From contig CAWDOD010000003.1 in assembly GCA_963803805.1 (NCBI GenBank), forward strand, positions 224,001 to 288,000: 64,000 bases of DNA, read 5' to 3'. The notes under the pieces are model-generated. The model saw only the letters and a list, made by a program, of their open reading frames with translations, did no database searches and had not been told where the DNA came from. Positions 1-64,000 of this stretch are shown here, piece after piece. This DNA is from an uncultured cyanobacterium. GTDB taxonomy: Bacteria; Cyanobacteriota; Cyanobacteriia; Cyanobacteriales; CAWCAG01. Every line of letters begins with the position of its first letter. The first letter of the stretch is position 1. A program made the position numbers and the translations under genes.

Positions 1-187
1 TGGCGAACAAGGTGGAGGGTTTGTAGATATTGATTTTGGAGATATTGACTTAATACCAACCGCTACATTTGAAGCTATTACAGAGGAATTAGCTGCTGGA
101 GTAATAGGCGGAATAGCTAATGGAGTTGCGGAAGGAATAGTTGGAGGTATTGCAGAAGGAATAGTTGGAGGTTTTTTTGAATTTTAG
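1..187 (+). CDS. 3' end of a CDS truncated by the window edge, with a Gly-rich tail (..GVIGGIANGVAEGIVGGIAEGIVGGFFEF*)
   Basis: Open frame from position 2 to TAG at 185-187; repeated GIVGG motifs. Confidence 0.55.
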   Translation, partial: GEQGGGFVDIDFGDIDLIPTATFEAITEELAAGVIGGIANGVAEGIVGGIAEGIVGGFFEF

Positions 188-197
188 GCTTTCATGA

Positions 198-291
198 TAT
201 AGCAGTAGCCAAGAAAGTTAGGACGTTCTCTGTTCCCTAATTCCTTTGAACTACAGTTTATGATGTCCTAAGCAGCCTGACTGTTGCTATA
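198..291. mobile_element. MITE-like short element with imperfect terminal inverted repeats
   Basis: Left TATAGCAGTAGCCAAGAAAGTTAGGAC vs reverse complement of right end TATAGCAACAGTCAGGCTGCTTAGGAC. Confidence 0.55.
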
Positions 292-506
292 TTTAAACGA
301 CTGAGTTATTAGACTTTATCGGTTTTAAGAAAAAAAATGCTTGAAATTCCTACTGTACAGGAGTTTTAGATGTTTGCGACAAGCAAATGCTATAACCTTT
401 ACTCAGTAAGCCATTCAGCGAATTTTTCCCGCTATTTCCGATTAAGTCTATTAACTTAGTGAAATGAGCCGTACAATCTTTTGGTGTTACCTACTGTCCA
501 CCCTAC

Positions 507-1646
507 TCACTTATAACGAGGGAAATCAGGTAATTCTATAGCAGCGAAAGACTTACGTTTCTTATGGGGACGTAGAGGATAAAGTATGGGGGAGGGCCAA
601 CTTGAGGAATTAAATAAAGCCTCTTCCTCCTCTTCCTCCTTATTTGTTAGATTCTCCTCATCTTGTTGAACAACAGCTTCAGGAAGAACTTCAATTTCTA
701 TATTCTTTATCCCGGCTTCTGAACTCAAGACTAATTCTGGTTGCCAGTTAGAAGTTTCTTCTTCTGTTTGTGGGGCTTCTTGTGATTCTGAAAGAGGATT
801 GAAAGCCACCACTTTGGGGTTATTATCAGATTTTTCCGGTTGTTCAGTTTGCTCAAAATCTTTTAACCATTCTGAAGTAGGAGCGCTGTCTTTGTCTAGT
901 TGAGCAGACCAAGGTTGAATAGGAGGGGCTTTAGGAAAGAAGGTTTCTTCTTGGTTTTCCTTGGGAATTTGGGTTGGTGTCAGTTCAATTTCAGCACTTT
1001 TTGGTAAAGAACTATTAGGAACATCTAGACACTTATCTAAAGCAGCTTTAAATTGAATAGCGCGGCGTTGTTGTCTTTGGAGGCGAGAACGTAGCTCTTG
1101 GTTTTGTTGTTCTTGTTGCAGAAGTTGTTTAGCTTTTTGTTGATAGTGCTTCTGAAGGGAAGTATATTCTTGCTCTAATTGATTGATACGTTCTTGAGCG
1201 CTTTCTAATTGTTGAGATAGAGTTTCTATTAAGATTTGTTGACGTTGAGCAGTTTGATGGGAAGATTCTAACTCATGAAATAAACGGGTTAGCTGCTCTT
1301 GGGTAGCACTAAATTCCTCAGCTTGTTGAGCTAAAAGGTTGTCATTTCCCCTGGCTCGCATTTCCTGGGCTTGTAGAGTCTCCTGGGACTCTGCTAAGGC
1401 TCTTTCCAATGTGGCTACTTTCTTGATTAATACGCGGTTGCGCTGTCGTAGTTTGCTACTTAAGGCAAAGTTTTCTTCTTCGCTAATAGCGCTACTCTCA
1501 GTAAAGTCTATCACTAAGTCAGTTTCTTCAGAAGAAACAGGTTCGCCTTCTTTTTGTGCTTCAGTAGATGGCGGAAGATTTTCACCCTCTGGGAGAGGCT
1601 GAAGGGATTCTTGGGGGGAATTGTTAGGGAGATCGGCTTCACTCAT
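507..1646 (-). CDS. Coiled-coil hypothetical protein with conserved-looking C-terminal motif
   Basis: 379-aa ORF; long Q/E-rich heptad region; C-terminal WPSP..YP.RP.KKRKS.AAIELP. Confidence 0.7.
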   Translation of the reverse strand: MSEADLPNNSPQESLQPLPEGENLPPSTEAQKEGEPVSSEETDLVIDFTESSAISEEENFALSSKLRQRNRVLIKKVATLERALAESQETLQAQEMRARGNDNLLAQQAEEFSATQEQLTRLFHELESSHQTAQRQQILIETLSQQLESAQERINQLEQEYTSLQKHYQQKAKQLLQQEQQNQELRSRLQRQQRRAIQFKAALDKCLDVPNSSLPKSAEIELTPTQIPKENQEETFFPKAPPIQPWSAQLDKDSAPTSEWLKDFEQTEQPEKSDNNPKVVAFNPLSESQEAPQTEEETSNWQPELVLSSEAGIKNIEIEVLPEAVVQQDEENLTNKEEEEEEALFNSSSWPSPILYPLRPHKKRKSFAAIELPDFPRYK

Positions 1647-1777
1647 AGCTATTTTAGGGCTGGAGGTGAGAAACCCTCACCATTAGATTCTTCTATTTGT
1701 ACCATTAGCCATTGCCCAATGATAAGATCCTTAGATACATAATTCCAGGTTGGAGAGGATTTTTTTCAACGATTAAC

Positions 1778-1839
1778 GTAGGGGCAACCAGTTTTCCAAG
1801 TATAATAGACAAACCAGAGTTGAAATTGGGTCGCCCTAC
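1778..1839. repeat. GTAG-type REP-like palindromic element
   Basis: GTAGGGGCAACC...GGTCGCCCTAC inverted arms; colinear with the unit of the 22838 tandem array. Confidence 0.7.
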
Positions 1840-1869
1840 ATATTGTTGTCTGTTTATCTATGGATTAAG

Positions 1870-2919
1870 CTAATCACCCATCGCTGTTAGTAAAACCTCT
1901 TGGTGCATTAAAGCGCGATCTACTAAAGATTGGATTTGAGCTTTGTTAAGAGCTTCACCGTTAGCATATTGCTCAATCCATGTCTGACTAATCAGTGTAG
2001 GATCTTCTGGCATTTCTGCCAATTCCCAACCCGGTAGATTTAATTGTTTCATTAAAAGGCTAACCTTGGGGTCGTAGCTGATAGCAAAGCAACGGCACTC
2101 CTCGGCTGCTCCCATAATCAGGCTGTGGTAGCGCATACCAATAACCATTTCTACTCCTTGGAAAACACTTTTTAGCTGTCTAGGATCTGGGAGGGAAATA
2201 ATTTTATGAGGCCCTTGCAGTTGCTTGGCGATTGATTGAGCGATCGCCCTATCTTGGGAAGCTTGAAAGGGAACTAGCAAAATACAGGTATTGGTAGCTG
2301 CTTGGAATTGTTGTAGCCCTTGGGTTAAGTTAGCGAGGCGTTGGGAAGTTAGTTGCGGATGGGGACGAAAGGTCACAGCAACTTTAGGGGCTGGTAAATC
2401 CCAAATTCCTGATACAGGTTGTCCTTGTAAAGCCCATACAGGGTCAGGAGCAATAGTACATCGAATTTGCCAGTCTTTCATTAACTGAGCAGAAGCGCCA
2501 TCTCTGACACTCACAGCAAAGCAATTTTCTAGAACTCGTCGCGTTACAGAACGGGTGAAATTATGATTCAGAGGCCCGATTCCTTGCGCCCAGGCAATGG
2601 TTTTCAAGCCTAATTGTTGCGCTAGAGCCATCAAACCACCATAGTAAAGGGGACTGATGCGGCTAGTTACGTCTTGCATTAAACTACCGCCACCCCAAAT
2701 AAAGAAATCTGAAGTTTGTAAAGCTTTCAACACAGCGAAAGCGGACTGGCGATCACAACTTTCCACTCCATAGCGCTTTTGCGTTTCTACAGGATTTCCT
2801 GAAAGTACTAGAGGTTTTATTTGTTGGGGTAACATTTGTAGCAACGATACCAATAAGGCTTCGTCTCCGCCGTTACCTTTGCCATAATATCCACAAATGA
2901 CTGCTCTAGTTTGGCTCAT
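1870..2919 (-). CDS. csaB: Polysaccharide pyruvyl transferase CsaB
   Basis: GYYGxGNxGDEALL, GGGSLxQDVTS, AQGIGP, GMRYHSLI, SYDPKV motifs. Confidence 0.92.
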   Translation of the reverse strand: MSQTRAVICGYYGKGNGGDEALLVSLLQMLPQQIKPLVLSGNPVETQKRYGVESCDRQSAFAVLKALQTSDFFIWGGGSLMQDVTSRISPLYYGGLMALAQQLGLKTIAWAQGIGPLNHNFTRSVTRRVLENCFAVSVRDGASAQLMKDWQIRCTIAPDPVWALQGQPVSGIWDLPAPKVAVTFRPHPQLTSQRLANLTQGLQQFQAATNTCILLVPFQASQDRAIAQSIAKQLQGPHKIISLPDPRQLKSVFQGVEMVIGMRYHSLIMGAAEECRCFAISYDPKVSLLMKQLNLPGWELAEMPEDPTLISQTWIEQYANGEALNKAQIQSLVDRALMHQEVLLTAMGD

Positions 2920-3016
2920 TACGCTTAAGTAAATATATGTATACCATTAAATTTAAGGGAGTGGGAAGTACAGAGTAAACATGATGAGGTGAGAATAATT
3001 AGCTATTAGTAATTAA

Positions 3017-3994
3017 ATGAATTACTGTCTCAATCCTAAATGCAAACTACCTCACGATCCTCTGAATAGGGATAATAAATTCTGTCGCCATTGCGGTTCT
3101 TTGTTGCTACTTCAAGCGGGATACAAAGTGATTAAACCTCTCAACAAGGGAGGTTTTGGGAGAACTTTTGAAATCACTAATGGGATAGAGAATAAGGTGC
3201 TTAAGGTTTTGCTTAAAAACAAAACTAAGTTAGTTGCTCTTTTCAGAAGAGAAGCTGAAGTTTTAAGTACTTTATGCCATCCTGGTATTCCTCAAGTAGA
3301 AAAAGATAGCTACTTTGTGGTGTTTCCTAAAAATAGTGATAAGCCTTTGCATTGTTTGATTATGGAAAAAATTGAGGGAGTTAATTTACAACAATGGCTA
3401 AGGCAAAGGAATAACCAACCTATTACCCAGGAGTTAGCGATTAATTGGTTAAATCAGTTACTAGATATTCTTGAGCAAATACATCAACAACGATATTTTC
3501 ACCGCGATATCAAGCCTTCTAATATTATGTTACGCCTTAACGGTCAACTAGTTTTAATTGACTTTGGTGGAGTGAGGAAAATAACTGATACTTACGTTCA
3601 TAAATTAGCAGCAGATAAAATTACTGGCTTTGTTTCCCATGGTTATACTCCAGCAGAACAAATTGCAGGCAGGGCTGTTCCTCAGTCTGATTTTTTTGCT
3701 TTAGGGCGTAGTTTCGTTTATTTGTTAACAGGGCGATATCCCCTCGATTTTCCTGTTGAGACAGAATCAGGAAGGTTGATTTGGCGTGATCATGCTCCTC
3801 AAATTACTCCTTTAATGGGAGGGTTGATTAATTATCTTATCTCTCCTTTCCCAGAAAAAAGACCACAAAATATTCAAGAAATTAGGCAGTGTTTGTCAGA
3901 AATCGAGCCGGCAGTTAAAGCAAAATTCTACGATCACTCTACTAATTCTTATTCTGGTATTCCTACAATGCCAGCAACAAACATTGACGATTAA
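3017..3994 (+). CDS. Ser/Thr protein kinase with N-terminal 4-Cys prefix domain
   Basis: YCLNPKC...FCRHCG; GGFGRT, HRDIKPSN, DFG motifs. Confidence 0.9.
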   Translation: MNYCLNPKCKLPHDPLNRDNKFCRHCGSLLLLQAGYKVIKPLNKGGFGRTFEITNGIENKVLKVLLKNKTKLVALFRREAEVLSTLCHPGIPQVEKDSYFVVFPKNSDKPLHCLIMEKIEGVNLQQWLRQRNNQPITQELAINWLNQLLDILEQIHQQRYFHRDIKPSNIMLRLNGQLVLIDFGGVRKITDTYVHKLAADKITGFVSHGYTPAEQIAGRAVPQSDFFALGRSFVYLLTGRYPLDFPVETESGRLIWRDHAPQITPLMGGLINYLISPFPEKRPQNIQEIRQCLSEIEPAVKAKFYDHSTNSYSGIPTMPATNIDD

Positions 3995-4004
3995 AGAAGC
4001 ATTA

Positions 4005-4640
4005 ATGACTCGAAAAGTAATCATATTTGATTTCGATGGCACAATTGCTGATACTCAAGAAGCTTTTATTAGTATTTTAAATCGTCTATCCCCAGAGTTT
4101 GGTTATCAACCTGCTACTCCCACAGAAGTCTTGCAATGGAGGCACTTAAGTTCTAGGGAAATAATTAGGCGATCACAAGTTCCTTTGATGAAAATACCTT
4201 TTCTTTTAAGGAAGGCAAAAGTTGAGTTGGGCAAGGAGATAGCTACGATTTCTCCGATTGTAGGAATGCCAGAAACGTTGTTAGAACTACAAAACCAAGG
4301 CCATTGTTTAGGTATGGTTACATCTAATGTTCAAGAAAATGTAGTTAGTTTTTTAGCTGAAAATTCCTGTCAAAAGATGTTTGAGTTTATTTACCACGGT
4401 ACAAGTTTATTTGGTAAGCATAAAATACTTAATCGAGTTATTCGTAATCGCAACTTTTCCCTTAATAATGTTTTTTATGTGGGTGACGAAACCAGAGATA
4501 TTCAAGCAGCGAAAAAAAGTGGTATCAAAATGATCGCTGTGAGTTGGGGTTTCAATTCCCAAGAAATACTCTCAACCTACTCTCCAGATTTCTTAATTAA
4601 TCATCCCCGTGAGTTAGTAACAATATTGAGCGATCAGTAA
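4005..4640 (+). CDS. HAD-family hydrolase (phosphoglycolate phosphatase-like)
   Basis: IFDFDGTIADT, TSN, VGDETRD motifs; ATG at 4005 avoids overlap with the kinase gene. Confidence 0.88.
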   Translation: MTRKVIIFDFDGTIADTQEAFISILNRLSPEFGYQPATPTEVLQWRHLSSREIIRRSQVPLMKIPFLLRKAKVELGKEIATISPIVGMPETLLELQNQGHCLGMVTSNVQENVVSFLAENSCQKMFEFIYHGTSLFGKHKILNRVIRNRNFSLNNVFYVGDETRDIQAAKKSGIKMIAVSWGFNSQEILSTYSPDFLINHPRELVTILSDQ

Positions 4641-4654
4641 TAAGTGCCTATTAT

Positions 4655-5350
4655 CTAACCATCAGCTTTTTCTTGAATAACTTGATAACATTCATCAAGA
4701 GAAGCTCTTCTCGTCATCGCTTCAACTAAAACTTCGTAGGAAGAATTATATTTTTGTAGCAGATTTTGAGCTTGTAGGCTAGCCCATTGTTGTTTTTTGG
4801 GAAACTCCCTTGCTGGGAAACCTAATGCAACTAACGCTTCTTGGATTTTTTGCTTATCTTCTTCCCCTCCTTCGGCATTACCATAAACTAATTTTTCTGC
4901 GGCAATTCCTGCCATCCAAACAGTACAAAAGCGTTCTAATAATAAAGGAACTTCTTGGGTAGGAAGTTTTTTGCTAAGTAGCTTATCTGTGTCAAACTCA
5001 ACTCCTCCTAAACCTGGTTGCCCAGTTTGTAAAGCTTCCCAGGGGGTAAGGGTATAACCAAGGATGGGAATACCTAAAAAGTAAGCAGCGAGAAAATGCC
5101 CTGCTTCATGGTGAATGATTCTTTGGCGATGCTGAGGGGAAAAGGAGGCTAACCAGTCGAGAAGTAAGGTAGAGCCTTTTCCCTGTAAACTGAGGGTATC
5201 AAGGGTTCCTAAACCTAAAACAATAGCTGTGATCAAAGCTGGTACAGCAGGGGAGATTTTAAATAATGGCCCCAATAAAGAAAACATGGTGATGACAAAG
5301 ATGCCGATGGCAATGGTATTTAAAGCAGTTTGCTGCATATTGTTAAACAT
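4655..5350 (-). CDS. Membrane-anchored M41/FtsH-like Zn protease-domain protein (no AAA domain)
   Basis: Two N-terminal TM segments; HEAGHFL HExxH; MAGIAAE..YGNAEGG..D. Confidence 0.8.
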   Translation of the reverse strand: MFNNMQQTALNTIAIGIFVITMFSLLGPLFKISPAVPALITAIVLGLGTLDTLSLQGKGSTLLLDWLASFSPQHRQRIIHHEAGHFLAAYFLGIPILGYTLTPWEALQTGQPGLGGVEFDTDKLLSKKLPTQEVPLLLERFCTVWMAGIAAEKLVYGNAEGGEEDKQKIQEALVALGFPAREFPKKQQWASLQAQNLLQKYNSSYEVLVEAMTRRASLDECYQVIQEKADG

Positions 5351-5390
5351 TTATCATTTATCATTTCAGATAATCATTACCTTTATTCCC

Positions 5391-6356
5391 CTAACTCAAT
5401 AACTCCTCAGCTATTTGTTTTAAGACTTCTTTAGGGGGACGAGGTTGCCAAGCTAATTCTTGTTGGGCTTTGCTGCTATCTACCCTGACGCACCGATCAT
5501 AAACGTAGTGGAGACGTTCTTTACTTAAAGGAGGATTAAATTTGAACCATTTTCCCAAAGGATCGAGTAAGTTTCCTGCTAATCTGGCTAGGGGTTGGGG
5601 AACTTCTTTGGGGAGGGGAATACCTGTTTTTTGGCTGAGGAGGGCGAACATTTCTTGAGTTGGTAATTCTCCGGCGGAGATAATGTAATGCTCTCCTGGT
5701 GGGGCTTTCTCTTCAGCTAGTAACATCGCTTCAACTAGATCATCTACATGAACTATACCTGTGAGGCGATCGCCTCCTACCCATAGTTTTAGTTTATTAG
5801 CCAGAAAAAGTTTTAAAATCGGACCAAAATGAGGATCATCAACACCGAAGATCCCCGAAGGCATTAAACTAACTACAGGTAATCCTGACTGGGCATATTG
5901 ATCTACTAATTTTTGAGCTTGATATTTGCTGCTGTCATAAGCCGAAGAGAAGTCTTTTTGTTGACGTTGGTAGGTTTCGTTGACTATTTTCCCTTGGCTA
6001 TCTCCGTAGATGCCGATAGTACTGCAATAAATCAGCTTTTTAATACCTACTGCGTGGGCAGTTTCTAGGATGCTGCGAGTGCCTTCAACATTAACTCTAA
6101 ACATTTCTGCGGCGTTAACTATACCCAAGTCTACATAGGCAGCAACATGAAAGACAGTCTCAACACCAGTCATGGCTTGTTCTAAGGCATCTTGGTTAGT
6201 TATGTCGCCATAAACCAGTTTGAGATTATTCTTTGCCAAACGTTCTACATTACTCGAATGCCTTACTAAACCAATAACTTGATCTCCTCTTCGTTCCAAA
6301 GCTTGAACTAAATGAGAACCTGTGAAGCCATTTGCCCCTGTAACTAATGCTTTCAT
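5391..6356 (-). CDS. NAD-dependent epimerase/dehydratase family protein
   Basis: MKALVTGANGFTG Rossmann motif; YxxSK; start at MKAL chosen over the upstream track start 6383. Confidence 0.88.
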   Translation of the reverse strand: MKALVTGANGFTGSHLVQALERRGDQVIGLVRHSSNVERLAKNNLKLVYGDITNQDALEQAMTGVETVFHVAAYVDLGIVNAAEMFRVNVEGTRSILETAHAVGIKKLIYCSTIGIYGDSQGKIVNETYQRQQKDFSSAYDSSKYQAQKLVDQYAQSGLPVVSLMPSGIFGVDDPHFGPILKLFLANKLKLWVGGDRLTGIVHVDDLVEAMLLAEEKAPPGEHYIISAGELPTQEMFALLSQKTGIPLPKEVPQPLARLAGNLLDPLGKWFKFNPPLSKERLHYVYDRCVRVDSSKAQQELAWQPRPPKEVLKQIAEELLS

Positions 6357-6751
6357 GATCTTTTCGTATACCAATAAGCCCAAGCAATTAGGACAAATTG
6401 TAAAGGTAATCTAATGACATGAAACCAAGGAGAATCTGATACTTCTCCAAGGCTAATATTATTAATTGCCATATTAATGTTAGCAGGGTATACCGCAATT
6501 AATAATACGACTAAACTCCAAGCTGCACCGCGACTTAGAGAAGGTATTAATAAGCCAATACCAGCGAGAATTTCCCAGATGCCAGTGAAATAGACTAATG
6601 CCAAAGGAAAGGGTAAGATTTCTGGCACAATTTTCACAAAAGGTTCAGGAATTAGGAAATGAAGTACTCCCGGAATGATTATACAAATAGCGAGAATAAC
6701 CCGCAGTATTTCTTTGCTTTTTTGCCAAGGAAAGATTGATTTCTTTTTCAT
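6353..6751 (-). CDS. DoxX-like membrane protein
   Basis: GxxHF..P..F..IVP; TGxxEI.AG.GLL; AVYPANINMA; RLPLQ. Confidence 0.8.
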   Translation of the reverse strand: MKKKSIFPWQKSKEILRVILAICIIIPGVLHFLIPEPFVKIVPEILPFPLALVYFTGIWEILAGIGLLIPSLSRGAAWSLVVLLIAVYPANINMAINNISLGEVSDSPWFHVIRLPLQFVLIAWAYWYTKRS

Positions 6752-6757
6752 ATTTTT

Positions 6758-7816
6758 TTACTCATTTTGATAGTATTCATGGGACAAAAAAGGTAGATCA
6801 ACTATCTCTCCTAGCACATTACCAATTTGCACCTTCAAACCAGCCCCCCCAGCCTTAGTACGAATATAAGCGAGGCTAAAAGCACCTTGTTCAGTTATAG
6901 TCGAACTAGTTATTTTGCCGACTTTTTTCCCTGCTACCATAACTTCACTTCCCGGTTCTACCAGTGCAGTTGACTTCACTCCCCACAGCCTTTGCTTAAC
7001 ACCTTGATAAGTATTTAATCTAGCAATAGTTTCTTGGCCAATGTAACAACCTTTATTAAAGGAAATATTTTGCCAAAGTCCTGTTTCTAAAGGATTATAA
7101 TCTTCCGTTAATTCTTGTCCAGGAACTGGTCTACCTTGGAGAATACGCAGTTGTTCCCAAACGCAGTTCCCTAGAGGAGTTACACCTTTATTTATTAGTT
7201 GCTTCCACAAATTTGCTGCTTCTTGAATCGGTACAATTAAGGTATAACCAGGAATTTTCAAACCTGTACCTAAACAAAAACGTAGTTTGGTATTTTGAAT
7301 ATCTATTAATTGGTGGGAAAATTCTCCCCCGTCCCCCAGTTTTCCTACACCCAACTCTTGAATAACCTGATCACTTTGAGGCCCAATCAACGTAAAAAGT
7401 CTATATTCTTCGGAAATATCTGTTAGTTCTACTTTATCCATCGGAAAAAGGAAACGGTCTAACCATTTCATCATTTCTTCCCGTTTTTGAGGAGAAATTA
7501 ATAACAATAGGCTATCTTCTGTGACATAAACTGTAACTAAATCTATGTTGCGTCCAGTAGAAGTAACAAAAACTGTCTCACAACCTTGTCCTGGCTTTAG
7601 TTGATTAATTTCATTAGTACTTTGATTATGAATAAATCGTAAGCGTTCTTGATCACAAACTTTAATCAATCCCCAATGGGATCTATCCCATAAAGCAACT
7701 TCTTTTTGTGCCGCTTTTAAAGCTTTGCTGTCGTTACCAAAGCTATCAGGAACAGAAGGGTAAGAAATAAAGGTTGCCCCTGCTTGTTTTTGAATTTCTA
7801 GTAGTTCTTTAGTCAT
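6758..7816 (-). CDS. ygfZ: Folate-binding YgfZ/GcvT-family protein
   Basis: KGCYIGQETIAR signature. Confidence 0.88.
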   Translation of the reverse strand: MTKELLEIQKQAGATFISYPSVPDSFGNDSKALKAAQKEVALWDRSHWGLIKVCDQERLRFIHNQSTNEINQLKPGQGCETVFVTSTGRNIDLVTVYVTEDSLLLLISPQKREEMMKWLDRFLFPMDKVELTDISEEYRLFTLIGPQSDQVIQELGVGKLGDGGEFSHQLIDIQNTKLRFCLGTGLKIPGYTLIVPIQEAANLWKQLINKGVTPLGNCVWEQLRILQGRPVPGQELTEDYNPLETGLWQNISFNKGCYIGQETIARLNTYQGVKQRLWGVKSTALVEPGSEVMVAGKKVGKITSSTITEQGAFSLAYIRTKAGGAGLKVQIGNVLGEIVDLPFLSHEYYQNE

Positions 7817-8039
7817 TTCAACTTCTTTTGGCTTTTACAAATACAATTAAAGTATGTGTTAAATGCTACTTTTGAATTTTTAATTAACGCTGCTCCCTTC
7901 ACCAATTTGCTAAGCTAAAAGTAATGTGGTAACAGTCCTAAGCAATTTCTGTCTAGTAATCTTAAAGAGATTGGCAGGACAAAAGAATTAAAGTACTATC
8001 AATTTTCAGGTAGTTATTGAATTAACTGAGGCGAACCTT

Positions 8040-8684
8040 ATGACAGCAAGCTATGCAACCTCTTCTGCTAGAGCAGAAATGACAGAACTTCGACGCTTAA
8101 AAACTTTGTTACCGCCAGAGTTACAAAGTTGGGTCATGGTAGAAGGTACAGCAGAAGTTAACCCCCCTTTAATTCGGTGTGAAGAAATCGGTCGAGACGA
8201 AGTAGAAATTCAAATCGACTTAGCCAAGTGGGAAAACTTTGCTATTGATCAGCGTAACCTATTATTCTGGCACGAAGTTGCCCGTGTTCAAAATGATACT
8301 ATCCCCAGAGAGGGATGGGAAATGGCTGCCTTAGCAATAGGTTTAGGGGGGGCAGTAGGAGAACTTTGGGTTCAAGATGGTTTATTGCTGCTTCTAGCTT
8401 TATCCCTTTGCGGTATATCTGGCTATCGGCTTTGGCAAAAGAATAATGGAGATCGTACTTTACAAGAAGCTATTGAAGCTGATGAAAAAGCGATTATTCT
8501 TGCCACTCGCTTCAACTATACTCTCCCCAATGCCTATAAGAGTCTAGGTAGCGCCCTCAAAACAATTATTGAACAAAGCCCCAGCCGCCGTCAGCGCAAG
8601 AAGTATGAAACTCGCTTACAAGCTTTACGTCGCAATGCTTCTAAGGCAAAAGCAAAGATGAAAGAAAAACGGGGGAGTCAATGA
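8040..8684 (+). CDS. DUF3318-type conserved cyanobacterial membrane protein
   Basis: Recognised pattern ELRRLK.LLPPELQSWV, QRNLLFWHEV, AIEADE.AI. Confidence 0.7.
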   Translation: MTASYATSSARAEMTELRRLKTLLPPELQSWVMVEGTAEVNPPLIRCEEIGRDEVEIQIDLAKWENFAIDQRNLLFWHEVARVQNDTIPREGWEMAALAIGLGGAVGELWVQDGLLLLLALSLCGISGYRLWQKNNGDRTLQEAIEADEKAIILATRFNYTLPNAYKSLGSALKTIIEQSPSRRQRKKYETRLQALRRNASKAKAKMKEKRGSQ

Positions 8685-8747
8685 ACAATGAACATTGTTT
8701 CCGTATTGCTTCGTTATTCCTATAACTGAATCATTGAGCATTTATTA

Positions 8748-9548
8748 TTAGAGTTGCCCAATCATTTTATGGGTTTGGGGCAGTACCTTAACTTGGTTGA
8801 ACTTCTGAGATTGCCCTAGCTGCTTCATTAAGACTTGCCAATCCAGAATTTGCTCTGGTGTAGGAGAAACTAGCTCTCTAGCTCCTAAAGGCTTTTCTAG
8901 GGGGGTTACAGGTTGTAAGAAAATAACTATCTCCGGATTCACTTTAGCAACTAACTCAGCCGCTTGCTTCAAATCCTCTGGGTTAGTTGTTTGAGAAACA
9001 ATTATTTTCACAAAAACATCTACCGAAGCCTCCCAACATAGCTGAAGAAACTCTTTGTGTGCTTGCCAATGTTCTTCCCCGCTAGTACTAGGTAACTTAA
9101 TATCCATACCTACCAAATCGAGATAGGGCAGAATTTTACTCAAAAGTTGGGGGCGATGACCCCCAGTTTCTAGATAAATTGGTAAGGAGCTAACTTCCTT
9201 AAGCTGGGGCAAAAACTCTTGGAGGAAGGGAGCATGGAGTAGAGGCTCTCCCCCAGTTAAACTAATACTATCGTGTAGTCTTGGTCTATCTTGTTGCTTA
9301 ACCCATTGCAGCAACACAGGCAATTCCACAGGATTAGGGTAGTCGATAAAATCTCGCTTTCCGGGTGTCTGTTCAACTCGACATTTTGGAGAAAGTCCCC
9401 AAGTATGAGAACTATCACAAAAATTGCACCGCAGGTCACAAAAAGCAAAACGGATAAAAATTTGGCGAGTACCAACATTAACCCCTTCTCCTTGAATAGC
9501 AGAAAAAACTTCGACTAAGTTAGCCTTATGGGAAGATTGCTTAATCAT
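8748..9548 (-). CDS. queE: 7-carboxy-7-deazaguanine synthase (radical SAM)
   Basis: EVFSAIQGEG, CDLRCNFCDS (CxxxCxxC), TGGEPLL, C-terminal PQTHK. Confidence 0.9.
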   Translation of the reverse strand: MIKQSSHKANLVEVFSAIQGEGVNVGTRQIFIRFAFCDLRCNFCDSSHTWGLSPKCRVEQTPGKRDFIDYPNPVELPVLLQWVKQQDRPRLHDSISLTGGEPLLHAPFLQEFLPQLKEVSSLPIYLETGGHRPQLLSKILPYLDLVGMDIKLPSTSGEEHWQAHKEFLQLCWEASVDVFVKIIVSQTTNPEDLKQAAELVAKVNPEIVIFLQPVTPLEKPLGARELVSPTPEQILDWQVLMKQLGQSQKFNQVKVLPQTHKMIGQL

Positions 9549-9658
9549 AAATTTGCATAAATACCGAGTTTTTTAATTCTTGATGAAGATAGAGATTTTA
9601 GGACAGAATATTGGTCGAGCGATCAATATTTTATGACTAAAGGAAGCAGCCAGTTGCA

Positions 9659-10666
9659 ATGACTAGCCAAACCCCAGAAATTCCAGAAGCTGATTTTAAG
9701 ATCAATTTATCTGACCAGGTAGCCTGTATTGAGATGCCGGAAAGGATAACTATTTTGGAGGCTGTCGCTTTTAAAACGACATTTCAAGAACTCCTTGTTG
9801 TTACCCCTGGGCCAGAAAAAATCGTTCTCAACTTCACCAAGAATACCTTTATCGATAGCAGCGGCATTGGTGCTTTAGTTACTAATTTCAAAGCTGCCCA
9901 GAAAAAAGGCTTAGAGTTGTTACTCAAAAATGTCCATCCTCAAGTGATGGCGGTTTTTATTATGAATGGGCTTGATCAAGTTCTTGAGATTCAACCCCAA
10001 GCTAAAAAACAAATCCAATCCCCGAATAGTAATCAAGAATCTCAGCCCCCAGCAACTCACCCTTCAACTCATTCTTTGGTAAAACGATTGATAGATGTTA
10101 TTGGGGGCTTAGTTGGTTTGGTGATTACAGGGATTTTGTTTATTCCCATTGTTATAGCCATTAAACTCGAAAGTCCAGGTCCAATTTTCTTCGCCCAAAC
10201 TCGTCACGGTTGGCTAGGGAAGAAATTCAAAATCTGGAAATTCCGCTCCATGTGCATTGATGCAGAAAAAAGGAAGTCTGAGATCAAAAATCAAGCAAGT
10301 GGGGCTTTTTTCAAAAATGAAAATGATCCTCGTATCACCAAGGTGGGTAGCTTTTTAAGAAAAACTAGTCTTGATGAATTGCCTCAATTCTGGAATGTTG
10401 TTAAAGGAGAGATGAGTTTGGTGGGAACCCGTCCTCCTACTAGTGATGAAGTTGACCATTACGATATTCCCGAATGGCAAAGATTCGATGTTAAACCGGG
10501 GATGACAGGAGAGTGGCAAGTTAACGGGCGCTCACAAATTCGTGAATTTGAAGATGTTATCAAAATGGACTTGCGCTATCAAAAAAACTGGAGTTTGATT
10601 TATGATATCAAACTAATCCTCAAAACCATCTTAATTTTGTTTAATAAAAATAGTGGAGCTGTTTAA
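9659..10666 (+). CDS. STAS (anti-sigma antagonist) domain fused to bacterial sugar transferase (priming phosphoglycosyl transferase)
   Basis: FIDSSGIGAL STAS motif; KRLIDV, KFRSM, DPRIT.VG.FLRKTSLDELPQ.WNV.KGEMSLVG.RP. Confidence 0.9.
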   Translation: MTSQTPEIPEADFKINLSDQVACIEMPERITILEAVAFKTTFQELLVVTPGPEKIVLNFTKNTFIDSSGIGALVTNFKAAQKKGLELLLKNVHPQVMAVFIMNGLDQVLEIQPQAKKQIQSPNSNQESQPPATHPSTHSLVKRLIDVIGGLVGLVITGILFIPIVIAIKLESPGPIFFAQTRHGWLGKKFKIWKFRSMCIDAEKRKSEIKNQASGAFFKNENDPRITKVGSFLRKTSLDELPQFWNVVKGEMSLVGTRPPTSDEVDHYDIPEWQRFDVKPGMTGEWQVNGRSQIREFEDVIKMDLRYQKNWSLIYDIKLILKTILILFNKNSGAV

Positions 10667-11159
10667 AAAACCAAAAAAACATTTTCTGTTAATGCAGAAT
10701 AAAAAACCACTTAAAGAATCATACTTAGAAGTCACCACAGACTTAAACGCTTTGTCGCAAGTGTTAGATTGGTTTGAAGAAATTGCTACTCCTCTACTAC
10801 CAGGAAAAGCTTCCTGGCAATGTAAGCTAGCCTTGGCAGAAGGCTTTACTAATGCTGTTCGCCATGCACACCAGGGTCTACCTAAAGCAACGCCAATTAA
10901 ATTAGAACTTAAATTCTTTACTCAATATCTAGAAATGAAAATATGGGACAAAGGACAACCTTTCGATCTTATTGCTAGGCTTCAATATCAAATTAAATTA
11001 CAAAATGATTTTGATCCCAAAAAAGATGATGTTCCAGAAGGTGGACGAGGTTTAGTTTGGATGAATCAATTAACTGACGAACTAAGTTATATTCGCACCC
11101 CCGATCAACAAAATTGCTTGTTTATGGGTAAGAAACTTAAAAGGATTAGGAAGCAATAA
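10653..11159 (+). CDS. RsbW-like anti-sigma factor / ATP-binding kinase
   Basis: LALAEGFTNAVRHAH, DxG, EGGRGL GHKL motifs; true start may be the ATG at 10692. Confidence 0.85.
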   Translation: MELFKKPKKHFLLMQNKKPLKESYLEVTTDLNALSQVLDWFEEIATPLLPGKASWQCKLALAEGFTNAVRHAHQGLPKATPIKLELKFFTQYLEMKIWDKGQPFDLIARLQYQIKLQNDFDPKKDDVPEGGRGLVWMNQLTDELSYIRTPDQQNCLFMGKKLKRIRKQ

Positions 11160-11197
11160 GGGTTAGGGGTTAGGGGTTAGGGGTCAGGGGTCAGGGC
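11159..11197. repeat. STRR heptamer repeat GGGGTTA/GGGGTCA
   Basis: About 5 tandem units directly after the stop codon. Confidence 0.8.
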
Positions 11198-11235
11198 ATC
11201 TTTACATTTCATCATCTGCCTGAATTAAATAATTA

Positions 11236-11655
11236 TCATTGATAATTGAGCAAAAGTTCCTTTTGCAAAAACTTGCCCCACTTTGCTGCTAAATCAACTT
11301 CAGTAAAGGGAATTTTAATAGTCTCAGTTTGAGCAACTAACTTAAAAGCAAGATCAGGCTTACCTTTATTGGGAAGTGATTCTAAATCAACAACTTCATC
11401 ATCAACTAATAACTCAATAGACTCTACATCTTGAAGAGAAAAAATTTCTATATCAATAGGTTCGCCGCGAGTGGGCTTTCCCCAAGTAATCTCGCTACCT
11501 TTTTTGCCGATAACAGCATAAATATCATACTTCGCCTGGTCAAACTGTTCTGCCCAACGACCATAAGCTTCCACTTTTTGATATTCATACCAACCTTTCC
11601 AAGCTAGCCAAAAAAAGACAGCTAATAAAGGCAACCACAATAAACCTCTTTCCAC
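11236..11655 (-). CDS. Conserved cyanobacterial hypothetical membrane-anchored protein
   Basis: N-terminal TM segment (GLLWLPLLAVFFWLAW); KYDIYAV.G; IPFTE..LAAKW. Confidence 0.7.
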   Translation of the reverse strand: MERGLLWLPLLAVFFWLAWKGWYEYQKVEAYGRWAEQFDQAKYDIYAVIGKKGSEITWGKPTRGEPIDIEIFSLQDVESIELLVDDEVVDLESLPNKGKPDLAFKLVAQTETIKIPFTEVDLAAKWGKFLQKELLLNYQ

Positions 11656-11727
11656 AATAATTTAGTTGTTAGATGTCCTTTATTATTATCTTATATATTT
11701 ACATAATGAGGAGGGAACATTGGCTCA

Positions 11728-12267
11728 ATGGTAGATGAAAAAAACATCCGTATCGGTATTTTAACAGCCTCAGATAGAGCTAGTGCTGGAGTTTATGAAG
11801 ACCTTTCTGGTCAAGCAATAATTGATTTGCTTAATTCTTATTTAGCTAATAAATGGGAACCTGTATATCAAGTTATTCCTGATAACCAAGAGGGTATTGA
11901 AAATTCCCTCAAAAAAATGGCTGATCAAGAGGGTTGTTGTTTAGTTGTAACCACAGGAGGTACAGGACCAGCCCCAAGGGACGTGACCCCAGAAGCAACA
12001 GAGGCTGTGTGTGAGAAGATGTTACCAGGGTTTGGGGAATTAATGCGTTCTGTATCCCTACAATATGTCCCCACAGCGATCCTTTCCCGTCAAACAGCCG
12101 GAATTCGTGGCAGTTGTTTAATAGTTAACCTCCCCGGCAAGCCCAAATCAATTAAGGAATGTCTCGAAGCCGTTTTCCCAGCTATCCCTTATTGTCTAGA
12201 TTTAATTAATGCTCCTTACTTAGAATGCAATGGAGATGTTATTCAAGTATTTCGACCAAAGAAGTAA
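11728..12267 (+). CDS. mog: Molybdopterin adenylyltransferase
   Basis: SDRASAGVYEDLSG, TTGGTGPAPRDVTPEAT, NLPGKPKSI. Confidence 0.95.
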   Translation: MVDEKNIRIGILTASDRASAGVYEDLSGQAIIDLLNSYLANKWEPVYQVIPDNQEGIENSLKKMADQEGCCLVVTTGGTGPAPRDVTPEATEAVCEKMLPGFGELMRSVSLQYVPTAILSRQTAGIRGSCLIVNLPGKPKSIKECLEAVFPAIPYCLDLINAPYLECNGDVIQVFRPKK

Positions 12268-12327
12268 ACTGAATAATTGCGGTGCGACCCTGCATGGCGC
12301 GTAATACGCAAGGGAATGCGCATCGAT

Positions 12328-12360
12328 TGATAACTAATAACTGATAACTGATAACTGATA
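12328..12360. repeat. STRR heptamer repeat (ACTGATA/ACTAATA)
   Basis: tgataactaataactgataactgataactgata directly upstream of the cysS ATG. Confidence 0.7.
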
Positions 12361-13805
12361 TGACCCTAACAGTATATAACACCCAAAATCGTCGCCAAGA
12401 GGCTTTTCAAACCATTGAACCTGGAAAGGTGAAAATGTATTGCTGTGGTGTTACTGTTTATGACTATTGTCATTTAGGTCATGCTCGTTCTTATATTGTT
12501 TGGGATGTGGTACGTCGCTATTTGGAATGGCGGGGATACGAAGTTGAGTATGTGCAGAATTTCACAGATATTGACGATAAAATTATCAATCGGGGGAAGC
12601 GAGATAATTTAGCACCGGAAGAGGTTGCACAATGCTATATCAAAGAATATTTCACAGATATTAGACGTTTAAATGTTAGGGATGCAGATGCTTATCCCCA
12701 AGCAACAGAACATATCGCTGCCATGCACCAGCTAATTGAAAACTTAATCGAACAGGATTTAGCTTATGCTGCTGGGGGAGATGTTTATTATCGAGTGGAA
12801 AAGTTCCCTAGCTACGGTAAACTTTCAGGACGAAAATTAGACCAAATGGAAGCGGGGGCAAGTGGTAGGGTTGATACTTCTGAGGTCGAAGAGGTTAAAA
12901 AACAACACCCCTTCGATTTTGCTCTCTGGAAGGCTGCTAAGAAGAGTGAACCTAGTTGGGATTCTCCTTGGGGGTCTGGCCGTCCGGGCTGGCATATCGA
13001 ATGTTCAGCAATGGTTAAAGCCCTTTTAGGAGATACCATTGATATTCATAGTGGTGGTGGGGATTTGGTTTTCCCTCACCATGAAAATGAAATTGCCCAA
13101 TCGGAAGGGGCAACTAAGCAACCGTTGGCTAATTATTGGTTGCATAATGGCATGGTGATGGTAGATGGACAGAAAATGTCGAAATCTTTAGGTAACTTCA
13201 CTACCATCAGGGATTTATTAAACCGCCCTGTTGACCCCATGGTAGTGAGGCTATTTGTTTTACAAGCACAGTACCGCAAACCTTTAGACTTTACTGATGA
13301 AGCGATCGCCTCAGCTAAAAATAGTTGGGAAACTTGGCAAGCAGGCTTATCATTTGGGCAGCAATATGGGGAAAAGTTAGGCTTCCGAGAGGAATATCTA
13401 CAGATAGATGAGTCCTATAAATCTCGTTTTATTGAGGCGATGGATAATGATTTTAATACTCCTAATGCCATGGCAGTTTTGTTTGAATTAGCTAAGGAAT
13501 TGCGCCGTCAGACTAATTTAGTCGTTCATGAAGGAGAAATTGACGCTTCAACTCAAGTTTTAGCTAGGCAGTGGCATACCTTAGTTGAATTAGCGGCTGT
13601 TTTGGGGTTAGAAGCTATTACCGAACAAGAAGAAATTCCTCAAACTAATACCGAAAAAATTCAAACTTTGGTCAAACAAAGACAACAAGCAAGGCGCGAT
13701 CGCAATTTCACAGAAGCTGATCGCCTTCGAGATCAACTTCAAGAAATGGGCATTGGTTTAATAGATCAACCTAACGGTGAAACTCGCACTTTAGAACTAA
13801 AGTAA
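12360..13805 (+). CDS. cysS: Cysteine--tRNA ligase
   Basis: CGVTVYDYCHLGHAR (HIGH-like), GRPGWHIECSAM, KMSKS. Confidence 0.97.
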   Translation: MTLTVYNTQNRRQEAFQTIEPGKVKMYCCGVTVYDYCHLGHARSYIVWDVVRRYLEWRGYEVEYVQNFTDIDDKIINRGKRDNLAPEEVAQCYIKEYFTDIRRLNVRDADAYPQATEHIAAMHQLIENLIEQDLAYAAGGDVYYRVEKFPSYGKLSGRKLDQMEAGASGRVDTSEVEEVKKQHPFDFALWKAAKKSEPSWDSPWGSGRPGWHIECSAMVKALLGDTIDIHSGGGDLVFPHHENEIAQSEGATKQPLANYWLHNGMVMVDGQKMSKSLGNFTTIRDLLNRPVDPMVVRLFVLQAQYRKPLDFTDEAIASAKNSWETWQAGLSFGQQYGEKLGFREEYLQIDESYKSRFIEAMDNDFNTPNAMAVLFELAKELRRQTNLVVHEGEIDASTQVLARQWHTLVELAAVLGLEAITEQEEIPQTNTEKIQTLVKQRQQARRDRNFTEADRLRDQLQEMGIGLIDQPNGETRTLELK

Positions 13806-13846
13806 TCCCCTCTCTTGAGTGTTTAATGATAAATGTTAGATGATAA

Positions 13847-14893
13847 ATGGAATACAACGAGTTATTTGCAACAATTGAAGAACTAGTTTTACATCATTCC
13901 CCTAGTGGCATGGAAGGAGAAATTGATGTTTTATTGCAACAAAAATTCACTCAATTAGGAGTTGAAGTATGGCAAGATCGCGCCGGGAATATAATTGCTA
14001 GAATTCCAGGGCAAAATCCTCAAAGAGCGATCGCAATTACAGCACATAAAGACGAAATTGGAGCCATAGTTAAGAATATTGATGAAGATGGTTGTTTAGA
14101 TGTTCGTAGGCTAGGAGGTTCTTTTCCTTGGGTTTATGGTGAAGGGGTTGTGGATATCCTTGGGGATAAAGAAACTATTGCCGGAATTCTTTCTTTTGGC
14201 TCTCGCCACGTTTCCCATGAATCTCCTCAAAAAGCTTTACAAGACAATGCTCCTTTGAAATGGGAAAATGCTTGGGTAGAAACGAAGCGTAGCCCGGCAG
14301 AATTAGCTGAATTAGGAGTAAGGGCAGGTAGTAGGGTTGTGGTAGGAAAACACCGTAAAAAGCCTCTACGTATTAAAGATTATATTGGTAGTTATACTCT
14401 AGATAATAAAGCTTCTATCGCCATTTTACTCGCCTTAGCTCAACAAATCAAAAATCCGATTAAAGATGTTTATTTAGTTGCCTCAGCCAAAGAAGAAGTA
14501 GGAGCAATTGGTGCATTATACTTTACTCAAAACCAAAAATTAGACTCCCTAATTGCCTTAGAAATTTGTCCTTTGTCCCCAGAATATCCGATTTTACCAG
14601 GCAGCTTTCCTGTACTACTTTCTCAAGATGGTTATGGTGTTTATGATGAAGGATTGAACCAAGAAATTAGAAAAGCCGCAGAGCAAGCTAGTGTTCCTCT
14701 ACAACTTGCGGTTATTAGTGGTTTTGGTAGTGACGCATCCATCGCCATGAAGTTCGGACATATAGCTAGGGGGGCTTGTTTAGGATTTCCTACTGAAAAT
14801 ACCCACGGTTACGAAATTGCCCATTTAGGGGCGATTACAAACTGCATCGAAATTCTGAGTGCTTACTGTCAAAGTAATTTTGAATTAAGCTAA
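13847..14893 (+). CDS. M42-family metallopeptidase
   Basis: SPSG.E, AHKDEIG, LDNK, KEEVG, THGYE motifs. Confidence 0.85.
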   Translation: MEYNELFATIEELVLHHSPSGMEGEIDVLLQQKFTQLGVEVWQDRAGNIIARIPGQNPQRAIAITAHKDEIGAIVKNIDEDGCLDVRRLGGSFPWVYGEGVVDILGDKETIAGILSFGSRHVSHESPQKALQDNAPLKWENAWVETKRSPAELAELGVRAGSRVVVGKHRKKPLRIKDYIGSYTLDNKASIAILLALAQQIKNPIKDVYLVASAKEEVGAIGALYFTQNQKLDSLIALEICPLSPEYPILPGSFPVLLSQDGYGVYDEGLNQEIRKAAEQASVPLQLAVISGFGSDASIAMKFGHIARGACLGFPTENTHGYEIAHLGAITNCIEILSAYCQSNFELS

Positions 14894-14960
14894 CTGCTAA
14901 TTGCTAGTTGAATCATTGGTAACTGTAGGGCTTGCCTTTGCCCTTAGATATCATTGATAA

Positions 14961-16181
14961 TCAAACTTTAACTGAACCGAAATGAGTACTAAAGGCGATA
15001 TTTAAGTTTTCTAAAGAGTTAACTAACCAAACAACTTTGTTTTTGGTAAAACTCTCATAGTGATTAAACAGAATAGCAAATTGTTTTTCTAAATAAGGTT
15101 TGACTTTATCACAGAGCAAAACAACTTTGAGCAATAAGCCAACGGTTGAGGTAACACCTAAGTTGGTGGTAATATCAGAGAAAATGTAGTGGACAGGATT
15201 TTCAGCGCTTTCTACCACAAGGAAATCTAATAGCTTGCGACAAGTTTTGTGGAGTAAGTTTTCGCTAAGTTGCTGGCTGTCATTTTCTATTAAAGTAGTT
15301 TGTAAATGTTCATAAAGTCGTCGATTAAAATGGCCATTACCGTACTTGGGGTCAATCGAAGCGGTTAAGTGATCGTATAATTCTTCTTTAAAAGTGCGGT
15401 AACAAGGTGTCCAACGGCTTGAAGTCCGAAATCTTGTGGCTAGGTCACGATAAGTATTACTGCTGTCAACTTTGCCAGTAAAGTGTTGGATCGCATAGTT
15501 CAATTCCCCATCGCTAAGCAATGTAGGGTTGGGAAGAGGGTTTTGGGGGCGTTGTAACTTTTGGTAGGTGACATATTTAGATAAATCTAGCTCAAACTTC
15601 TGTTGTGCTTGCTCTTTGATGAGCCGGATTTTTTGCCGTTGTTCGTCGCTGCTATCATTAGTTAGCAAACAGTGTTCATAAAGACAAGGATAGCGACCAA
15701 TGAAGCTTCTTAAAGGAGTTGCTTCTGTATGGTTATGTTGACTGCTTTGAGCAAATACTTCAGCTAAATGTCTTAAGGAACGGTATTGCTCAGTTTGCTG
15801 AAAATCTTTAATTAAAGAGCGGAGGCGTTGGGTGGTGCGAGAGGTGGCAGGTTGAGTTGGTAGGGTGTCAAAAAGTCCGATTAGGCGGAGGATAGTGGTT
15901 TTGCAACGCGGCTGTTTTAACCAGCTATTGATGAAGATATAACAACTACGATTGAGGATAAACTTAAACTCCCTAGCCGCAAAATCTGAAAGGATAATTC
16001 TTTCCAAAGACCAGCGAATTTGAGGATTGGGATAGCTGTTTCCTTCTATAAATAAGAGGCGAAAACGGGCAATCAGCTTTTCAGGAGTTTCTCTTTGGGT
16101 GCATTCTCGTAAATGAGCATAAAGAAAATCCTCATCTGAGGTGGTTTCGCGGTTGTAGTAGTTCGATAATGAGTCAGTCAC
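14961..16181 (-). CDS. Conserved cyanobacterial hypothetical alpha-helical protein
   Basis: 406-aa ORF with ILNR.CYI.IN.W, RYP.LY.H.LL, LLKVVL.C, WLV..LENLNIAFS.HFG; function not recognised. Confidence 0.75.
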   Translation of the reverse strand: MTDSLSNYYNRETTSDEDFLYAHLRECTQRETPEKLIARFRLLFIEGNSYPNPQIRWSLERIILSDFAAREFKFILNRSCYIFINSWLKQPRCKTTILRLIGLFDTLPTQPATSRTTQRLRSLIKDFQQTEQYRSLRHLAEVFAQSSQHNHTEATPLRSFIGRYPCLYEHCLLTNDSSDEQRQKIRLIKEQAQQKFELDLSKYVTYQKLQRPQNPLPNPTLLSDGELNYAIQHFTGKVDSSNTYRDLATRFRTSSRWTPCYRTFKEELYDHLTASIDPKYGNGHFNRRLYEHLQTTLIENDSQQLSENLLHKTCRKLLDFLVVESAENPVHYIFSDITTNLGVTSTVGLLLKVVLLCDKVKPYLEKQFAILFNHYESFTKNKVVWLVNSLENLNIAFSTHFGSVKV

Positions 16182-16410
16182 AAATCAACACTCCCAATTT
16201 TAAAGGAAGAGTAAGGAGCAAGGTCAGCCAATAGTATTTATATCCTAGCTACTAATATTTATGCAGTTTAGGATTGACGTTGCAGAAAAATAGTAAGTTT
16301 CTTTGATAGTATGGAGGATTCTAACTTTATTAATGCCATAATCTAAGAACTTTTTCTTCCGTAAAAGCATTGAACATTTAGATGAAGTAATGGCAGTGGT
16401 TCTGTTATTC

Positions 16411-19400
16411 CTACGAGGAATGCGCCCCTAAAGCTTTTAAGGTAGCTTGTTGTGCTTGGGTTATGCCTGTAACCCCTTGAATATTAGTTCCGTCATAGGG
16501 TTTATCGGTGTTTAGGGTTTTGAGGCATTGGCTAGTTTCTCTGTCCCAAAGTTCAATGGTTCGGTCTTGGGTAGCACTAATAATCATTTGACCAAAGGAA
16601 CTAAAGTTGACTAACCAAAGGGGATTGTTACGTTTTGATAAGGTAGTAAGTTCTTCTTGATCTGCTTGCCACCACTGAATTTGATGATCGCAACTACCTA
16701 TAATTAATAGCTGCCCTTGGGGGTTAAAAGTTACTGCTTGAATGATTTGGCTACGATTAGGCCAAGTTTGCAAGCATTCACCTGTGTTTAGATCCCAGAG
16801 TTTGATGGTTTGGTCGTGACTACCAGTAGCTAAGGTGGGTTGGGTGGGATTAAAGCTTAAGCGATGAATGCGATCGCTATGACCAGAAAGAGTATGGAAG
16901 CATTTTCCTGTGGCAACATTCCAAAGTTTAATGGTGCGATCATAGCTGCTACTAGCTAAAATACTACCGTCGTGATTAAAGGCAATTTCACTAATCCAGC
17001 GATTGTGACCAGAAAGAGTATGGAGGCATTTTCCTGTGGTAATATCCCAAAGTTTAATTGTGTAGTCATCGCTACCAGTGGCCAGGATTTGACCGTTAGG
17101 ACTGAAAGTTACTACTTTGATTTTATCTGTGTGTCCTTGAAGGGTTAGTGGAGGTGTAGGGGTTGTGATTGACCAGAGTTTGATAGTGTGGTCATAGCTC
17201 CCTGTTGCTAAAGTTGGCTGGTTGGGGGAAAAGGCCAGGGAACAAACCCAATCGAGGTGTCCAGCCAGTATTTTATAGCAATGACCAGTGTTAAGATCCC
17301 ATAGCTGCACAGTTTTGTCTTCGCTCCCTGTGGCGAGGATTTGTTGCTCTGAGTTGAAGGTAAAAGATAAAATTTGGTTACGCTGGCCTCGTAAAGTTCT
17401 CAGGCGTTTACCGAGTTTCACATCCCAAAGCTGAACAGTTTTGTCTTCGCTGCCAATGGCCAAAATGGGTTGGTCAGGACTAAAGGTTAGAGAATAGACA
17501 TTTTCCCCAATTTTGAGAGTTTTCTGGCAGCTTCTGGTGGGAATATCCCAGAGTTTGACTTGGCGGTTATCACTGCTGCTAGCTAAGATTTGGCTATCAG
17601 GGTTGAAGGCAAAGGCAGAGATGTTATCTTCGTGACCTTGGAGAGTCCGGAAACAACGACCTTGATTAATATCCCAAAGTTGAATAGTTTGATCATCACT
17701 AGTTGCGGCAATGAAACAAGCTTCCGGGCGATCGCCGGGGTGATATTCTCCTAAAGGATAGGGTTGTACCGCTAAGGCAACAGCAGAAAGCCAGCTACTA
17801 TCACCGAAAAAAGGTTGTAAGCATTTCCCGGTATTAAGCTCCCAAATTCTTACAGTTTGGTCATCGCTACTACTAGCAAGGATCTGGTTGTTGGGGCTAA
17901 AACAGAGGGCATGGATTCTCTTACTATGACCGCGAAGGGTATGCAAAGGTTGCCCTGTCTTAATGTCCCAAATCCTGACGGTTTGGTCGTCGCTACCGCT
18001 AGCTAATAAAGAATTGTCTTCACTAAAACCCAAGCAATTAATTTGGTTTTGGTGTCCTGACCAAGTTTTTAGGCATTGACCTGTGGTTACTTGCCAAAGT
18101 CTGAGGAGGCAATCTTCTCCACCACTGGCGAGGAGATCACCTTGGGGGTTAAAAGCTAAAGCCCTCACTCGCCCTGTTTGTCCTTGACAACTTAGAAGTT
18201 GTCGCCCATCTGCCACTTGCCAAAGCAAAATTTGACCTTCTGCATCTCCTGTGGCGAGGATACCACCTTTACCTAAAGCGACTACCAAAGAACTACCTAG
18301 AGTTTTGGCAAAGACAGATTTAGCTAGATCTGCCCCTGCAAAGTTGACATTTTGCAGGTGGGCATCTTGGAGATAGGCTTGCCAAATAGTTAATTGGGAA
18401 AAGTCGTAGGCTGCTAAATTGAGTTTTAATTCCTGGCAGAGGTTAATAATGTTGCCTCCGCCGTAACCTGGTAAGTTGTGATATTTGTTTTTAATTGTTT
18501 GGAGGAGTTGTTGCAGTTTGGCAGCAATTTCCTGGGGATGTTGATATTTGGCGGCTAAACTTTCTGCTATGGGTTGAAGAATAATCCTTTGTTGGCTTTC
18601 TCTGATGTAGTCTTTTGCTTGGGCTTTGATTAAAGCGTGACTCATCAATAAAGAGATATCACCCCCCTCTATTTCTGCGGCGATCTGTTGAATAAACCTT
18701 TCAATGATATATTCCCTTACCGCAGGTTGTTGAGTGAAATAGTTAGTTTGGCGTTCTTTTTCTACTAAGGATCTCCTCGTTAAGGAGATGAGGGAGTTTT
18801 GCAGTTGTCTTTTAGCTTCGGTGGTGACAATATCTTCTTGTAGGGTAGGGAGGGAGGTTGGTTCGCGGTTAATAGCTAGCCAATACATGACTTCTTGTTC
18901 TGCTGTTGAAAGGCGGCTAAGTTGTTGTTCTAGTAAGTCCCTGATGTCAGCAAATTGGGCTGCCCCCTGTTGGATTTGAGTTAATAGTTCTCCTATTTCT
19001 CCCCCATAAAACTCTTGGATGTATGTGGCTACGAGTTTGAGGGCTAAGGGGTTGCCGCCGTAATAAGCCATGAGTTCCTGCTCCTGTCCCTGAGAACCGG
19101 AGCAACCTTTGTCTTTGAGGAAGTTTTGACCTTCACTTTCTTTTAAGCCCCTCAAGGGACAGGAACGGACTTTAGGGGTTTGTCCTTCTAAGAGGGCGAC
19201 TTCTTTGGGTTTTTCCCTACTGGTTAAGATTAAGCAACTTTGGTGAGGGGAGTTACCAATCCGCTTAAACAATTCTCCATAATCGTCATAACCAGGTTGA
19301 TAATGACCCACTTTACTAGGTTGGAGAAGAGATTCTGCATTATCTAAAACTAACAAGACGGGGGCAGAACGCAAGGAGGCCATTAATTGGTTAATTTGCT

Positions 19401-20022
19401 GATTTAAGTTTGGGGACAGATCAATTTCTTGTTCCGGAGAGAGGAATTGGCAAATGTCGGCAATAATTTCTGTTACCGGGGGGGCATTATAGAGCGATCG
19501 CCAAATAATATAGGCAAATTCAGATTGGATTTGTTGAGCTAATTGTACAGATATGGAGGTTTTACCAATGCCTCCCATGCCTAAGATAGCGATGAGACGA
19601 CATTGATCAACGACAATCCATTGTTTAAGTTGGGTAAGTTCTTCTTCTCGCCCATAGAAGGTTGTGACATCAGGAACTTCGCCCCAATCTTGGTTAGTTT
19701 GCGGAGGAGTTTTTGCTGGGGAGACAATGGGGCTGGGTTGAGGAGGTGAGGTAACTTGATACTCTTTTAACCAAGCGATCGCCGCCCGTAAATTCTTCTT
19801 CGTAACCTTGTTTCCCTGTTCATGAGAAAGTAGTCGCCATAATTTTGGCCCTATATCTTTTTTTAAGTACCCCGGACTGAAGTTGTGTTCTTTGGCGATA
19901 TCTTCATAGGTTTTGTTCTGCCAAGTTCCTTTAAAAACAGCAGTTTGAGTCTCTGTTAAATGTTTCCCCGTCTTTGCTAATACAACTGCATCTGCAACTT
20001 TGAAAGCCTCCTCAGAGTTCAT
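16411..20022 (-). CDS. STAND protein: N-terminal HTH (vWA-MoxR-associated type), NB-ARC, pentapeptide linker, WD40 repeats
   Basis: HLT..Q..VF.G.WQ..TY..IA....YL..DIGP.LW..LS; GMGGIGKT P-loop; LVLDN Walker B; GNPLAL; many GH...WD repeats. Confidence 0.92.
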   Translation of the reverse strand: MNSEEAFKVADAVVLAKTGKHLTETQTAVFKGTWQNKTYEDIAKEHNFSPGYLKKDIGPKLWRLLSHEQGNKVTKKNLRAAIAWLKEYQVTSPPQPSPIVSPAKTPPQTNQDWGEVPDVTTFYGREEELTQLKQWIVVDQCRLIAILGMGGIGKTSISVQLAQQIQSEFAYIIWRSLYNAPPVTEIIADICQFLSPEQEIDLSPNLNQQINQLMASLRSAPVLLVLDNAESLLQPSKVGHYQPGYDDYGELFKRIGNSPHQSCLILTSREKPKEVALLEGQTPKVRSCPLRGLKESEGQNFLKDKGCSGSQGQEQELMAYYGGNPLALKLVATYIQEFYGGEIGELLTQIQQGAAQFADIRDLLEQQLSRLSTAEQEVMYWLAINREPTSLPTLQEDIVTTEAKRQLQNSLISLTRRSLVEKERQTNYFTQQPAVREYIIERFIQQIAAEIEGGDISLLMSHALIKAQAKDYIRESQQRIILQPIAESLAAKYQHPQEIAAKLQQLLQTIKNKYHNLPGYGGGNIINLCQELKLNLAAYDFSQLTIWQAYLQDAHLQNVNFAGADLAKSVFAKTLGSSLVVALGKGGILATGDAEGQILLWQVADGRQLLSCQGQTGRVRALAFNPQGDLLASGGEDCLLRLWQVTTGQCLKTWSGHQNQINCLGFSEDNSLLASGSDDQTVRIWDIKTGQPLHTLRGHSKRIHALCFSPNNQILASSSDDQTVRIWELNTGKCLQPFFGDSSWLSAVALAVQPYPLGEYHPGDRPEACFIAATSDDQTIQLWDINQGRCFRTLQGHEDNISAFAFNPDSQILASSSDNRQVKLWDIPTRSCQKTLKIGENVYSLTFSPDQPILAIGSEDKTVQLWDVKLGKRLRTLRGQRNQILSFTFNSEQQILATGSEDKTVQLWDLNTGHCYKILAGHLDWVCSLAFSPNQPTLATGSYDHTIKLWSITTPTPPLTLQGHTDKIKVVTFSPNGQILATGSDDYTIKLWDITTGKCLHTLSGHNRWISEIAFNHDGSILASSSYDRTIKLWNVATGKCFHTLSGHSDRIHRLSFNPTQPTLATGSHDQTIKLWDLNTGECLQTWPNRSQIIQAVTFNPQGQLLIIGSCDHQIQWWQADQEELTTLSKRNNPLWLVNFSSFGQMIISATQDRTIELWDRETSQCLKTLNTDKPYDGTNIQGVTGITQAQQATLKALGAHSS

Positions 20023-20036
20023 ATTTATTGGTACAT

Positions 20037-20210
20037 CCTGATTTTTTTTTAGTCTACCTGAACTTTCCTGACTTTTTCTGTAACTTTTCTACTTACCCCA
20101 TAGCATTTCAACAACTAGAAACCAGAACCAGCCTTCATTTTTAGTTTTTGATTTTTAATTTTTAATTCCCCAAAGCCCTATTCCTGAACTTTACTGTATC
20201 GACTTTTTCT
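20037..20210. promoter_or_regulatory. Phased direct repeats (CCTG-A/T-rich, about 10-bp period) in a divergent promoter region
   Basis: CCTGAACTTT CCTGACTTTT TCTGTAACTTT at 20057-20090; second CCTGAACTTT at 20183 and GACTTTTTCT at 20201. Confidence 0.45.
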
Positions 20211-20308
20211 AGGTTCTTGAGCAAACTAAATATAGTCACTCAACCAAGGACTCACCAACAACCAGGTCTTATCTCAAAACTAAATATTTATGAGAGAGGA
20301 TTACTACG

Positions 20309-20467
20309 ATGCTTCTACCAGTTTTAACTTTTTTAAGTGTTAGTTTGCTTTGTACACAACTACTAGCCAAAGAAGAAGAGAAGCCGAAGAAAAAAGAACC
20401 AGAAGAACAATTAGCCGATGCTTTAGCTAAATATCTTTTAAAAGATAGTAAGAAAGCTGAAAGCTAA
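20309..20467 (+). CDS. Small 52-aa membrane-anchored protein missing from the ORF track
   Basis: GAGAGGA RBS 8 nt upstream; MLLPVLTFLSVSLLCTQLLA-KEEEKPKKKEPEEQLADALAKYLLKDSKKAES. Confidence 0.6.
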   Translation: MLLPVLTFLSVSLLCTQLLAKEEEKPKKKEPEEQLADALAKYLLKDSKKAES

Positions 20468-20553
20468 CAAGGGCAAAGATTGCTCTAATGACTGAGCAAT
20501 CTTGTCGCCAATCTGCATCTACATTAATTATATTGGTAAATATTTTGTTAGAA

Positions 20554-20952
20554 ATGAAAACTGTTTTAGTGGTAGAAGATGATCCGATTAATTGGAAAGT
20601 TTTTCAAAAGATAATTACTAAACAAGGTGGTTTGGCTGCCAAGCATACAGAAAATGCTGAAGAAGTGATGCAAATTGTCCAGCAAAAAGAAGCAGATATT
20701 ATTCTTATGGATGTTTCTTTAAATAATAGCTACTACCAAGGCAAAGCTGTTGATGGTATTGCCATTACTCAAATGCTTAAAGCCCATCCCCATACTGCTA
20801 AAGTGCCAGTTATTTTAGTTACAGCTAATGGTGGCAGTGGCGATCGCCAGCACTTTTTGGAAACTAGTGGGGCAGATGGCTATATTCCCAAGCCAGTAAC
20901 GGATTATCAAGATTTTGTGGCTCAAATCAAAGCTAAACTTGCTGCAAACTAA
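20554..20952 (+). CDS. Single-domain response regulator (DivK-like receiver)
   Basis: VLVVEDD, ILMDVSL phospho-Asp, VTA, KPV; start at MKTVLVVEDD preferred over track start 20488. Confidence 0.88.
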   Translation: MKTVLVVEDDPINWKVFQKIITKQGGLAAKHTENAEEVMQIVQQKEADIILMDVSLNNSYYQGKAVDGIAITQMLKAHPHTAKVPVILVTANGGSGDRQHFLETSGADGYIPKPVTDYQDFVAQIKAKLAAN

Positions 20953-21026
20953 GAGAATTGTTTTTACTTTTTAGTCCTGTTTTTCCTTCAACAATTTGTA
21001 TATCTTAAATAATCGGGGTAGCAAAA

Positions 21027-21455
21027 ATGATCAGTACTGTATTAGATTCCGTTGAGGATTATCAGCAATTGTCCCCTTCTCTTGATAAACTTAAACCAGT
21101 TCAATCCAAGACTGTAGCTATTTTTAATCCCTACTGTAAAAGTAGCCGACGCAGTTTTTTGCCTCTTGCTCTTAATCTTTATCAAAAAGGTCATTTGGAA
21201 GGAGAAAGAAAAATAGCTGGAGGAAAAAATATTTCTTTTGTGGCTAGTTGGTCTACGGATGTTAATTTTATTCCTTCCCAATTCACCTATTGTATTGTTC
21301 AGTTTAATGGGAATGCTGAGTTAAGTTATAAAGTCTTGGTTCTTAATTCGGAATTCATTAATTATCTTATTGATATGATAGTTAGCTATCAAAAGAACGG
21401 TGATACAGATTTTCCTCAGTCTTTTTATTATAAGTTACTCCGCATGGATAAATAA
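21027..21455 (+). CDS. ebsA: Type IV pilus biogenesis/secretion protein EbsA family
   Basis: PY....R..LP.AL.LYQ.G.LEG.RKI.GG..I.FVA.W; QF.GNAELSY; DF.QSFY.KLLR. Confidence 0.82.
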   Translation: MISTVLDSVEDYQQLSPSLDKLKPVQSKTVAIFNPYCKSSRRSFLPLALNLYQKGHLEGERKIAGGKNISFVASWSTDVNFIPSQFTYCIVQFNGNAELSYKVLVLNSEFINYLIDMIVSYQKNGDTDFPQSFYYKLLRMDK

Positions 21456-21464
21456 GTCTTTTAT

Positions 21465-21491
21465 ATAACGTCAATCTCTACAAGACGTTAT
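21465..21491 (+). terminator. Possible hairpin terminator after ebsA
   Basis: ATAACGTC / GACGTTAT 8-bp stem with weak T-tract. Confidence 0.35.
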
Positions 21492-21686
21492 CAATTTTGC
21501 TCCTGGTGCAGAACGCGATATATAACTTTCGGTAAGAAACAAGGGAAAGTTATGTGTCGCGTTTTTCTTATTAATTTGATAAGCTGTCCGTGCTTTTAAA
21601 TTGGTTTGTGAAGGGAGGGTTTGCGCTTATGGTTGCCGTAAGGTTATAGGCAATAGGGAACAAGGAATAAGATGGTTTTTAACTTA

Positions 21687-22829
21687 TTAGTTAATCTTTA
21701 AGACAGTGTTGTTGTCAATTAAAGCAGGTTTGCCTTCTTGATTAATAGCACTGAAACCCTGAAAATAATCACCAATTTCTTCTGGGAAAGTGGGGAAGTT
21801 GAAAATACTATCTCCTTGGGCAATATCGGCCCAAAAATAACGTAAATTGCCGATATATTTTTCTGCTTCAGTAACTGGCAAATTGAGTGGTGGATCAGTT
21901 AATAATCTCATCATAAAAGGATAGGAGCGATCGCCCATCCATTCTCTGGAAAAATGCGGTAAGTTTTCTTTGCCAGGGACAGATTTTATTTGCTGGGAAG
22001 TGATGTTTAATTCTTTTTCTCCCAATTCGTTGGTGTTGAGTTCTAAGATGCGGTAGGGGTGAGGATAGCTAACTAAAGAACCTGTGGTAATTTCATAAAG
22101 TTCTTCTTCTTGGGCAATATCTTGAACGTGTAAATGCCCTGTGAAAATTAATTGAACTCCATAATGACGTAGTAACTTTTTTAATTGGGGAGCATTATCA
22201 AGCATATAACGCTGTCCTAAAGGATGTAAAGATTGTCCAGGTAAATGTTCTACGACATTATGATGTACCATAACCATAATAAATTTGTTTTGGTATTGAG
22301 AAAGAACCTTTTCTAACCAAATTAATTGTGGTTGATCTAAGCAACCAATTTGTTGCCCAGAATTATCAAATTGATTAGAATTTAAGGCAATTAATTGTAG
22401 TCCGGGGTGTATTTCTTTGGTGTAATAAAGTTGTTGAGGATCATCATAACCAAAGTCTTGATAATAACTAGGAAAATCTTTTAAACCAATACATTTATCC
22501 GTACCATGGAGGCTGGGTACATCATGGTTGCCGGGAATTACATAAGTGGGAAAAGGTAGGGAAGCGAGGCGCTTTTTTAACCAGGAATGGTTTTCTGGTT
22601 CCCCATGTTGAGTTAAGTCTCCTGGTAGGAGGAGAAAGTCTAAGTTAAGGGTTTCTAAATAAGTTAAAGCTATTTCTAAGGCGGGGATACTTACTTCTAT
22701 TAAATGAAATCTTTTCGGGCTATCCCAAATGGTTTCTGGTAAGCCGATATGTAAGTCACTAATTACAGCAAAACGTAAATTCATCATTAAAAAATTATTA
22801 TTTATCATCAGATATTTATTATCAAACAT
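21687..22829 (-). CDS. Calcineurin-like metallophosphoesterase
   Basis: SDLH, PGDLT, PGNHD, HH, GHLH motifs; true start probably MNLRFAV. Confidence 0.88.
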   Translation of the reverse strand: MFDNKYLMINNNFLMMNLRFAVISDLHIGLPETIWDSPKRFHLIEVSIPALEIALTYLETLNLDFLLLPGDLTQHGEPENHSWLKKRLASLPFPTYVIPGNHDVPSLHGTDKCIGLKDFPSYYQDFGYDDPQQLYYTKEIHPGLQLIALNSNQFDNSGQQIGCLDQPQLIWLEKVLSQYQNKFIMVMVHHNVVEHLPGQSLHPLGQRYMLDNAPQLKKLLRHYGVQLIFTGHLHVQDIAQEEELYEITTGSLVSYPHPYRILELNTNELGEKELNITSQQIKSVPGKENLPHFSREWMGDRSYPFMMRLLTDPPLNLPVTEAEKYIGNLRYFWADIAQGDSIFNFPTFPEEIGDYFQGFSAINQEGKPALIDNNTVLKIN

Positions 22830-22837
22830 TTATCACC

Positions 22838-23277
22838 GTAGGGGCGACTCGTTTACGAGGTGTCGTGGGCAAACCAAGATGTGAATTGAGTCGCCCGTTA
22901 CTCGTTTACGAGGTGTTGTGGGCAAACCAAGATGTGAATTGAGTCGCCCGTTACTCGTTTACGAGGTGTTGTGGGCAAACCAAGATGTGAATTGAGTCGC
23001 CCGTTACTCGTTTACGAGGTGTTGTGGGCAAACCAAGATGTGAATTGAGTCGCCCGTTACTCGTTTACGAGGTGTTGTGGGCAAACCGAGATGTGAATTG
23101 AGTCGCCCGTTACTCGTTTACGAGGTGTTGTGGGCAAACCGAGATGTGAATTGAGTCGCCCGTTACTCGTTTACGAGGTGTTGTGGGCAAACCGAGATGT
23201 GAATTGAGTCGCCCGTTACTCGTTTACGAGGTGTTGTGGGCAAACCGAGATGTGAATTGAGTCACTAAGTCGCCCCG
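22838..23277. repeat. Tandem array of eight 53-bp units derived from a GTAG REP-like element
   Basis: Unit ACTCGTTTACGAGGTGTTGTGGGCAAACC(A/G)AGATGTGAATTGAGTCGCCCGTT at 22847, 22900, 22953, 23006, 23059, 23112, 23165, 23218 (last truncated). Confidence 0.95.
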
Positions 23278-23343
23278 TCACCCCATCTCTCCGACAAAAT
23301 GTTAAATTAATTCTGCCCAAGTACTTAGTAGGAGATTTAATTC

Positions 23344-23976
23344 TTGGCAAGATTTCGAGTTCGACAGCACGTTAACCCCTTATCTCAAAAGTATCAAACT
23401 CCTGCCACTCCTCCTCAATGGCAGGAAGTTTATCAAGATCCGACTCAACCATTACATTTGGATATTGGTTCAGGTTGGGGCAGTTTTTTGTTGACAATGG
23501 CACAACTTCATAAGGATGTTAATTTTCTGGGCTTAGAAATTCGTAAACCTTTGGTAGATAAGGCTAATTACGAAAAGGAAGAACTTGCCTTAAATAATCT
23601 CCATTTCTTATTTTGCAATGTTAATAATTCTTTGGGGGAGTTATTAAGTTCATTACCTACCCAAGGGCTACAATGTGTGACGATTCAATTTCCAGATCCT
23701 TGGTTCAAGAGAAAACATATTAAACGTCGGGTTATTCAACCGGAGTTAGTGGATATTTTGGCTCAATTTTTAATATCAGGAGGTACAGTTTTTTTACAAT
23801 CAGATGTTGAAGCGATGACGAAAGAAATGCGTCAATCTTTTGATAAGCATCCTGCTTTTAAGCAACAACATGAAGAAGTTTATTTAACAGAAAATCCTTT
23901 TCCGCCTACAGAAAGAGAGGCTTATACTTTGAAGTTAGAAAAGCCAGTTTATCGGGCATTTATCATTAAACATTAA
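23344..23976 (+). CDS. trmB: tRNA (guanine-N7)-methyltransferase
   Basis: RVRQHVNPL, LDIG.G.G, GLEIR, FPDPWFK..H.KRR, PTERE. Confidence 0.95.
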   Translation: MARFRVRQHVNPLSQKYQTPATPPQWQEVYQDPTQPLHLDIGSGWGSFLLTMAQLHKDVNFLGLEIRKPLVDKANYEKEELALNNLHFLFCNVNNSLGELLSSLPTQGLQCVTIQFPDPWFKRKHIKRRVIQPELVDILAQFLISGGTVFLQSDVEAMTKEMRQSFDKHPAFKQQHEEVYLTENPFPPTEREAYTLKLEKPVYRAFIIKH

Positions 23977-24045
23977 ACATTGAAAATAAACATTAAATAT
24001 TTAAAATTGGATGCTCGTTATTGGATTGCGATCGCAAAATTATAG

Positions 24046-24106
24046 GTAGGGGCGGGTTTTCGTAAATGTCTGTTATTGCCTAAGATATAAATAAACCCGC
24101 CCTTAC
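24046..24106. repeat. GTAG-type REP-like palindrome between convergent genes
   Basis: GTAGGGGCGGGTTT ... AAACCCGCCCTTAC. Confidence 0.75.
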
Positions 24107-24117
24107 AGTTTATGGGA

Positions 24118-27100
24118 TTACCCTTCTTCGATAACTATTTGCCACAAAGCATCGATAACATGGCCAAGCTGAGGGTGATTTTCATTTTCCTGAAGCCATT
24201 GTACTATTAGAGGGAGAATGCAGGAATCTTTTTTCCCTAGTTTACCCAAAGTATTAGCAGCACCGTAGCACACAGCAATATAATCACTACGAAGAAGAGG
24301 AATTAAAGCAGTCACTATTAGCTTCCCTACTTTTCCTAAATTCCCTAAAGCCTTAGCAGCACTATAGCGCACCCTAGAATCATCTTCGTGAAGGAGAGAG
24401 AGCAAAGCCGTTACTACTTCTTCTGATGCTTCTCCTAATTTACCCAAAGCATCAGCAACAAAATAGCGTATGTCATCATCTCCTTCAAGGAGAGAGAGCA
24501 AAGCCGTCACTACTTCTTCTGGTGCTTTTTCCAAATCACCCAGAGCATCAGCAGCACGGAAGCGTACAGAGTAATGATCGTCATGAAGAAGAGGTAGTAA
24601 AGCCGTCACCACTTCTTCTGATGCTTCTCCTAATTTACCTAAAGTAATAGCAGCACCGAAGCGTACCCTAGCATTATCATCACGAAGGAGAGGAAGCAAA
24701 GCATTTACTACCTCCTCTGATGCCTTTCCTAACTTACCTAAAGCATCAGCAGCACAATAGCGTACATCAGAATCATCATCACGAAGGAGAGGAAGCAAAG
24801 CATTTATTACCTCCTCTGATGCCTTTCCTAACTTACCTAAAGCATCAGCAGTACGAAAGCGCACCCTGGAATCATCATCACGAAGGAGAGGAAGCAAAGC
24901 ATTTATTACCTCCTCTGATGCTTTTCCTAACTTACCTAAAGCATCAGCAGTACGAAAGCGCACCCTGGAATCATCATCACGAAGGAGAGGAAGCAAAGCA
25001 TTTATTACCTCCTCTGATGCTTTTCCTAATTCACCTAGATTAGAAGCAGCAAAAGAGCGTATATGCCAGCTATTGTCCTCGCAAAGCAGAATTGAAGCAG
25101 TGATTACCCCTTGCTTTTCCCCTAACTCCACACGATATTTCTGCAACCTTACTTTATCAACTTTCTCACCTTCAGCCTTCAATAAATCTAAAACTTGCTT
25201 CTCAAAAGCTGTCTCATACAAACGCCGTAAAGTCTGAAAACCCTGCTCTCTAATTCGCCAACCAACCTGATTATCATCACTCACCTCCAAAGCCACCAAC
25301 CGAGTTAAAACCTCCTCCACCAAACCAGCATCAGCAACCCCTAGCCCCTTGGGATCTTCTGCTAAACAACTGCCTGCAAAAAATAAATCTCGATGTAACC
25401 ATTGCTCATATTCACTGCCGTTGTGTAAAATCGCTTTAATCGCCTTCGCTGCTTTCTTGGGCTTTTGCTGGGCAATTAACAATAGCAAAACTTCTCGCCA
25501 GTGAGGATCATGGAGATGTGCTTTAATATGATCAAGGATAATCTCAAAATCCCCTTCATTATCTGCTTGATAATCAATCTCTTGCCCACAGAGATATTCC
25601 TGGAAAGTCTTATGGACAAAAGCATAGCAGTTTTGTCCTTGTTCATTTAGTAACCCGGTGCGCTCTTGAATTAAACTAAGAAAACGCTTTGCTTCTTCCT
25701 TTGCTTCATAGGCTTGAATACCTTTGAGGGTTTTTATTTCCCCCTTCAACTTAGCTAACAACTCCTCACAATCAATTAAAGTTCCCCCTTCTTCATCCCC
25801 TGTATTACCTTCATTGTGTATCCAATAAGCAATGATTTCCAAAATCCGCCGCAAGTCATCTAAACTGAGATATTGCAATACTTTGTGTGCCGTAATCTCT
25901 TTGTTAGCATCCCAGGAAGTAAGCAAGGTTTCCACTGCTTTATCATAGAGTTTGTAACGTTCCTTGGGTAAAACCGCTTGATAACGATGGATTAAGGCGA
26001 TGATGGTTAATAACAGGGGATTCCGGGCGAGGAGTTTGATTCTTTCATTATCAGCCAAAGCCTTATGCAAATTCTCCTTGCACCTTGCTGCTTCCCCAGA
26101 ATCTTTCACCCGGCTATCATACCAATGGTTAACAAACTCCTCTAACTTCTCATCATCAAAAGCTTGTAACTCAAAACGGGGAAACTCTTCGGTACGGAAA
26201 AAGTCCCGTTTATAACCAGCCGGGCGGGAAGTAATAATCGCCCGGTTATGGGGAAACTGCCCCAAAAAGTTCTCAATGCGGCGGACAATTTCGTAACGCT
26301 TGCCCGTTTCTGCAACCTCATCTAAGCCATCAAGCAAAATCAAAGCCCGCCCATCTTCTAACCAATAATTAAAGAAGCCTGTGGGTAAAATTTTCACGGC
26401 TAAACGTTTTTCAGCAAACTGTTTGGCAAACTCCAAAATACTCACATCCCCCCACCTTGCTAAGTCGCGAATACGAATAATTATGGGTAGGTAATCTACA
26501 TCAGGATGTAAACCCAACTTCTCCCTTTCTCCTTGTGCCAACATCACCGCAAAGTAGCTAGCTAAGGTGGTTTTCCCTGAACCCGGCGCACCCAACAGCA
26601 CAAACTTCTTTGAGTCTGTTTGTTGCAAAAGCTGCGAAGCCAGAAACTTTCGCCCCGAAGGTTTGCTGAAAGCCCGTTGTCGTTGCTGGGCAAGTAAGAC
26701 TTGTTGTCGATTCTCTTCCCCTCCATAGTTCCCTAATTCAAAAACAAAATCCCTACCCCCATCTTCAACCACATCAGGCATCACAAATATTTGTGCCAAC
26801 TTCTCCGACTTCTCCACTTCCTGCCCCGCCACAGGCATCCCCGCAAACTTAACATCATCAAACCAATTTGCCAGTTGAGTGAGGTAATCTTCTTTGGCTA
26901 CCTGAAACTTAAGAAAAGCGTTGGTATTTTCAAAATAGGTTTTAGAAAAAACTTCTAACCAAGGCTTAACCAAATCCCTATCTATCTCTCCCTTCCCCGC
27001 AAAAAACCCCTCCCCTGCTTCTACAAAAGCCTTAGCCAAAAAATCCACATCAGGCAAACCTTCACCCTTGAGGGGCTTCTGTAACTCCTCTACTTGCGCC

Positions 27101-27318
27101 TCAAAAAACTGCCTCAGAAACTTCCTAATAAAATCAGGAGGACAACGATAAAACAACAAATTATATTCTTTCGTCGCCTCTCTAATCGCCCTATTCATTG
27201 CCTTACAAAGATCATCGCCGTTAAGTTTACTGTTAACCCCTCTCAGTAAAAACTCAACTCCCTTAACCGTAATACACTCTGCTGCCCAACCTGCGATCGC
27301 TGTTGTAACTGGTTCCAT
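24118..27318 (-). CDS. NACHT NTPase with C-terminal HEAT/PBS-lyase repeats
   Basis: GAPGSGKTT, LLDGLDEV, ITSR, NPLLL, F.HKTFQEY; 33-aa HEAT repeats. Confidence 0.92.
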   Translation of the reverse strand: MEPVTTAIAGWAAECITVKGVEFLLRGVNSKLNGDDLCKAMNRAIREATKEYNLLFYRCPPDFIRKFLRQFFEAQVEELQKPLKGEGLPDVDFLAKAFVEAGEGFFAGKGEIDRDLVKPWLEVFSKTYFENTNAFLKFQVAKEDYLTQLANWFDDVKFAGMPVAGQEVEKSEKLAQIFVMPDVVEDGGRDFVFELGNYGGEENRQQVLLAQQRQRAFSKPSGRKFLASQLLQQTDSKKFVLLGAPGSGKTTLASYFAVMLAQGEREKLGLHPDVDYLPIIIRIRDLARWGDVSILEFAKQFAEKRLAVKILPTGFFNYWLEDGRALILLDGLDEVAETGKRYEIVRRIENFLGQFPHNRAIITSRPAGYKRDFFRTEEFPRFELQAFDDEKLEEFVNHWYDSRVKDSGEAARCKENLHKALADNERIKLLARNPLLLTIIALIHRYQAVLPKERYKLYDKAVETLLTSWDANKEITAHKVLQYLSLDDLRRILEIIAYWIHNEGNTGDEEGGTLIDCEELLAKLKGEIKTLKGIQAYEAKEEAKRFLSLIQERTGLLNEQGQNCYAFVHKTFQEYLCGQEIDYQADNEGDFEIILDHIKAHLHDPHWREVLLLLIAQQKPKKAAKAIKAILHNGSEYEQWLHRDLFFAGSCLAEDPKGLGVADAGLVEEVLTRLVALEVSDDNQVGWRIREQGFQTLRRLYETAFEKQVLDLLKAEGEKVDKVRLQKYRVELGEKQGVITASILLCEDNSWHIRSFAASNLGELGKASEEVINALLPLLRDDDSRVRFRTADALGKLGKASEEVINALLPLLRDDDSRVRFRTADALGKLGKASEEVINALLPLLRDDDSDVRYCAADALGKLGKASEEVVNALLPLLRDDNARVRFGAAITLGKLGEASEEVVTALLPLLHDDHYSVRFRAADALGDLEKAPEEVVTALLSLLEGDDDIRYFVADALGKLGEASEEVVTALLSLLHEDDSRVRYSAAKALGNLGKVGKLIVTALIPLLRSDYIAVCYGAANTLGKLGKKDSCILPLIVQWLQENENHPQLGHVIDALWQIVIEEG

Positions 27319-27553
27319 TTTTTCAAATTAAAAATTAGAAGTCGTTTGTGTAAACCTTCTCGTAAAATCAAGTCGCATATTCACCCTAGAATCTGCATAG
27401 TAACATCCCCCCCAGAGAGAAGAAGTCATTAGGAAAGCTTTTTACCCCTTCTATTCATGTGAGTTTATTTTTGTAACACAACTCTCATTCAAAAACATTT
27501 TATGCCATAATACACATACAAAGCGACATTCTCGTAGCAAAAAGGGAAGCAAA

Positions 27554-27952
27554 ATGAAAGCATCTGTTTCTAAATGTCTAGTTGGCTTAACAATTTTAGT
27601 AACAACAACTTGGGCAACTGTTGCCCGTGCGGATTGGGTTAGGGTATTAACTGATCAAGCAAATAATGTGGTTTTCTATATAGAACCTAGCACCATTCAG
27701 CTTAATAATAGTAGATACTATTTTCTGGCTCACTTACAACTTATAACTCCGGAATACTTGCCAGCATATGAAGCCGAAGTAAGTAGTGCCAATGTGCTTT
27801 TTTCAACTGATTGTAACACTGGTGATTTTCAAGCACACCAGGAAGAAGGATTTGATGCCCAAGGTAATAGCTTAGGAACTTTGGAAGTAAGCATCCAATA
27901 TTCAACACTTACTAAAGGGGCAGATGCTATCAAAAACTTTGTTTGCAACTAA
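27554..27952 (+). CDS. Putative secreted hypothetical protein
   Basis: Signal peptide ending ARA-DW; two Cys in the mature part. Confidence 0.6.
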   Translation: MKASVSKCLVGLTILVTTTWATVARADWVRVLTDQANNVVFYIEPSTIQLNNSRYYFLAHLQLITPEYLPAYEAEVSSANVLFSTDCNTGDFQAHQEEGFDAQGNSLGTLEVSIQYSTLTKGADAIKNFVCN

Positions 27953-28887
27953 AAATTCTGAATCTTTTCTAACAACTCCCTCGCTTTATTCGCCCATTGC
28001 TGATTATTTTGATTAATGTATAAATCCCTCGCATACTCAATAACTCGCCTCGCTTCACCATAGCGTCCCTGACGAATAAAAACTAGACCCGCAGAATAAT
28101 AAGCACTAGCATAATTAGGATTGCTTTCTGTTACCTTGCGAAAAGAGTTAAGGGCTGCTTCCAAATTATTCTCTGTAAAATAAATGCCCCCTAAATTATA
28201 GTGAGCATCAGCATAATTAGGATTAATTTGAATCGCTTTTTGTAAAGCATCCTTAGCAGCCTTACTTTGATTTTGCTGTAAATAAATTTGCCCTAAATAA
28301 TAATATGGTTCGGGGGCAGTGGGGCTATACTTAGCAGCATTACGAAAAGAAGTAACTGCTTGATCTATCTCTCCTAACTGCACTAACACTAAACCTAAAT
28401 TATAATGAGCTAATCCCATTTCTGGATTTTGTTGCAAAGCTAGGGTTAAATACTCCTTCGCTTGAGGAAAATTCTTTCCTTCTAATAATGCCGCCCCCAA
28501 ATTAGCAAAAGCTAAAGTGAAGTTAGGGTCAATTTTAATCGCTTCATAAAAAGCATTTGCTGCTGTTTGCAGTTGACCTTTTTGTCGCAAAGCTAAGCCT
28601 AAATTATAATGGGCTGCGGCTAACTTAGGGTTCAAGCGGGCTGATTCAGTAAAAGCTGCGATCGCCCCATCTAATTGTCCTTGTTTAATTAAACTTAATC
28701 CCTCATTCAATTTTGCTGCTGCTGCTGGAGTTGTGGGAGTTAACACCGGAGGTAAAGGATTTTGGGCCAAAACTTGCTGAGTCAGTTTTCCGCTACCGAC
28801 AAAACAAAAAGTTCCTGCAACTAGCAAACCCAAAAACTTGTAGGCATTGTTGCAACAAACTCGGAAGAAAACGTTGCTAATATTCAT
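27949..28887 (-). CDS. Tetratricopeptide repeat protein
   Basis: Repeated A.AHYNLG..L...G....A...F..A....P units. Confidence 0.88.
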   Translation of the reverse strand: MNISNVFFRVCCNNAYKFLGLLVAGTFCFVGSGKLTQQVLAQNPLPPVLTPTTPAAAAKLNEGLSLIKQGQLDGAIAAFTESARLNPKLAAAHYNLGLALRQKGQLQTAANAFYEAIKIDPNFTLAFANLGAALLEGKNFPQAKEYLTLALQQNPEMGLAHYNLGLVLVQLGEIDQAVTSFRNAAKYSPTAPEPYYYLGQIYLQQNQSKAAKDALQKAIQINPNYADAHYNLGGIYFTENNLEAALNSFRKVTESNPNYASAYYSAGLVFIRQGRYGEARRVIEYARDLYINQNNQQWANKARELLEKIQNF

Positions 28888-29178
28888 CTAAATTAGTACT
28901 TATTTATATTTGGTAAGCTTACTTAATTATTTAGAGTAGTTGCCTTACAAGAGATTGCAATTTTGTTCTTGGTGGCACTATTACAGGTTAACCTCACTAA
29001 ATGTAGGGATGCAAAAAAGCAATTTATATTTTACTTTATAGCAATTTTGCCCATTACTAAAGCATCTCTCATCTAGCTATTAGCCATTAGCTATTAGCCA
29101 TCAACACACCATAATTATTTAATTTTAGGAGGACACGGCCATACTCATCGATTAAAGAGGAAAGCCGTGGAGGTTTAA

Positions 29179-31215
29179 ATGAACCAAAAAGTCCTTGAAA
29201 ACACCCGTAATGTTGCCATCGTTGGCCCTTATTCTAGCGGGAAAACAACTTTACTCGAAAGTTTACTCTTCATCACCGAAGCAATTCCCCGTAAAGGTTC
29301 AATCAAAGAAGGTAACACCGTAGGAGATGGTGCAACGGAAGCCAGGGAACATCACATGAGTGTTGAAGTTTCCGCCGCCAGTACAGATTATCAAGATATT
29401 AACTTCACCTTTCTAGACTGTCCCGGTTCCATTGAATTTGTTCAGGAAACCTACAATGCTTTAGTAGGGGCAGGGGCGGCAATTGTCGTTTGTGAACCAA
29501 TTATAGATAAGGTTCTAACCCTTGCTCCTTTGTTCAAATTCCTTGATGATTGGGAAATTCCCCACCTCGTCTTCATCAACAAAATGGATCGTGCCAATGA
29601 CCATTTTATGGAAGTTCTCCACGCCCTCCAAAAAGTTTCTAGTCGCCCCTTAGTACCCCAACAATACCCCATTCGCCAAAATCGGCAACTCCTGGGCTAC
29701 ATTGACTTAGTAACCGAACAAGCTTATCATTACCACCAAGGAGACTCTCCCGATCCGGTTCCCCTTCCCGAAGCCCTCAAAGAGGAAGAAAAAGCGGCTA
29801 GGGAAGAAATGTTGGAAACTTTAGCTGACTTTGATGACCATCTTTTAGAAGAACTCCTCGAAGATATTGACCCACCCCAAGAAGAAATTCTCCGTGACCT
29901 CAAACAAGATTTAAGTGCAGACTTAATTGTTCCTGTCTTCTTTGGCATTGCCGAAACCGATTTTGGTTTGCGCCCTTTACTGGACGCTTTGGTTAAAGAA
30001 GCACCTGCGCCGAATATAACTGCCCAACGTCGCGGCTTCACCCCCACCAATGACGGTAAACCGAAACTACAAGTACTCAAAACCTACTATACTCCCCAAG
30101 GTGGTAAACTTTCCTTAGTACGTATTTGGCAAGGTCAGTTAACCGAAGGTGCAATCCTTAATGGTGTCAGGGCTGGGGGAATGTATCGCTTAACGGGACA
30201 GCAACAGACATCTTTAACCCAAGCTTCTGTGGGGGAAATTATGGCCATTTCCCGTTTAGAAGGTATCAACACTGGGGACACCCTCACCACCGATGAAGTC
30301 TTGCAACCAGAGGATGAACTACCCAAAGCAGACGCCATTGCCCCAGTATATGCCCTTGCCGTTACCCCAGAAAAACGCAAGGATGAAGTTAAACTCAGCA
30401 GTGCCATTAGCAAACTCCTAGAAGAAGATCCTTCCTTAACCTGGGAACAGCAAGCCGATACTCACGAAGTTATTCTTTGGGGTCAAGGGGAAATTCATCT
30501 GCGGGTTTCTTTAGATCGTTTGCGGCGCAAGTATAACCTGCCCATGAACACCCAATCCCCCCAAATCCCTTACAAAGAAACCATCCGTCAAGCCACCACT
30601 TCCCACGGCCGCTATAAACATCAAAGCGGTGGTCACGGGGCTTTCGGGGATGTATATTTAGATATTCGTCCTTTAGGTAGGGGAGAAGGGTTCAATTTTC
30701 AAGAAACTATTGTTGGCGGGGCTGTACCAAAACAATATATTTCTGGGGTTGAAACCGGGGTTAAGGAATATCTCAACCATGGCCCCTTGGGTTTCCCGGT
30801 GGTAGATGTTAGTGTCACCTTAACCGACGGTTCCCACCACTCTGTTGATAGTTCTGAACAAGCTTTTAAACAAGCCGCCCGCATTGCCATGACAGAAGGA
30901 ATGCCTAGTTGTAAGCCGATTTTACTTGAACCTATCCTTGCCATTGTAGTCTCTGCCCCCTCTGAGTTCACCTCCAAAGCCTTGCAACTAGTCACAGGCC
31001 GCCGGGGACAAATTCTCGGTTACGAACCCTTAAGAAACTGGCAAGGATGGGACCAGATATCAGCCCATTTACCCCAAGCAGAAATGCAAAATTTTATTAT
31101 TGAATTGCGATCGCTAACTATGGGAGTTGGCTTCTTTAATTGGCAGTATGACCACCTCCAAGAAGTACCGGGTAAGTTAACGGAAAGTGTTTTGAGTAAG
31201 GGTGTGGGGGTGTAA
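29179..31215 (+). CDS. fusA: Elongation factor G paralog (EF-G2-like)
   Basis: GPYSSGKTT, DCPG, NKMD, EEDPSL, GEIHL, YKET, KHQSGGHGAFG, VDSSEQAF; P-loop differs from canonical AHIDAGKTT. Confidence 0.88.
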   Translation: MNQKVLENTRNVAIVGPYSSGKTTLLESLLFITEAIPRKGSIKEGNTVGDGATEAREHHMSVEVSAASTDYQDINFTFLDCPGSIEFVQETYNALVGAGAAIVVCEPIIDKVLTLAPLFKFLDDWEIPHLVFINKMDRANDHFMEVLHALQKVSSRPLVPQQYPIRQNRQLLGYIDLVTEQAYHYHQGDSPDPVPLPEALKEEEKAAREEMLETLADFDDHLLEELLEDIDPPQEEILRDLKQDLSADLIVPVFFGIAETDFGLRPLLDALVKEAPAPNITAQRRGFTPTNDGKPKLQVLKTYYTPQGGKLSLVRIWQGQLTEGAILNGVRAGGMYRLTGQQQTSLTQASVGEIMAISRLEGINTGDTLTTDEVLQPEDELPKADAIAPVYALAVTPEKRKDEVKLSSAISKLLEEDPSLTWEQQADTHEVILWGQGEIHLRVSLDRLRRKYNLPMNTQSPQIPYKETIRQATTSHGRYKHQSGGHGAFGDVYLDIRPLGRGEGFNFQETIVGGAVPKQYISGVETGVKEYLNHGPLGFPVVDVSVTLTDGSHHSVDSSEQAFKQAARIAMTEGMPSCKPILLEPILAIVVSAPSEFTSKALQLVTGRRGQILGYEPLRNWQGWDQISAHLPQAEMQNFIIELRSLTMGVGFFNWQYDHLQEVPGKLTESVLSKGVGV

Positions 31216-31276
31216 GGTAAGTAATAAGTAATAAGTAATAAGTTTTGAATTTGCTTTTACCTATTACCTATTACCT
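31216..31276. repeat. STRR heptamers (TAATAAG and TTACCTA) between convergent genes
   Basis: gtaagtaataagtaataagtaataag ... ttacctattacctattacct; roughly complementary arms. Confidence 0.6.
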
Positions 31277-31282
31277 AAACCT

Positions 31283-32860
31283 CTAATTACTAGCAACCAA
31301 CTCTTTAGTTTTAGCTAATTGTTCCCGGAAGAACTCTTCTAGAGGATCTATATGCACATCCTCAAACCACTCACTCGCTATATCTTCAATAACGTGGTGT
31401 TCTGCCACCAGTTCATCGCCGCAATAGCGTCTGACAATGGGATGAATGCCAGAACTGAGGGCAGCTTGATTAGCATCATCTTTGTGGATACGATCAACAG
31501 CAAAGGGATCAGGACTTTCGTTGATGATATCCAAACCAAACTCTAGGGTAATCACATAATAGTGGTCATGCTTACCTAAATGACTATCATGAACATAATC
31601 AATAGGTAAGTCTTCATGATATTGTGCCTCTTGCCCTTCCCCAGGTACAATCACTGTGTCACAGAGAAACCCAGTTTGTTGCCACAGTGCCGAAGTTATG
31701 TTCACTCTGTCGAGAATTGCTTTGGTTAAGCTTTCTGGGGTGGTAGCTACGGGTTGGTAAGGTAAGGGCTGATTGTAATACTTACTTTCTAGAATCTTGT
31801 GCAGGGCTTTAATGTTGTAGCGGAAGCCATGAATAAAGCCGGATTGCTTCTTCTTGTAATCCCGCATATGCATCAGCACCCCAATGAAGTACAAATCCTT
31901 AACATTGGTGGATTCCCAATCACTAGTTTGAGCTGGGAAACGGTCATTATAAGCTAGTTCAGGCTTGCAAGACTCTTCAAAAAGGGAATCATCAAAGCTA
32001 AATCCTGCACACAAAATTACCCGATCATAAACTAAATCCTCAATCTCTCCATTGGCATGGGTGTAATCGAAAGTAACCACATACTTACCATCGTCTTGAG
32101 GCTTGATTTCTAAGACTTTGGCATCAAGAACCACATTTTGGGACTTGAGTTGATAAGTATCGAGGAAGTTATTATTAACCGCCCGCAAATGGCCGACATA
32201 CTTAGTTTTCCAAGCCATGGAAACAGGATTAGGACTAACAATATGGGTTAAAGCGGTGGTTCCCATTAAATGTTCTGCTGTCTCAAACCCTGAGTTTCCT
32301 TTACCAATAATCAGTACTTTCTCATTGGCAAAATCTTCTGGATCTAAGGAGACATCGGTATAGTTTTCTGCAAACTCAATACCAGGAACATCAGGAACAT
32401 AGGGCTTAGCGAAGCCTGTAGCCACAATCAAATGCTGACAAGAGTAAACGTTGCCGTTGCTATCAATAACTAAAAAGCCATCATTTTTAGCAATCCTAAC
32501 TACCTCAACGCCATATTTAATCTTGAGTTGGTAGTAGCTAGCAAAATCATCAAGATATTTGAGGAGATCCTGGGCATCAGGTAAGTAGCTGCGGCTGTAG
32601 TTTTTGAACAGCAAATCAGGATTGTCACTTAGTAAAGAATTCCAATCCCAGCGTAGGTTGATTTCTGGATCGTCATAACCAGTATGTACTTTGTTAATGG
32701 AGATTAAAGTTCTATGGCGGGGAAGGGCTTTGAAGGTATGTCCAGGGTTTTCCCCTGCTTCTAGAATCAAATAATCTCGGTTAGCTTTCTCCAAGAAATA
32801 GCCAAGTTGTAGCCCAGCAGGGCCAGCACCGATAATGATGTAATCCAGTTGTTTAAGCAT
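31283..32860 (-). CDS. FAD/NAD(P)-dependent oxidoreductase, FOXRED2-like (class B flavoprotein architecture)
   Basis: IIGAGPAGLQLGYFL, PRHRTLISINK..TG, NLRWDWNSLLS, VATG, IIGKGNSGFE, GFIHGFRY. Confidence 0.82.
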   Translation of the reverse strand: MLKQLDYIIIGAGPAGLQLGYFLEKANRDYLILEAGENPGHTFKALPRHRTLISINKVHTGYDDPEINLRWDWNSLLSDNPDLLFKNYSRSYLPDAQDLLKYLDDFASYYQLKIKYGVEVVRIAKNDGFLVIDSNGNVYSCQHLIVATGFAKPYVPDVPGIEFAENYTDVSLDPEDFANEKVLIIGKGNSGFETAEHLMGTTALTHIVSPNPVSMAWKTKYVGHLRAVNNNFLDTYQLKSQNVVLDAKVLEIKPQDDGKYVVTFDYTHANGEIEDLVYDRVILCAGFSFDDSLFEESCKPELAYNDRFPAQTSDWESTNVKDLYFIGVLMHMRDYKKKQSGFIHGFRYNIKALHKILESKYYNQPLPYQPVATTPESLTKAILDRVNITSALWQQTGFLCDTVIVPGEGQEAQYHEDLPIDYVHDSHLGKHDHYYVITLEFGLDIINESPDPFAVDRIHKDDANQAALSSGIHPIVRRYCGDELVAEHHVIEDIASEWFEDVHIDPLEEFFREQLAKTKELVASN

Positions 32861-33144
32861 AATTGTCAGATGTTGTAGACTAGGCTCTGATGAATGGAAG
32901 ACGTTAAGTTAGCTCAATAAGATTTTTCTCGCAGCCAACAATTTAGCTATGACTTGCTAATTGTTGTCAGATGTGGATTGTCACCTGGATATTTTGGTTT
33001 GGATTAGTTCGATAAAAAACGAGAAAATTTATTTGAGTTGGCTATAAGTCTAAAAGGTAAATGTTTTCCTAAGTGTTTGCGTAACGTATATTTTTAGGCT
33101 TGCTTTGTATATTTTAGTGTTTGTTTTTCTCCTAAGCTGAAACC

Positions 33145-33185
33145 AAAAAAACCCAGGCAGAGTAAGCAAACTCCAGGCTGGGCTT
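33145..33185 (-). terminator. Probable intrinsic terminator after the second diiron-enzyme gene
   Basis: Imperfect CCCAG..GAGT/ACTC..CTGGG stem followed by a T-tract on the minus strand. Confidence 0.45.
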
Positions 33186-33236
33186 AGTTTGAAAGTAGGA
33201 ATTTTACTACCTTCGGAAATTAATTTGCAAAAAATA

Positions 33237-33959
33237 TCAAGAAAGACAGGGTAATGGCAAAGCCTGACTTTTTTGGGCAAAGGCTAACAACTCTTGGGTT
33301 AACTCAGTGAAAATAGCAAAAACCCTCTCTACCAATTCAAAAGCTTTAGTCCTACTTTGGGCCGATAGCTGAACACTCTCTAAAACAGTTTCTATGTTAT
33401 CTACACCCGTCAGGTGTCCTGTCTCAAAACTTAGGTGAAAATGTCCGAAGTAACGATAGTCTTGCTTGGTAATTTCTTTTAATTCTTGGGTAACTGTAGC
33501 AGTATTGCTAAACATCACAACACCTGCTGCTTCAATAGCTTCACTAACTGCTAGCTTGATGTTGATATCGAGTTTTTCTGCTTCAAAGATACACTGTTCC
33601 AGTAAATGGGAAACACGACGGGCAACTTTAGTCTCTTCTCCCCAAAGAAAAGCCAAAGTTGCGTTCATATCTTGCTTTTGGTTGAAGCCGAGTTTGTCTA
33701 AATCTTCTAGAAACCAACGCCAGTGGCGTTCATCTTCGTAGGTATGATTGTTAATCAGTTGCTGAATGTGATTTTGGTTAGATTCCTGGCGCAATACATA
33801 CTTGTTAAGATCGCTAAAATCCATGATGAAAGGAGCAACACAAGGGGCAAAAGCTAGCCTTTTTTGGGGGCTAATACTTTTATCCTGGAGATATACCATA
33901 AGTGGTACATGGCTAAATTCCTGTTGCTTTTGGTTGATTAAGGCAAGAACTTCTTTCAT
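33237..33959 (-). CDS. Heme-oxygenase-like diiron oxidase, AetD-like (copy 2)
   Basis: HTYEDERHWRWF, EAIEAAG, HLSFETGH; MKEVL start at 33959 aligns with the paralog start. Confidence 0.8.
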   Translation of the reverse strand: MKEVLALINQKQQEFSHVPLMVYLQDKSISPQKRLAFAPCVAPFIMDFSDLNKYVLRQESNQNHIQQLINNHTYEDERHWRWFLEDLDKLGFNQKQDMNATLAFLWGEETKVARRVSHLLEQCIFEAEKLDINIKLAVSEAIEAAGVVMFSNTATVTQELKEITKQDYRYFGHFHLSFETGHLTGVDNIETVLESVQLSAQSRTKAFELVERVFAIFTELTQELLAFAQKSQALPLPCLS

Positions 33960-34019
33960 GTTGATTCTGTTGTGTTCTAGGCTGTTTAGATTCAAAATAT
34001 TTACTTATTCAGCATTCCC

Positions 34020-34071
34020 AAAAAAAAGAGGCAGCAACCTAAATAATACTTGAGTATCCAGGTTGCTGCCT
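34020..34071 (-). terminator. Intrinsic terminator between the two diiron-enzyme genes
   Basis: Perfect 12-bp stem AGGCAGCAACCT/AGGTTGCTGCCT followed by T8 on the minus strand. Confidence 0.7.
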
Positions 34072-34102
34072 AAAGAGAGTATTTAATACTTAATCGCTTA
34101 AT

Positions 34103-34825
34103 TTAGTTAAGATGGGAAGACAGAACTTTTTGATTATTATTGGCGAAAGCTAGTAACTCGTGAGTTAGTTCTGTAAAGATATCAAAAACTCTCTCCACTA
34201 GTTCAAAAGCTTTGATTCTACTCTGTGGCGATAACTGAATATTCTCTAAAACAGTTTCTACGTTATCTGTCCCAGTTAAGTGTCCTGTTTCTAAATCCAA
34301 GTGAAAACGTCCGAAGTAACGGTAGTTTTTTTGCGTAATCTCTTGTAGTTCTTGAGCAACAGCAGTAGTGTTGCCAAACATAACTACTCCAGTTGCTTCA
34401 ATAGCTTCACTAACAACGATTCTCAAGTTAGGATCTGCTTGTTCTGCTTCTAGTAAACATTGTTCTAGTTGTTGACAAACATGACGGGAAACCCTGGTAT
34501 CTTTGCCCCAGAGAAACTTCAAAAGGTTACTCATCTTTTGTTCTCCATCGAAGCCTAATTTTTCTAAGTCTTCAATAAACCAATGCCAGTGGCGTTCATC
34601 TTCATGGGTATGCTTATTGATCAGTTTTTGGGCAGGAACAGAAGAAGATTCTTGACGTAAGACATATTTGTTAAAATGCCTAAATTCCATAGCAAAGGGA
34701 GCAATACAAGGGGCAAAGGCTAGCCTTCTTTCGGGACTAATACTTTGGTCTTGTAAGTAAGCCATTAAGGGCAATTGGCTAAATTCTTCTTTCTTTTGTT
34801 CAATAAAGCTAAGGACATCTTTCAT
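34103..34825 (-). CDS. Heme-oxygenase-like diiron oxidase, AetD-like (copy 1)
   Basis: D76, H79 (HTHEDERHW), E143 (EAIEATG), H175/E179/H182 (HLDLETGH): same ligand pattern as AetD. Confidence 0.8.
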   Translation of the reverse strand: MKDVLSFIEQKKEEFSQLPLMAYLQDQSISPERRLAFAPCIAPFAMEFRHFNKYVLRQESSSVPAQKLINKHTHEDERHWHWFIEDLEKLGFDGEQKMSNLLKFLWGKDTRVSRHVCQQLEQCLLEAEQADPNLRIVVSEAIEATGVVMFGNTTAVAQELQEITQKNYRYFGRFHLDLETGHLTGTDNVETVLENIQLSPQSRIKAFELVERVFDIFTELTHELLAFANNNQKVLSSHLN

Positions 34826-34870
34826 AGAAATTATTACACCCCAATTGTGAAAATTTTCAAATCAATTCTT

Positions 34871-34898
34871 AGTATAGCGGGGGGGGGGAAATCGGCAA
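34871..34898 (-). promoter_or_regulatory. Sigma70-like promoter with a C10 homopolymer in its spacer
   Basis: Minus strand TTGCCG-N16-TATACT; the spacer contains C10 (G10 at 34879-34888). Confidence 0.55.
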
Positions 34899-35006
34899 GG
34901 GGTAATGGGTAATGGGTAATAAGTTAAGGGTAGGGCTTGCTGGAATTGTGGGATTTGAGTGAGCAATAATAAGTGATTTAATAATTAATTACTGAAAATT
35001 TAAGCG

Positions 35007-35162
35007 ATGGTGATTGGAACTATTTTAGGAACGGCTGGTGGGGCTTTAGTTGAGTCTTGTACGGAGGATATTTTCAAGAAGTTAGTTACAGAAAATGTTA
35101 ATAGTTATTTGAATGGAAATGACTTAACTAAAGCTTTGCAAACAGCTAATAATCCCTATTAG
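35007..35162 (+). pseudogene. 5' remnant of a NACHT-HEAT-type gene ending inside a CRISPR repeat
   Basis: 51-aa frame containing VNSYLNGNDLTKALQTA vs VNSKLNGDDLCKAMNRA in the N-terminus of 24118..27318. Confidence 0.6.
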
Positions 35163-35184
35163 GGATTGAAACATGAAAATCAAT

Positions 35185-36326
35185 AGACATCTCCGAAAAA
35201 GAATCAAACTATGATAAAAGAAGATAAAATAGAATTTTTAACCAGAAATAATGAGTAAAATACTCGAATATATCCAGCAACATCCCAGAGAATCTCAGCG
35301 TTTAGTAGGTTTAAAATATGAACAGTTAGAAAAACTGCTCTCCAAGGCTATTGAACTAGAGGCTCAAAAACGAAAACTAGCGGAAGCTCAAAAAGTCAGA
35401 ATTATTGGCTCTGGAGGTGGTAGAAAAGCGAAACTATCTCCACCAGAACAAGTAATCCTAACCTTAACATATTTACGACACTTAACGACATTTCAGCTAC
35501 TAGGGATTCAGTTTGGTATTAGTGAAACAACTGCCAATAATATTTTTAACTATTGGTGTCCCCTAATAGGAGAATTATTACCAGCAAGTATCTATGAGCA
35601 GGTAAAAAAAACGAGTGTGACTATGAAATAGTCCAAGAGATGTTAGCAGAGTTCGAGTTAATTGTAGATAGCTATGAGCAGCCCATCGAAAGACCTGGAG
35701 AGTATGAAGAGCAGAAAAAGTATTACTCAGGTAAAAAAGCTAATCACACAAGAAAAACTCAAGTAATTGTTTTACCAAAAGGTCAATCTGGTCGTCGATG
35801 TTGAAGCGGGTTTACCGGGTCCAAAAAGTGATATCAAAATATTTAGGGAAACGAAAACAAAATTTAGTGAGCAGCAAAGATTTAGGGGAGATAAAGCTTA
35901 TCAAGGAGACAAATCAACGACAACGCCTCTGAAAAAGCCGAGAAAAAAACAACTAAATGCTCAAGAAAAACAAATAAATAAAGAGCTAGCTAAGGAGCGA
36001 ATATTCGTAGAACATTTAATTAGATTAATTAAGATATTTAGAGTAGCTAGTGAAAGATTCAGATTAAATTCCCATAAATATGAGCAGGTAGTTACGACAA
36101 TTTGTGGGTTAGTGAGATTAAGAATTGGTACTTCTGTGTTTTAGTGAAGATATATCTGCCCTTGCCCTTGGCAAATAACTATCTAATTAGAGCTATCTTT
36201 TTGTTAGTTATGGGTAGTAGCTTTCTCAAATACTTATTAAACCGTAGAATAGAGCTATCTTTGGGTCAAGGCAACTGCCATCTCAAAGACTGTACTGTAT
36301 AACTTTGGCTATTTCCGGAGAGGTCT
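35185..36326 (+). mobile_element. IS5-family (ISL2-group-like) insertion sequence
   Basis: TIRs AGACATCTCCGAAAA / TTTCCGGAGAGGTCT; AAT direct repeat on both flanks; HTH and DDE transposase frames. Confidence 0.88.
35251..36144 (+). pseudogene. IS5-family transposase split over three frames
   Basis: OrfA GGGRKAKL..EQ.ILTL.YLRH; A8 slip site 35604-35611; -1 frame IVDSYEQPIERP..YYSGKK; second shift near 35785; GDKAYQG, RIFVEHLIR. Confidence 0.82.
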
Positions 36327-36456
36327 AATCTAAAGAAAAAGCAAATACAAATGTTGCAACAGCTAATAATCCCTATTAGGGATTGAAACAACAGGAAAGT
36401 AAGCGCCAACATTCTTAAGCAAAGGTTGCAGCTTAAAGTACATTGACAGATAGCAA

Positions 36457-37530
36457 TCAAAAAATAAATATCTTATCCAAAGTCTCTTTCTGCAAACCAA
36501 CCACCGTAGGTTGAGGTAAACCGGGTAACAGTTGTAAATCAAACAACTCAGTACAACCTGAATCAAACCGAAGAAAGCCAACAGTTTCACCAGAGTGAAT
36601 ATTCACCACCACCACAGCGCATTGCAGCTCTTTTTCCCTCTCTTGCAGGGGCAAACCACCAAAGATTTTTTTCTCCCTAATTTGTGACAAACCAATAAAG
36701 CCATAACATCCGTAGAAAGCCAACCCCCTGGTAAATCCCGGCAACTCTGCTACAGTAGTACTTTGCCCCGTATAAAGATCCACCCTGACTAAATGCCCCC
36801 GCCCAGAATCTAGCAACCACAAACCACCATCATAAAACCGGGGAGAATGGGGCATGGCGAAACCCCGTGCTACAATTTCTCCACTAGGTATATCAATCAA
36901 GCAACCTCCTCCTACCTTGCCTTCCCGCCAGCCTCTAGGGGTATCCGTATCTCCCAAAGCTGTCACAAACTTAGGCTTTCCTCCCAAAAGTGCTAAACCA
37001 TTGAGATGACAGCGATCTTCTGCTTGCAAACTACTGATGAATAGTGGTTTCCACTGAGGTACAAAATTAAACTCTGGACTCAAAGTACATAAACAAGAAA
37101 ATCGAGTATTTACTACCCACAACTCCTCCCCAACCCAAGCTATCTCATGGACACGAATATCTCCTGTCACATAACAATGGCGGGGGACAAAACAGGCATC
37201 GTATTCTCGATTTGGTTCAACTTTGTTAGCAATTCCTGGTACATTGGCTAAAAACCAAACTTGCTTGCGAGTTCCTATAGCTAGGCGGTGAGGTTGCAAA
37301 GCTAACCCCATAACCTTTTTAAAGCTACGTAGCAAAGTGACTAGCTGACCATTTTCTGACCTCACTACCATTAGCTTCCCGGCTTGGTAAGTAGAAATAA
37401 ACAGGGAAAGGTTCAGGTTGGCTAAAAGTTCAGGAAAACCACCAGAGTGAACATAGCTAATCTTATTATTAGTCATTGCTTGGTAATCATTAATAATAAT
37501 TAATAAAACTGCCCCAAGAGGTAGGGGCAA
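36457..37530 (-). CDS. TIGR03032/DUF4915 family protein
   Basis: STYQAGKL, TGDI..HE, VNTRFSCL, EDRCHLNGLA, MPHSPR, LPGFTRGL; true start probably ATG at 37476. Confidence 0.88.
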   Translation of the reverse strand: MPLPLGAVLLIIINDYQAMTNNKISYVHSGGFPELLANLNLSLFISTYQAGKLMVVRSENGQLVTLLRSFKKVMGLALQPHRLAIGTRKQVWFLANVPGIANKVEPNREYDACFVPRHCYVTGDIRVHEIAWVGEELWVVNTRFSCLCTLSPEFNFVPQWKPLFISSLQAEDRCHLNGLALLGGKPKFVTALGDTDTPRGWREGKVGGGCLIDIPSGEIVARGFAMPHSPRFYDGGLWLLDSGRGHLVRVDLYTGQSTTVAELPGFTRGLAFYGCYGFIGLSQIREKKIFGGLPLQEREKELQCAVVVVNIHSGETVGFLRFDSGCTELFDLQLLPGLPQPTVVGLQKETLDKIFIF

Positions 37531-37626
37531 AATTATTTTCTTCGTATATGCTTATAAATACGGATATATTATCTCGAAAAGCAAAAACTACTACTTTATT
37601 TTGATTAATTAAGGAACTAATTAGCC

Positions 37627-37881
37627 ATGCAAGACGATGAATCCTTATCTGAGTTTGAGCAACCTAAAGACTATATCCCTATAGAAGAACATTCTGCTTT
37701 GCAGTTTGCTGAAAGGGAAGCTAAAGTCTCTGAAGCTATCCAACCGTCCCAAGAAGGAAGAGTTAAATTTCAAGGTAGTGAGTGGTCTGCAAAATGCTTA
37801 ACAAACGCCACCTTGCTTCCTGGTAGAATGGTTAAGGTTATTGGGGTTCAAAGTAATACTTTGGTGGTAGAACCACAATAG
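37627..37881 (+). CDS. Stand-alone NfeD-like C-terminal OB-fold protein
   Basis: GRVKFQGSEWSA...PGRMVKVIGVQSNTLVVEP. Confidence 0.8.
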   Translation: MQDDESLSEFEQPKDYIPIEEHSALQFAEREAKVSEAIQPSQEGRVKFQGSEWSAKCLTNATLLPGRMVKVIGVQSNTLVVEPQ

Positions 37882-37968
37882 GGGAACTTACTTCTAGGGG
37901 ATTTTAGCTAGCTTTGCTTTATAATTTGTCCATAGCTGCCTAAATACTTAATCCCCACCTCTCCTAAA

Positions 37969-39411
37969 ATGAGTTTCTTTGACAAACTGAACACGGCGAT
38001 CGCGCTTCATCAAACTTTGCTGGTTGCAGCACTCGATCCCAACCCAGAAATGATGCCCAAGTTTCAGGGTAGTCAAAGCGATTCTGAGCAATTCCTAGAG
38101 AATTCAAGGGCATGGCTACTGGGGATTATTGCTGCCACCTCAAACCATGTCTGCGCTTACAAGCCTACCCTCGGCTTTTACACAGCTTTAGGGGGGCAAG
38201 GATGGGAACTACTTAGGGAAGTCCTTGCTGCGGTTCCGGACCATCTACCCATCATATTAGATGCTAAACATGGTGATCTCAACACCAGCAGTATGTTTGC
38301 CCAGACTATCTTTCAGGAGTGGCAAGTAGATGCTGTTACCATTACCCCCTACGCAGGACAAGATACCGCCGTACCTTTCTTGTTATACTCAGATAAAGCT
38401 GTCTTTGTCCTTTGCCACACTTCCAATCCTGCTGCTGTCCCCCTACAAGAATATAACCACAATGACAAGCCCTTTTACCTGCGAGTAGTAGAAGAAGTAG
38501 AAACTTGGGGAACCCAAGAACAACTATGCTTAGAAGTTGGTTCCCATCTCCGGGATGTATTTGCTAAAGTTCGCTCAGTCGCCCCAGAAAGAATCATTTT
38601 AGCCCGCAGTATTTGGGCAGAAGAGACAAGTTTAAATGAAATTATTGCTGCTGGCTTAAATAAAAATGGGGAAGGATTATTAATTCCTATACCTCAAGAC
38701 TTATTAGCACAAGAAAACCTCACCCAAAAGGTTGCATCTCTTCAGAAAAAGGTCAATGAAATCAGACAAACAGTTATTCAAGAAGCTTCCAGTTGTGAAC
38801 TTTGGATGCCTGATGTTTGTTTATTAAATCAGCATCCCTATCAAGATTTGGTCTTGCAACTATATGATCTTGGTTGTATTCTTTTTGGAGATTATGTACA
38901 AGCTTCAGGAGCAACTTTTTCTTATTATGTAGACTTGCGTAAAATCATTTCTAAACCTCAAATCTTCCAACAGGTTCTTAATGCCTACGCAGATATTCTC
39001 AAAAACTTAAACTTTGACCGCATTGCCGGCATTCCCTACGGTTCTTTGCCCACAGCAACCGGTTTATCTCTGCGTCTCAACTACCCGATGATTTTCCCTC
39101 GCAAAGAAGCCAAAGCCCATGGTACAAGAAGATTGATTGAAGGTAACTTTCAACCAGGAGAAACCATTGTTGTTGTAGATGATATTTTAATCAGTGGTAA
39201 AAGCGCCATAGAAGGAGCAAATAAACTTAAATCAGGAGGATTAATTATTGAGGATATTGTGGTATTTATTGACCATGAAGGAGGCGTTAAAGATAGGCTC
39301 AAAGCTCAAGGCTATCGCGCCCATTCTGTCTTATCCATTTCTGATATTACCTCAACTCTTTACGAAGCAGGAAAAATCAATGAGGAACAGTATAGTCATT
39401 TCGTTGTTTAG
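37969..39411 (+). CDS. pyrF-pyrE: Bifunctional OMP decarboxylase / orotate phosphoribosyltransferase fusion
   Basis: ALDP, KPTLGFY, DAKHGD, TSNP in the N-half; SG..SYYVDLR, RKEAKAHG, VVVDDILISG in the C-half. Confidence 0.9.
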   Translation: MSFFDKLNTAIALHQTLLVAALDPNPEMMPKFQGSQSDSEQFLENSRAWLLGIIAATSNHVCAYKPTLGFYTALGGQGWELLREVLAAVPDHLPIILDAKHGDLNTSSMFAQTIFQEWQVDAVTITPYAGQDTAVPFLLYSDKAVFVLCHTSNPAAVPLQEYNHNDKPFYLRVVEEVETWGTQEQLCLEVGSHLRDVFAKVRSVAPERIILARSIWAEETSLNEIIAAGLNKNGEGLLIPIPQDLLAQENLTQKVASLQKKVNEIRQTVIQEASSCELWMPDVCLLNQHPYQDLVLQLYDLGCILFGDYVQASGATFSYYVDLRKIISKPQIFQQVLNAYADILKNLNFDRIAGIPYGSLPTATGLSLRLNYPMIFPRKEAKAHGTRRLIEGNFQPGETIVVVDDILISGKSAIEGANKLKSGGLIIEDIVVFIDHEGGVKDRLKAQGYRAHSVLSISDITSTLYEAGKINEEQYSHFVV

Positions 39412-39494
39412 CTCAATTACATAGCAAAAATCTCTGGCATTCTAAATCTGAGGAAATTTCAAAAGATTGCCTCTCACACCAATGATTGATTTTA

Positions 39495-39749
39495 TTAGTA
39501 GCATTCTACAATTAAGGTGATGTTATCAATTCCTACTACCCGAACTTTTCGCCCCGGTAGTATCGTTACATTTTGTAAGCATCTAGCAGGCCAATCACTA
39601 GCCCGAAAGTGAACTCTACCGATTTTGCTAGGAATAATCGTTTCTGCCACCTTGGCTTCTCTAGGTGCAAATCGGAAAACGGGATGTTTTTCTATGGGTA
39701 TATAGCTTTGATGTGGTGTTTTATGAAGGCGACGACTAGTAAGTTGCAT
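39495..39749 (-). CDS. Stand-alone NfeD-like C-terminal OB-fold protein (paralog of 37627)
   Basis: YIPIEKH..F.FA.REAKV; GRVHFRASDWPARC...PGRKVRVVGIDNITLIVE. Confidence 0.8.
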   Translation of the reverse strand: MQLTSRRLHKTPHQSYIPIEKHPVFRFAPREAKVAETIIPSKIGRVHFRASDWPARCLQNVTILPGRKVRVVGIDNITLIVECY

Positions 39750-39935
39750 GAATGGTATTCATCTCATAGTGGTAATACCCTCATATTATAGTCACAAAAG
39801 TGAGGTTGACTTTCACTTATGACACTTTCTTAAACTGGCCTAATTTCTTTAAGGGTAGAAATTTGTTTATACTTAAATATTTGCTCAAACCAGAAGGTAA
39901 AGAATCTGCCTTTAGCCCCGATATACAGTGCTACC

Positions 39936-40463
39936 CTACAAATCAAGACACATTACCACGCGTTTAGATGTATCAAAGTTTTCCGCTTCTTGCAACCATA
40001 TTTCCCTTAATTGAGGGTTTAATTGCCCTTCAGGAACAATTCTAAAACCCAACTTGGCATAAAAAGGTGCATTCCAAGGTATGTGGCGAAAAGTAGTGAG
40101 GGTAATGCCAGGTATTTTCTGTTCTTTTGCCCAGGCGATCGCCGTCTTCAGCAATGATGTTCCTACCCCTTGGCGACCATGTTGAGGATGCACACTTAAC
40201 TCTTTAAGATGGGTGTATCCCAAGCTATTAGTCAGCAAAGCAAAACCTACCACTTCATTATACGGCTCCTCAACCGCAACCCAAAGTAAACCTTCCTTTT
40301 GGGCTTGGGTAAATGTGGATAGGGGTATAGTTTCTTGACGCAAACTGAGGGGAATATCTTCTTCAGGAAAAATATTTGTTGCTGCTTGAGAAATAGCGGG
40401 TAAGTTATTGAGATGATGAGGTTGGGCAGGAATAATTTTATATAGGATTTGTGGACTAACCAT
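39936..40463 (-). CDS. GNAT N-acetyltransferase
   Basis: LSVHPQHGRQGVG acetyl-CoA motif; LTTFRHIPWNAPFYAKLGF. Confidence 0.88.
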   Translation of the reverse strand: MVSPQILYKIIPAQPHHLNNLPAISQAATNIFPEEDIPLSLRQETIPLSTFTQAQKEGLLWVAVEEPYNEVVGFALLTNSLGYTHLKELSVHPQHGRQGVGTSLLKTAIAWAKEQKIPGITLTTFRHIPWNAPFYAKLGFRIVPEGQLNPQLREIWLQEAENFDTSKRVVMCLDL

Positions 40464-40831
40464 TTAGTAAATTTTCTCAAAGTTAAACAAATGAGTAATA
40501 CACTATCTGATATTGAAGCCTAGCGACGAGAAGCTGAAGAAAAGCCATTTAACTTGCCCACAAATAACAATTCTACCAGAATCAACCAGCAATCTAATTA
40601 AACGTTGCAAAATGCTACAAAAAAATCTTTTTTTGAGTCGCTTTCTTATTTTTCTCTTGACATGGTAAAATCATTTAAAATAATGGAAATATTTGCAATT
40701 TTTTGAATTAAAGCTTATATTCCCCATTATCAAATATACCATGCCCAGAAGATAGTACCAAGAGAATGAGGAAAATTATTTTCTGCTTATCTATTGTCTA
40801 CAAAAGTCCTTGTTAAAAGCAAATCTCTCAC

Positions 40832-42154
40832 CTAGCAACTAACAACCTCTTCTACTAACTTTGGTACAGCAGCCGTCAACACCTCATTCCCTTCGGCTGT
40901 CACCAAAATATCATCCTCAATACGAATACCAATACCTCGCCAACATTCATCAACTTCCGGTTGGTCTTCTGCTGGTTTAAAATGAGGCGAGATATAAATC
41001 CCCGGTTCAACTGTCACCACATGACCTGGCTGGAAAGCTTGCCAAACTTCCTCTCCATGCTTATAAACCCCAGCATCATGAACATCCAAACCTAACCAAT
41101 GTCCCGTGCGGTGCATATAAAAGGGTTTGTACTTTTCTTCTTTGATAATCTCTTCTAAATCCCCTTGTAACAAACCCAAATCCAACAAACCTTGAACAAT
41201 CACACAAACGGCAATGTCATGAAACTCATTGTAAGGATTGCCCGGTTTAACCTCTGCGATCGCCTTCAATTGTGCCTCTAAAACAATCTCATAAAGGATC
41301 TGTTGTTCTTTACTAAAGCCCCCTTCGACGGGAAAAGTGCGAGTAATATCACCGTTGTAGTAACCATAGGAACAACCGGCATCAATCAACAACAAATCCC
41401 CGGCTTGCATTTGACAGTTGTTTTCAATGTAATGAAGAATGCAAGAATTAGCCCCGGAAGCCACAATAGAAGGATAAGCAGGGCCTAATGCCCCTTGGCG
41501 ACGGAAAAAATGCTCTAACTCTGCTTGAACTTCATATTCAAATACCCCTGGTTTAGCAACCTCCCTAGCTAAATTATGTGCCTCAGACGAAATATCTGTA
41601 GCTTTACGCAACAAAGCTAATTCACCAGGACTTTTCACCTTACGCATTCCGTGTAAAATTGGTCCTGGATCAGCGATCGCAGTTGGTCCTATCCCACTCT
41701 TTTGATAACTTCTAACCATCCTTTGGTAGTGATGAAGGACAGTATTATTAAAGCGGCGATCCCGTCCTAAATGGTAATAGATGCGGTCAGCTTTTTGCAA
41801 ATACTGGGGCAGCTTTTCATTTAACTCCTCCATCGGATAAGCTTCATCAGCCCCAAACTGTTCTTTAGCTGCTTCTACCCCAAGACGATAACCTGTCCAA
41901 GTTTCCTTTTCCGGGTCTTTCTTCTGGACAAAAAGCACAAAGCGATGTTCATCATGGTGGGGGGCTAACACCGCTACGGCTTCTGTTTCATTGAAACCTG
42001 TTAAATAATAAAAATCACTATCTTGACGAAAAGGGTACTCTACATCATGGTGCATCACTGCCAGAGGCGCACTACAAAAGATGGCTGTACCATTGCCAAT
42101 TTTGCCCATAAACTCTTCTCGACGTTGATAGTATTCTTGTTTTTCTATACCCAT
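40832..42154 (-). CDS. pepP: Xaa-Pro aminopeptidase
   Basis: FRQDSDFYYLTG, LIDAG..Y..DITRT, HRTGHWLGLDVHD, TVEPGIY, GIRIEDD. Confidence 0.93.
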   Translation of the reverse strand: MGIEKQEYYQRREEFMGKIGNGTAIFCSAPLAVMHHDVEYPFRQDSDFYYLTGFNETEAVAVLAPHHDEHRFVLFVQKKDPEKETWTGYRLGVEAAKEQFGADEAYPMEELNEKLPQYLQKADRIYYHLGRDRRFNNTVLHHYQRMVRSYQKSGIGPTAIADPGPILHGMRKVKSPGELALLRKATDISSEAHNLAREVAKPGVFEYEVQAELEHFFRRQGALGPAYPSIVASGANSCILHYIENNCQMQAGDLLLIDAGCSYGYYNGDITRTFPVEGGFSKEQQILYEIVLEAQLKAIAEVKPGNPYNEFHDIAVCVIVQGLLDLGLLQGDLEEIIKEEKYKPFYMHRTGHWLGLDVHDAGVYKHGEEVWQAFQPGHVVTVEPGIYISPHFKPAEDQPEVDECWRGIGIRIEDDILVTAEGNEVLTAAVPKLVEEVVSC

Positions 42155-42295
42155 AATTTTTCAGTTATCAATGATTAGTTATCAGTTGTTGATTTTTAAT
42201 AAAGTTAAAGGCTAAGACTATTGATATTTAACCCTTTACCCTTTCCTTTAATTGGTATATCTCCGACACCGCTAAAGAAAAAGGGTATTAACCAA

Positions 42296-43069
42296 TTAAT
42301 AACTCATGACGCGAATGACTGGGCCATTTTGCGGTAGATTTCCAGGTGAGACTGTCATCGTACTACTTCCAACTCTACTTACCGGAGTTCCCTCTGTAAC
42401 TGTCAAAAACTCATCCACTGGGGCAATATCACATTGATTAGAATCCGCTTTGGAAGTACGGTAATGGGTAGGAATAACTAACTTAGGCTTAAGTTCATCC
42501 ATCGCCTTCTTCGCTTCCTGGGCATTGTAAGCTTTTTCCCCTCCTCCTACGGGTATCAAAGCCACATCTGGTGACCCGCCAATGAGAATCTTTTGTTCTA
42601 TATCTATGGGTGCTGCTGCCCCTCCTAAATGGAGAATTCTGACACCAGCTTGAGTCCAACGCCAAGCGACATTAGTACCAAACCTCCTGCCTCCTTTGCG
42701 ATCATGGTCGATAGCAATGCCTTGAAACTCTTTTCCCTCAAACTCAAAAGCCCCTGCTTCATAAAGGACTTTAGGGTTGCCTGGCAAGCCTTCTGCTGCC
42801 CCTTCATCAAGGAGAAAGCTACTGATTAAAACTAAATCTGCACCCACTTTAGGGGCCTGATAGCCAGCCGTACAACCTAAAGCTTTGAAAGGATTGACCA
42901 AAACCCGCATACCACCACCAGTAAACAAAAAACAGGTGTGGCCTAACCATTTAATGGAAAGAGAACCACCTGTTTGTGCCTGAGAGGGGTTTAATCTAGA
43001 GCTTAATATTGTACCTGATGCGGCTAATAAACTTGCTCCACCGTAGCGTATTAACTGTCGCCGTTTCAT
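42296..43069 (-). CDS. MBL-fold metallo-hydrolase-like protein with Tat signal
   Basis: MKRRQLI twin-arginine signal; WLGHTCFL; IPTHY. Confidence 0.82.
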   Translation of the reverse strand: MKRRQLIRYGGASLLAASGTILSSRLNPSQAQTGGSLSIKWLGHTCFLFTGGGMRVLVNPFKALGCTAGYQAPKVGADLVLISSFLLDEGAAEGLPGNPKVLYEAGAFEFEGKEFQGIAIDHDRKGGRRFGTNVAWRWTQAGVRILHLGGAAAPIDIEQKILIGGSPDVALIPVGGGEKAYNAQEAKKAMDELKPKLVIPTHYRTSKADSNQCDIAPVDEFLTVTEGTPVSRVGSSTMTVSPGNLPQNGPVIRVMSY

Positions 43070-43106
43070 CTATTTTTTCCCTTGTAAGACTTGCTTTTTT
43101 AACTTT

Positions 43107-43757
43107 TTATACCCTTACCACTTCTTCTTCACTATGAACAGATTGCCCTTCTAAGGATGACAAGAAGTTCTGCAAAATCTGTTTTCCAGTGGTGGTAAGA
43201 ATACTCTCTGGATGAAATTGGACTCCTTGAATGTGAGGATAGTTCCTGTGTCTTACGCCCATTACCGTACCATCATCTACCCAAGCGGTTACTTCTAGAG
43301 TTTCAGGTAGGGTTTCTTTTTCAATCACTAAACTATGATATCGAGTCGCCCGAAAAGGGCTAGTTATATTTCGGAAAACACCTATTCCTTGATGGTATAT
43401 TTGGGAGGTTTTACCGTGCATTAAAGTGGGTGCAGAAATAATTTTGCCACCAAACACTTGACCAATACTTTGATGTCCTAAACAAACTCCTAAAATAGGT
43501 AATTCAGGACCTAATTGTTTGATTAAATCTAAGGATATGCCTGCATCATCGGGACGGCCAGGACCTGGAGAAATAACTACTCCATCAGGTTTGAGGTTAC
43601 GAATTTCTTCAATAGTGATTTTATCGTTTCGGTACACCTGTATTTCAGAAGTTACGGGTAAAGTTGCCCTAAACTCCCCTAAATACTGTACCAAGTTGTA
43701 AGTAAAACTGTCGTAGTTATCAATAACAATAATCAAGCGGGTATCTCCTGGTATCAT
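43107..43757 (-). CDS. trpG: Anthranilate/aminodeoxychorismate synthase component II
   Basis: IDNYDSFTYNL, SPGPG.P, GVCLGHQ, RYHSL, QFHPES. Confidence 0.9.
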   Translation of the reverse strand: MIPGDTRLIIVIDNYDSFTYNLVQYLGEFRATLPVTSEIQVYRNDKITIEEIRNLKPDGVVISPGPGRPDDAGISLDLIKQLGPELPILGVCLGHQSIGQVFGGKIISAPTLMHGKTSQIYHQGIGVFRNITSPFRATRYHSLVIEKETLPETLEVTAWVDDGTVMGVRHRNYPHIQGVQFHPESILTTTGKQILQNFLSSLEGQSVHSEEEVVRV

Positions 43758-43847
43758 TTATCATTAAGCATTCATCATTTATCAACAGACTTGATATAGG
43801 ATAACTAAGATAAATAATTTGCTAATAATATTATCCCGCCAAGGGTT

Positions 43848-44381
43848 TTATTGCACAGCAGATATTAAAGTAAATAAGCGTGGTAATAAAATTAAGCCAG
43901 CGACCAACATCGCCCCTAAAGCGGAGATCAGTACCGCCCCCGCAGCACAATCTTTAGCAATTTTCGCCAATTCATGATAGGTTTGCTTAACAGTAAGATC
44001 CACTACCGATTCAATCGCTGTATTCAACAACTCCAAGACCAATACCAAAGCACAAGTTAAGCCAATTATCGCCATTTCCACCGTAGAAATTCTTAAAAAG
44101 AAGCCTAAGCTCACTGCGACACTACCAATTACTGTATGAATGCGAAAATTCCTTTGGGTAACAAAAGCATAACGCACCCCGGCCCAAGCATATTTAAAAC
44201 TAAGAAAAAGATTGGGAGCAACTTTCCAGGCTAAGAAACGCTCGGTTTTTTGGGTTTGAGGTAAGGGGGAAATAGGTTTGGCTGGGTTAGCACTCACCAT
44301 AGAATTTGCGGGTAAAAATTTAGTAACATGAGAATTACTGGTTCTTGTTGGTACTGACCTTTGGTTTAATCTCATAGTCAA
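43848..44381 (-). CDS. dgkA: Prokaryotic diacylglycerol/undecaprenol kinase
   Basis: QRNFRIH, ELLNTAIESVVDL, AKIAKD.AAGAV. Confidence 0.88.
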   Translation of the reverse strand: MTMRLNQRSVPTRTSNSHVTKFLPANSMVSANPAKPISPLPQTQKTERFLAWKVAPNLFLSFKYAWAGVRYAFVTQRNFRIHTVIGSVAVSLGFFLRISTVEMAIIGLTCALVLVLELLNTAIESVVDLTVKQTYHELAKIAKDCAAGAVLISALGAMLVAGLILLPRLFTLISAVQ

Positions 44382-44411
44382 AGCTTATTTAAGGCGACAC
44401 TTTAAATATAC

Positions 44412-44939
44412 TTACAGCAGAAATTTTTGATTCTGGGGGACAAGACCCACTAGGTTTAATAATGTTTCTTGTAAACAGAGCATTTCTTGCAAACTTTCTT
44501 GATCAGGGTGATCCCAACCTAAAAGATGTAAGAGGCCATGGGTGGTTAACCAAGCCAATTCAACTTGCAAAGAATGTCCCTGGGCCTTAGCTTGCTTCCA
44601 GGCTGTGTCAACAGAAATAATGATGTCCCCAAGGTAGAGAGGTTCTGACTTGTCTAGTTGAGGCAGATCTACTTCTAATGTTGCAAAGGCTAATACATCT
44701 GTGGGGACATTTTTGTTACGGTATTGACCGTTGAGGGTTTCTATTTCGCGATCGCCGCTCAGACGTAAGCATAATTCGTAGGCTATTGCTTCAGGAATTT
44801 GAGTAGATAAATTCTTAAACCAACACTGAAACCAACTTTGAACTGTTGCTGTATCAACACCAGGATTATCTAGAGATGAAGTAGGGAAAAAAACATCCTG
44901 AAGGCATACTTCTATCATTAAACATTTATCATTGAACAT
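44412..44939 (-). CDS. ybeY: rRNA maturation RNase YbeY
   Basis: LN..YR....PTDVL.F, LGDIIIS, HGLLHLLGWDH. Confidence 0.92.
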   Translation of the reverse strand: MFNDKCLMIEVCLQDVFFPTSSLDNPGVDTATVQSWFQCWFKNLSTQIPEAIAYELCLRLSGDREIETLNGQYRNKNVPTDVLAFATLEVDLPQLDKSEPLYLGDIIISVDTAWKQAKAQGHSLQVELAWLTTHGLLHLLGWDHPDQESLQEMLCLQETLLNLVGLVPQNQKFLL

Positions 44940-44966
44940 TTATCATTGAAAATAAATGGTGTGACA

Positions 44967-45170
44967 TTAAGGTCTTGTTAAATAAGAAAGACCGATGAAA
45001 AAAGCGATTAAGCCGATAGCACTAAGAAAAAAGTGCCGGAGGGATTTACCACCTTTACGCACCATATTTCGCATTGCTAGTTTGACATAACTAGGAGGTG
45101 CTTCCTGGGGAGGGGTTGAAGGTTCAGGAGGATCTAAGGTGATTTGTTCTGTATCAGAAGGTTGATTCAT
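44967..45170 (-). CDS. DUF3285-type small membrane protein
   Basis: PSYVKLAMRNMVRKG..SL.HF.L. Confidence 0.8.
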   Translation of the reverse strand: MNQPSDTEQITLDPPEPSTPPQEAPPSYVKLAMRNMVRKGGKSLRHFFLSAIGLIAFFIGLSYLTRP

Positions 45171-45415
45171 TGCTAAAAAAACGAGATAGGTTTTACTGCT
45201 TCTAATCTACCTCAATGTAACAATTTATTGAGCATCGGTAAAAAAATCCCCTTCTTGTCTATTTTCAATAAAACTTATGCAGTAAAACAAAAACTCAGGA
45301 GTTCCAGGCAGTGGGTAACAGATAGTTAACAGGTACTGAGTGTGTTCCTGAGCAAAATTCTGTGGCAACCTGGATAGTATAGAGTCAAGTCCTTCCTCAC
45401 ATTAATATAGATCCC

Positions 45416-47077
45416 ATGAGCAACTATCCAGAACTTTCTCACCATGGTTATCAAATTGAAAGAGTCTTAGGGAAAAACTCCTTTGGGGGTAGAGTAACCT
45501 ATAAAGCTCAAAAAGGTGAACAACCTGTTGTGATTAAGCATTTTCAATTTGCTCAATCTGATTCTAGCTGGGCAGAATATAAAGCCTATGAGTCAGAAAT
45601 TGCCATGTTGCAACAACTTGATCATTCTAGTATTCCTCGTTACCTAGATTCTTTTGAAACCCCCACTGGTTTTTGCTTAGTTCAAGAATACAAACAAGCA
45701 ATTTCCCTAGCTTCTCCTCTACAATTTACGCCTCAACAAGTTAGGGAAATTGCCTTGGCGGTGTTGGATGTTTTGGTTTATTTACAACAGCAACATCCCC
45801 CGATTATTCATCGCGATATTAAACCAGAAAATATTCTGATTGAAAGGGGGCAAAAAATCAAGGTTTACTTAGTAGATTTTGGTTTTGCCCGTCCAGGGGG
45901 AGAAGATATGGCTGTTAGTAGTGTGGTTAAAGGCACTTTGGGCTTTATGCCCCCGGAACAGATGTTTAATCGCCAATTAACCAAAGCTTCGGATCTTTAC
46001 AGCTTAGGTGCAACCCTGATTTGTTTACTAACAGGTACAAAATCTTCGGGAATTGGTAACTTAATCGACGAAACTAACCGTATTAATTTTCGCTCCTCAG
46101 TACCAAGGTTACATCGTCCTTTTTACAAATGGCTAGAAAAAATGGTTGCCCCTAGCCCCAGGGATCGTTATCCTACTGCTCAAGCGGCTTTAAGCGCCCT
46201 AGAAGCCATTGAGGCAGTGAAGGAACGTAAGGTTACTAGTAGATGTCTGAGTAAGAGACATTCTTCTGGCAAAATGTCTGCCGAAACTGTTGTTTTTGGT
46301 TTGCTATGCTTTCTAGTTGCTTTTATGAGCGCCTTACAAGAAAATGTTAAACAAACAGTTATTCAACCAGTAGAAGTTCAACCATCGAGTACAGAACCCA
46401 TTAACGATCTTGACCGTCTACTAACTACAGGGGAATGTCGTAATTGTGAACTGGCTAAAGCTAATTTAGAAGGATTTGATTTAGCAGGAGTTGACCTTGA
46501 AGGTGCAAACTTAGAAAAAGCAAACCTCAAAGGTGCGATTTTACTCAATGCTAATTTAAAAAATGCTCACCTTAGAAAAGCTGACCTGAGCAATGCTATC
46601 TTAGAAGAAAGTTATCTAGAAAAGGCTAATTTGAAAGATGCTAACCTCGAAGATGCTAACTTACTGAAAGCATCCTTAGAAGAAGCAAATCTCAAAGGAG
46701 CTATTTTAAATAGAGCGCAACTCAATCAAGCTGATCTAGAAGATGCCAATTTAGAAGATGCCAGTTTAGAACAAGCTCGACTAATTTCTGCTAATTTGCA
46801 AGATACCTATCTCTGGCGGGCGAATTTAGAAAGGGCTGATTTGTTAGAAGCGAATTTAGAAGGAGCTAATCTGCAAAACGCTAACCTCGAAGAAAGTCAC
46901 TTAGAAGAAGCAGATCTCAAAGGTGCAGACCTCAGAAATGCAGATTTACGGGCAGCTAGTCTTACCAATGCCGACTTAGAGGATGCGAATTTAGAAAATG
47001 CTTATTTAGAAGGTACGCAGATCAATGGAGCTAATTTATCTGGGACTACTTTACCTGATGGCAGAAGGTATGAATAA
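45416..47077 (+). CDS. Ser/Thr kinase with TM segment and C-terminal pentapeptide repeats
   Basis: HRDIKPEN, DFG, GTLGFMPPEQ; C..C then long A(N/D)L repeats. Confidence 0.9.
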   Translation: MSNYPELSHHGYQIERVLGKNSFGGRVTYKAQKGEQPVVIKHFQFAQSDSSWAEYKAYESEIAMLQQLDHSSIPRYLDSFETPTGFCLVQEYKQAISLASPLQFTPQQVREIALAVLDVLVYLQQQHPPIIHRDIKPENILIERGQKIKVYLVDFGFARPGGEDMAVSSVVKGTLGFMPPEQMFNRQLTKASDLYSLGATLICLLTGTKSSGIGNLIDETNRINFRSSVPRLHRPFYKWLEKMVAPSPRDRYPTAQAALSALEAIEAVKERKVTSRCLSKRHSSGKMSAETVVFGLLCFLVAFMSALQENVKQTVIQPVEVQPSSTEPINDLDRLLTTGECRNCELAKANLEGFDLAGVDLEGANLEKANLKGAILLNANLKNAHLRKADLSNAILEESYLEKANLKDANLEDANLLKASLEEANLKGAILNRAQLNQADLEDANLEDASLEQARLISANLQDTYLWRANLERADLLEANLEGANLQNANLEESHLEEADLKGADLRNADLRAASLTNADLEDANLENAYLEGTQINGANLSGTTLPDGRRYE

Positions 47078-47097
47078 TTTTATAGGTAATAGGTTCA

Positions 47098-47200
47098 TAA
47101 GCTGTCAGGCATTTAATTTACTTATTAGGTTTGATGGGGGGAGGGTTTTAGGGCTTATTTCCTAGTTGAGTAATACACAGTTTAAATGCACATCAGCTTA
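47098..47200. mobile_element. MITE-like element, 103 bp (copy A)
   Basis: TIRs TAAGCTGTCAGGCATTTAA / TTAAATGCACATCAGCTTA; inverted copy at 58199. Confidence 0.75.
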
Positions 47201-47202
47201 GT

Positions 47203-47964
47203 ATGTCTAAATTAGAAGTATATCAGCCTCCTACCTTTGCAACCCCAGCAGCCGAACGCCTTCATCGGCAACAACGCTTAGCTGCCGCCCTTCGTCTTTT
47301 TGCTTTATACGGATATGACGAAGGAGTTGCAGGACATATTACAGCCCGTGATCCAGAATTGACTGATTGCTTTTGGGTTAACCCTTTTGGTATGTACTTT
47401 GGTCACATCAGCGTTTCTGACTTGATTTTGGTCAACCACAAAGGTGAGGTTGTAGAGGGAAACAAACCAGTTAATGCGGCTGCTTTTGCCATCCATTCTC
47501 AAATTCACCAAGCAAGGCCAGATGTGATCGCAGCAGCCCATGCCCACTCTCTTCATGGTAAGGCTTGGTCAACTTTAGGAAGACTTCTTGACCCCCTTAC
47601 CCAAGATGCCTGTGCTTTCTATGAAGATCATAGTTTATTTGATGATTATACAGGGGTCGTTCTCGATAGAGAAGAAGGCAAGCGCATCGCTACGACATTA
47701 GGGGAAAGAAAAGCGATTATCCTTCGTAATCATGGCTTACTAACCGTTGGACATTCCATTGATGAAGCAGCTTGGTGGTTTATCACTATGGATCGCTCCT
47801 GTCAAGCACAATTAGTAGCAGAAGCTGTAGGTAAACCAAAGTTAATTGCTCCTGAAGTAGCTAGCTTAACCTACAGTCAAATTGGCACTCATTATTTGGG
47901 TTGGTTTAGTTTTCAATCTTTATATGAAAAAATTGTTAGTCTTCAGCCAGACTTACTTAATTGA
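47203..47964 (+). CDS. Class II aldolase/adducin family protein
   Basis: EGVAGHITARDP, AAFAIHSQIH.ARPD, AAHAHS, LRNHGLLTVG. Confidence 0.9.
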   Translation: MSKLEVYQPPTFATPAAERLHRQQRLAAALRLFALYGYDEGVAGHITARDPELTDCFWVNPFGMYFGHISVSDLILVNHKGEVVEGNKPVNAAAFAIHSQIHQARPDVIAAAHAHSLHGKAWSTLGRLLDPLTQDACAFYEDHSLFDDYTGVVLDREEGKRIATTLGERKAIILRNHGLLTVGHSIDEAAWWFITMDRSCQAQLVAEAVGKPKLIAPEVASLTYSQIGTHYLGWFSFQSLYEKIVSLQPDLLN

Positions 47965-47991
47965 ACATGAGTTCAATGTCAGAAATGCAGG

Positions 47992-48537
47992 TTAGAAAAG
48001 TAGCGGCCGTTTCTTAAGAAAATTTCGCTGTAGTGGTTCAAACAATCTACCCACCCTTAATTTTCGATTATTAGTAGCAGTTGTTTCTCCTGCTAGAATG
48101 TCTACATTCACTTGAGTTAAAGCACTTGTAGTAAAGTTAAAATATTCTGGGGTAGGGGTAGTGAAATATTCACCATAACTAATTTCTGTCTGAATTTTTT
48201 TAGCTAAATAATTAACTTCGATTCTCAACCCGGCTAAGGTTACTTTTTCTCCCGCTTTAATCAAAAGAAGTAGGTCATGGCTACAAAAAATGCCTATAAA
48301 ATGATGTTTACTTCCTTGCAGCCATATTTGCTCTAACTCCCGCCATCTGAGGTTTTCGCGAGTGCTACTGCTCATTTGAAATATAGCTAACGCCATACCA
48401 ACAGCAGAGTTTTCGCCCCAGCCTTGAATAGGTATACTAATTAATTCTGAATCAGAGGAAACAAGAACTGCATCTTCTACACCGAGATTATGATGAACAA
48501 ATTGTCTAAGAAGATCATTCAAATAAACTAAGTTCAT
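47992..48537 (-). CDS. Divergent roadblock/LC7 (MglB-like) domain protein
   Basis: L..FV.....VE.AVLVS.D, R..L....LEQI...G, LL..A.....L..L; extended C-terminus. Confidence 0.55.
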   Translation of the reverse strand: MNLVYLNDLLRQFVHHNLGVEDAVLVSSDSELISIPIQGWGENSAVGMALAIFQMSSSTRENLRWRELEQIWLQGSKHHFIGIFCSHDLLLLIKAGEKVTLAGLRIEVNYLAKKIQTEISYGEYFTTPTPEYFNFTTSALTQVNVDILAGETTATNNRKLRVGRLFEPLQRNFLKKRPLLF

Positions 48538-48694
48538 AGTTCCTGCACTACTTATCCACTGACTATACTATAAAACTTTCTTCCAAAAGCGCTGAGGTTC
48601 ACATCGGTTATTTGGCTGAAAATTGTCATCAATTCCAGCCATTATTCTTAAAATATAACCTCAAGAGGAGCAACCTAATCAATACATAGCAAGA

Positions 48695-49840
48695 TTAAAT
48701 CTCCGGTTTATAAGCGACCCAATACTTACTAACAAAATGATTTGCTATAACAACATTTTCAAAACCAGCTTTTTCAAAACGTTCTGTCAAATTATCTGTA
48801 ATGTAATGCCTGTAATATGGTTCGTGGAAAATAGCCGGAAAATTTTCCATCATCGGGGTCAATTCTGGAAAATCAAGAGCCTGTATAGAATCACAAATCA
48901 CAAATACCCCTCCAGGTTTGATAACTCGAAATGCTTCTTCTATAACTCTCTGGCGTACTTCTGGCGGTAACTCATGGAAGGTGAATACACAACTAAGACC
49001 ATGGAAATAGTTATCTAAATAAGGCAATTCTTCTGCCTTGGCTTGCAATAATTGAGGCAATTCCCCAGGATTCTCTGAAAGTAATTGATTGGCTTTGCGT
49101 AAATAAGCAGGGGATAAGTCAATGCCAAATAAGGAGGCTTTTGGTAAAGTAGCACGAATTTGTTTCAATGTTCGACCCGTACCACAAGCTAGATCCAAAA
49201 CGCGGATTTGCTGAGGGCGAATTTCCTCAAACTTTTCTAGTCCTAGTTGTAAAGGCTCAAGAATACGTCGCCGCATAGCATCTGCTGCACCATTAAAAAG
49301 CAATTCTACCTGCAAATCGTAAAGATTAGCTGATTGATCACTTAAATAACCATCGGTTTGGTGGTGGAAATTTTGTAAATAGTAGGGAGGATAGTCCTCT
49401 TTGTCGATTTCTGGGGCAAAGGTTTGATATTGCTTCTGTTGCAATCTTTGCCAAATTGCAGGCATATCTAACCAAACCAGAGGATAATAGCGGAAGAAAT
49501 CTGACCAAGGGTTATCAAAGAGCAAGCTATGGGGATAAATACCTTTTTGGGCATCTTGCCAATCAACTTCTAGCAACTCACCCATTCTTTGCTGAATTTG
49601 GAGCAAAATTTTTGGTGAGAGAGGAATTGTGTTTTTATCCTGGTGGGGAACAAAGAAACTAGTTAAGCGGTTATTGACGGCTTTGTGAATTAAGCTAAAA
49701 TAACTTTTGCTTTGTTGAAAGGCTTGGTAACTAGCCTTGGTGAAGGTATCAGATAAGCTTGAAGCTTGGTTAAAATTAGGATTAGATTGCATGGATGCGA
49801 AAATAAATAATTTATCAGTTGTGTGGTTGTTCTTTGACAA
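48695..49840 (-). CDS. Class I SAM-dependent methyltransferase
   Basis: YP.YYLQNFHHQTDGYLS, VLDLACGTG, DLSPAYL, FHELP. Confidence 0.88.
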   Translation of the reverse strand: MSKNNHTTDKLFIFASMQSNPNFNQASSLSDTFTKASYQAFQQSKSYFSLIHKAVNNRLTSFFVPHQDKNTIPLSPKILLQIQQRMGELLEVDWQDAQKGIYPHSLLFDNPWSDFFRYYPLVWLDMPAIWQRLQQKQYQTFAPEIDKEDYPPYYLQNFHHQTDGYLSDQSANLYDLQVELLFNGAADAMRRRILEPLQLGLEKFEEIRPQQIRVLDLACGTGRTLKQIRATLPKASLFGIDLSPAYLRKANQLLSENPGELPQLLQAKAEELPYLDNYFHGLSCVFTFHELPPEVRQRVIEEAFRVIKPGGVFVICDSIQALDFPELTPMMENFPAIFHEPYYRHYITDNLTERFEKAGFENVVIANHFVSKYWVAYKPEI

Positions 49841-50068
49841 TAAATTTAAGTTTTGTAAAGTTTATTATAACGAATCCCAAAATCAGTTCGCAAAAAAACG
49901 CTGATATTTCAGTTAAGCCTGTAACAAAGGTTAAGCTTACGGTGTTGAGGGATACGCCAAAGGTTTAGAAAGAGACTTTTAACTTTTGAGGTATTGTCAT
50001 CCAGCAGTAGGTTGAAAGTTGAGAACGAATATCCTATACTCTCCTAATCCCACAGGAGGAAGCCATTT

Positions 50069-51742
50069 TTGTCAGGGTCAGAAGCGAATTTGGGGCAGCA
50101 AGAATTGCTCCCTACTCAATTTGATGTTTTAGTGATAGGTGCTGGTGCTGCTGGGCTTTATGCTGCTCTTTGTTTACCAGATAATCTTCAGGTGGGCTTA
50201 ATTACCAAAGATGCCCTACAAACTGGTGCGAGTGAATGGGCCCAAGGTGGAATAGCAGCAGCGATCGCCCCTGAAGATTCTGCTAAGTTTCATTTTGCCG
50301 ATACCCTTAAAGCTGGTGCAGGATTGTGTGATCAAGCAGCCGTTAGTTTTTTGGTGGAAAATGCCCCCAAATGTATTAACTCTCTAGTTGATTTAGGGGT
50401 TGCTTTCGACCGCAAGCAGGGTAAACTTGCTATGACTTTAGAAGCAGCCCATTCTCAACCCCGTGTCCTCCATGCTGCTGATACTACAGGTAAAGCGATT
50501 GTTGGGACTCTCACTAACCGGGTTTTAAGCTGCCCTAACATACAAGTGATTTCCCAAGCTTTCGCTCTAAGTTTGTGGTTAGATCCCCAAACAAATCGTT
50601 GTCAAGGGGTAAGTATCTTATACCAAAAGCGTATCCTCTGGTTGAGATCCCCTAAAGTAATTTTAGCTACTGGAGGAGGGGGTCAAGTTTTTGCTCAAAC
50701 CACCAACCCTGCTGTTAGTACAGGGGATGGGGTAGCCCTAGCTTGGCGTGCTGGGGCTAGGGTTAGGGATTTAGAATTTGTCCAGTTTCATCCCACTGCT
50801 TTAACTAAACGAGGGGCCCCTCGTTTTTTGATTAGCGAAGCAGTACGGGGAGAAGGAGCGCATTTGGTAGACAAAGAGGGTAATCGCTTTGCCTTTGCCT
50901 ACCACCCAGCCGGAGAATTAGCCCCTAGAGATGTGGTTAGCCGGGCTATTTTTAATCACCTCCTAGAAAACTCTGCTAATCCTGCCGATGCTTGTGTCTA
51001 TTTAGATTTGCAACCTATTGAACCAGAAAGGATCAAGTATCGCTTCCCCAACATTATTAAGGTTTGTCGACAGTGGGGCATAGATGTATTTTCTCAACCA
51101 ATTCCCGTTGCCCCTGCTGCCCATTATTGGATGGGAGGTATTGCCGCAGATACCAACAATCAAACCTCTGTTCCCGGATTGTATACCGTAGGAGAAACTG
51201 CGAGTACAGGAGTTCACGGGGCTAATCGTTTAGCAAGTAATTCTTTGTTGGAATGTTTGGTTTTTGCGGCTCAATTAAGCAAAATGAAAGTCGAGGAGCA
51301 TTTATCTTTAACTCCAGAGTTACCAAGTTTAGAAGTTAAAGACAATTGGCATAGCGAAGCGCAGAAAATAACTCAAATTCGACAGCAGCTACCTATTTTG
51401 GTGTGGCAAAGTGCTGGTATCTGCCGTAGGGAGGAAGTTATGGAAGAGGCGATCGCTCAAATTGAGTCTTGGCGCAAAGAGTTTACTAGTTTCAATATGA
51501 GTCAGTATTTGCTGAGTTTACCAGCCAATCAAACGGTAAACTTAGCATCTCAAGAAGCAGAAGCACAACTAAAACTTTTTGCTGAAACCTTAAACTTATT
51601 GGATATTGCCTATTTAATTTTAAAAAGTGCTGTTTTCCGCACTGAAAGTCGAGGGGGGCATTATCGCAGCGACTACCCAAAAACATTACCAGAATGGCAA
51701 GTTCATACTTTGGTACAAGGCGATCGCTGGTGGAAAGCTTAA
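50069..51742 (+). CDS. nadB: L-aspartate oxidase
   Basis: GAGAAG, S.WAQGGIAAA, EAAHS..RVLH, QFHPT, LAPRDVVSRA, GVHGANRLASNSLLEC, ESRGGHYR. Confidence 0.95.
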   Translation: MSGSEANLGQQELLPTQFDVLVIGAGAAGLYAALCLPDNLQVGLITKDALQTGASEWAQGGIAAAIAPEDSAKFHFADTLKAGAGLCDQAAVSFLVENAPKCINSLVDLGVAFDRKQGKLAMTLEAAHSQPRVLHAADTTGKAIVGTLTNRVLSCPNIQVISQAFALSLWLDPQTNRCQGVSILYQKRILWLRSPKVILATGGGGQVFAQTTNPAVSTGDGVALAWRAGARVRDLEFVQFHPTALTKRGAPRFLISEAVRGEGAHLVDKEGNRFAFAYHPAGELAPRDVVSRAIFNHLLENSANPADACVYLDLQPIEPERIKYRFPNIIKVCRQWGIDVFSQPIPVAPAAHYWMGGIAADTNNQTSVPGLYTVGETASTGVHGANRLASNSLLECLVFAAQLSKMKVEEHLSLTPELPSLEVKDNWHSEAQKITQIRQQLPILVWQSAGICRREEVMEEAIAQIESWRKEFTSFNMSQYLLSLPANQTVNLASQEAEAQLKLFAETLNLLDIAYLILKSAVFRTESRGGHYRSDYPKTLPEWQVHTLVQGDRWWKA

Positions 51743-51744
51743 AT

Positions 51745-52098
51745 TCATCTCCTCACCCTACGTTTTGTATCTAGATGCCAGTAAGTAGTGAGAATTCTGG
51801 GATTAGGTAAACCGCCGAAACAAACTACTCGCAGACCTCTTAGGGCATCAGTAAATTGTGAATAAGGAGTATACTTTAAGCTACGGTCATTGAGGGTAAA
51901 AACCGTCGCTCCTTTGTGGAAATGTTTGCGGCCATAGAGCAAAGCAACCTTAATCATTGCTTCATTAATTGCCCTTTGCTGTTTGCGACGCTGGAGGTGG
52001 TTTCTATCTTGTTGGGAACTGGCAATTCTCAAGCTGCCCAGTTTTTTCTGGTTAACATCTCCTGCAATGGCGAGACTGATACGTTTGTGGGTATCCAT
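51745..52098 (-). CDS. Hypothetical protein, DUF4258-like
   Basis: H...R.QQRAI....I..AL.YG ... GLRVV ... ILTTY pattern. Confidence 0.5.
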   Translation of the reverse strand: MDTHKRISLAIAGDVNQKKLGSLRIASSQQDRNHLQRRKQQRAINEAMIKVALLYGRKHFHKGATVFTLNDRSLKYTPYSQFTDALRGLRVVCFGGLPNPRILTTYWHLDTKRRVRR

Positions 52099-52411
52099 GA
52101 TTCATACTTGTTCTTAATAATGTGGTTAATTGATTGCTCATAGTTGAGATGAAAAAATCGTGTCTATAGATTATGATTTCTCAAAAAGATGAGAAAAACA
52201 GTAAAAAATAGCAACTTTACTCTTTCTTAACGAGAAAAAGTCCTAGTTATTTAAACTAATTCAATTTTAAAATCCCCTGATTTCCTCAGACTAACTTGCT
52301 ATTAGCCTAATGTCAGTTAGTTTGCTTCCCAAGGAAATAAAGTGTTAATTTTCTTAAAGTTATCTGCCAGAATCTAATTGCTCACTGTTCGGCTTGCCGT
52401 TGCCCTAGGCA

Positions 52412-52918
52412 TTATTGATTAAACCAGGCTGTTAATGCTATAGCTAAAGCATCTGCTGCATCATCTGGTTTAGGTACATAGTTCAATTCTAATTCTCTGG
52501 CTACTGCTTCTTGAACTTCAGATTTATTAGCATTGCCATATCCAGTTAATGCCTGTTTAATTTGGGCAGGGGTAAATTCTACATAGGGAAGATTATGTTG
52601 TGCCACAACTAACATAACAACCCCCCTAGCTTGGGCAACATTAATCGTACTACTCATGCGGTAGAAGAATAATTTTTCTATAGCTACTAGATCCGGATGT
52701 ACCTCTTGTAGCAATGTATTGAGGTCATTGTATATAGTAGAAAGCCTATCTCCCATGGGAGTTTTAGCTTTTGTCTCAATAATGCCAAAATCTAGTAACT
52801 TAATAGTCTCAGGGATATAATTACCAATTTTTGTTCTTGTTTCTACTATGGGACAGCTAATCGTACCAAATCCCACGGTGGCTATGCCGGGATCAATACC
52901 TAAAATTTGCTTTTCCAT
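52412..52918 (-). CDS. ruvC: Crossover junction endodeoxyribonuclease RuvC
   Basis: [31 protein letters not shown]. Confidence 0.95.
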
Positions 52919-53169
52919 TAAGTACGTGGTTGATAGTTGTTTAGTTTTGGGTTAGGCATTTTTCTTTATTACAAGTTAAGTTGTTTTGATTACATCCCAA
53001 ATTATGGGAAAACTGTATGTTCGATAGCAATTGTGTCCTATTTTCTCCCATCTATGGCAACCTTAATTCTATTAGCTTCTCTAAATTCATGTTCTGATCT
53101 TTAGCTCTTTCTTGCCTTTTTCTTCCAGAAGTCAAGTAATCCCTTTTATTTATTGTTCAGTCAATTACT

Positions 53170-54561
53170 ATGTTAGTCAGTCCATTCAAACAAGCTTTAC
53201 GTACAATCAAGCCTCAAATACGCAATCTGGCAGATGCACAGCGTCGAACCTCTCCTCGTCTTAATCGTTGGTTTAAATGGCTAGCACCGGGATTGTTAGT
53301 AAAGCGCTGGTTATTAGTTAGCGCAACAGGGGTTTTACTGACAAGTTTAGGGTTAGCTATTTGGGTTAAGCTTACACCCATTTATTATTTAATTGATTTA
53401 ACTTCTAGATGCCTAGAAGCTTTAGCTAAAGTTCTTCCTAGCTACGTGTCAGGGCCTTTGGCTATTCTATCAGGTTTATTCTTGGTTTTTTGGGGACAAA
53501 CTCGCACTATGGGTTCGATTACGAAAGTTCTTAAGCCAGAAAATGATGAAGAGTTAATTGATGTTTTGATGGCCCATCGCCGCTTGAAACGAGGGGCCAA
53601 AATCGTGACTGTTGGTGGTGGTACGGGGCTTTCTACTTTATTGAGGGGTCTAAAGGAGTATAGTGCTAATATCACAGCTATTGTTACTGTAGCTGATGAT
53701 GGTGGTTCTTCAGGAAGACTACGCCGGGAGATTGGAGTTTTGCCACCAGGGGATATTCGCAACTGTGTGGCTGCTTTGGCTGATGAAGAAAAACTCTTAA
53801 CGGAACTTTTCCAATATCGTTTCCAAGCCGGGGATGGTTTAACTGGCCATAGTTTTGGTAACTTGTTTCTGACCGCTATGAGTGAAATTGCTGGAGACTT
53901 AGAACAGGCGATCGCTGCTAGTTCTAAAGTTTTGGCGGTTAAAGGTAGAGTTTTGCCCGCTACTTTGAGTGATGTTAGGTTGTGGGCGCAATTAAATGAT
54001 GGCAGAGTCATAGAAGGGGAATCAAATATTACTGAAGCTGGGGGGCAAATTTGTAAAATCGGTTGCCGTCCTGCCGATCCCCCTGCCCTTCCTGCTGCAA
54101 TTAAGGCTATTGAGGAAGCAGAGTGTATTATTATGGGGCCTGGTAGTCTTTATACCAGCGTTATTCCGAACCTATTGGTTCCTGAAATTCGTAGCGCCAT
54201 CGCTCTTAGTAAGGCTCCTCGCATCTACGTTTGCAACATTATGACTCAACCAGGAGAAACGGAAGGTTATAGCGTTGCTGATCATATCCGAGCAATTGAT
54301 GAAATTTGTGGCCAACGTCTATTTGATGCTGTTGTGGTACATCGCAAGTCTCCCTCAGCCCATACTTTAATTAGGTATGCTCAACAAAACTCTCATCCTG
54401 TATTTCTTGATCGCGAAGATGTGACTAAATTAGGTCGTCGCATCGTTTCTGCCAACATTATGGATGAAAATGAAGAAACAGGTTACGTGCGCCATGATTC
54501 CCACCGGTTAGCTAAGGTTTTATTACGTTGGTATGGGGCTACTCATGGGTTTAAGTTTTAG
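53170..54561 (+). CDS. yvcK: YvcK/GlmR (gluconeogenesis factor) family protein with N-terminal TM domain
   Basis: [55 protein letters not shown]. Confidence 0.9.
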
Positions 54562-54596
54562 AAAAAGGAACGGCAGGCAAAGCCGTACAATTATCA

Positions 54597-55583
54597 ATGT
54601 CCTTCAAGTTATTGCTTCTGAGTTGTACCACTTTCTATCAAATAGTTAGCTGCTTGCTTGAAGCAAGGCAGTTGCCCCCCGGAGAACTTATTGATATAGG
54701 TGGATACTGTTTGCATTTAGTTGTTGCTGGGAAAGCTCAAGAAGGTCAACCTACCATCGTTTTAGATCATAGTTTAGGGGGTGTAGAAGGCTATTTGTTA
54801 CAAGAAAAATTGGCAGAGTTAGGGCAAGTTTGTATTTATGATCGCGCTGGCTATGGTTGGAGTGATTCTAGCCCAGAAATGAGAACTAGCGATCGCCTTG
54901 TTACGGAATTAGATACACTGCTGACTAAGGCTATGATTGCACCGCCCTATATTTTGATAGGAGATTCTTTTGGTAGTTACAACGCTAGACTCTATGGCCA
55001 GAGATTTCCTCAAAAGGTAGTAGGAATAGTACTTACAGATGGACTTCACGAAAGTGCAATGTTGCAGATGCCTTTTGCTTTACGAGGGTTACAGTACTTT
55101 TTTATTTCCGGTTTTCTGATGTCTATTTTAGGTTCGGCTTTAGGTATTATTCGGTTTTTAAAAACTATGGGGGTGTTTGAGTTACTTAAACCGGAGTTAC
55201 GCCAGTTTTTCTACAAAGATGTAGAGGTGGTGAAGCGCTCTTTTTGTCGCCCTAAACATTGGCTAACTATGAGTCGAGAACTTTTCTGTCTACAAAGAAG
55301 CGGGCATCAAGCCAAGATGGCTCAACAGTTTAGAGATTTACCAATAGTTAATATCAAAGCTAATTCGTTTTTTAAACCATCCCTTTGGACAAGATTTATT
55401 CCTTTAGCTACTGCTAATCAATTAAGGGAAAGAATGCATGAAGAATTACTTAAACTTTCCACCGAATGCCAACAACTTCAAGCCAGCAAAAGCAGTCATT
55501 TTGTTTGGGTAGATGAACCCCAGATTATTGTTGAGGCAGTGAAGATTATTTTGAATAAAATACAGGAAAGTGACTTATCCTAG
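54597..55583 (+). CDS. Alpha/beta hydrolase
   Basis: YDRAGYGWS, GDSFG nucleophile elbow, SSHFVW. Confidence 0.85.
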   Translation: MSFKLLLLSCTTFYQIVSCLLEARQLPPGELIDIGGYCLHLVVAGKAQEGQPTIVLDHSLGGVEGYLLQEKLAELGQVCIYDRAGYGWSDSSPEMRTSDRLVTELDTLLTKAMIAPPYILIGDSFGSYNARLYGQRFPQKVVGIVLTDGLHESAMLQMPFALRGLQYFFISGFLMSILGSALGIIRFLKTMGVFELLKPELRQFFYKDVEVVKRSFCRPKHWLTMSRELFCLQRSGHQAKMAQQFRDLPIVNIKANSFFKPSLWTRFIPLATANQLRERMHEELLKLSTECQQLQASKSSHFVWVDEPQIIVEAVKIILNKIQESDLS

Positions 55584-55649
55584 TGAAAGTAGGGTGGGCA
55601 AAAATAGTAGAGTGGTTATTTGTTCACATCCCCAATAAAATTGCTATAA

Positions 55650-56510
55650 ATGACATTACTGCCACCATTTTTACTGCTAGATAGATTGTTACAAGACTGG
55701 TTATTAGAGGATATTGGTAGGGGCGATCGCGCTACCCAAAGCTTAGTTGCTAGTTCTCAAACTGTTAAAGCCCAGTGGATTGCTAAAGAAGTTGGAGTTA
55801 TTGCCGGATTGCCCATTGCCGCAAGGGTTTTTCAATTACTTAACAACCAGGTAAACTTCACAGCTACAGTGCCAGAGGGTCAACATTGTGATTCTTCAGG
55901 ACAGTTAATTGCTACCATTGAAGGGCCTCTTGAGGCCCTTTTAACAGGAGAACGAGTTGCTCTTAATTTAGCAATGCGATTAAGCGGTATTGCCACCATG
56001 ACTCAGAAATATGTAGCTGAGATTGCTGATTTGCCAACTCAATTTGTGGATACTCGTAAGACAACACCAGGATTGAGATTGTTAGAAAAGTATGCCACTC
56101 AGGTGGGGGGTGGTGTTAACCAACGTTTGGGGTTAGATGATAGCGTCATTATTAAAGATAATCATATTGCCGTAGCAGGAAGTATTGGTCAAGCAATTAC
56201 TCAGGTTCGTTCTCATCTTCCTTATCCCCTCACTATTGAAGTTGAGACAGAAAATTTAGACCAGGTGAAAGAAGTCTTAGAATATGAAGTAGAGGCGATT
56301 ATGTTAGATAATATGCCTGTGGAGATGATGAAACAAGCGATCGCCATAATTAGAGATCAAAACCAGAGAATTAAAATCGAAGCCTCCGGAAACGTCAATC
56401 TCAAAACCATCCGTACCATAGCAGAAACGGGAGTAGATTATATTTCTAGCAGTGCGCCAATTACTCGTTCAACTTGGTTGGATTTAAGTATGAAAATGAG
56501 TAAAAATTAA
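55650..56510 (+). CDS. nadC: Nicotinate-nucleotide diphosphorylase (carboxylating)
   Basis: ERVALN, SGIAT, DTRKTTPGLR, IKDNHI, MLDN, EASGN. Confidence 0.95.
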   Translation: MTLLPPFLLLDRLLQDWLLEDIGRGDRATQSLVASSQTVKAQWIAKEVGVIAGLPIAARVFQLLNNQVNFTATVPEGQHCDSSGQLIATIEGPLEALLTGERVALNLAMRLSGIATMTQKYVAEIADLPTQFVDTRKTTPGLRLLEKYATQVGGGVNQRLGLDDSVIIKDNHIAVAGSIGQAITQVRSHLPYPLTIEVETENLDQVKEVLEYEVEAIMLDNMPVEMMKQAIAIIRDQNQRIKIEASGNVNLKTIRTIAETGVDYISSSAPITRSTWLDLSMKMSKN

Positions 56511-56565
56511 AAGTTAAACTGTTACCTAGAACCATCGCCCATTACTTATTATCTCTTGCCTTTTA

Positions 56566-57552
56566 ATGATGAGAAATCTTTACTTCCTTCTGCCTGGAAC
56601 AACAAAAAAGTTTGGTGGCGGTGGACTTTGGGCAGAGATGAAAACTGTCAATTTAGCTAGGCAAATCTGCCCAGTACAAATTGTAACTTATCGACAGCGA
56701 GAAGATAATTATCCTTTCTTAACCGAGGTTCTTAAAAAGCCCCATTTAGAAGATAGTATTTTCTGTGTTAGTTGGGGTTTTGATGTGCCGAAGTTAGTAG
56801 CTAAGCTTCAAGATTATAATTTAATCTATCATGCCCACAGCGCTAATTATGGGTTCAATCTACCTGCTAATATCCCAATTCTTACTGTAAGCCGTAACAC
56901 TATGGGTTATTGGGGACAAAAATCACCTAATAGTTTAATTTACTATTTACCTAATCAAATTGGTGAGGAATTTTGTAACCTGCAAAAAACAAGGGATATT
57001 GATGTTTTAGTGCAAGTTCGTAAGTCTTCGGAATATTTATTAAGCCAACTAGTTCCTGCTTTAAAATCCCGTTGTCGTCTTCAACTTCTTGAGGGATTTG
57101 TAGAGGATTTAGCCGGATTATTTAATGGTAGTAAAGTTTACCTTTATGACTCCGCAGAATATTGGGCAACAAACGGAGTTACAGAAGGTTTTGGTTTGCC
57201 CCCCTTAGAAGCCCTCGCTTGTGGTTGTCAGGTATTTTCTAGCGTCAATAGCGCTTTAGCTGATTATCTTGATCCTGGCTTTAATTGCCATAAAATTGCT
57301 GGCTATTCCTTAGAATATGATTTACAACGCATTCTCGCTGTGGTTAACTCTTCTCAAACTCAGGAACTACCAGCATCATTTTGGTCTATGTATCGTAGTG
57401 AAACCTTGGTAAAAAGATTGGAGGTGATTTTAACAGAAATAAATCACTTTTTTGATAGTAATAAAACTAAACAAACAATAATTCGAGGACTAAGTAAGAG
57501 GCGTTTGCAAAAGTTGTGGTTACAGCAAAAGCTGGCTAAGTTACTTAAATAA
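56566..57552 (+). CDS. GT-B glycosyltransferase (family 4-like)
   Basis: EGFGLPPLEALACG motif. Confidence 0.82.
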   Translation: MMRNLYFLLPGTTKKFGGGGLWAEMKTVNLARQICPVQIVTYRQREDNYPFLTEVLKKPHLEDSIFCVSWGFDVPKLVAKLQDYNLIYHAHSANYGFNLPANIPILTVSRNTMGYWGQKSPNSLIYYLPNQIGEEFCNLQKTRDIDVLVQVRKSSEYLLSQLVPALKSRCRLQLLEGFVEDLAGLFNGSKVYLYDSAEYWATNGVTEGFGLPPLEALACGCQVFSSVNSALADYLDPGFNCHKIAGYSLEYDLQRILAVVNSSQTQELPASFWSMYRSETLVKRLEVILTEINHFFDSNKTKQTIIRGLSKRRLQKLWLQQKLAKLLK

Positions 57553-57566
57553 TTGATTTCTTAATT

Positions 57567-57764
57567 CTAAATATCTTTTTGCTTCTGCTTAAAACGCCAG
57601 TAATAAAACACATAAGCTAATGCGAAAAGTTGTACCGGAACAATAGTAAGATAGTTCCTGATAATAGGGTTAATTTCTAAGCTAGAGAAGGTTAAAAAAT
57701 AGCCCATACCTAGCAAAACAAAAAAGACAGATAAAATAGTTTTTTTCGTTTTCGACTTAAGCAT
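57567..57764 (-). CDS. Small hypothetical membrane protein
   Basis: Two hydrophobic segments; GGAGG RBS upstream; follows the TM2 gene. Confidence 0.55.
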   Translation of the reverse strand: MLKSKTKKTILSVFFVLLGMGYFLTFSSLEINPIIRNYLTIVPVQLFALAYVFYYWRFKQKQKDI

Positions 57765-57803
57765 AACTATATTGTTAACACCTCCTCAATTACTAAATCA
57801 ACT

Positions 57804-58070
57804 TTAGAACCAACCTTTTTTATTGAGCATATACATTTGAAAAAACTCTTCATCAGTTTTAGTCAGATAAACAATACCTTCTGCTAAACCAATAACTCCC
57901 ATAACCACACCACCAGTGCCACAGGTTAGGAGAGTGATTAACAACATAACCACACCTTCGTTAGTGTAACCTAAAATAAATTTGTGAATGCCTAGCGCCC
58001 CTAAGAGAATGCCGCAAATTCCAGCAGCCGTCTTTTTACTATTGGCTTCGCTTAGATTCGGTTCTATCAT
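57804..58070 (-). CDS. TM2 domain protein
   Basis: KK.AAGICGILLG.LGIHKFILGY..EG. Confidence 0.85.
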   Translation of the reverse strand: MIEPNLSEANSKKTAAGICGILLGALGIHKFILGYTNEGVVMLLITLLTCGTGGVVMGVIGLAEGIVYLTKTDEEFFQMYMLNKKGWF

Positions 58071-58198
58071 AGTTAATATTCCTAACTAGCTTGACTTTAA
58101 TATTATAGCTAATGCTTAGAGTCAGCTATGGCTAACATCTCATTTATAATGCCCAAGGTTCCCAAAAAAATCCAGATATGTAAAGCTTCCCTAAGAGA

Positions 58199-58325
58199 TA
58201 AGCTGATGTGCATTTAAACTGTGTATTACTCAACTAGGAAATAAGCCCTAAAATCCTCCCCCCATCTCCCTATCTCCCTATCTCCCCATCAAACCTAATA
58301 AGTAAGTTAAATGCCTGACAGCTTA
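58199..58325. mobile_element. MITE-like element (copy B, inverted, with a 24-bp octamer expansion)
   Basis: Reverse complement of 47098-47200 plus 3 extra CCC(C/T)ATCT units. Confidence 0.75.
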
Positions 58326-58379
58326 GATTAATAAACTAATAGCTAAAAGCCAAAAAATATCAGTTTAAATTGTTGCCAA

Positions 58380-59162
58380 TTAACTAGAAGCGCTTGTATA
58401 AAAACGCAGAGCAAATCCCCAAAAAACCTTAGAAATCATTAACAAAATAAATGCTAATATACCTGCGCCAAGAAACCAAATAAATTCTCCTTTTCCTAAC
58501 ATAGCTTGGGCAGGAACAGTAGTTAGAAAAGCCACAGGAACCACAAAAGTAAAAAAGAGGCGATAGATAGCAGGATAGGCGACTAAAGGATAGCGCCCTG
58601 CTTCTAAGAAACCACGCAATACTTCTGTGACATTATAAATTTTTACAAACCAAACGCTAGTAGTCCCTAACATAAACCAAAGACTATAAAGAATCATCAA
58701 ACCAAAAAGTAAAGGCACTAGACTTAATAAATAATCACCCCAAGACAAACTTAAGCGTATTCCGGCATAAATAATAATTGCCCAACCAAACAATAAATCT
58801 GGTATTCCCCAAGGAGAAACCATTCTCGTTGAGAGCCAAAATTGACTGCTAATGGGCTTAAGGAGAATAAAGTCTAAAGTGCCTTGTTCAACTTGCTTGA
58901 CAATACGGTTAAGGTTCGGTACTAAAAACGTCGTAGAAAAACCTTGCAAAATAGTAAAAACCCCCAAAACAATTAAGGCTTCTTCCCAACTCCAACCCTC
59001 AAATTCATAACCAGTACGATAAAATAGAAAAAGACTAAATAAGTTACCTGCTAAACCGCCTAAACTACTCAAAGCGGCGATGAGAAAATTGAGACGATAT
59101 TCCAACTCTGCTGCGATCGCAGTTGTCCAAAATAAAATCAGCACCTTAAAATATTTGTTCAT
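58380..59162 (-). CDS. ABC-2 type transporter permease (DUF990-like)
   Basis: ELEYR.NF, GTLDFILLKP, RYP..YP, PVAFLTTVPA, ALRFYTSASS. Confidence 0.85.
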   Translation of the reverse strand: MNKYFKVLILFWTTAIAAELEYRLNFLIAALSSLGGLAGNLFSLFLFYRTGYEFEGWSWEEALIVLGVFTILQGFSTTFLVPNLNRIVKQVEQGTLDFILLKPISSQFWLSTRMVSPWGIPDLLFGWAIIIYAGIRLSLSWGDYLLSLVPLLFGLMILYSLWFMLGTTSVWFVKIYNVTEVLRGFLEAGRYPLVAYPAIYRLFFTFVVPVAFLTTVPAQAMLGKGEFIWFLGAGILAFILLMISKVFWGFALRFYTSASS

Positions 59163-59310
59163 TCAACACCCCAGCCCCAGACTAATATCTCAATTTTCAC
59201 CATTTTCGGCGTAATTGTGTACCCTGTGCTGATATAAGATGGGACTATATGGAAAAAAAAATAAACTTATAGAGGGACTATCAATAGTTTCTCTCAAGTT
59301 TTGAGCAAAG

Positions 59311-59766
59311 TTGTTAGGAGAAATAAGTTTGATGAAAAAATTGTTTAGTTTGCTAGCTGCACTCATTCTGACAGTTAGCTCTTTTTGTCTATTCGGGCAA
59401 CAACCAGCCCAGGCAGTTGATTTGAGTGGTTTAACCTGGCAATCATCTCCGATTTTAGCGATGGATCTAGACGTTGAGCGTCGCAATCCTGCTGATGCTA
59501 AACTAGCTAGTGATTATGGTCAAAAAATTGATCTAAACAATGCTAACGTACGTTCTTTTCGCGATTTACGAGGATTCTATCCTACTTTAGCCGCCAAAAT
59601 CGCTCGTAATGGCCCTTATGAAAAAGTAGAAGATGTTCTCAATATCCCTGGATTAAGTGAACGTTTAAAGTCTCGCCTACAAGCTAATTTAGATAAATTC
59701 ACTGTAACTAAGCCTTCTGATGCTTTTAATCAAGAAGCAAATCGCTTTAATAATGGCGAATATTAA
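59311..59766 (+). CDS. psbU: Photosystem II 12 kDa extrinsic protein PsbU
   Basis: Signal peptide; KIDLNN..VR.F....G.YPTLA.KI....PY..VEDVLNIPGLSE; R.NNG.Y; start probably ATG near 59332. Confidence 0.93.
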   Translation: MLGEISLMKKLFSLLAALILTVSSFCLFGQQPAQAVDLSGLTWQSSPILAMDLDVERRNPADAKLASDYGQKIDLNNANVRSFRDLRGFYPTLAAKIARNGPYEKVEDVLNIPGLSERLKSRLQANLDKFTVTKPSDAFNQEANRFNNGEY

Positions 59767-59827
59767 TCTTAAAGTTTAGTCATTACAAAAATCTTTGGTG
59801 CTACTAAAACTAATTAGCACTCAATAC

Positions 59828-59855
59828 TAACCCATCTTCATCAGGGGATGGGTTA
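59828..59855. terminator. Hairpin between convergent psbU and CHAT genes
   Basis: TAACCCATC / GATGGGTTA stem. Confidence 0.55.
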
Positions 59856-59860
59856 AGTTG

Positions 59861-62675
59861 TTATAGTCCATTACCAATGAGAATAAACGGGGCCCAGTAG
59901 TAAGGATGACTCAAGCGATTAAACACTTCTGGCTCCAAACCTTCGCGAATTTTTACGGCCACAACTGGGCCGGTGCTCTGACCCTAAAGCTGTATAATCT
60001 CCAGTAATTAAGGCGAGTTGGGCTTGTCGCAAAGCTTCAGCTTTAGTAATGTCATTCCCTTGCAGTGCTACGTAGAAAGCATTCATCAGTGCTTGAGTAC
60101 CGCCATCATTCACTTGCCAAAGAGAGGCGATCGCAGCCTTAGCTTTAGTATTTTGCATCTGATAGCCCAAGCCCAGGATTTCTTTACCATCCCCCAATAT
60201 ATCTCCTAACCCCGTTTCACAGGCAGAAAGAACAATTAAATCTACATCGGGCAAATTCCAGTTTTTAATGTCTCTCAGGGTGGCGTGAGTACCGTCTCCG
60301 AAGACGATAAAAGATTCTTCAGGTTCACCAACAACAAAAGCAGCATGGGTTGCTAGATGAACAACGGAGTAGCTATTCATGTCGGAAATCGTTTCTTTGT
60401 TGAATTGGTCATCAAGTAGTTTGATAGTTTCAGGAATTAGTTCGGCGAGATTTTCTACCTCAACGCCAGCATAGGGTAAACCCCTAAAGGTATGTTCTTC
60501 CCCCCCTGCTTTGACAGTATGTTGACCTTTAGTAAAAGCAGCAGCAAAGATTTCCAAGTCTGCTTGGGGTTGAGTATTAATTTCAGTAAGACTCAAAGCA
60601 GTGATATTATTGACCCGAAAGTTCTCCGTTAACCACTGCTTACCATCATAGAGTGCTGCTAAGGGAATGTAGCGCAATTGCCCATCGGGGGCATAAAGAA
60701 TAGTTTTCGCCCCTGCTGTAGCTAGGTGTTCTTCTAAAGGTTTAATCAGCCAGTTGTAGAGTTTTCGGGCCGAAACTTTAGGGTTATTGTAAGGAGTTTG
60801 CAAAACTTTGCGGAATTGCAAGATTGCTTGGTTTAGCTCTTCCCGTTTAACCTCAACAGATTTGTGAATAGGAGGCGAATCAGCCGTTATGAGAACTAAC
60901 TCTAAGCGGTTGTCAAGAACAAGGGGATAGATAATTACCGCATCCTGTTGTAGTTGCTCAAGATTGTCTTGTAAGGTTTGGGCGTATTGTTCTAAATCAA
61001 AATCTTCTCCCTCTGTCTTTCGCCGCAATTGGACTATCTGTTTTTGTACTTCTGGACTGTTTAGAAAAGCTTGAAACTCCTTAATAATCTCTTCTTGCAG
61101 TTTCCTTATTTCCCTGATACGCTGTTTTTGAGCATCAGTTCTAATAGAATTTGGTTTAATGCTGTCTAGCTTACTGAGTTCTTTACCCAGTGCAATAGCT
61201 TGATCAAGCTTTTCTTCCGTGCCTTGCCAAATCATCTTCTCACTGGAACGTTCAACTACCCCTTGGGCAGTCTCTTCACTGCCACGTACATTGTAGAGAT
61301 AATCATCAAGTTCTTGGACTTTGAGGAGGTCAAGGACTTGTTGCGCTTCGAGGATGCGGTCTTGTTGCAACAAGAGGTCAGCAAGACGACGATAATCATC
61401 AGCTACAGTGTTTGTGTAGGATTGTCGTTGGGCTTGGGATAGTTTTTGGTTGTCTTTCCTAATTGCTTCTCTAACATTGACAGACTGTTTGTAGAAGACG
61501 ATCGCTAGTTCAGGTTGTTTTTGTTCTTCTAAAAGCAAGGCGATGTTGCTGAGGGTGATTCCTTCTTCAGAACGTTCTCCAAGTTCTTGGGAGATTGCTA
61601 AAGATTGTTGGTAAAACTCAATAGCTTTTTGGTATTCCCCCAGGGAACGATAAACTTCCCCCAAATTGTTAAAAGAACTAGCAATTCCGGAGCGATCGCC
61701 TATATCTTTTTTAATTACCAAAGACTGTTGATGAAATTTCTTTGCTTGCTGATATTCCTTTTGTAAATAGTAAACTTCCCCCAAATTATTCAAAGTCTTA
61801 GCAACTTCTGCTGGTTCATTTATCTTCTGAGAAATGGCTAAAGATTGTTGATAAAATTCTCTAGCTTTCTGATATTGACCTAGAGATTTGTAAGCAATGC
61901 CGAGATTGTTGAGAGAACTAGCAACACCAGAATGATCTTGCTTTTCTTTAAATATTTGAAGAGACTGTTGATAAAGCTCTATCCCTTGTTGATATTGACC
62001 GAGAAGAGAGTGGAGTTCCCCCAAATTATTTAAAGACTTAGCGGTCTGAGTATAATCATCTATTGCTTCAAAAATTGCTAAAGATTGCTGGTAAAACTCA
62101 ATAGCTTTATAGTATTGTCCCAGAGATTTGTAAGCAATACCCAGGTTATTAAAAGAACTAGCAACTCCTAACTGATTGTCTGTTTTCTGAAAGACTGCTA
62201 AAGACTGTTGATAAATTCCTATAGCCTTCTGGTATTCACTTTGAAGGGAGTAAAGTCCCCCCAGATTATGGAGAATATAAGTCTGTTCAGTAGTATCATT
62301 TGTTTCTTGAGAGATCCCTAAAGACTCCTCAAAAGATGCGATCGCTTTTTGGTATTCCCCCAAAGATGCGTAACCAATGCCCAAGTTATTCAAAGACTTA
62401 ATAATCCCTACCGAATCATCTATTTGTCGATAAATAGCTAAAGACTTTTGCCAAGACTCTATGGCTGCTTGAAATTGACTGGTTTTATACTCTTCTATTC
62501 CTCGTTCTCGTAGTAAATCAGCTTCCTGTTTCTGTTGGTTGGAAGTTTGAGCGATCGCCCTTGGGCTTAACTTCGTTATCGCGGGCAACAAAGATACAGG
62601 CAAATAATTTGCGGTGACTACACCAGTAGCTGCCAATATGGTTAGGATGCCGAGGAGTTTCCTTCGTAGGTGCAT
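59861..62675 (-). CDS. Secreted TPR-CHAT domain protein with an apparent frameshift near the 3' end
   Basis: Signal peptide, TPRs, HLATHA and LSACETG; conserved HPYYWAPFILIGNGL* lies in another frame ending at 59861. Confidence 0.85.
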
Positions 62676-62745
62676 GATTTACTCTGTATAGTAGTCTTAT
62701 ATATCAATAATTATCCCGATGAGCAAATAATTTCCGCAAAATCGT

Positions 62746-62820
62746 TCGGGTATTTTGAAGATCGTAGTAGAGATTCATATCCGTAGCGGAGTAAATTTCA
62801 TCTTCATTCCAAGTTGAAAA
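62746..62820 (-). pseudogene. Possible fragment of a Uma2-family endonuclease gene
   Basis: Reads STWNEDEIYSATDMNLYYDLQNTR, resembling the A.D.NLYYD motif of cyanobacterial Uma2 proteins. Confidence 0.35.
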
Positions 62821-62892
62821 AAATGAAAGGTGTTCAATTACTTATGTTGATTTGCGATCGCACTCATATATTCAACCTCAAAAAACCATATC

Positions 62893-62958
62893 GTAGGGGC
62901 GACCCCTCATGTGAGTTATTAATCAGTATCTTGGTTCATCTTAACGGGTTGCCCCTAT
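62893..62958. repeat. GTAG-type REP-like palindrome
   Basis: GTAGGGGCGACCC ... GGGTTGCCCCTAT. Confidence 0.7.
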
Positions 62959-63071
62959 AGCGGGAATGGCGATCGCAACTTTGCTAAATTTTGTAAATAA
63001 TTATCTCGACGAGGGGATAATTGAGACAAATACGTTTATAAATAGTAATTCCAGTAGCACAACATCTCAAA

Positions 63072-63132
63072 GTAGGGTGGGCAAATATCACCATTTTTTT
63101 GATTCAACTCTCCTAAAACATTTGCCCACCGT
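63072..63132. repeat. GTAG-type REP-like palindrome (GTAGGGTGGGCA subtype)
   Basis: GTAGGGTGGGCAAAT ... ATTTGCCCACC; related left arm at 55589. Confidence 0.7.
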
Positions 63133-63346
63133 CAGTCACAACTTCCCCAATTAATTATCCGTTGTCCAAGACGGTATTAATTGAGGTGCGTGGGCGGAAG
63201 CCGACGTAGGCATCCCTTAATCATCAAGAGATATTAAAATCAGCAGAAATTTTCTCAAGATAACGAGAAATTTTACTGCTAGTTCCATCATGACCTAAAT
63301 ATTCTACCAACTAAGTATACTTGTTAACTAATCTTTCTCAATAGCT

Positions 63347-64000
63347 ATGAAACGTGCATCTCAAACATTCTGGTTAGCTTTAGGCTTAACCAGTACCATC
63401 TTCCCTTTCCCTATCAACGCCCAAATAACCCCTGACAATACCCTGGGCGGGGAAAGTTCTGTTGTTACCCCCGTGAATCCTCAACTTCAACGCCTCGATG
63501 GTGGGGCTTTACGGGGAATAAACCTCTTTCATAGTTTCTTAGAATTTAACATCTCAGAAGGTCACAGCGCTTACTTTGCTAACCCGGCGATAGTAGAGAA
63601 TATTTTTAGTCGCGTAACAGGGAATAATCCTTCCCATTTATTCGGCACATTAGGAGTATTAGGAGATGCCAACTTATTCTTCCTCAACCCTAACGGCATA
63701 GTCTTTGGCCCTAATGCCAAATTGGATTTAGAAGGTGCATTTGTCGCTAGCACCGCTGAGGGTTTCATCTTTCCTGGGGGGGACGTTTTCAGTGCCACCA
63801 ATCCCAATGCAGCCCCATTATTAACTGTGAGTGCTATTGCTCCAGTTGGTTTGCAGTTTGAAGGAAGTGGGGGCGCAATTATTAACGCAGGTAACTTAGC
63901 AGTTGAGCCAGGGCAGGGTTTAAGTTTAGTAGGAGGGACAGTAGTTAACCAAGGGAACTTGGTAGCACCGGGAGGAAAAGTCAGTTTGGTAGCAATGCCG
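63347..64000 (+). CDS. Filamentous hemagglutinin N-terminal (TPS) domain protein, truncated by window end
   Basis: Signal peptide, AQITPDNTLG, GG..RG.NLFHSF.EFN, NIFSRVTG, ANLFFLNPNGIVFG.NA. Confidence 0.92.
   Translation, partial: MKRASQTFWLALGLTSTIFPFPINAQITPDNTLGGESSVVTPVNPQLQRLDGGALRGINLFHSFLEFNISEGHSAYFANPAIVENIFSRVTGNNPSHLFGTLGVLGDANLFFLNPNGIVFGPNAKLDLEGAFVASTAEGFIFPGGDVFSATNPNAAPLLTVSAIAPVGLQFEGSGGAIINAGNLAVEPGQGLSLVGGTVVNQGNLVAPGGKVSLVAMP

Follow-up and report, generated by a model that had tools for sequence, protein, structure and literature searches.

A candidate tryptophan side-chain-cleaving module with a flavoprotein partner in an uncultured cyanobacterium

Two adjacent genes for heme-oxygenase-like diiron oxidases (HDOs) and a gene for a flavoprotein of Pyr_redox_3 type (PR3) lie together in the genome of an uncultured cyanobacterium, raising the question of whether they form one pathway and, if so, what it makes. 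In the window, the whole stretch of 64,000 nucleotides that was analysed, the three open reading frames are co-oriented at the coordinates in Table 1, as the original prediction had placed them. The motifs it listed can be read in the translations: HTHEDERHW/HTYEDERHW, EAIEATG/EAIEAAG and HLDLETGH/HLSFETGH in HDO1/HDO2, and GAGPAG (residues 11-16) and GKGNSG (186-191) in PR3. The longest frame of HDO2 begins at a TTG (33237-33995); the ATG at 33959 aligns with the family N-terminus MKEVL. A genome of the same genus (G401) has counterparts of all three in identical order, and the dN/dS values against it (HDO1 0.05, HDO2 0.10, PR3 0.024) indicate purifying selection on each. These are genuine genes rather than chance open reading frames.

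Table 1. Features of the HDO1-HDO2-PR3 locus (window coordinates)
Feature	Position	Strand	Basis or remark
HDO1, 240-aa HDO of the AetD/SktA family	34103..34825	-	ORF and PDB match to AetD
HDO2, 240-aa paralogue of HDO1	33237..33959 (ATG start)	-	ORF and PDB match to AetD
Terminator-like hairpin, then U7	33138..33190	-	47-99 nt past the HDO2 stop codon; weak evidence
HDO2-PR3 spacer, 376 nt	32861..33236	-	ORF coordinates
PR3, 525-aa FAD/NAD(P)H flavoprotein	31283..32860	-	ORF and Pfam Pyr_redox_3

Over 234 residues, HDO1 and HDO2 share 66% identity (E 3e-122). In PDB searches both match the solved structures of AetD (8ji2, 8zvg, 8twn) near full length, with E 1.3e-54 for HDO1 and 8.8e-52 for HDO2, and the next match reaches only E 0.3; the similarity to AetD on which the original prediction had staked itself is thus significant. 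AetD, from the aetokthonotoxin cluster, is a nitrile synthase (PDB 8ji2, 8twn; PMC10654658, PMC11611611), and its published ligands are H79, H172 and E176 for Fe1 and D76, E140, E176 and H179 for Fe2 (PMC10654658). The original prediction gave the same set, and alignment bears out its mapping onto D76, H79, E143, H175, E179 and H182, a 3-residue insertion in HDO1/HDO2 accounting for the shifted numbers. All six ligands are intact in both proteins, which the alignment identifies as true AetD homologues. F44, F48 and Y170 are also retained in the alignment columns; in AetD, F48 (replacing a Glu ligand), F44 and a carboxylate-binding Tyr are described as serving chelation of Fe1 by the alpha-amino acid and stacking of the indole (PMC10654658, PMC11611611, PMC13108848).

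A second characterised relative is closer. In Nostoc punctiforme NIES-2108, the skt cluster encodes the skatole synthase SktA, the Trp 5-halogenase SktB and the FMO SktC (Adak et al., JACS 2025, PMC11869266), and tryptophans are given there as the substrates of both AetD and SktA (PMC11869266). HDO1 and HDO2 share 50% identity with SktA (reference L049:10001-10714), compared with 40% over 224 residues with AetD. Their pocket residues (AetD numbering) are SktA-like at M146, F168 and F214 in both and at T142 in HDO1, and AetD-like at Y165 in both and A142 in HDO2. Position 139 is Ile, where AetD has Met and SktA Thr; Ser at 136 and Ile at 213 are peculiar to the pair, and the HDO1 and HDO2 pockets diverge at positions 41, 45 and 142. 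Their clade forms a separate branch (SH-aLRT 100) outside both the AetD branch and the 26-row SktA clade, in a quick tree without bootstrap that does not settle how this branch joins SktA, the tandem clade and the fusions.

The family context also points to tryptophan. A Trp halogenase gene follows the HDO gene in many of 80 related loci, SktB-type in 26 and of a second type in 16, and a Trp dimethylallyltransferase domain is fused to the HDO domain in two representative proteins (P0286 and P0307). On this comparative evidence, HDO1 and HDO2 are very probably AetD/SktA-family oxidases that would act on a tryptophan-like amino acid. Paired HDOs recur as well, which would suit a heterodimer of HDO1 and HDO2: tandem genes occur in 7/80 loci, 16 of the 150 representatives listed are HDO-HDO fusions, and AetD is apparently dimeric (PMC11611611). 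A giant kinase gene accompanies the HDO in 66/80 loci; none adjoins the locus in the window.

The resemblance to skt extends to gene order, an HDO gene followed by a flavoenzyme gene (L049), but the two systems differ in composition. The window has two HDO paralogues rather than one, neither an SktB-type halogenase nor an SktC-type FMO was found in the genome, and PR3 has no BLAST-level relation to SktB or SktC (no match in L049).

Is PR3 then a partner of these oxidases? PR3 lies directly downstream of an HDO gene in 18 of the 80 related loci (58-71% identity in 17, 42% in one). A class sample of 401 genomes contains close PR3 in 10 genomes, every one with an HDO match; in nine the HDO lies about 3 kb or less from PR3 on the same contig, four of these nine being one open frame. 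Within a family sample of 389 genomes, PR3 occurs in 57, and an HDO gene lies within 1.5 kb at 29 of the best 30 loci. Natural fusions of 824-912 aa, with the HDO N-terminal, PR3 C-terminal and a linker of about 12-25 residues, make up 16 of the best 120 PR3 protein clusters. Linkage and fusion span several cyanobacterial orders, and HDOs linked to PR3 are up to 71-73% identical with SktA. The co-occurrence that the original prediction proposed to survey is therefore conserved, and since linkage and fusion tie PR3 functionally to the iron enzyme, PR3 is in all likelihood a working partner of the HDOs.

What kind of partner is less clear from the fold. PR3 covers all 305 positions of the Pfam Pyr_redox_3 profile with E 7e-53 and a score of 180 bits, the cut-off being 30, and its AF2 model (pLDDT 86.5, pTM 0.89) comprises a two-Rossmann core (~1-362) resembling group-B monooxygenases and thioredoxin reductases, followed by a family-specific C-terminal domain (~363-525). 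The nearest solved structures are type II FMOs (4a9w, 4usq, 4usr), S. aureus 3d1c and YpdA/Bdr (7a7b), which match the core at Z 24-26, rmsd 3.1-3.9 Å over 305-342 residues and ~20-23% identity, with profile E values of 1.7e-15 to 2e-12. The top folds against the model, over residues 2 to ~362, are YpdA/Bdr (Z 26.3), 3d1c (26.2) and type II FMO (25.7), followed by ZvPNO (23.9), N-hydroxylases (~22) and TrxR-like enzymes (~21-22). Reductases and monooxygenases thus tie in this model-based comparison, which does not separate the possible roles of PR3.

PR3 differs from these chains in conserved insertions at ~46-93 and 209-245 and in the 160-residue C-terminal domain, which they leave uncovered. 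The second insertion lies in the NADP domain, is modelled at low confidence and contains an invariant Lys239. The C-terminal domain has many invariant residues, including a His/Glu/Asp-rich stretch (H473, E487, H489, E492, D493, H503) that might, speculatively, bind metal. Against the YpdA model TIGR04018, PR3 scores 82.6, below the cut-off of 339.9. FOXRED2 clusters (FOXRED2 being the eukaryotic FAD-dependent oxidoreductase domain-containing protein 2) appear, as a lead, among the look-alikes of PR3 at rank 11 (score 0.98) in a language-model feature search, in agreement with an earlier impression. To our knowledge, FOXRED2 has no defined enzymatic function.

Genomic position gives a further indication. 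PR3 occupies the slot held elsewhere by tryptophan halogenases: it occurs together with either halogenase type in 0/80 loci, and the order HDO-PR3-SktC-like in 3/80 mirrors HDO-SktB-SktC. For this reason the role that we somewhat favour for PR3 is that of a tailoring oxygenase, halogenases included, and most likely a tailoring monooxygenase. The mutual exclusion of PR3 and halogenases may also reflect ancestry rather than function.

PR3 could instead be an electron donor, passing electrons from NAD(P)H through FAD to the HDOs and perhaps reloading Fe(II), with the gene pair and the fusions acting as self-sufficient HDOs; we consider this the less likely role, though one with several points in its favour. 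Assays of SktA and AetD are described as requiring Fe(II) and ascorbate (PMC11869266). Judging from the published stoichiometry, skatole formation is a 2-electron oxidation of the substrate, so that O2 reduction needs two more electrons. NADPH-dependent reductases (YpdA/Bdr, TrxR-like FNRs, IruO) are among the best folds, the C-terminal stretch could hold a metal, and PR3 almost never occurs without an HDO gene. Oxygenase-reductase fusions are common, and the domain order of the 16 HDO-PR3 fusions, oxygenase N-terminal and flavoprotein C-terminal, resembles that of known ones; the fusions therefore fit a reductase role too. A dedicated redox partner of an HDO was described only in 2026, MboA/MboB of the mangotoxin cluster being possibly the first such pair to be characterised (PMC13185094). 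That pair resembles the present locus in encoding a dedicated flavoprotein alongside the HDO. However, MboA, a peptide desaturase, is not closely related, and MboB is a flavin and Fe2S2 reductase of the phthalate-dioxygenase-reductase type, whereas PR3 is a two-Rossmann protein in which a Pfam domain search finds no Fe2S2 module. Moreover, 42 of the 80 related loci have halogenases but no PR3, which implies that close HDO relatives function without it, and SktA is reported to make skatole in E. coli with no partner (PMC11869266). Reductases of the same fold manage with ~320-350 aa and have no need of an additional 160-residue domain. Two genomes (G425 and G485) carry PR3 and no HDO gene; at one of these loci the neighbours are FAD_binding_4, EgtD-like methyltransferase and DAO genes. 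Any role for PR3 other than tailoring or donation is a little less probable again.

The original prediction was a nitrile-forming pathway, in which the duplicated HDOs would act as AetD-like synthases converting Trp or another amino acid, possibly premodified by PR3, into indole-3-carbonitrile-type products. Its homology to AetD and its flavoprotein link have held up; the nitrile itself now appears unlikely. In its favour are the shared fold family and identical ligands, Tyr at 165 and Ala at 142 of HDO2, where the residues agree with AetD and not SktA, and the close similarity reported for the AetD and SktA active sites (PMC13108848), which means that small changes may switch the outcome. Against it, besides the lower identity to AetD and the position outside its branch, AetD-clade signature columns number just 2/33 in HDO1 and 1/33 in HDO2, Ile replaces Met139, and Phe replaces Ser214, which contacts 7-Br in AetD. 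AetD-clade proteins occur in only 3 of the 389 genomes of the family sample; all three AetD-clade loci fetched lack an adjoining PR3, and two of them (L103, L104) have P450 and halogenase genes. AetD also appears as a singleton in the network published in PMC11869266. The AetA, AetB, AetE and AetF context is absent here: as had been supposed, a Trp halogenase, AetF and AetE were not found in the genome.

A more specific, and improbable, form of tailoring would make PR3 a new single-component flavin-dependent halogenase of the AetF/Bmp5 kind, replacing SktB and feeding halogenated Trp to the HDOs. It would suit the exact halogenase slot that PR3 occupies; group-B FMO folds can halogenate, AetF and Bmp5 being two-dinucleotide-domain flavoproteins of this kind, with AetF likewise beside an AetD-family gene (PMC10306068); and Lys239, like the catalytic Lys258 of AetF, sits in an NADP-domain insertion. 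However, AetF is longer (668 aa against 525), its extra elements are unlike those of PR3, and the remote profile similarity (probability 92%, E 5e-7) extends over no more than 134 columns, in the FAD domain, in keeping with the earlier view that the flavoprotein is no AetF orthologue. PR3 has canonical dinucleotide motifs, whereas those of AetF depart from the consensus, and group-B enzymes are mostly oxygenases.

As a counterpoint to a single module, the terminator-like hairpin and the 376-nt spacer part HDO2 from PR3. The hairpin folds at -17.7 kcal/mol (z -2.08), 7 of 200 shuffles fold equally well, and a consensus terminator scan does not flag it. One 272-nt contig of metatranscriptome run X5 corresponds to 32725-32995 with 3 mismatches, DNA carry-over being possible; it begins inside the spacer and spans the PR3 start codon and 135 nt upstream. 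The spacer probably holds PR3's own promoter or 5' leader. That PR3 has nothing to do with the adjacent genes and is driven by a promoter of its own, leaving the two HDO genes as the unit, would suit the spacer, the hairpin and the start of this sole RNA contig, but is very improbable given the linkage and fusions across cyanobacteria and the identical three-gene order in G401.

The preferred reading, a minimal skt/aet-type module for cleaving the side chain of tryptophan with a dedicated flavoprotein partner, stands for us at about an even chance. Each HDO would take up L-tryptophan, or a tryptophan modified on the ring, with the amine and carboxylate of the substrate coordinated to Fe1. Its binding would set off activation of O2 to a peroxo-diferric species, followed by oxidative cleavage of the 2-aminopropionate side chain. 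SktA is reported to yield skatole, cyanide and bicarbonate, with no nitrile among the products described (PMC11869266). A 3-methylindole-type compound with cyanide and CO2 would correspondingly be the likeliest specific product, a serious though tentative possibility; an AetD-like nitrile would be a doubtful one, and some other product may well apply, with nearly even likelihood. The HDO paralogues, an old pair, may each take differently substituted substrates or form a heterodimer, and PR3 would be an NAD(P)H/FAD group-B-type monooxygenase tailoring the indole substrate or product. As PR3 elsewhere nearly always adjoins or fuses with such an HDO, the three genes would constitute a real small pathway.

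Tandem genes for heme-oxygenase-like diiron oxidases (HDOs) together with a gene for a FOXRED2-like flavoprotein form a widespread, uncharacterised architecture. In the window it consists of HDO1, HDO2 and the Pyr_redox_3 flavoprotein PR3, co-oriented on the minus strand and separated by gaps of 143 nt (107 nt counting from the TTG of HDO2) and then 376 nt. The motifs quoted in the original prediction are all found in the three translations. In the same-genus genome G401, equivalents of the three genes stand in identical order, and comparison with them gives dN/dS values of 0.05 (HDO1), 0.10 (HDO2) and 0.024 (PR3); by this measure all three are evidently maintained genes.

Features of the HDO1-HDO2-PR3 locus and its surroundings (window positions)
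Feature	Position	Strand	Description
NACHT NTPase	24118-27318	-	1,066 aa; extended run of almost identical HEAT repeats of 31 residues at the C terminus; 107-aa repeat-derived ORF on the opposite strand
EF-G-like gene	29179-31215	+	
PR3 flavoprotein	31283-32860	-	ORF, 525 aa
HDO2	33237-33959	-	240 aa from the ATG matching the family N-terminus; longest ORF from TTG at 33995
HDO1	34103-34825	-	ORF, 240 aa
Split IS transposase	35251-36144	+	HTH_Tnp_4 and DDE_Tnp_4 halves; upstream of HDO1
Two ORFs of the split IS transposase	35251-35631, 35767-36144	+	One transposase, frame break between; directly upstream of HDO1
DUF4915 / TIGR03032-family gene	36457-37530	-	E 1e-126; past the IS remnant
NfeD-like paralogue	37627-37881	+	84 aa
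Gene between the NfeD-like paralogues			480 aa; OMP-decarboxylase-like and phosphoribosyltransferase domain fusion
NfeD-like paralogue	39495-39749	-	84 aa; inverted orientation

G401 lacks the IS transposase and has in its place genes for a cNMP-binding MscS-type channel and a CHASE2 cyclase. A terminator-like hairpin lies 3' of HDO2, and a promoter and terminator scan gave counts no higher than in shuffled sequence. One RNA library contains a metatranscriptome contig at 32725-32995, which takes in the start codon of PR3 together with 135 nt on its upstream side; the run left the remainder of the 3.7 kb uncovered, from which nothing follows as to expression. The DNA runs X1 and X2 show that the locus is present in sediment metagenomes, and nothing beyond presence.

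HDO1 and HDO2 are, judged by sequence, real members of the known AetD/SktA enzyme family. Each aligns over nearly its full length with AetD, the nitrile synthase of solved structure (E 1.3e-54 and 8.8e-52, the next PDB sequence standing at E 0.3), and the AetD homology originally proposed for the two small proteins is well founded. A Pfam search found no family for either, and NCBIfam returned a lone weak sub-threshold match, to HDO2. HDO1 is 50% identical to SktA and 40% to AetD, the latter taken from the aet-type locus L103. Iron dependence and a substrate-triggered peroxo-diferric intermediate mark enzymes of this type and would be predicted for both.

Structural work on AetD gives the ligands as H79, H172 and E176 for Fe1 and D76, E140, E176 and H179 for Fe2 (PMC10654658). 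The alignment places the full three-histidine, three-carboxylate set at D76, H79, E143, H175, E179 and H182 in both HDO1 and HDO2, just as the original prediction had mapped it. In AetD, F48 stands where other HDOs have a Glu ligand and Fe1 is left open; the open Fe1 chelates the substrate amine and carboxylate, while F44 stacks on the indole and Y167 binds the carboxylate (PMC11611611). F48, F44 and the equivalent tyrosine (Y170) are kept in HDO1 and HDO2, from which it is natural to infer that a Trp-like alpha-amino acid would sit on Fe1.

Chemistry is known for only two members of the family, one making a nitrile and the other skatole and cyanide. The product that marks the AetD clade is a nitrile, with glycolate as co-product. 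SktA from Nostoc punctiforme NIES-2108 converts 5-bromo-Trp, and also Trp, to (bromo)skatole, cyanide and bicarbonate, and its three-gene cluster also encodes the halogenase SktB and the flavin monooxygenase (FMO) SktC (PMC11869266). For HDO1 and HDO2, a skatole/cyanide-type cleavage is the better prior on present comparisons; a nitrile product is possible but less likely.

A quick IQ-TREE run with SH-aLRT support only was made on 94 rows (87 HDO ORFs from 80 loci, HDO1 and HDO2, and five database proteins). HDO1 and HDO2, with same-genus copies and close relatives, form a branch of their own (SH-aLRT 100), which shares its half of the tree with the SktA clade, the tandem-HDO clade and a fusion; the AetD-like row stands apart from these on a long branch. 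A different branch (SH-aLRT 94) sets apart the 26 rows linked to both SktB and SktC. In this quick tree HDO1 and HDO2 stand outside the SktA clade.

In 33 alignment columns, four AetD-clade sequences all agree on a residue that at most 5% of 90 other family rows carry, five window-clade rows being set aside; HDO1 has two of these signature residues and HDO2 has one. Ser214 of AetD, which touches the substrate 7-Br, is Phe in both window proteins. A 2026 review contrasts M139/A142/S214 in AetD with T139/T142/F214 in SktA (PMC13108848). At these positions HDO1 has I/T/F and HDO2 I/A/F, so that F214 of SktA is present in both, T142 in HDO1 only (Ala in HDO2), and 139 is Ile in both; such a pocket would have no room for a 7-bromo group. 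The pocket looks SktA-like at several positions, and S136 and I213 are unique. Membership of the AetD clade is rejected on the few signature columns, the Phe at Ser214 and the absence of aet context, for which AetF and AetE were sought. What holds of the nitrile-forming pathway first proposed is the AetD homology and the ligand set; the lower identity to AetD than to SktA, the scarcity of signature residues, and the Phe and Ile at positions 214 and 139 speak against it.

The genomic context differs from both known clusters. The aet cluster encodes the halogenase AetF, the tryptophanase AetE and a P450, whereas neither AetF nor AetE has a match at E 0.001 in the window genome; the skt cluster has SktB and SktC, whereas neither was found here. 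In this 97%-complete genome the two HDO genes are the only copies, and the best Trp_halogenase match reaches 26 bits over a partial profile only. The earlier observation that no other aet genes are present extends to this assembly for AetF, AetE and Trp halogenase. Elsewhere, locus L104 (G460:C130) shows a hybrid aet/skt layout: its AetD-clade gene (79% identical to AetD) has a P450 gene on one side and, on the other, the gene of an SktB-type halogenase (77% identical to SktB).

When one genome per prokaryote species was scanned by pattern, 266 relatives of HDO1 came to light, of which the best 80 loci were kept; neighbouring ORFs were called by a custom script and then clustered. In 26 of the 80 loci the HDO is followed by a Trp halogenase gene of SktB type, and all 26 also have an SktC-type FMO gene, which occurs in 29 loci overall; in 16 (Microcoleus) the next gene encodes a second Trp_halogenase/FAD_binding_3-type enzyme. 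The next gene is PR3 in 18 loci; 17 of these copies show 58-71% identity, the remaining one 42%. The skt locus of N. punctiforme NIES-2108 was recovered as L049. PR3 and a halogenase never share a locus among the 80, and the order HDO-PR3-SktC-like, found in three, mirrors HDO-SktB-SktC.

The linkage recurs in wider samples. Of 401 genomes sampled from the class to which the window belongs, 12 have PR3 (E <=1e-30) and 56 an HDO. A close PR3 (>=59% identity) is accompanied by an HDO match in ten genomes out of ten; in nine the two are no more than about 3 kb apart on one contig, and the tenth PR3 stands at a contig end. In four of these nine, a single ORF of 831-925 aa contains both. A sample of another cyanobacterial family has PR3 in 57 of its 389 genomes, and in the best 30 PR3 loci an HDO gene lies within 1.5 kb in 29, the linked HDOs being up to 71-73% identical to SktA. 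In a large protein collection, 16 of the best 120 PR3 protein clusters are HDO-PR3 fusions of 824-912 aa, the HDO taking up the first 230 or so residues and PR3 extending from about 240 to about 765. The co-occurrence of AetD-like and flavoprotein genes, which the original prediction had named as a check, is borne out by the 18 loci, the 29 close pairs and the 16 fusion clusters; by gene order and fusion, PR3 is a real partner of HDO.

Two genomes have PR3 without an adjoining HDO gene: G425, which also has an aet-type cluster, and G485. Next to these HDO-less genes (loci L106 and L107), a search for HDO remnants found only weak N-terminal matches (E 0.007-0.27). The G425 gene (L106, G425:C367) is surrounded by genes for a FAD_binding_4 (cytokinin-dehydrogenase-like) oxidase, an EgtD-like methyltransferase, a DAO protein, a PAS-Crp regulator and a giant kinase; the FAD_binding_4 oxidase gene also accompanies PR3 in L099 (G385:C103). 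A PR3 gene next to an HDO at G357:C95:17833-19379 has two stop codons inside and may be a pseudogene or reflect a sequencing error.

Other neighbours recur to different degrees. A Ser/Thr-kinase/AAA_16/GAF/His-kinase ATPase gene of about 1,740-2,030 aa adjoins the HDO in 66 of the 80 loci, L049 included, in varying orientation, and also stands beside HDO-PR3 fusions of other orders (L093-L098). The window genome has at least 13 near-full-length paralogues of this family, none of them near the locus on contig 3. C-terminal tails with weak DUF4388 (PF14332) matches of 20-29 bits occur on some HDOs, PR3s and HDO-PR3 fusions (proteins P0087, P0114, P0189 and P0198; loci L093-L095). The EF-G-like gene was rejected as part of the module: it is conserved in the same-genus genome only and has no match in the 80 HDO loci, and it bears no relation to the proteins of 674-678 aa encoded beside two of the fusions.

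PR3 matches Pfam Pyr_redox_3 over the whole profile (positions 1-305 of 305; E 7e-53, 180 bits, the cut-off being 30), and its dinucleotide motifs GAGPAG and GKGNSG both fit the consensus GxGxxG. A PDB profile search places type II FMOs on top (4a9w, E 1.7e-15), followed by the bacillithiol-disulfide reductases YpdA/Bdr, 3d1c, TrxR-like FNRs and Baeyer-Villiger monooxygenases. An AF2 model from 19 sequences was discarded (pLDDT 61.9) in favour of one from 67 (pLDDT 86.5, pTM 0.89). The best of its listed fold matches are YpdA/Bdr (Z 26.3), 3d1c (Z 26.2), type II FMOs (Z 24.4-25.8), ZvPNO (Z 23.9), N-hydroxylases (Z about 22) and thioredoxin reductases (Z about 21-22). The model has a group-B FMO / TrxR-like fold with two dinucleotide domains; across FMOs, N-hydroxylases, YpdA and TrxRs the Z scores lie at 20-26. 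Oxygenase chemistry, as against that of a plain reductase, proceeds through a C4a-hydroperoxyflavin. With its neighbours tied between oxygenases and reductases, the modelled fold does not separate the two and cannot tell the role.

The fold matches reach from residue 2 to about residue 362 of the model. Two conserved insertions are unmatched in the fold search: 46-93, with invariant R70-W-D-W-N74, and 209-245, of low model confidence, with invariant R226, D234, Y236, K239 and N242. The C-terminal domain of 160 residues (about 363-525), rich in invariant His, Glu and Asp, is barely covered by the matches listed.

Several class assignments can be set aside. PR3 is not a YpdA/Bdr bacillithiol-disulfide reductase, scoring 82.6 bits on NCBIfam TIGR04018 against a cut-off of 339.9. 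MboB, the partner of the HDO MboA, is a flavin and Fe2S2 reductase (PMC13185094), whereas a Pfam search of PR3 found no Fe-S or ferredoxin domain; PR3 is therefore outside the MboB family, which is compatible with a redox-partner function. The original view that PR3 is not an AetF orthologue is upheld. In hhalign, the 67-sequence PR3 profile aligns with AetF (L103:12488-14494) over 134 FAD-domain columns only (probability 92%, E 5e-7), and AetF is absent from the PR3 sequence matches listed (best 44; best 60 of 178) and from the model fold matches listed. The dinucleotide motifs of AetF are described as non-consensus (PMC10306068), whereas those of PR3 are canonical. The catalytic K258 of AetF lies in an NADP-domain insertion, as does K239 of PR3, invariant in both the 19- and 67-sequence sets; K239 is a candidate counterpart of K258.

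A role of PR3 as a tailoring oxygenase, halogenation included, seems reasonably probable. PR3 takes the slot of the halogenase without ever accompanying one in the 80 loci, is found together with SktC, has a large extra domain and occurs in two genomes with no HDO gene beside it. HDOs 71-73% identical to SktA pair with PR3, yet SktA in E. coli needs no partner. In addition, P0286 and P0307 are proteins of about 605 aa with an N-terminal tryptophan dimethylallyltransferase (PF11991) and a C-terminal AetD/SktA-type domain. The joining of a Trp-tailoring enzyme to an HDO is therefore a recurring design, and these fusions imply HDO chemistry on prenylated tryptophan.

That PR3 instead supplies electrons or iron to the HDOs is possible, if unlikely. 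HDOs require external electrons and their iron is labile; the fusions run from oxygenase to flavoprotein, and the occurrence of PR3 is almost strictly tied to an HDO gene. MboB is the sole dedicated HDO redox partner described so far (PMC13185094). A predicted complex of HDO1 and PR3 scored 0.00, without controls; it gives no verdict and is weighed neither way. It is likewise a tentative and rather doubtful idea that PR3 and HDO, separate chains in the window and a joined one in at least 16 protein clusters elsewhere, form one catalytic machine, either a self-sufficient NAD(P)H-driven HDO or an HDO with a dedicated third type of Trp-tailoring flavoenzyme, whose product might be a signal. An indole or cyanide signal is considered because the module accompanies GAF-containing giant kinases, PAS-Crp regulators and DUF4388-like tails across cyanobacterial orders.

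HDO1 and HDO2 are 66% identical with a dS of 1.39, and their duplication is older than the split of the window genome and G401. Their pockets differ at positions 41 (I/V), 45 (A/I) and 142 (T/A). Tandem HDO genes occur in seven of the 80 loci, the second directly following the first in six and a second-type halogenase gene lying between them in L023. HDO-HDO fusions of 500-543 aa make up 16 of the 150 family representatives listed (P0277, P0280 and 14 more); in the four inspected, simple ligand patterns are confined to the first half, which suggests that the second half may be non-catalytic. AetD is apparently dimeric (PMC11611611). HDO1 and HDO2 may form a heterodimer or take different substrates.

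The SktA paper describes AetD homologues in various genomic contexts, all of unknown function, and its supplement, as far as accessible, makes no mention of neighbourhoods or fusions (PMC11869266). A search of PMC open-access papers and bioRxiv, with subscription journals outside its scope, found no description of an HDO-Pyr_redox_3 pairing or fusion. The pairing of HDO with a FOXRED2-like flavoprotein is a sub-architecture present in 57 of the 389 genomes of one family sample and often fused in other orders. Solving this locus would decide between tailoring and electron supply by the flavoprotein, a question that concerns the HDO superfamily at large. If the one-machine reading were true, no earlier heme-oxygenase-like oxidase would be self-sufficient and NAD(P)H-driven in this way, or, equally new, a third Trp-tailoring type would be at hand; its solution would open the FOXRED2-like flavoproteins, as a family, to functional study for the first time. 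The locus would also reveal the Trp product of a third family branch and the reason for keeping two paralogues; cyanide or skatole released by benthic cyanobacteria would be of ecological interest.
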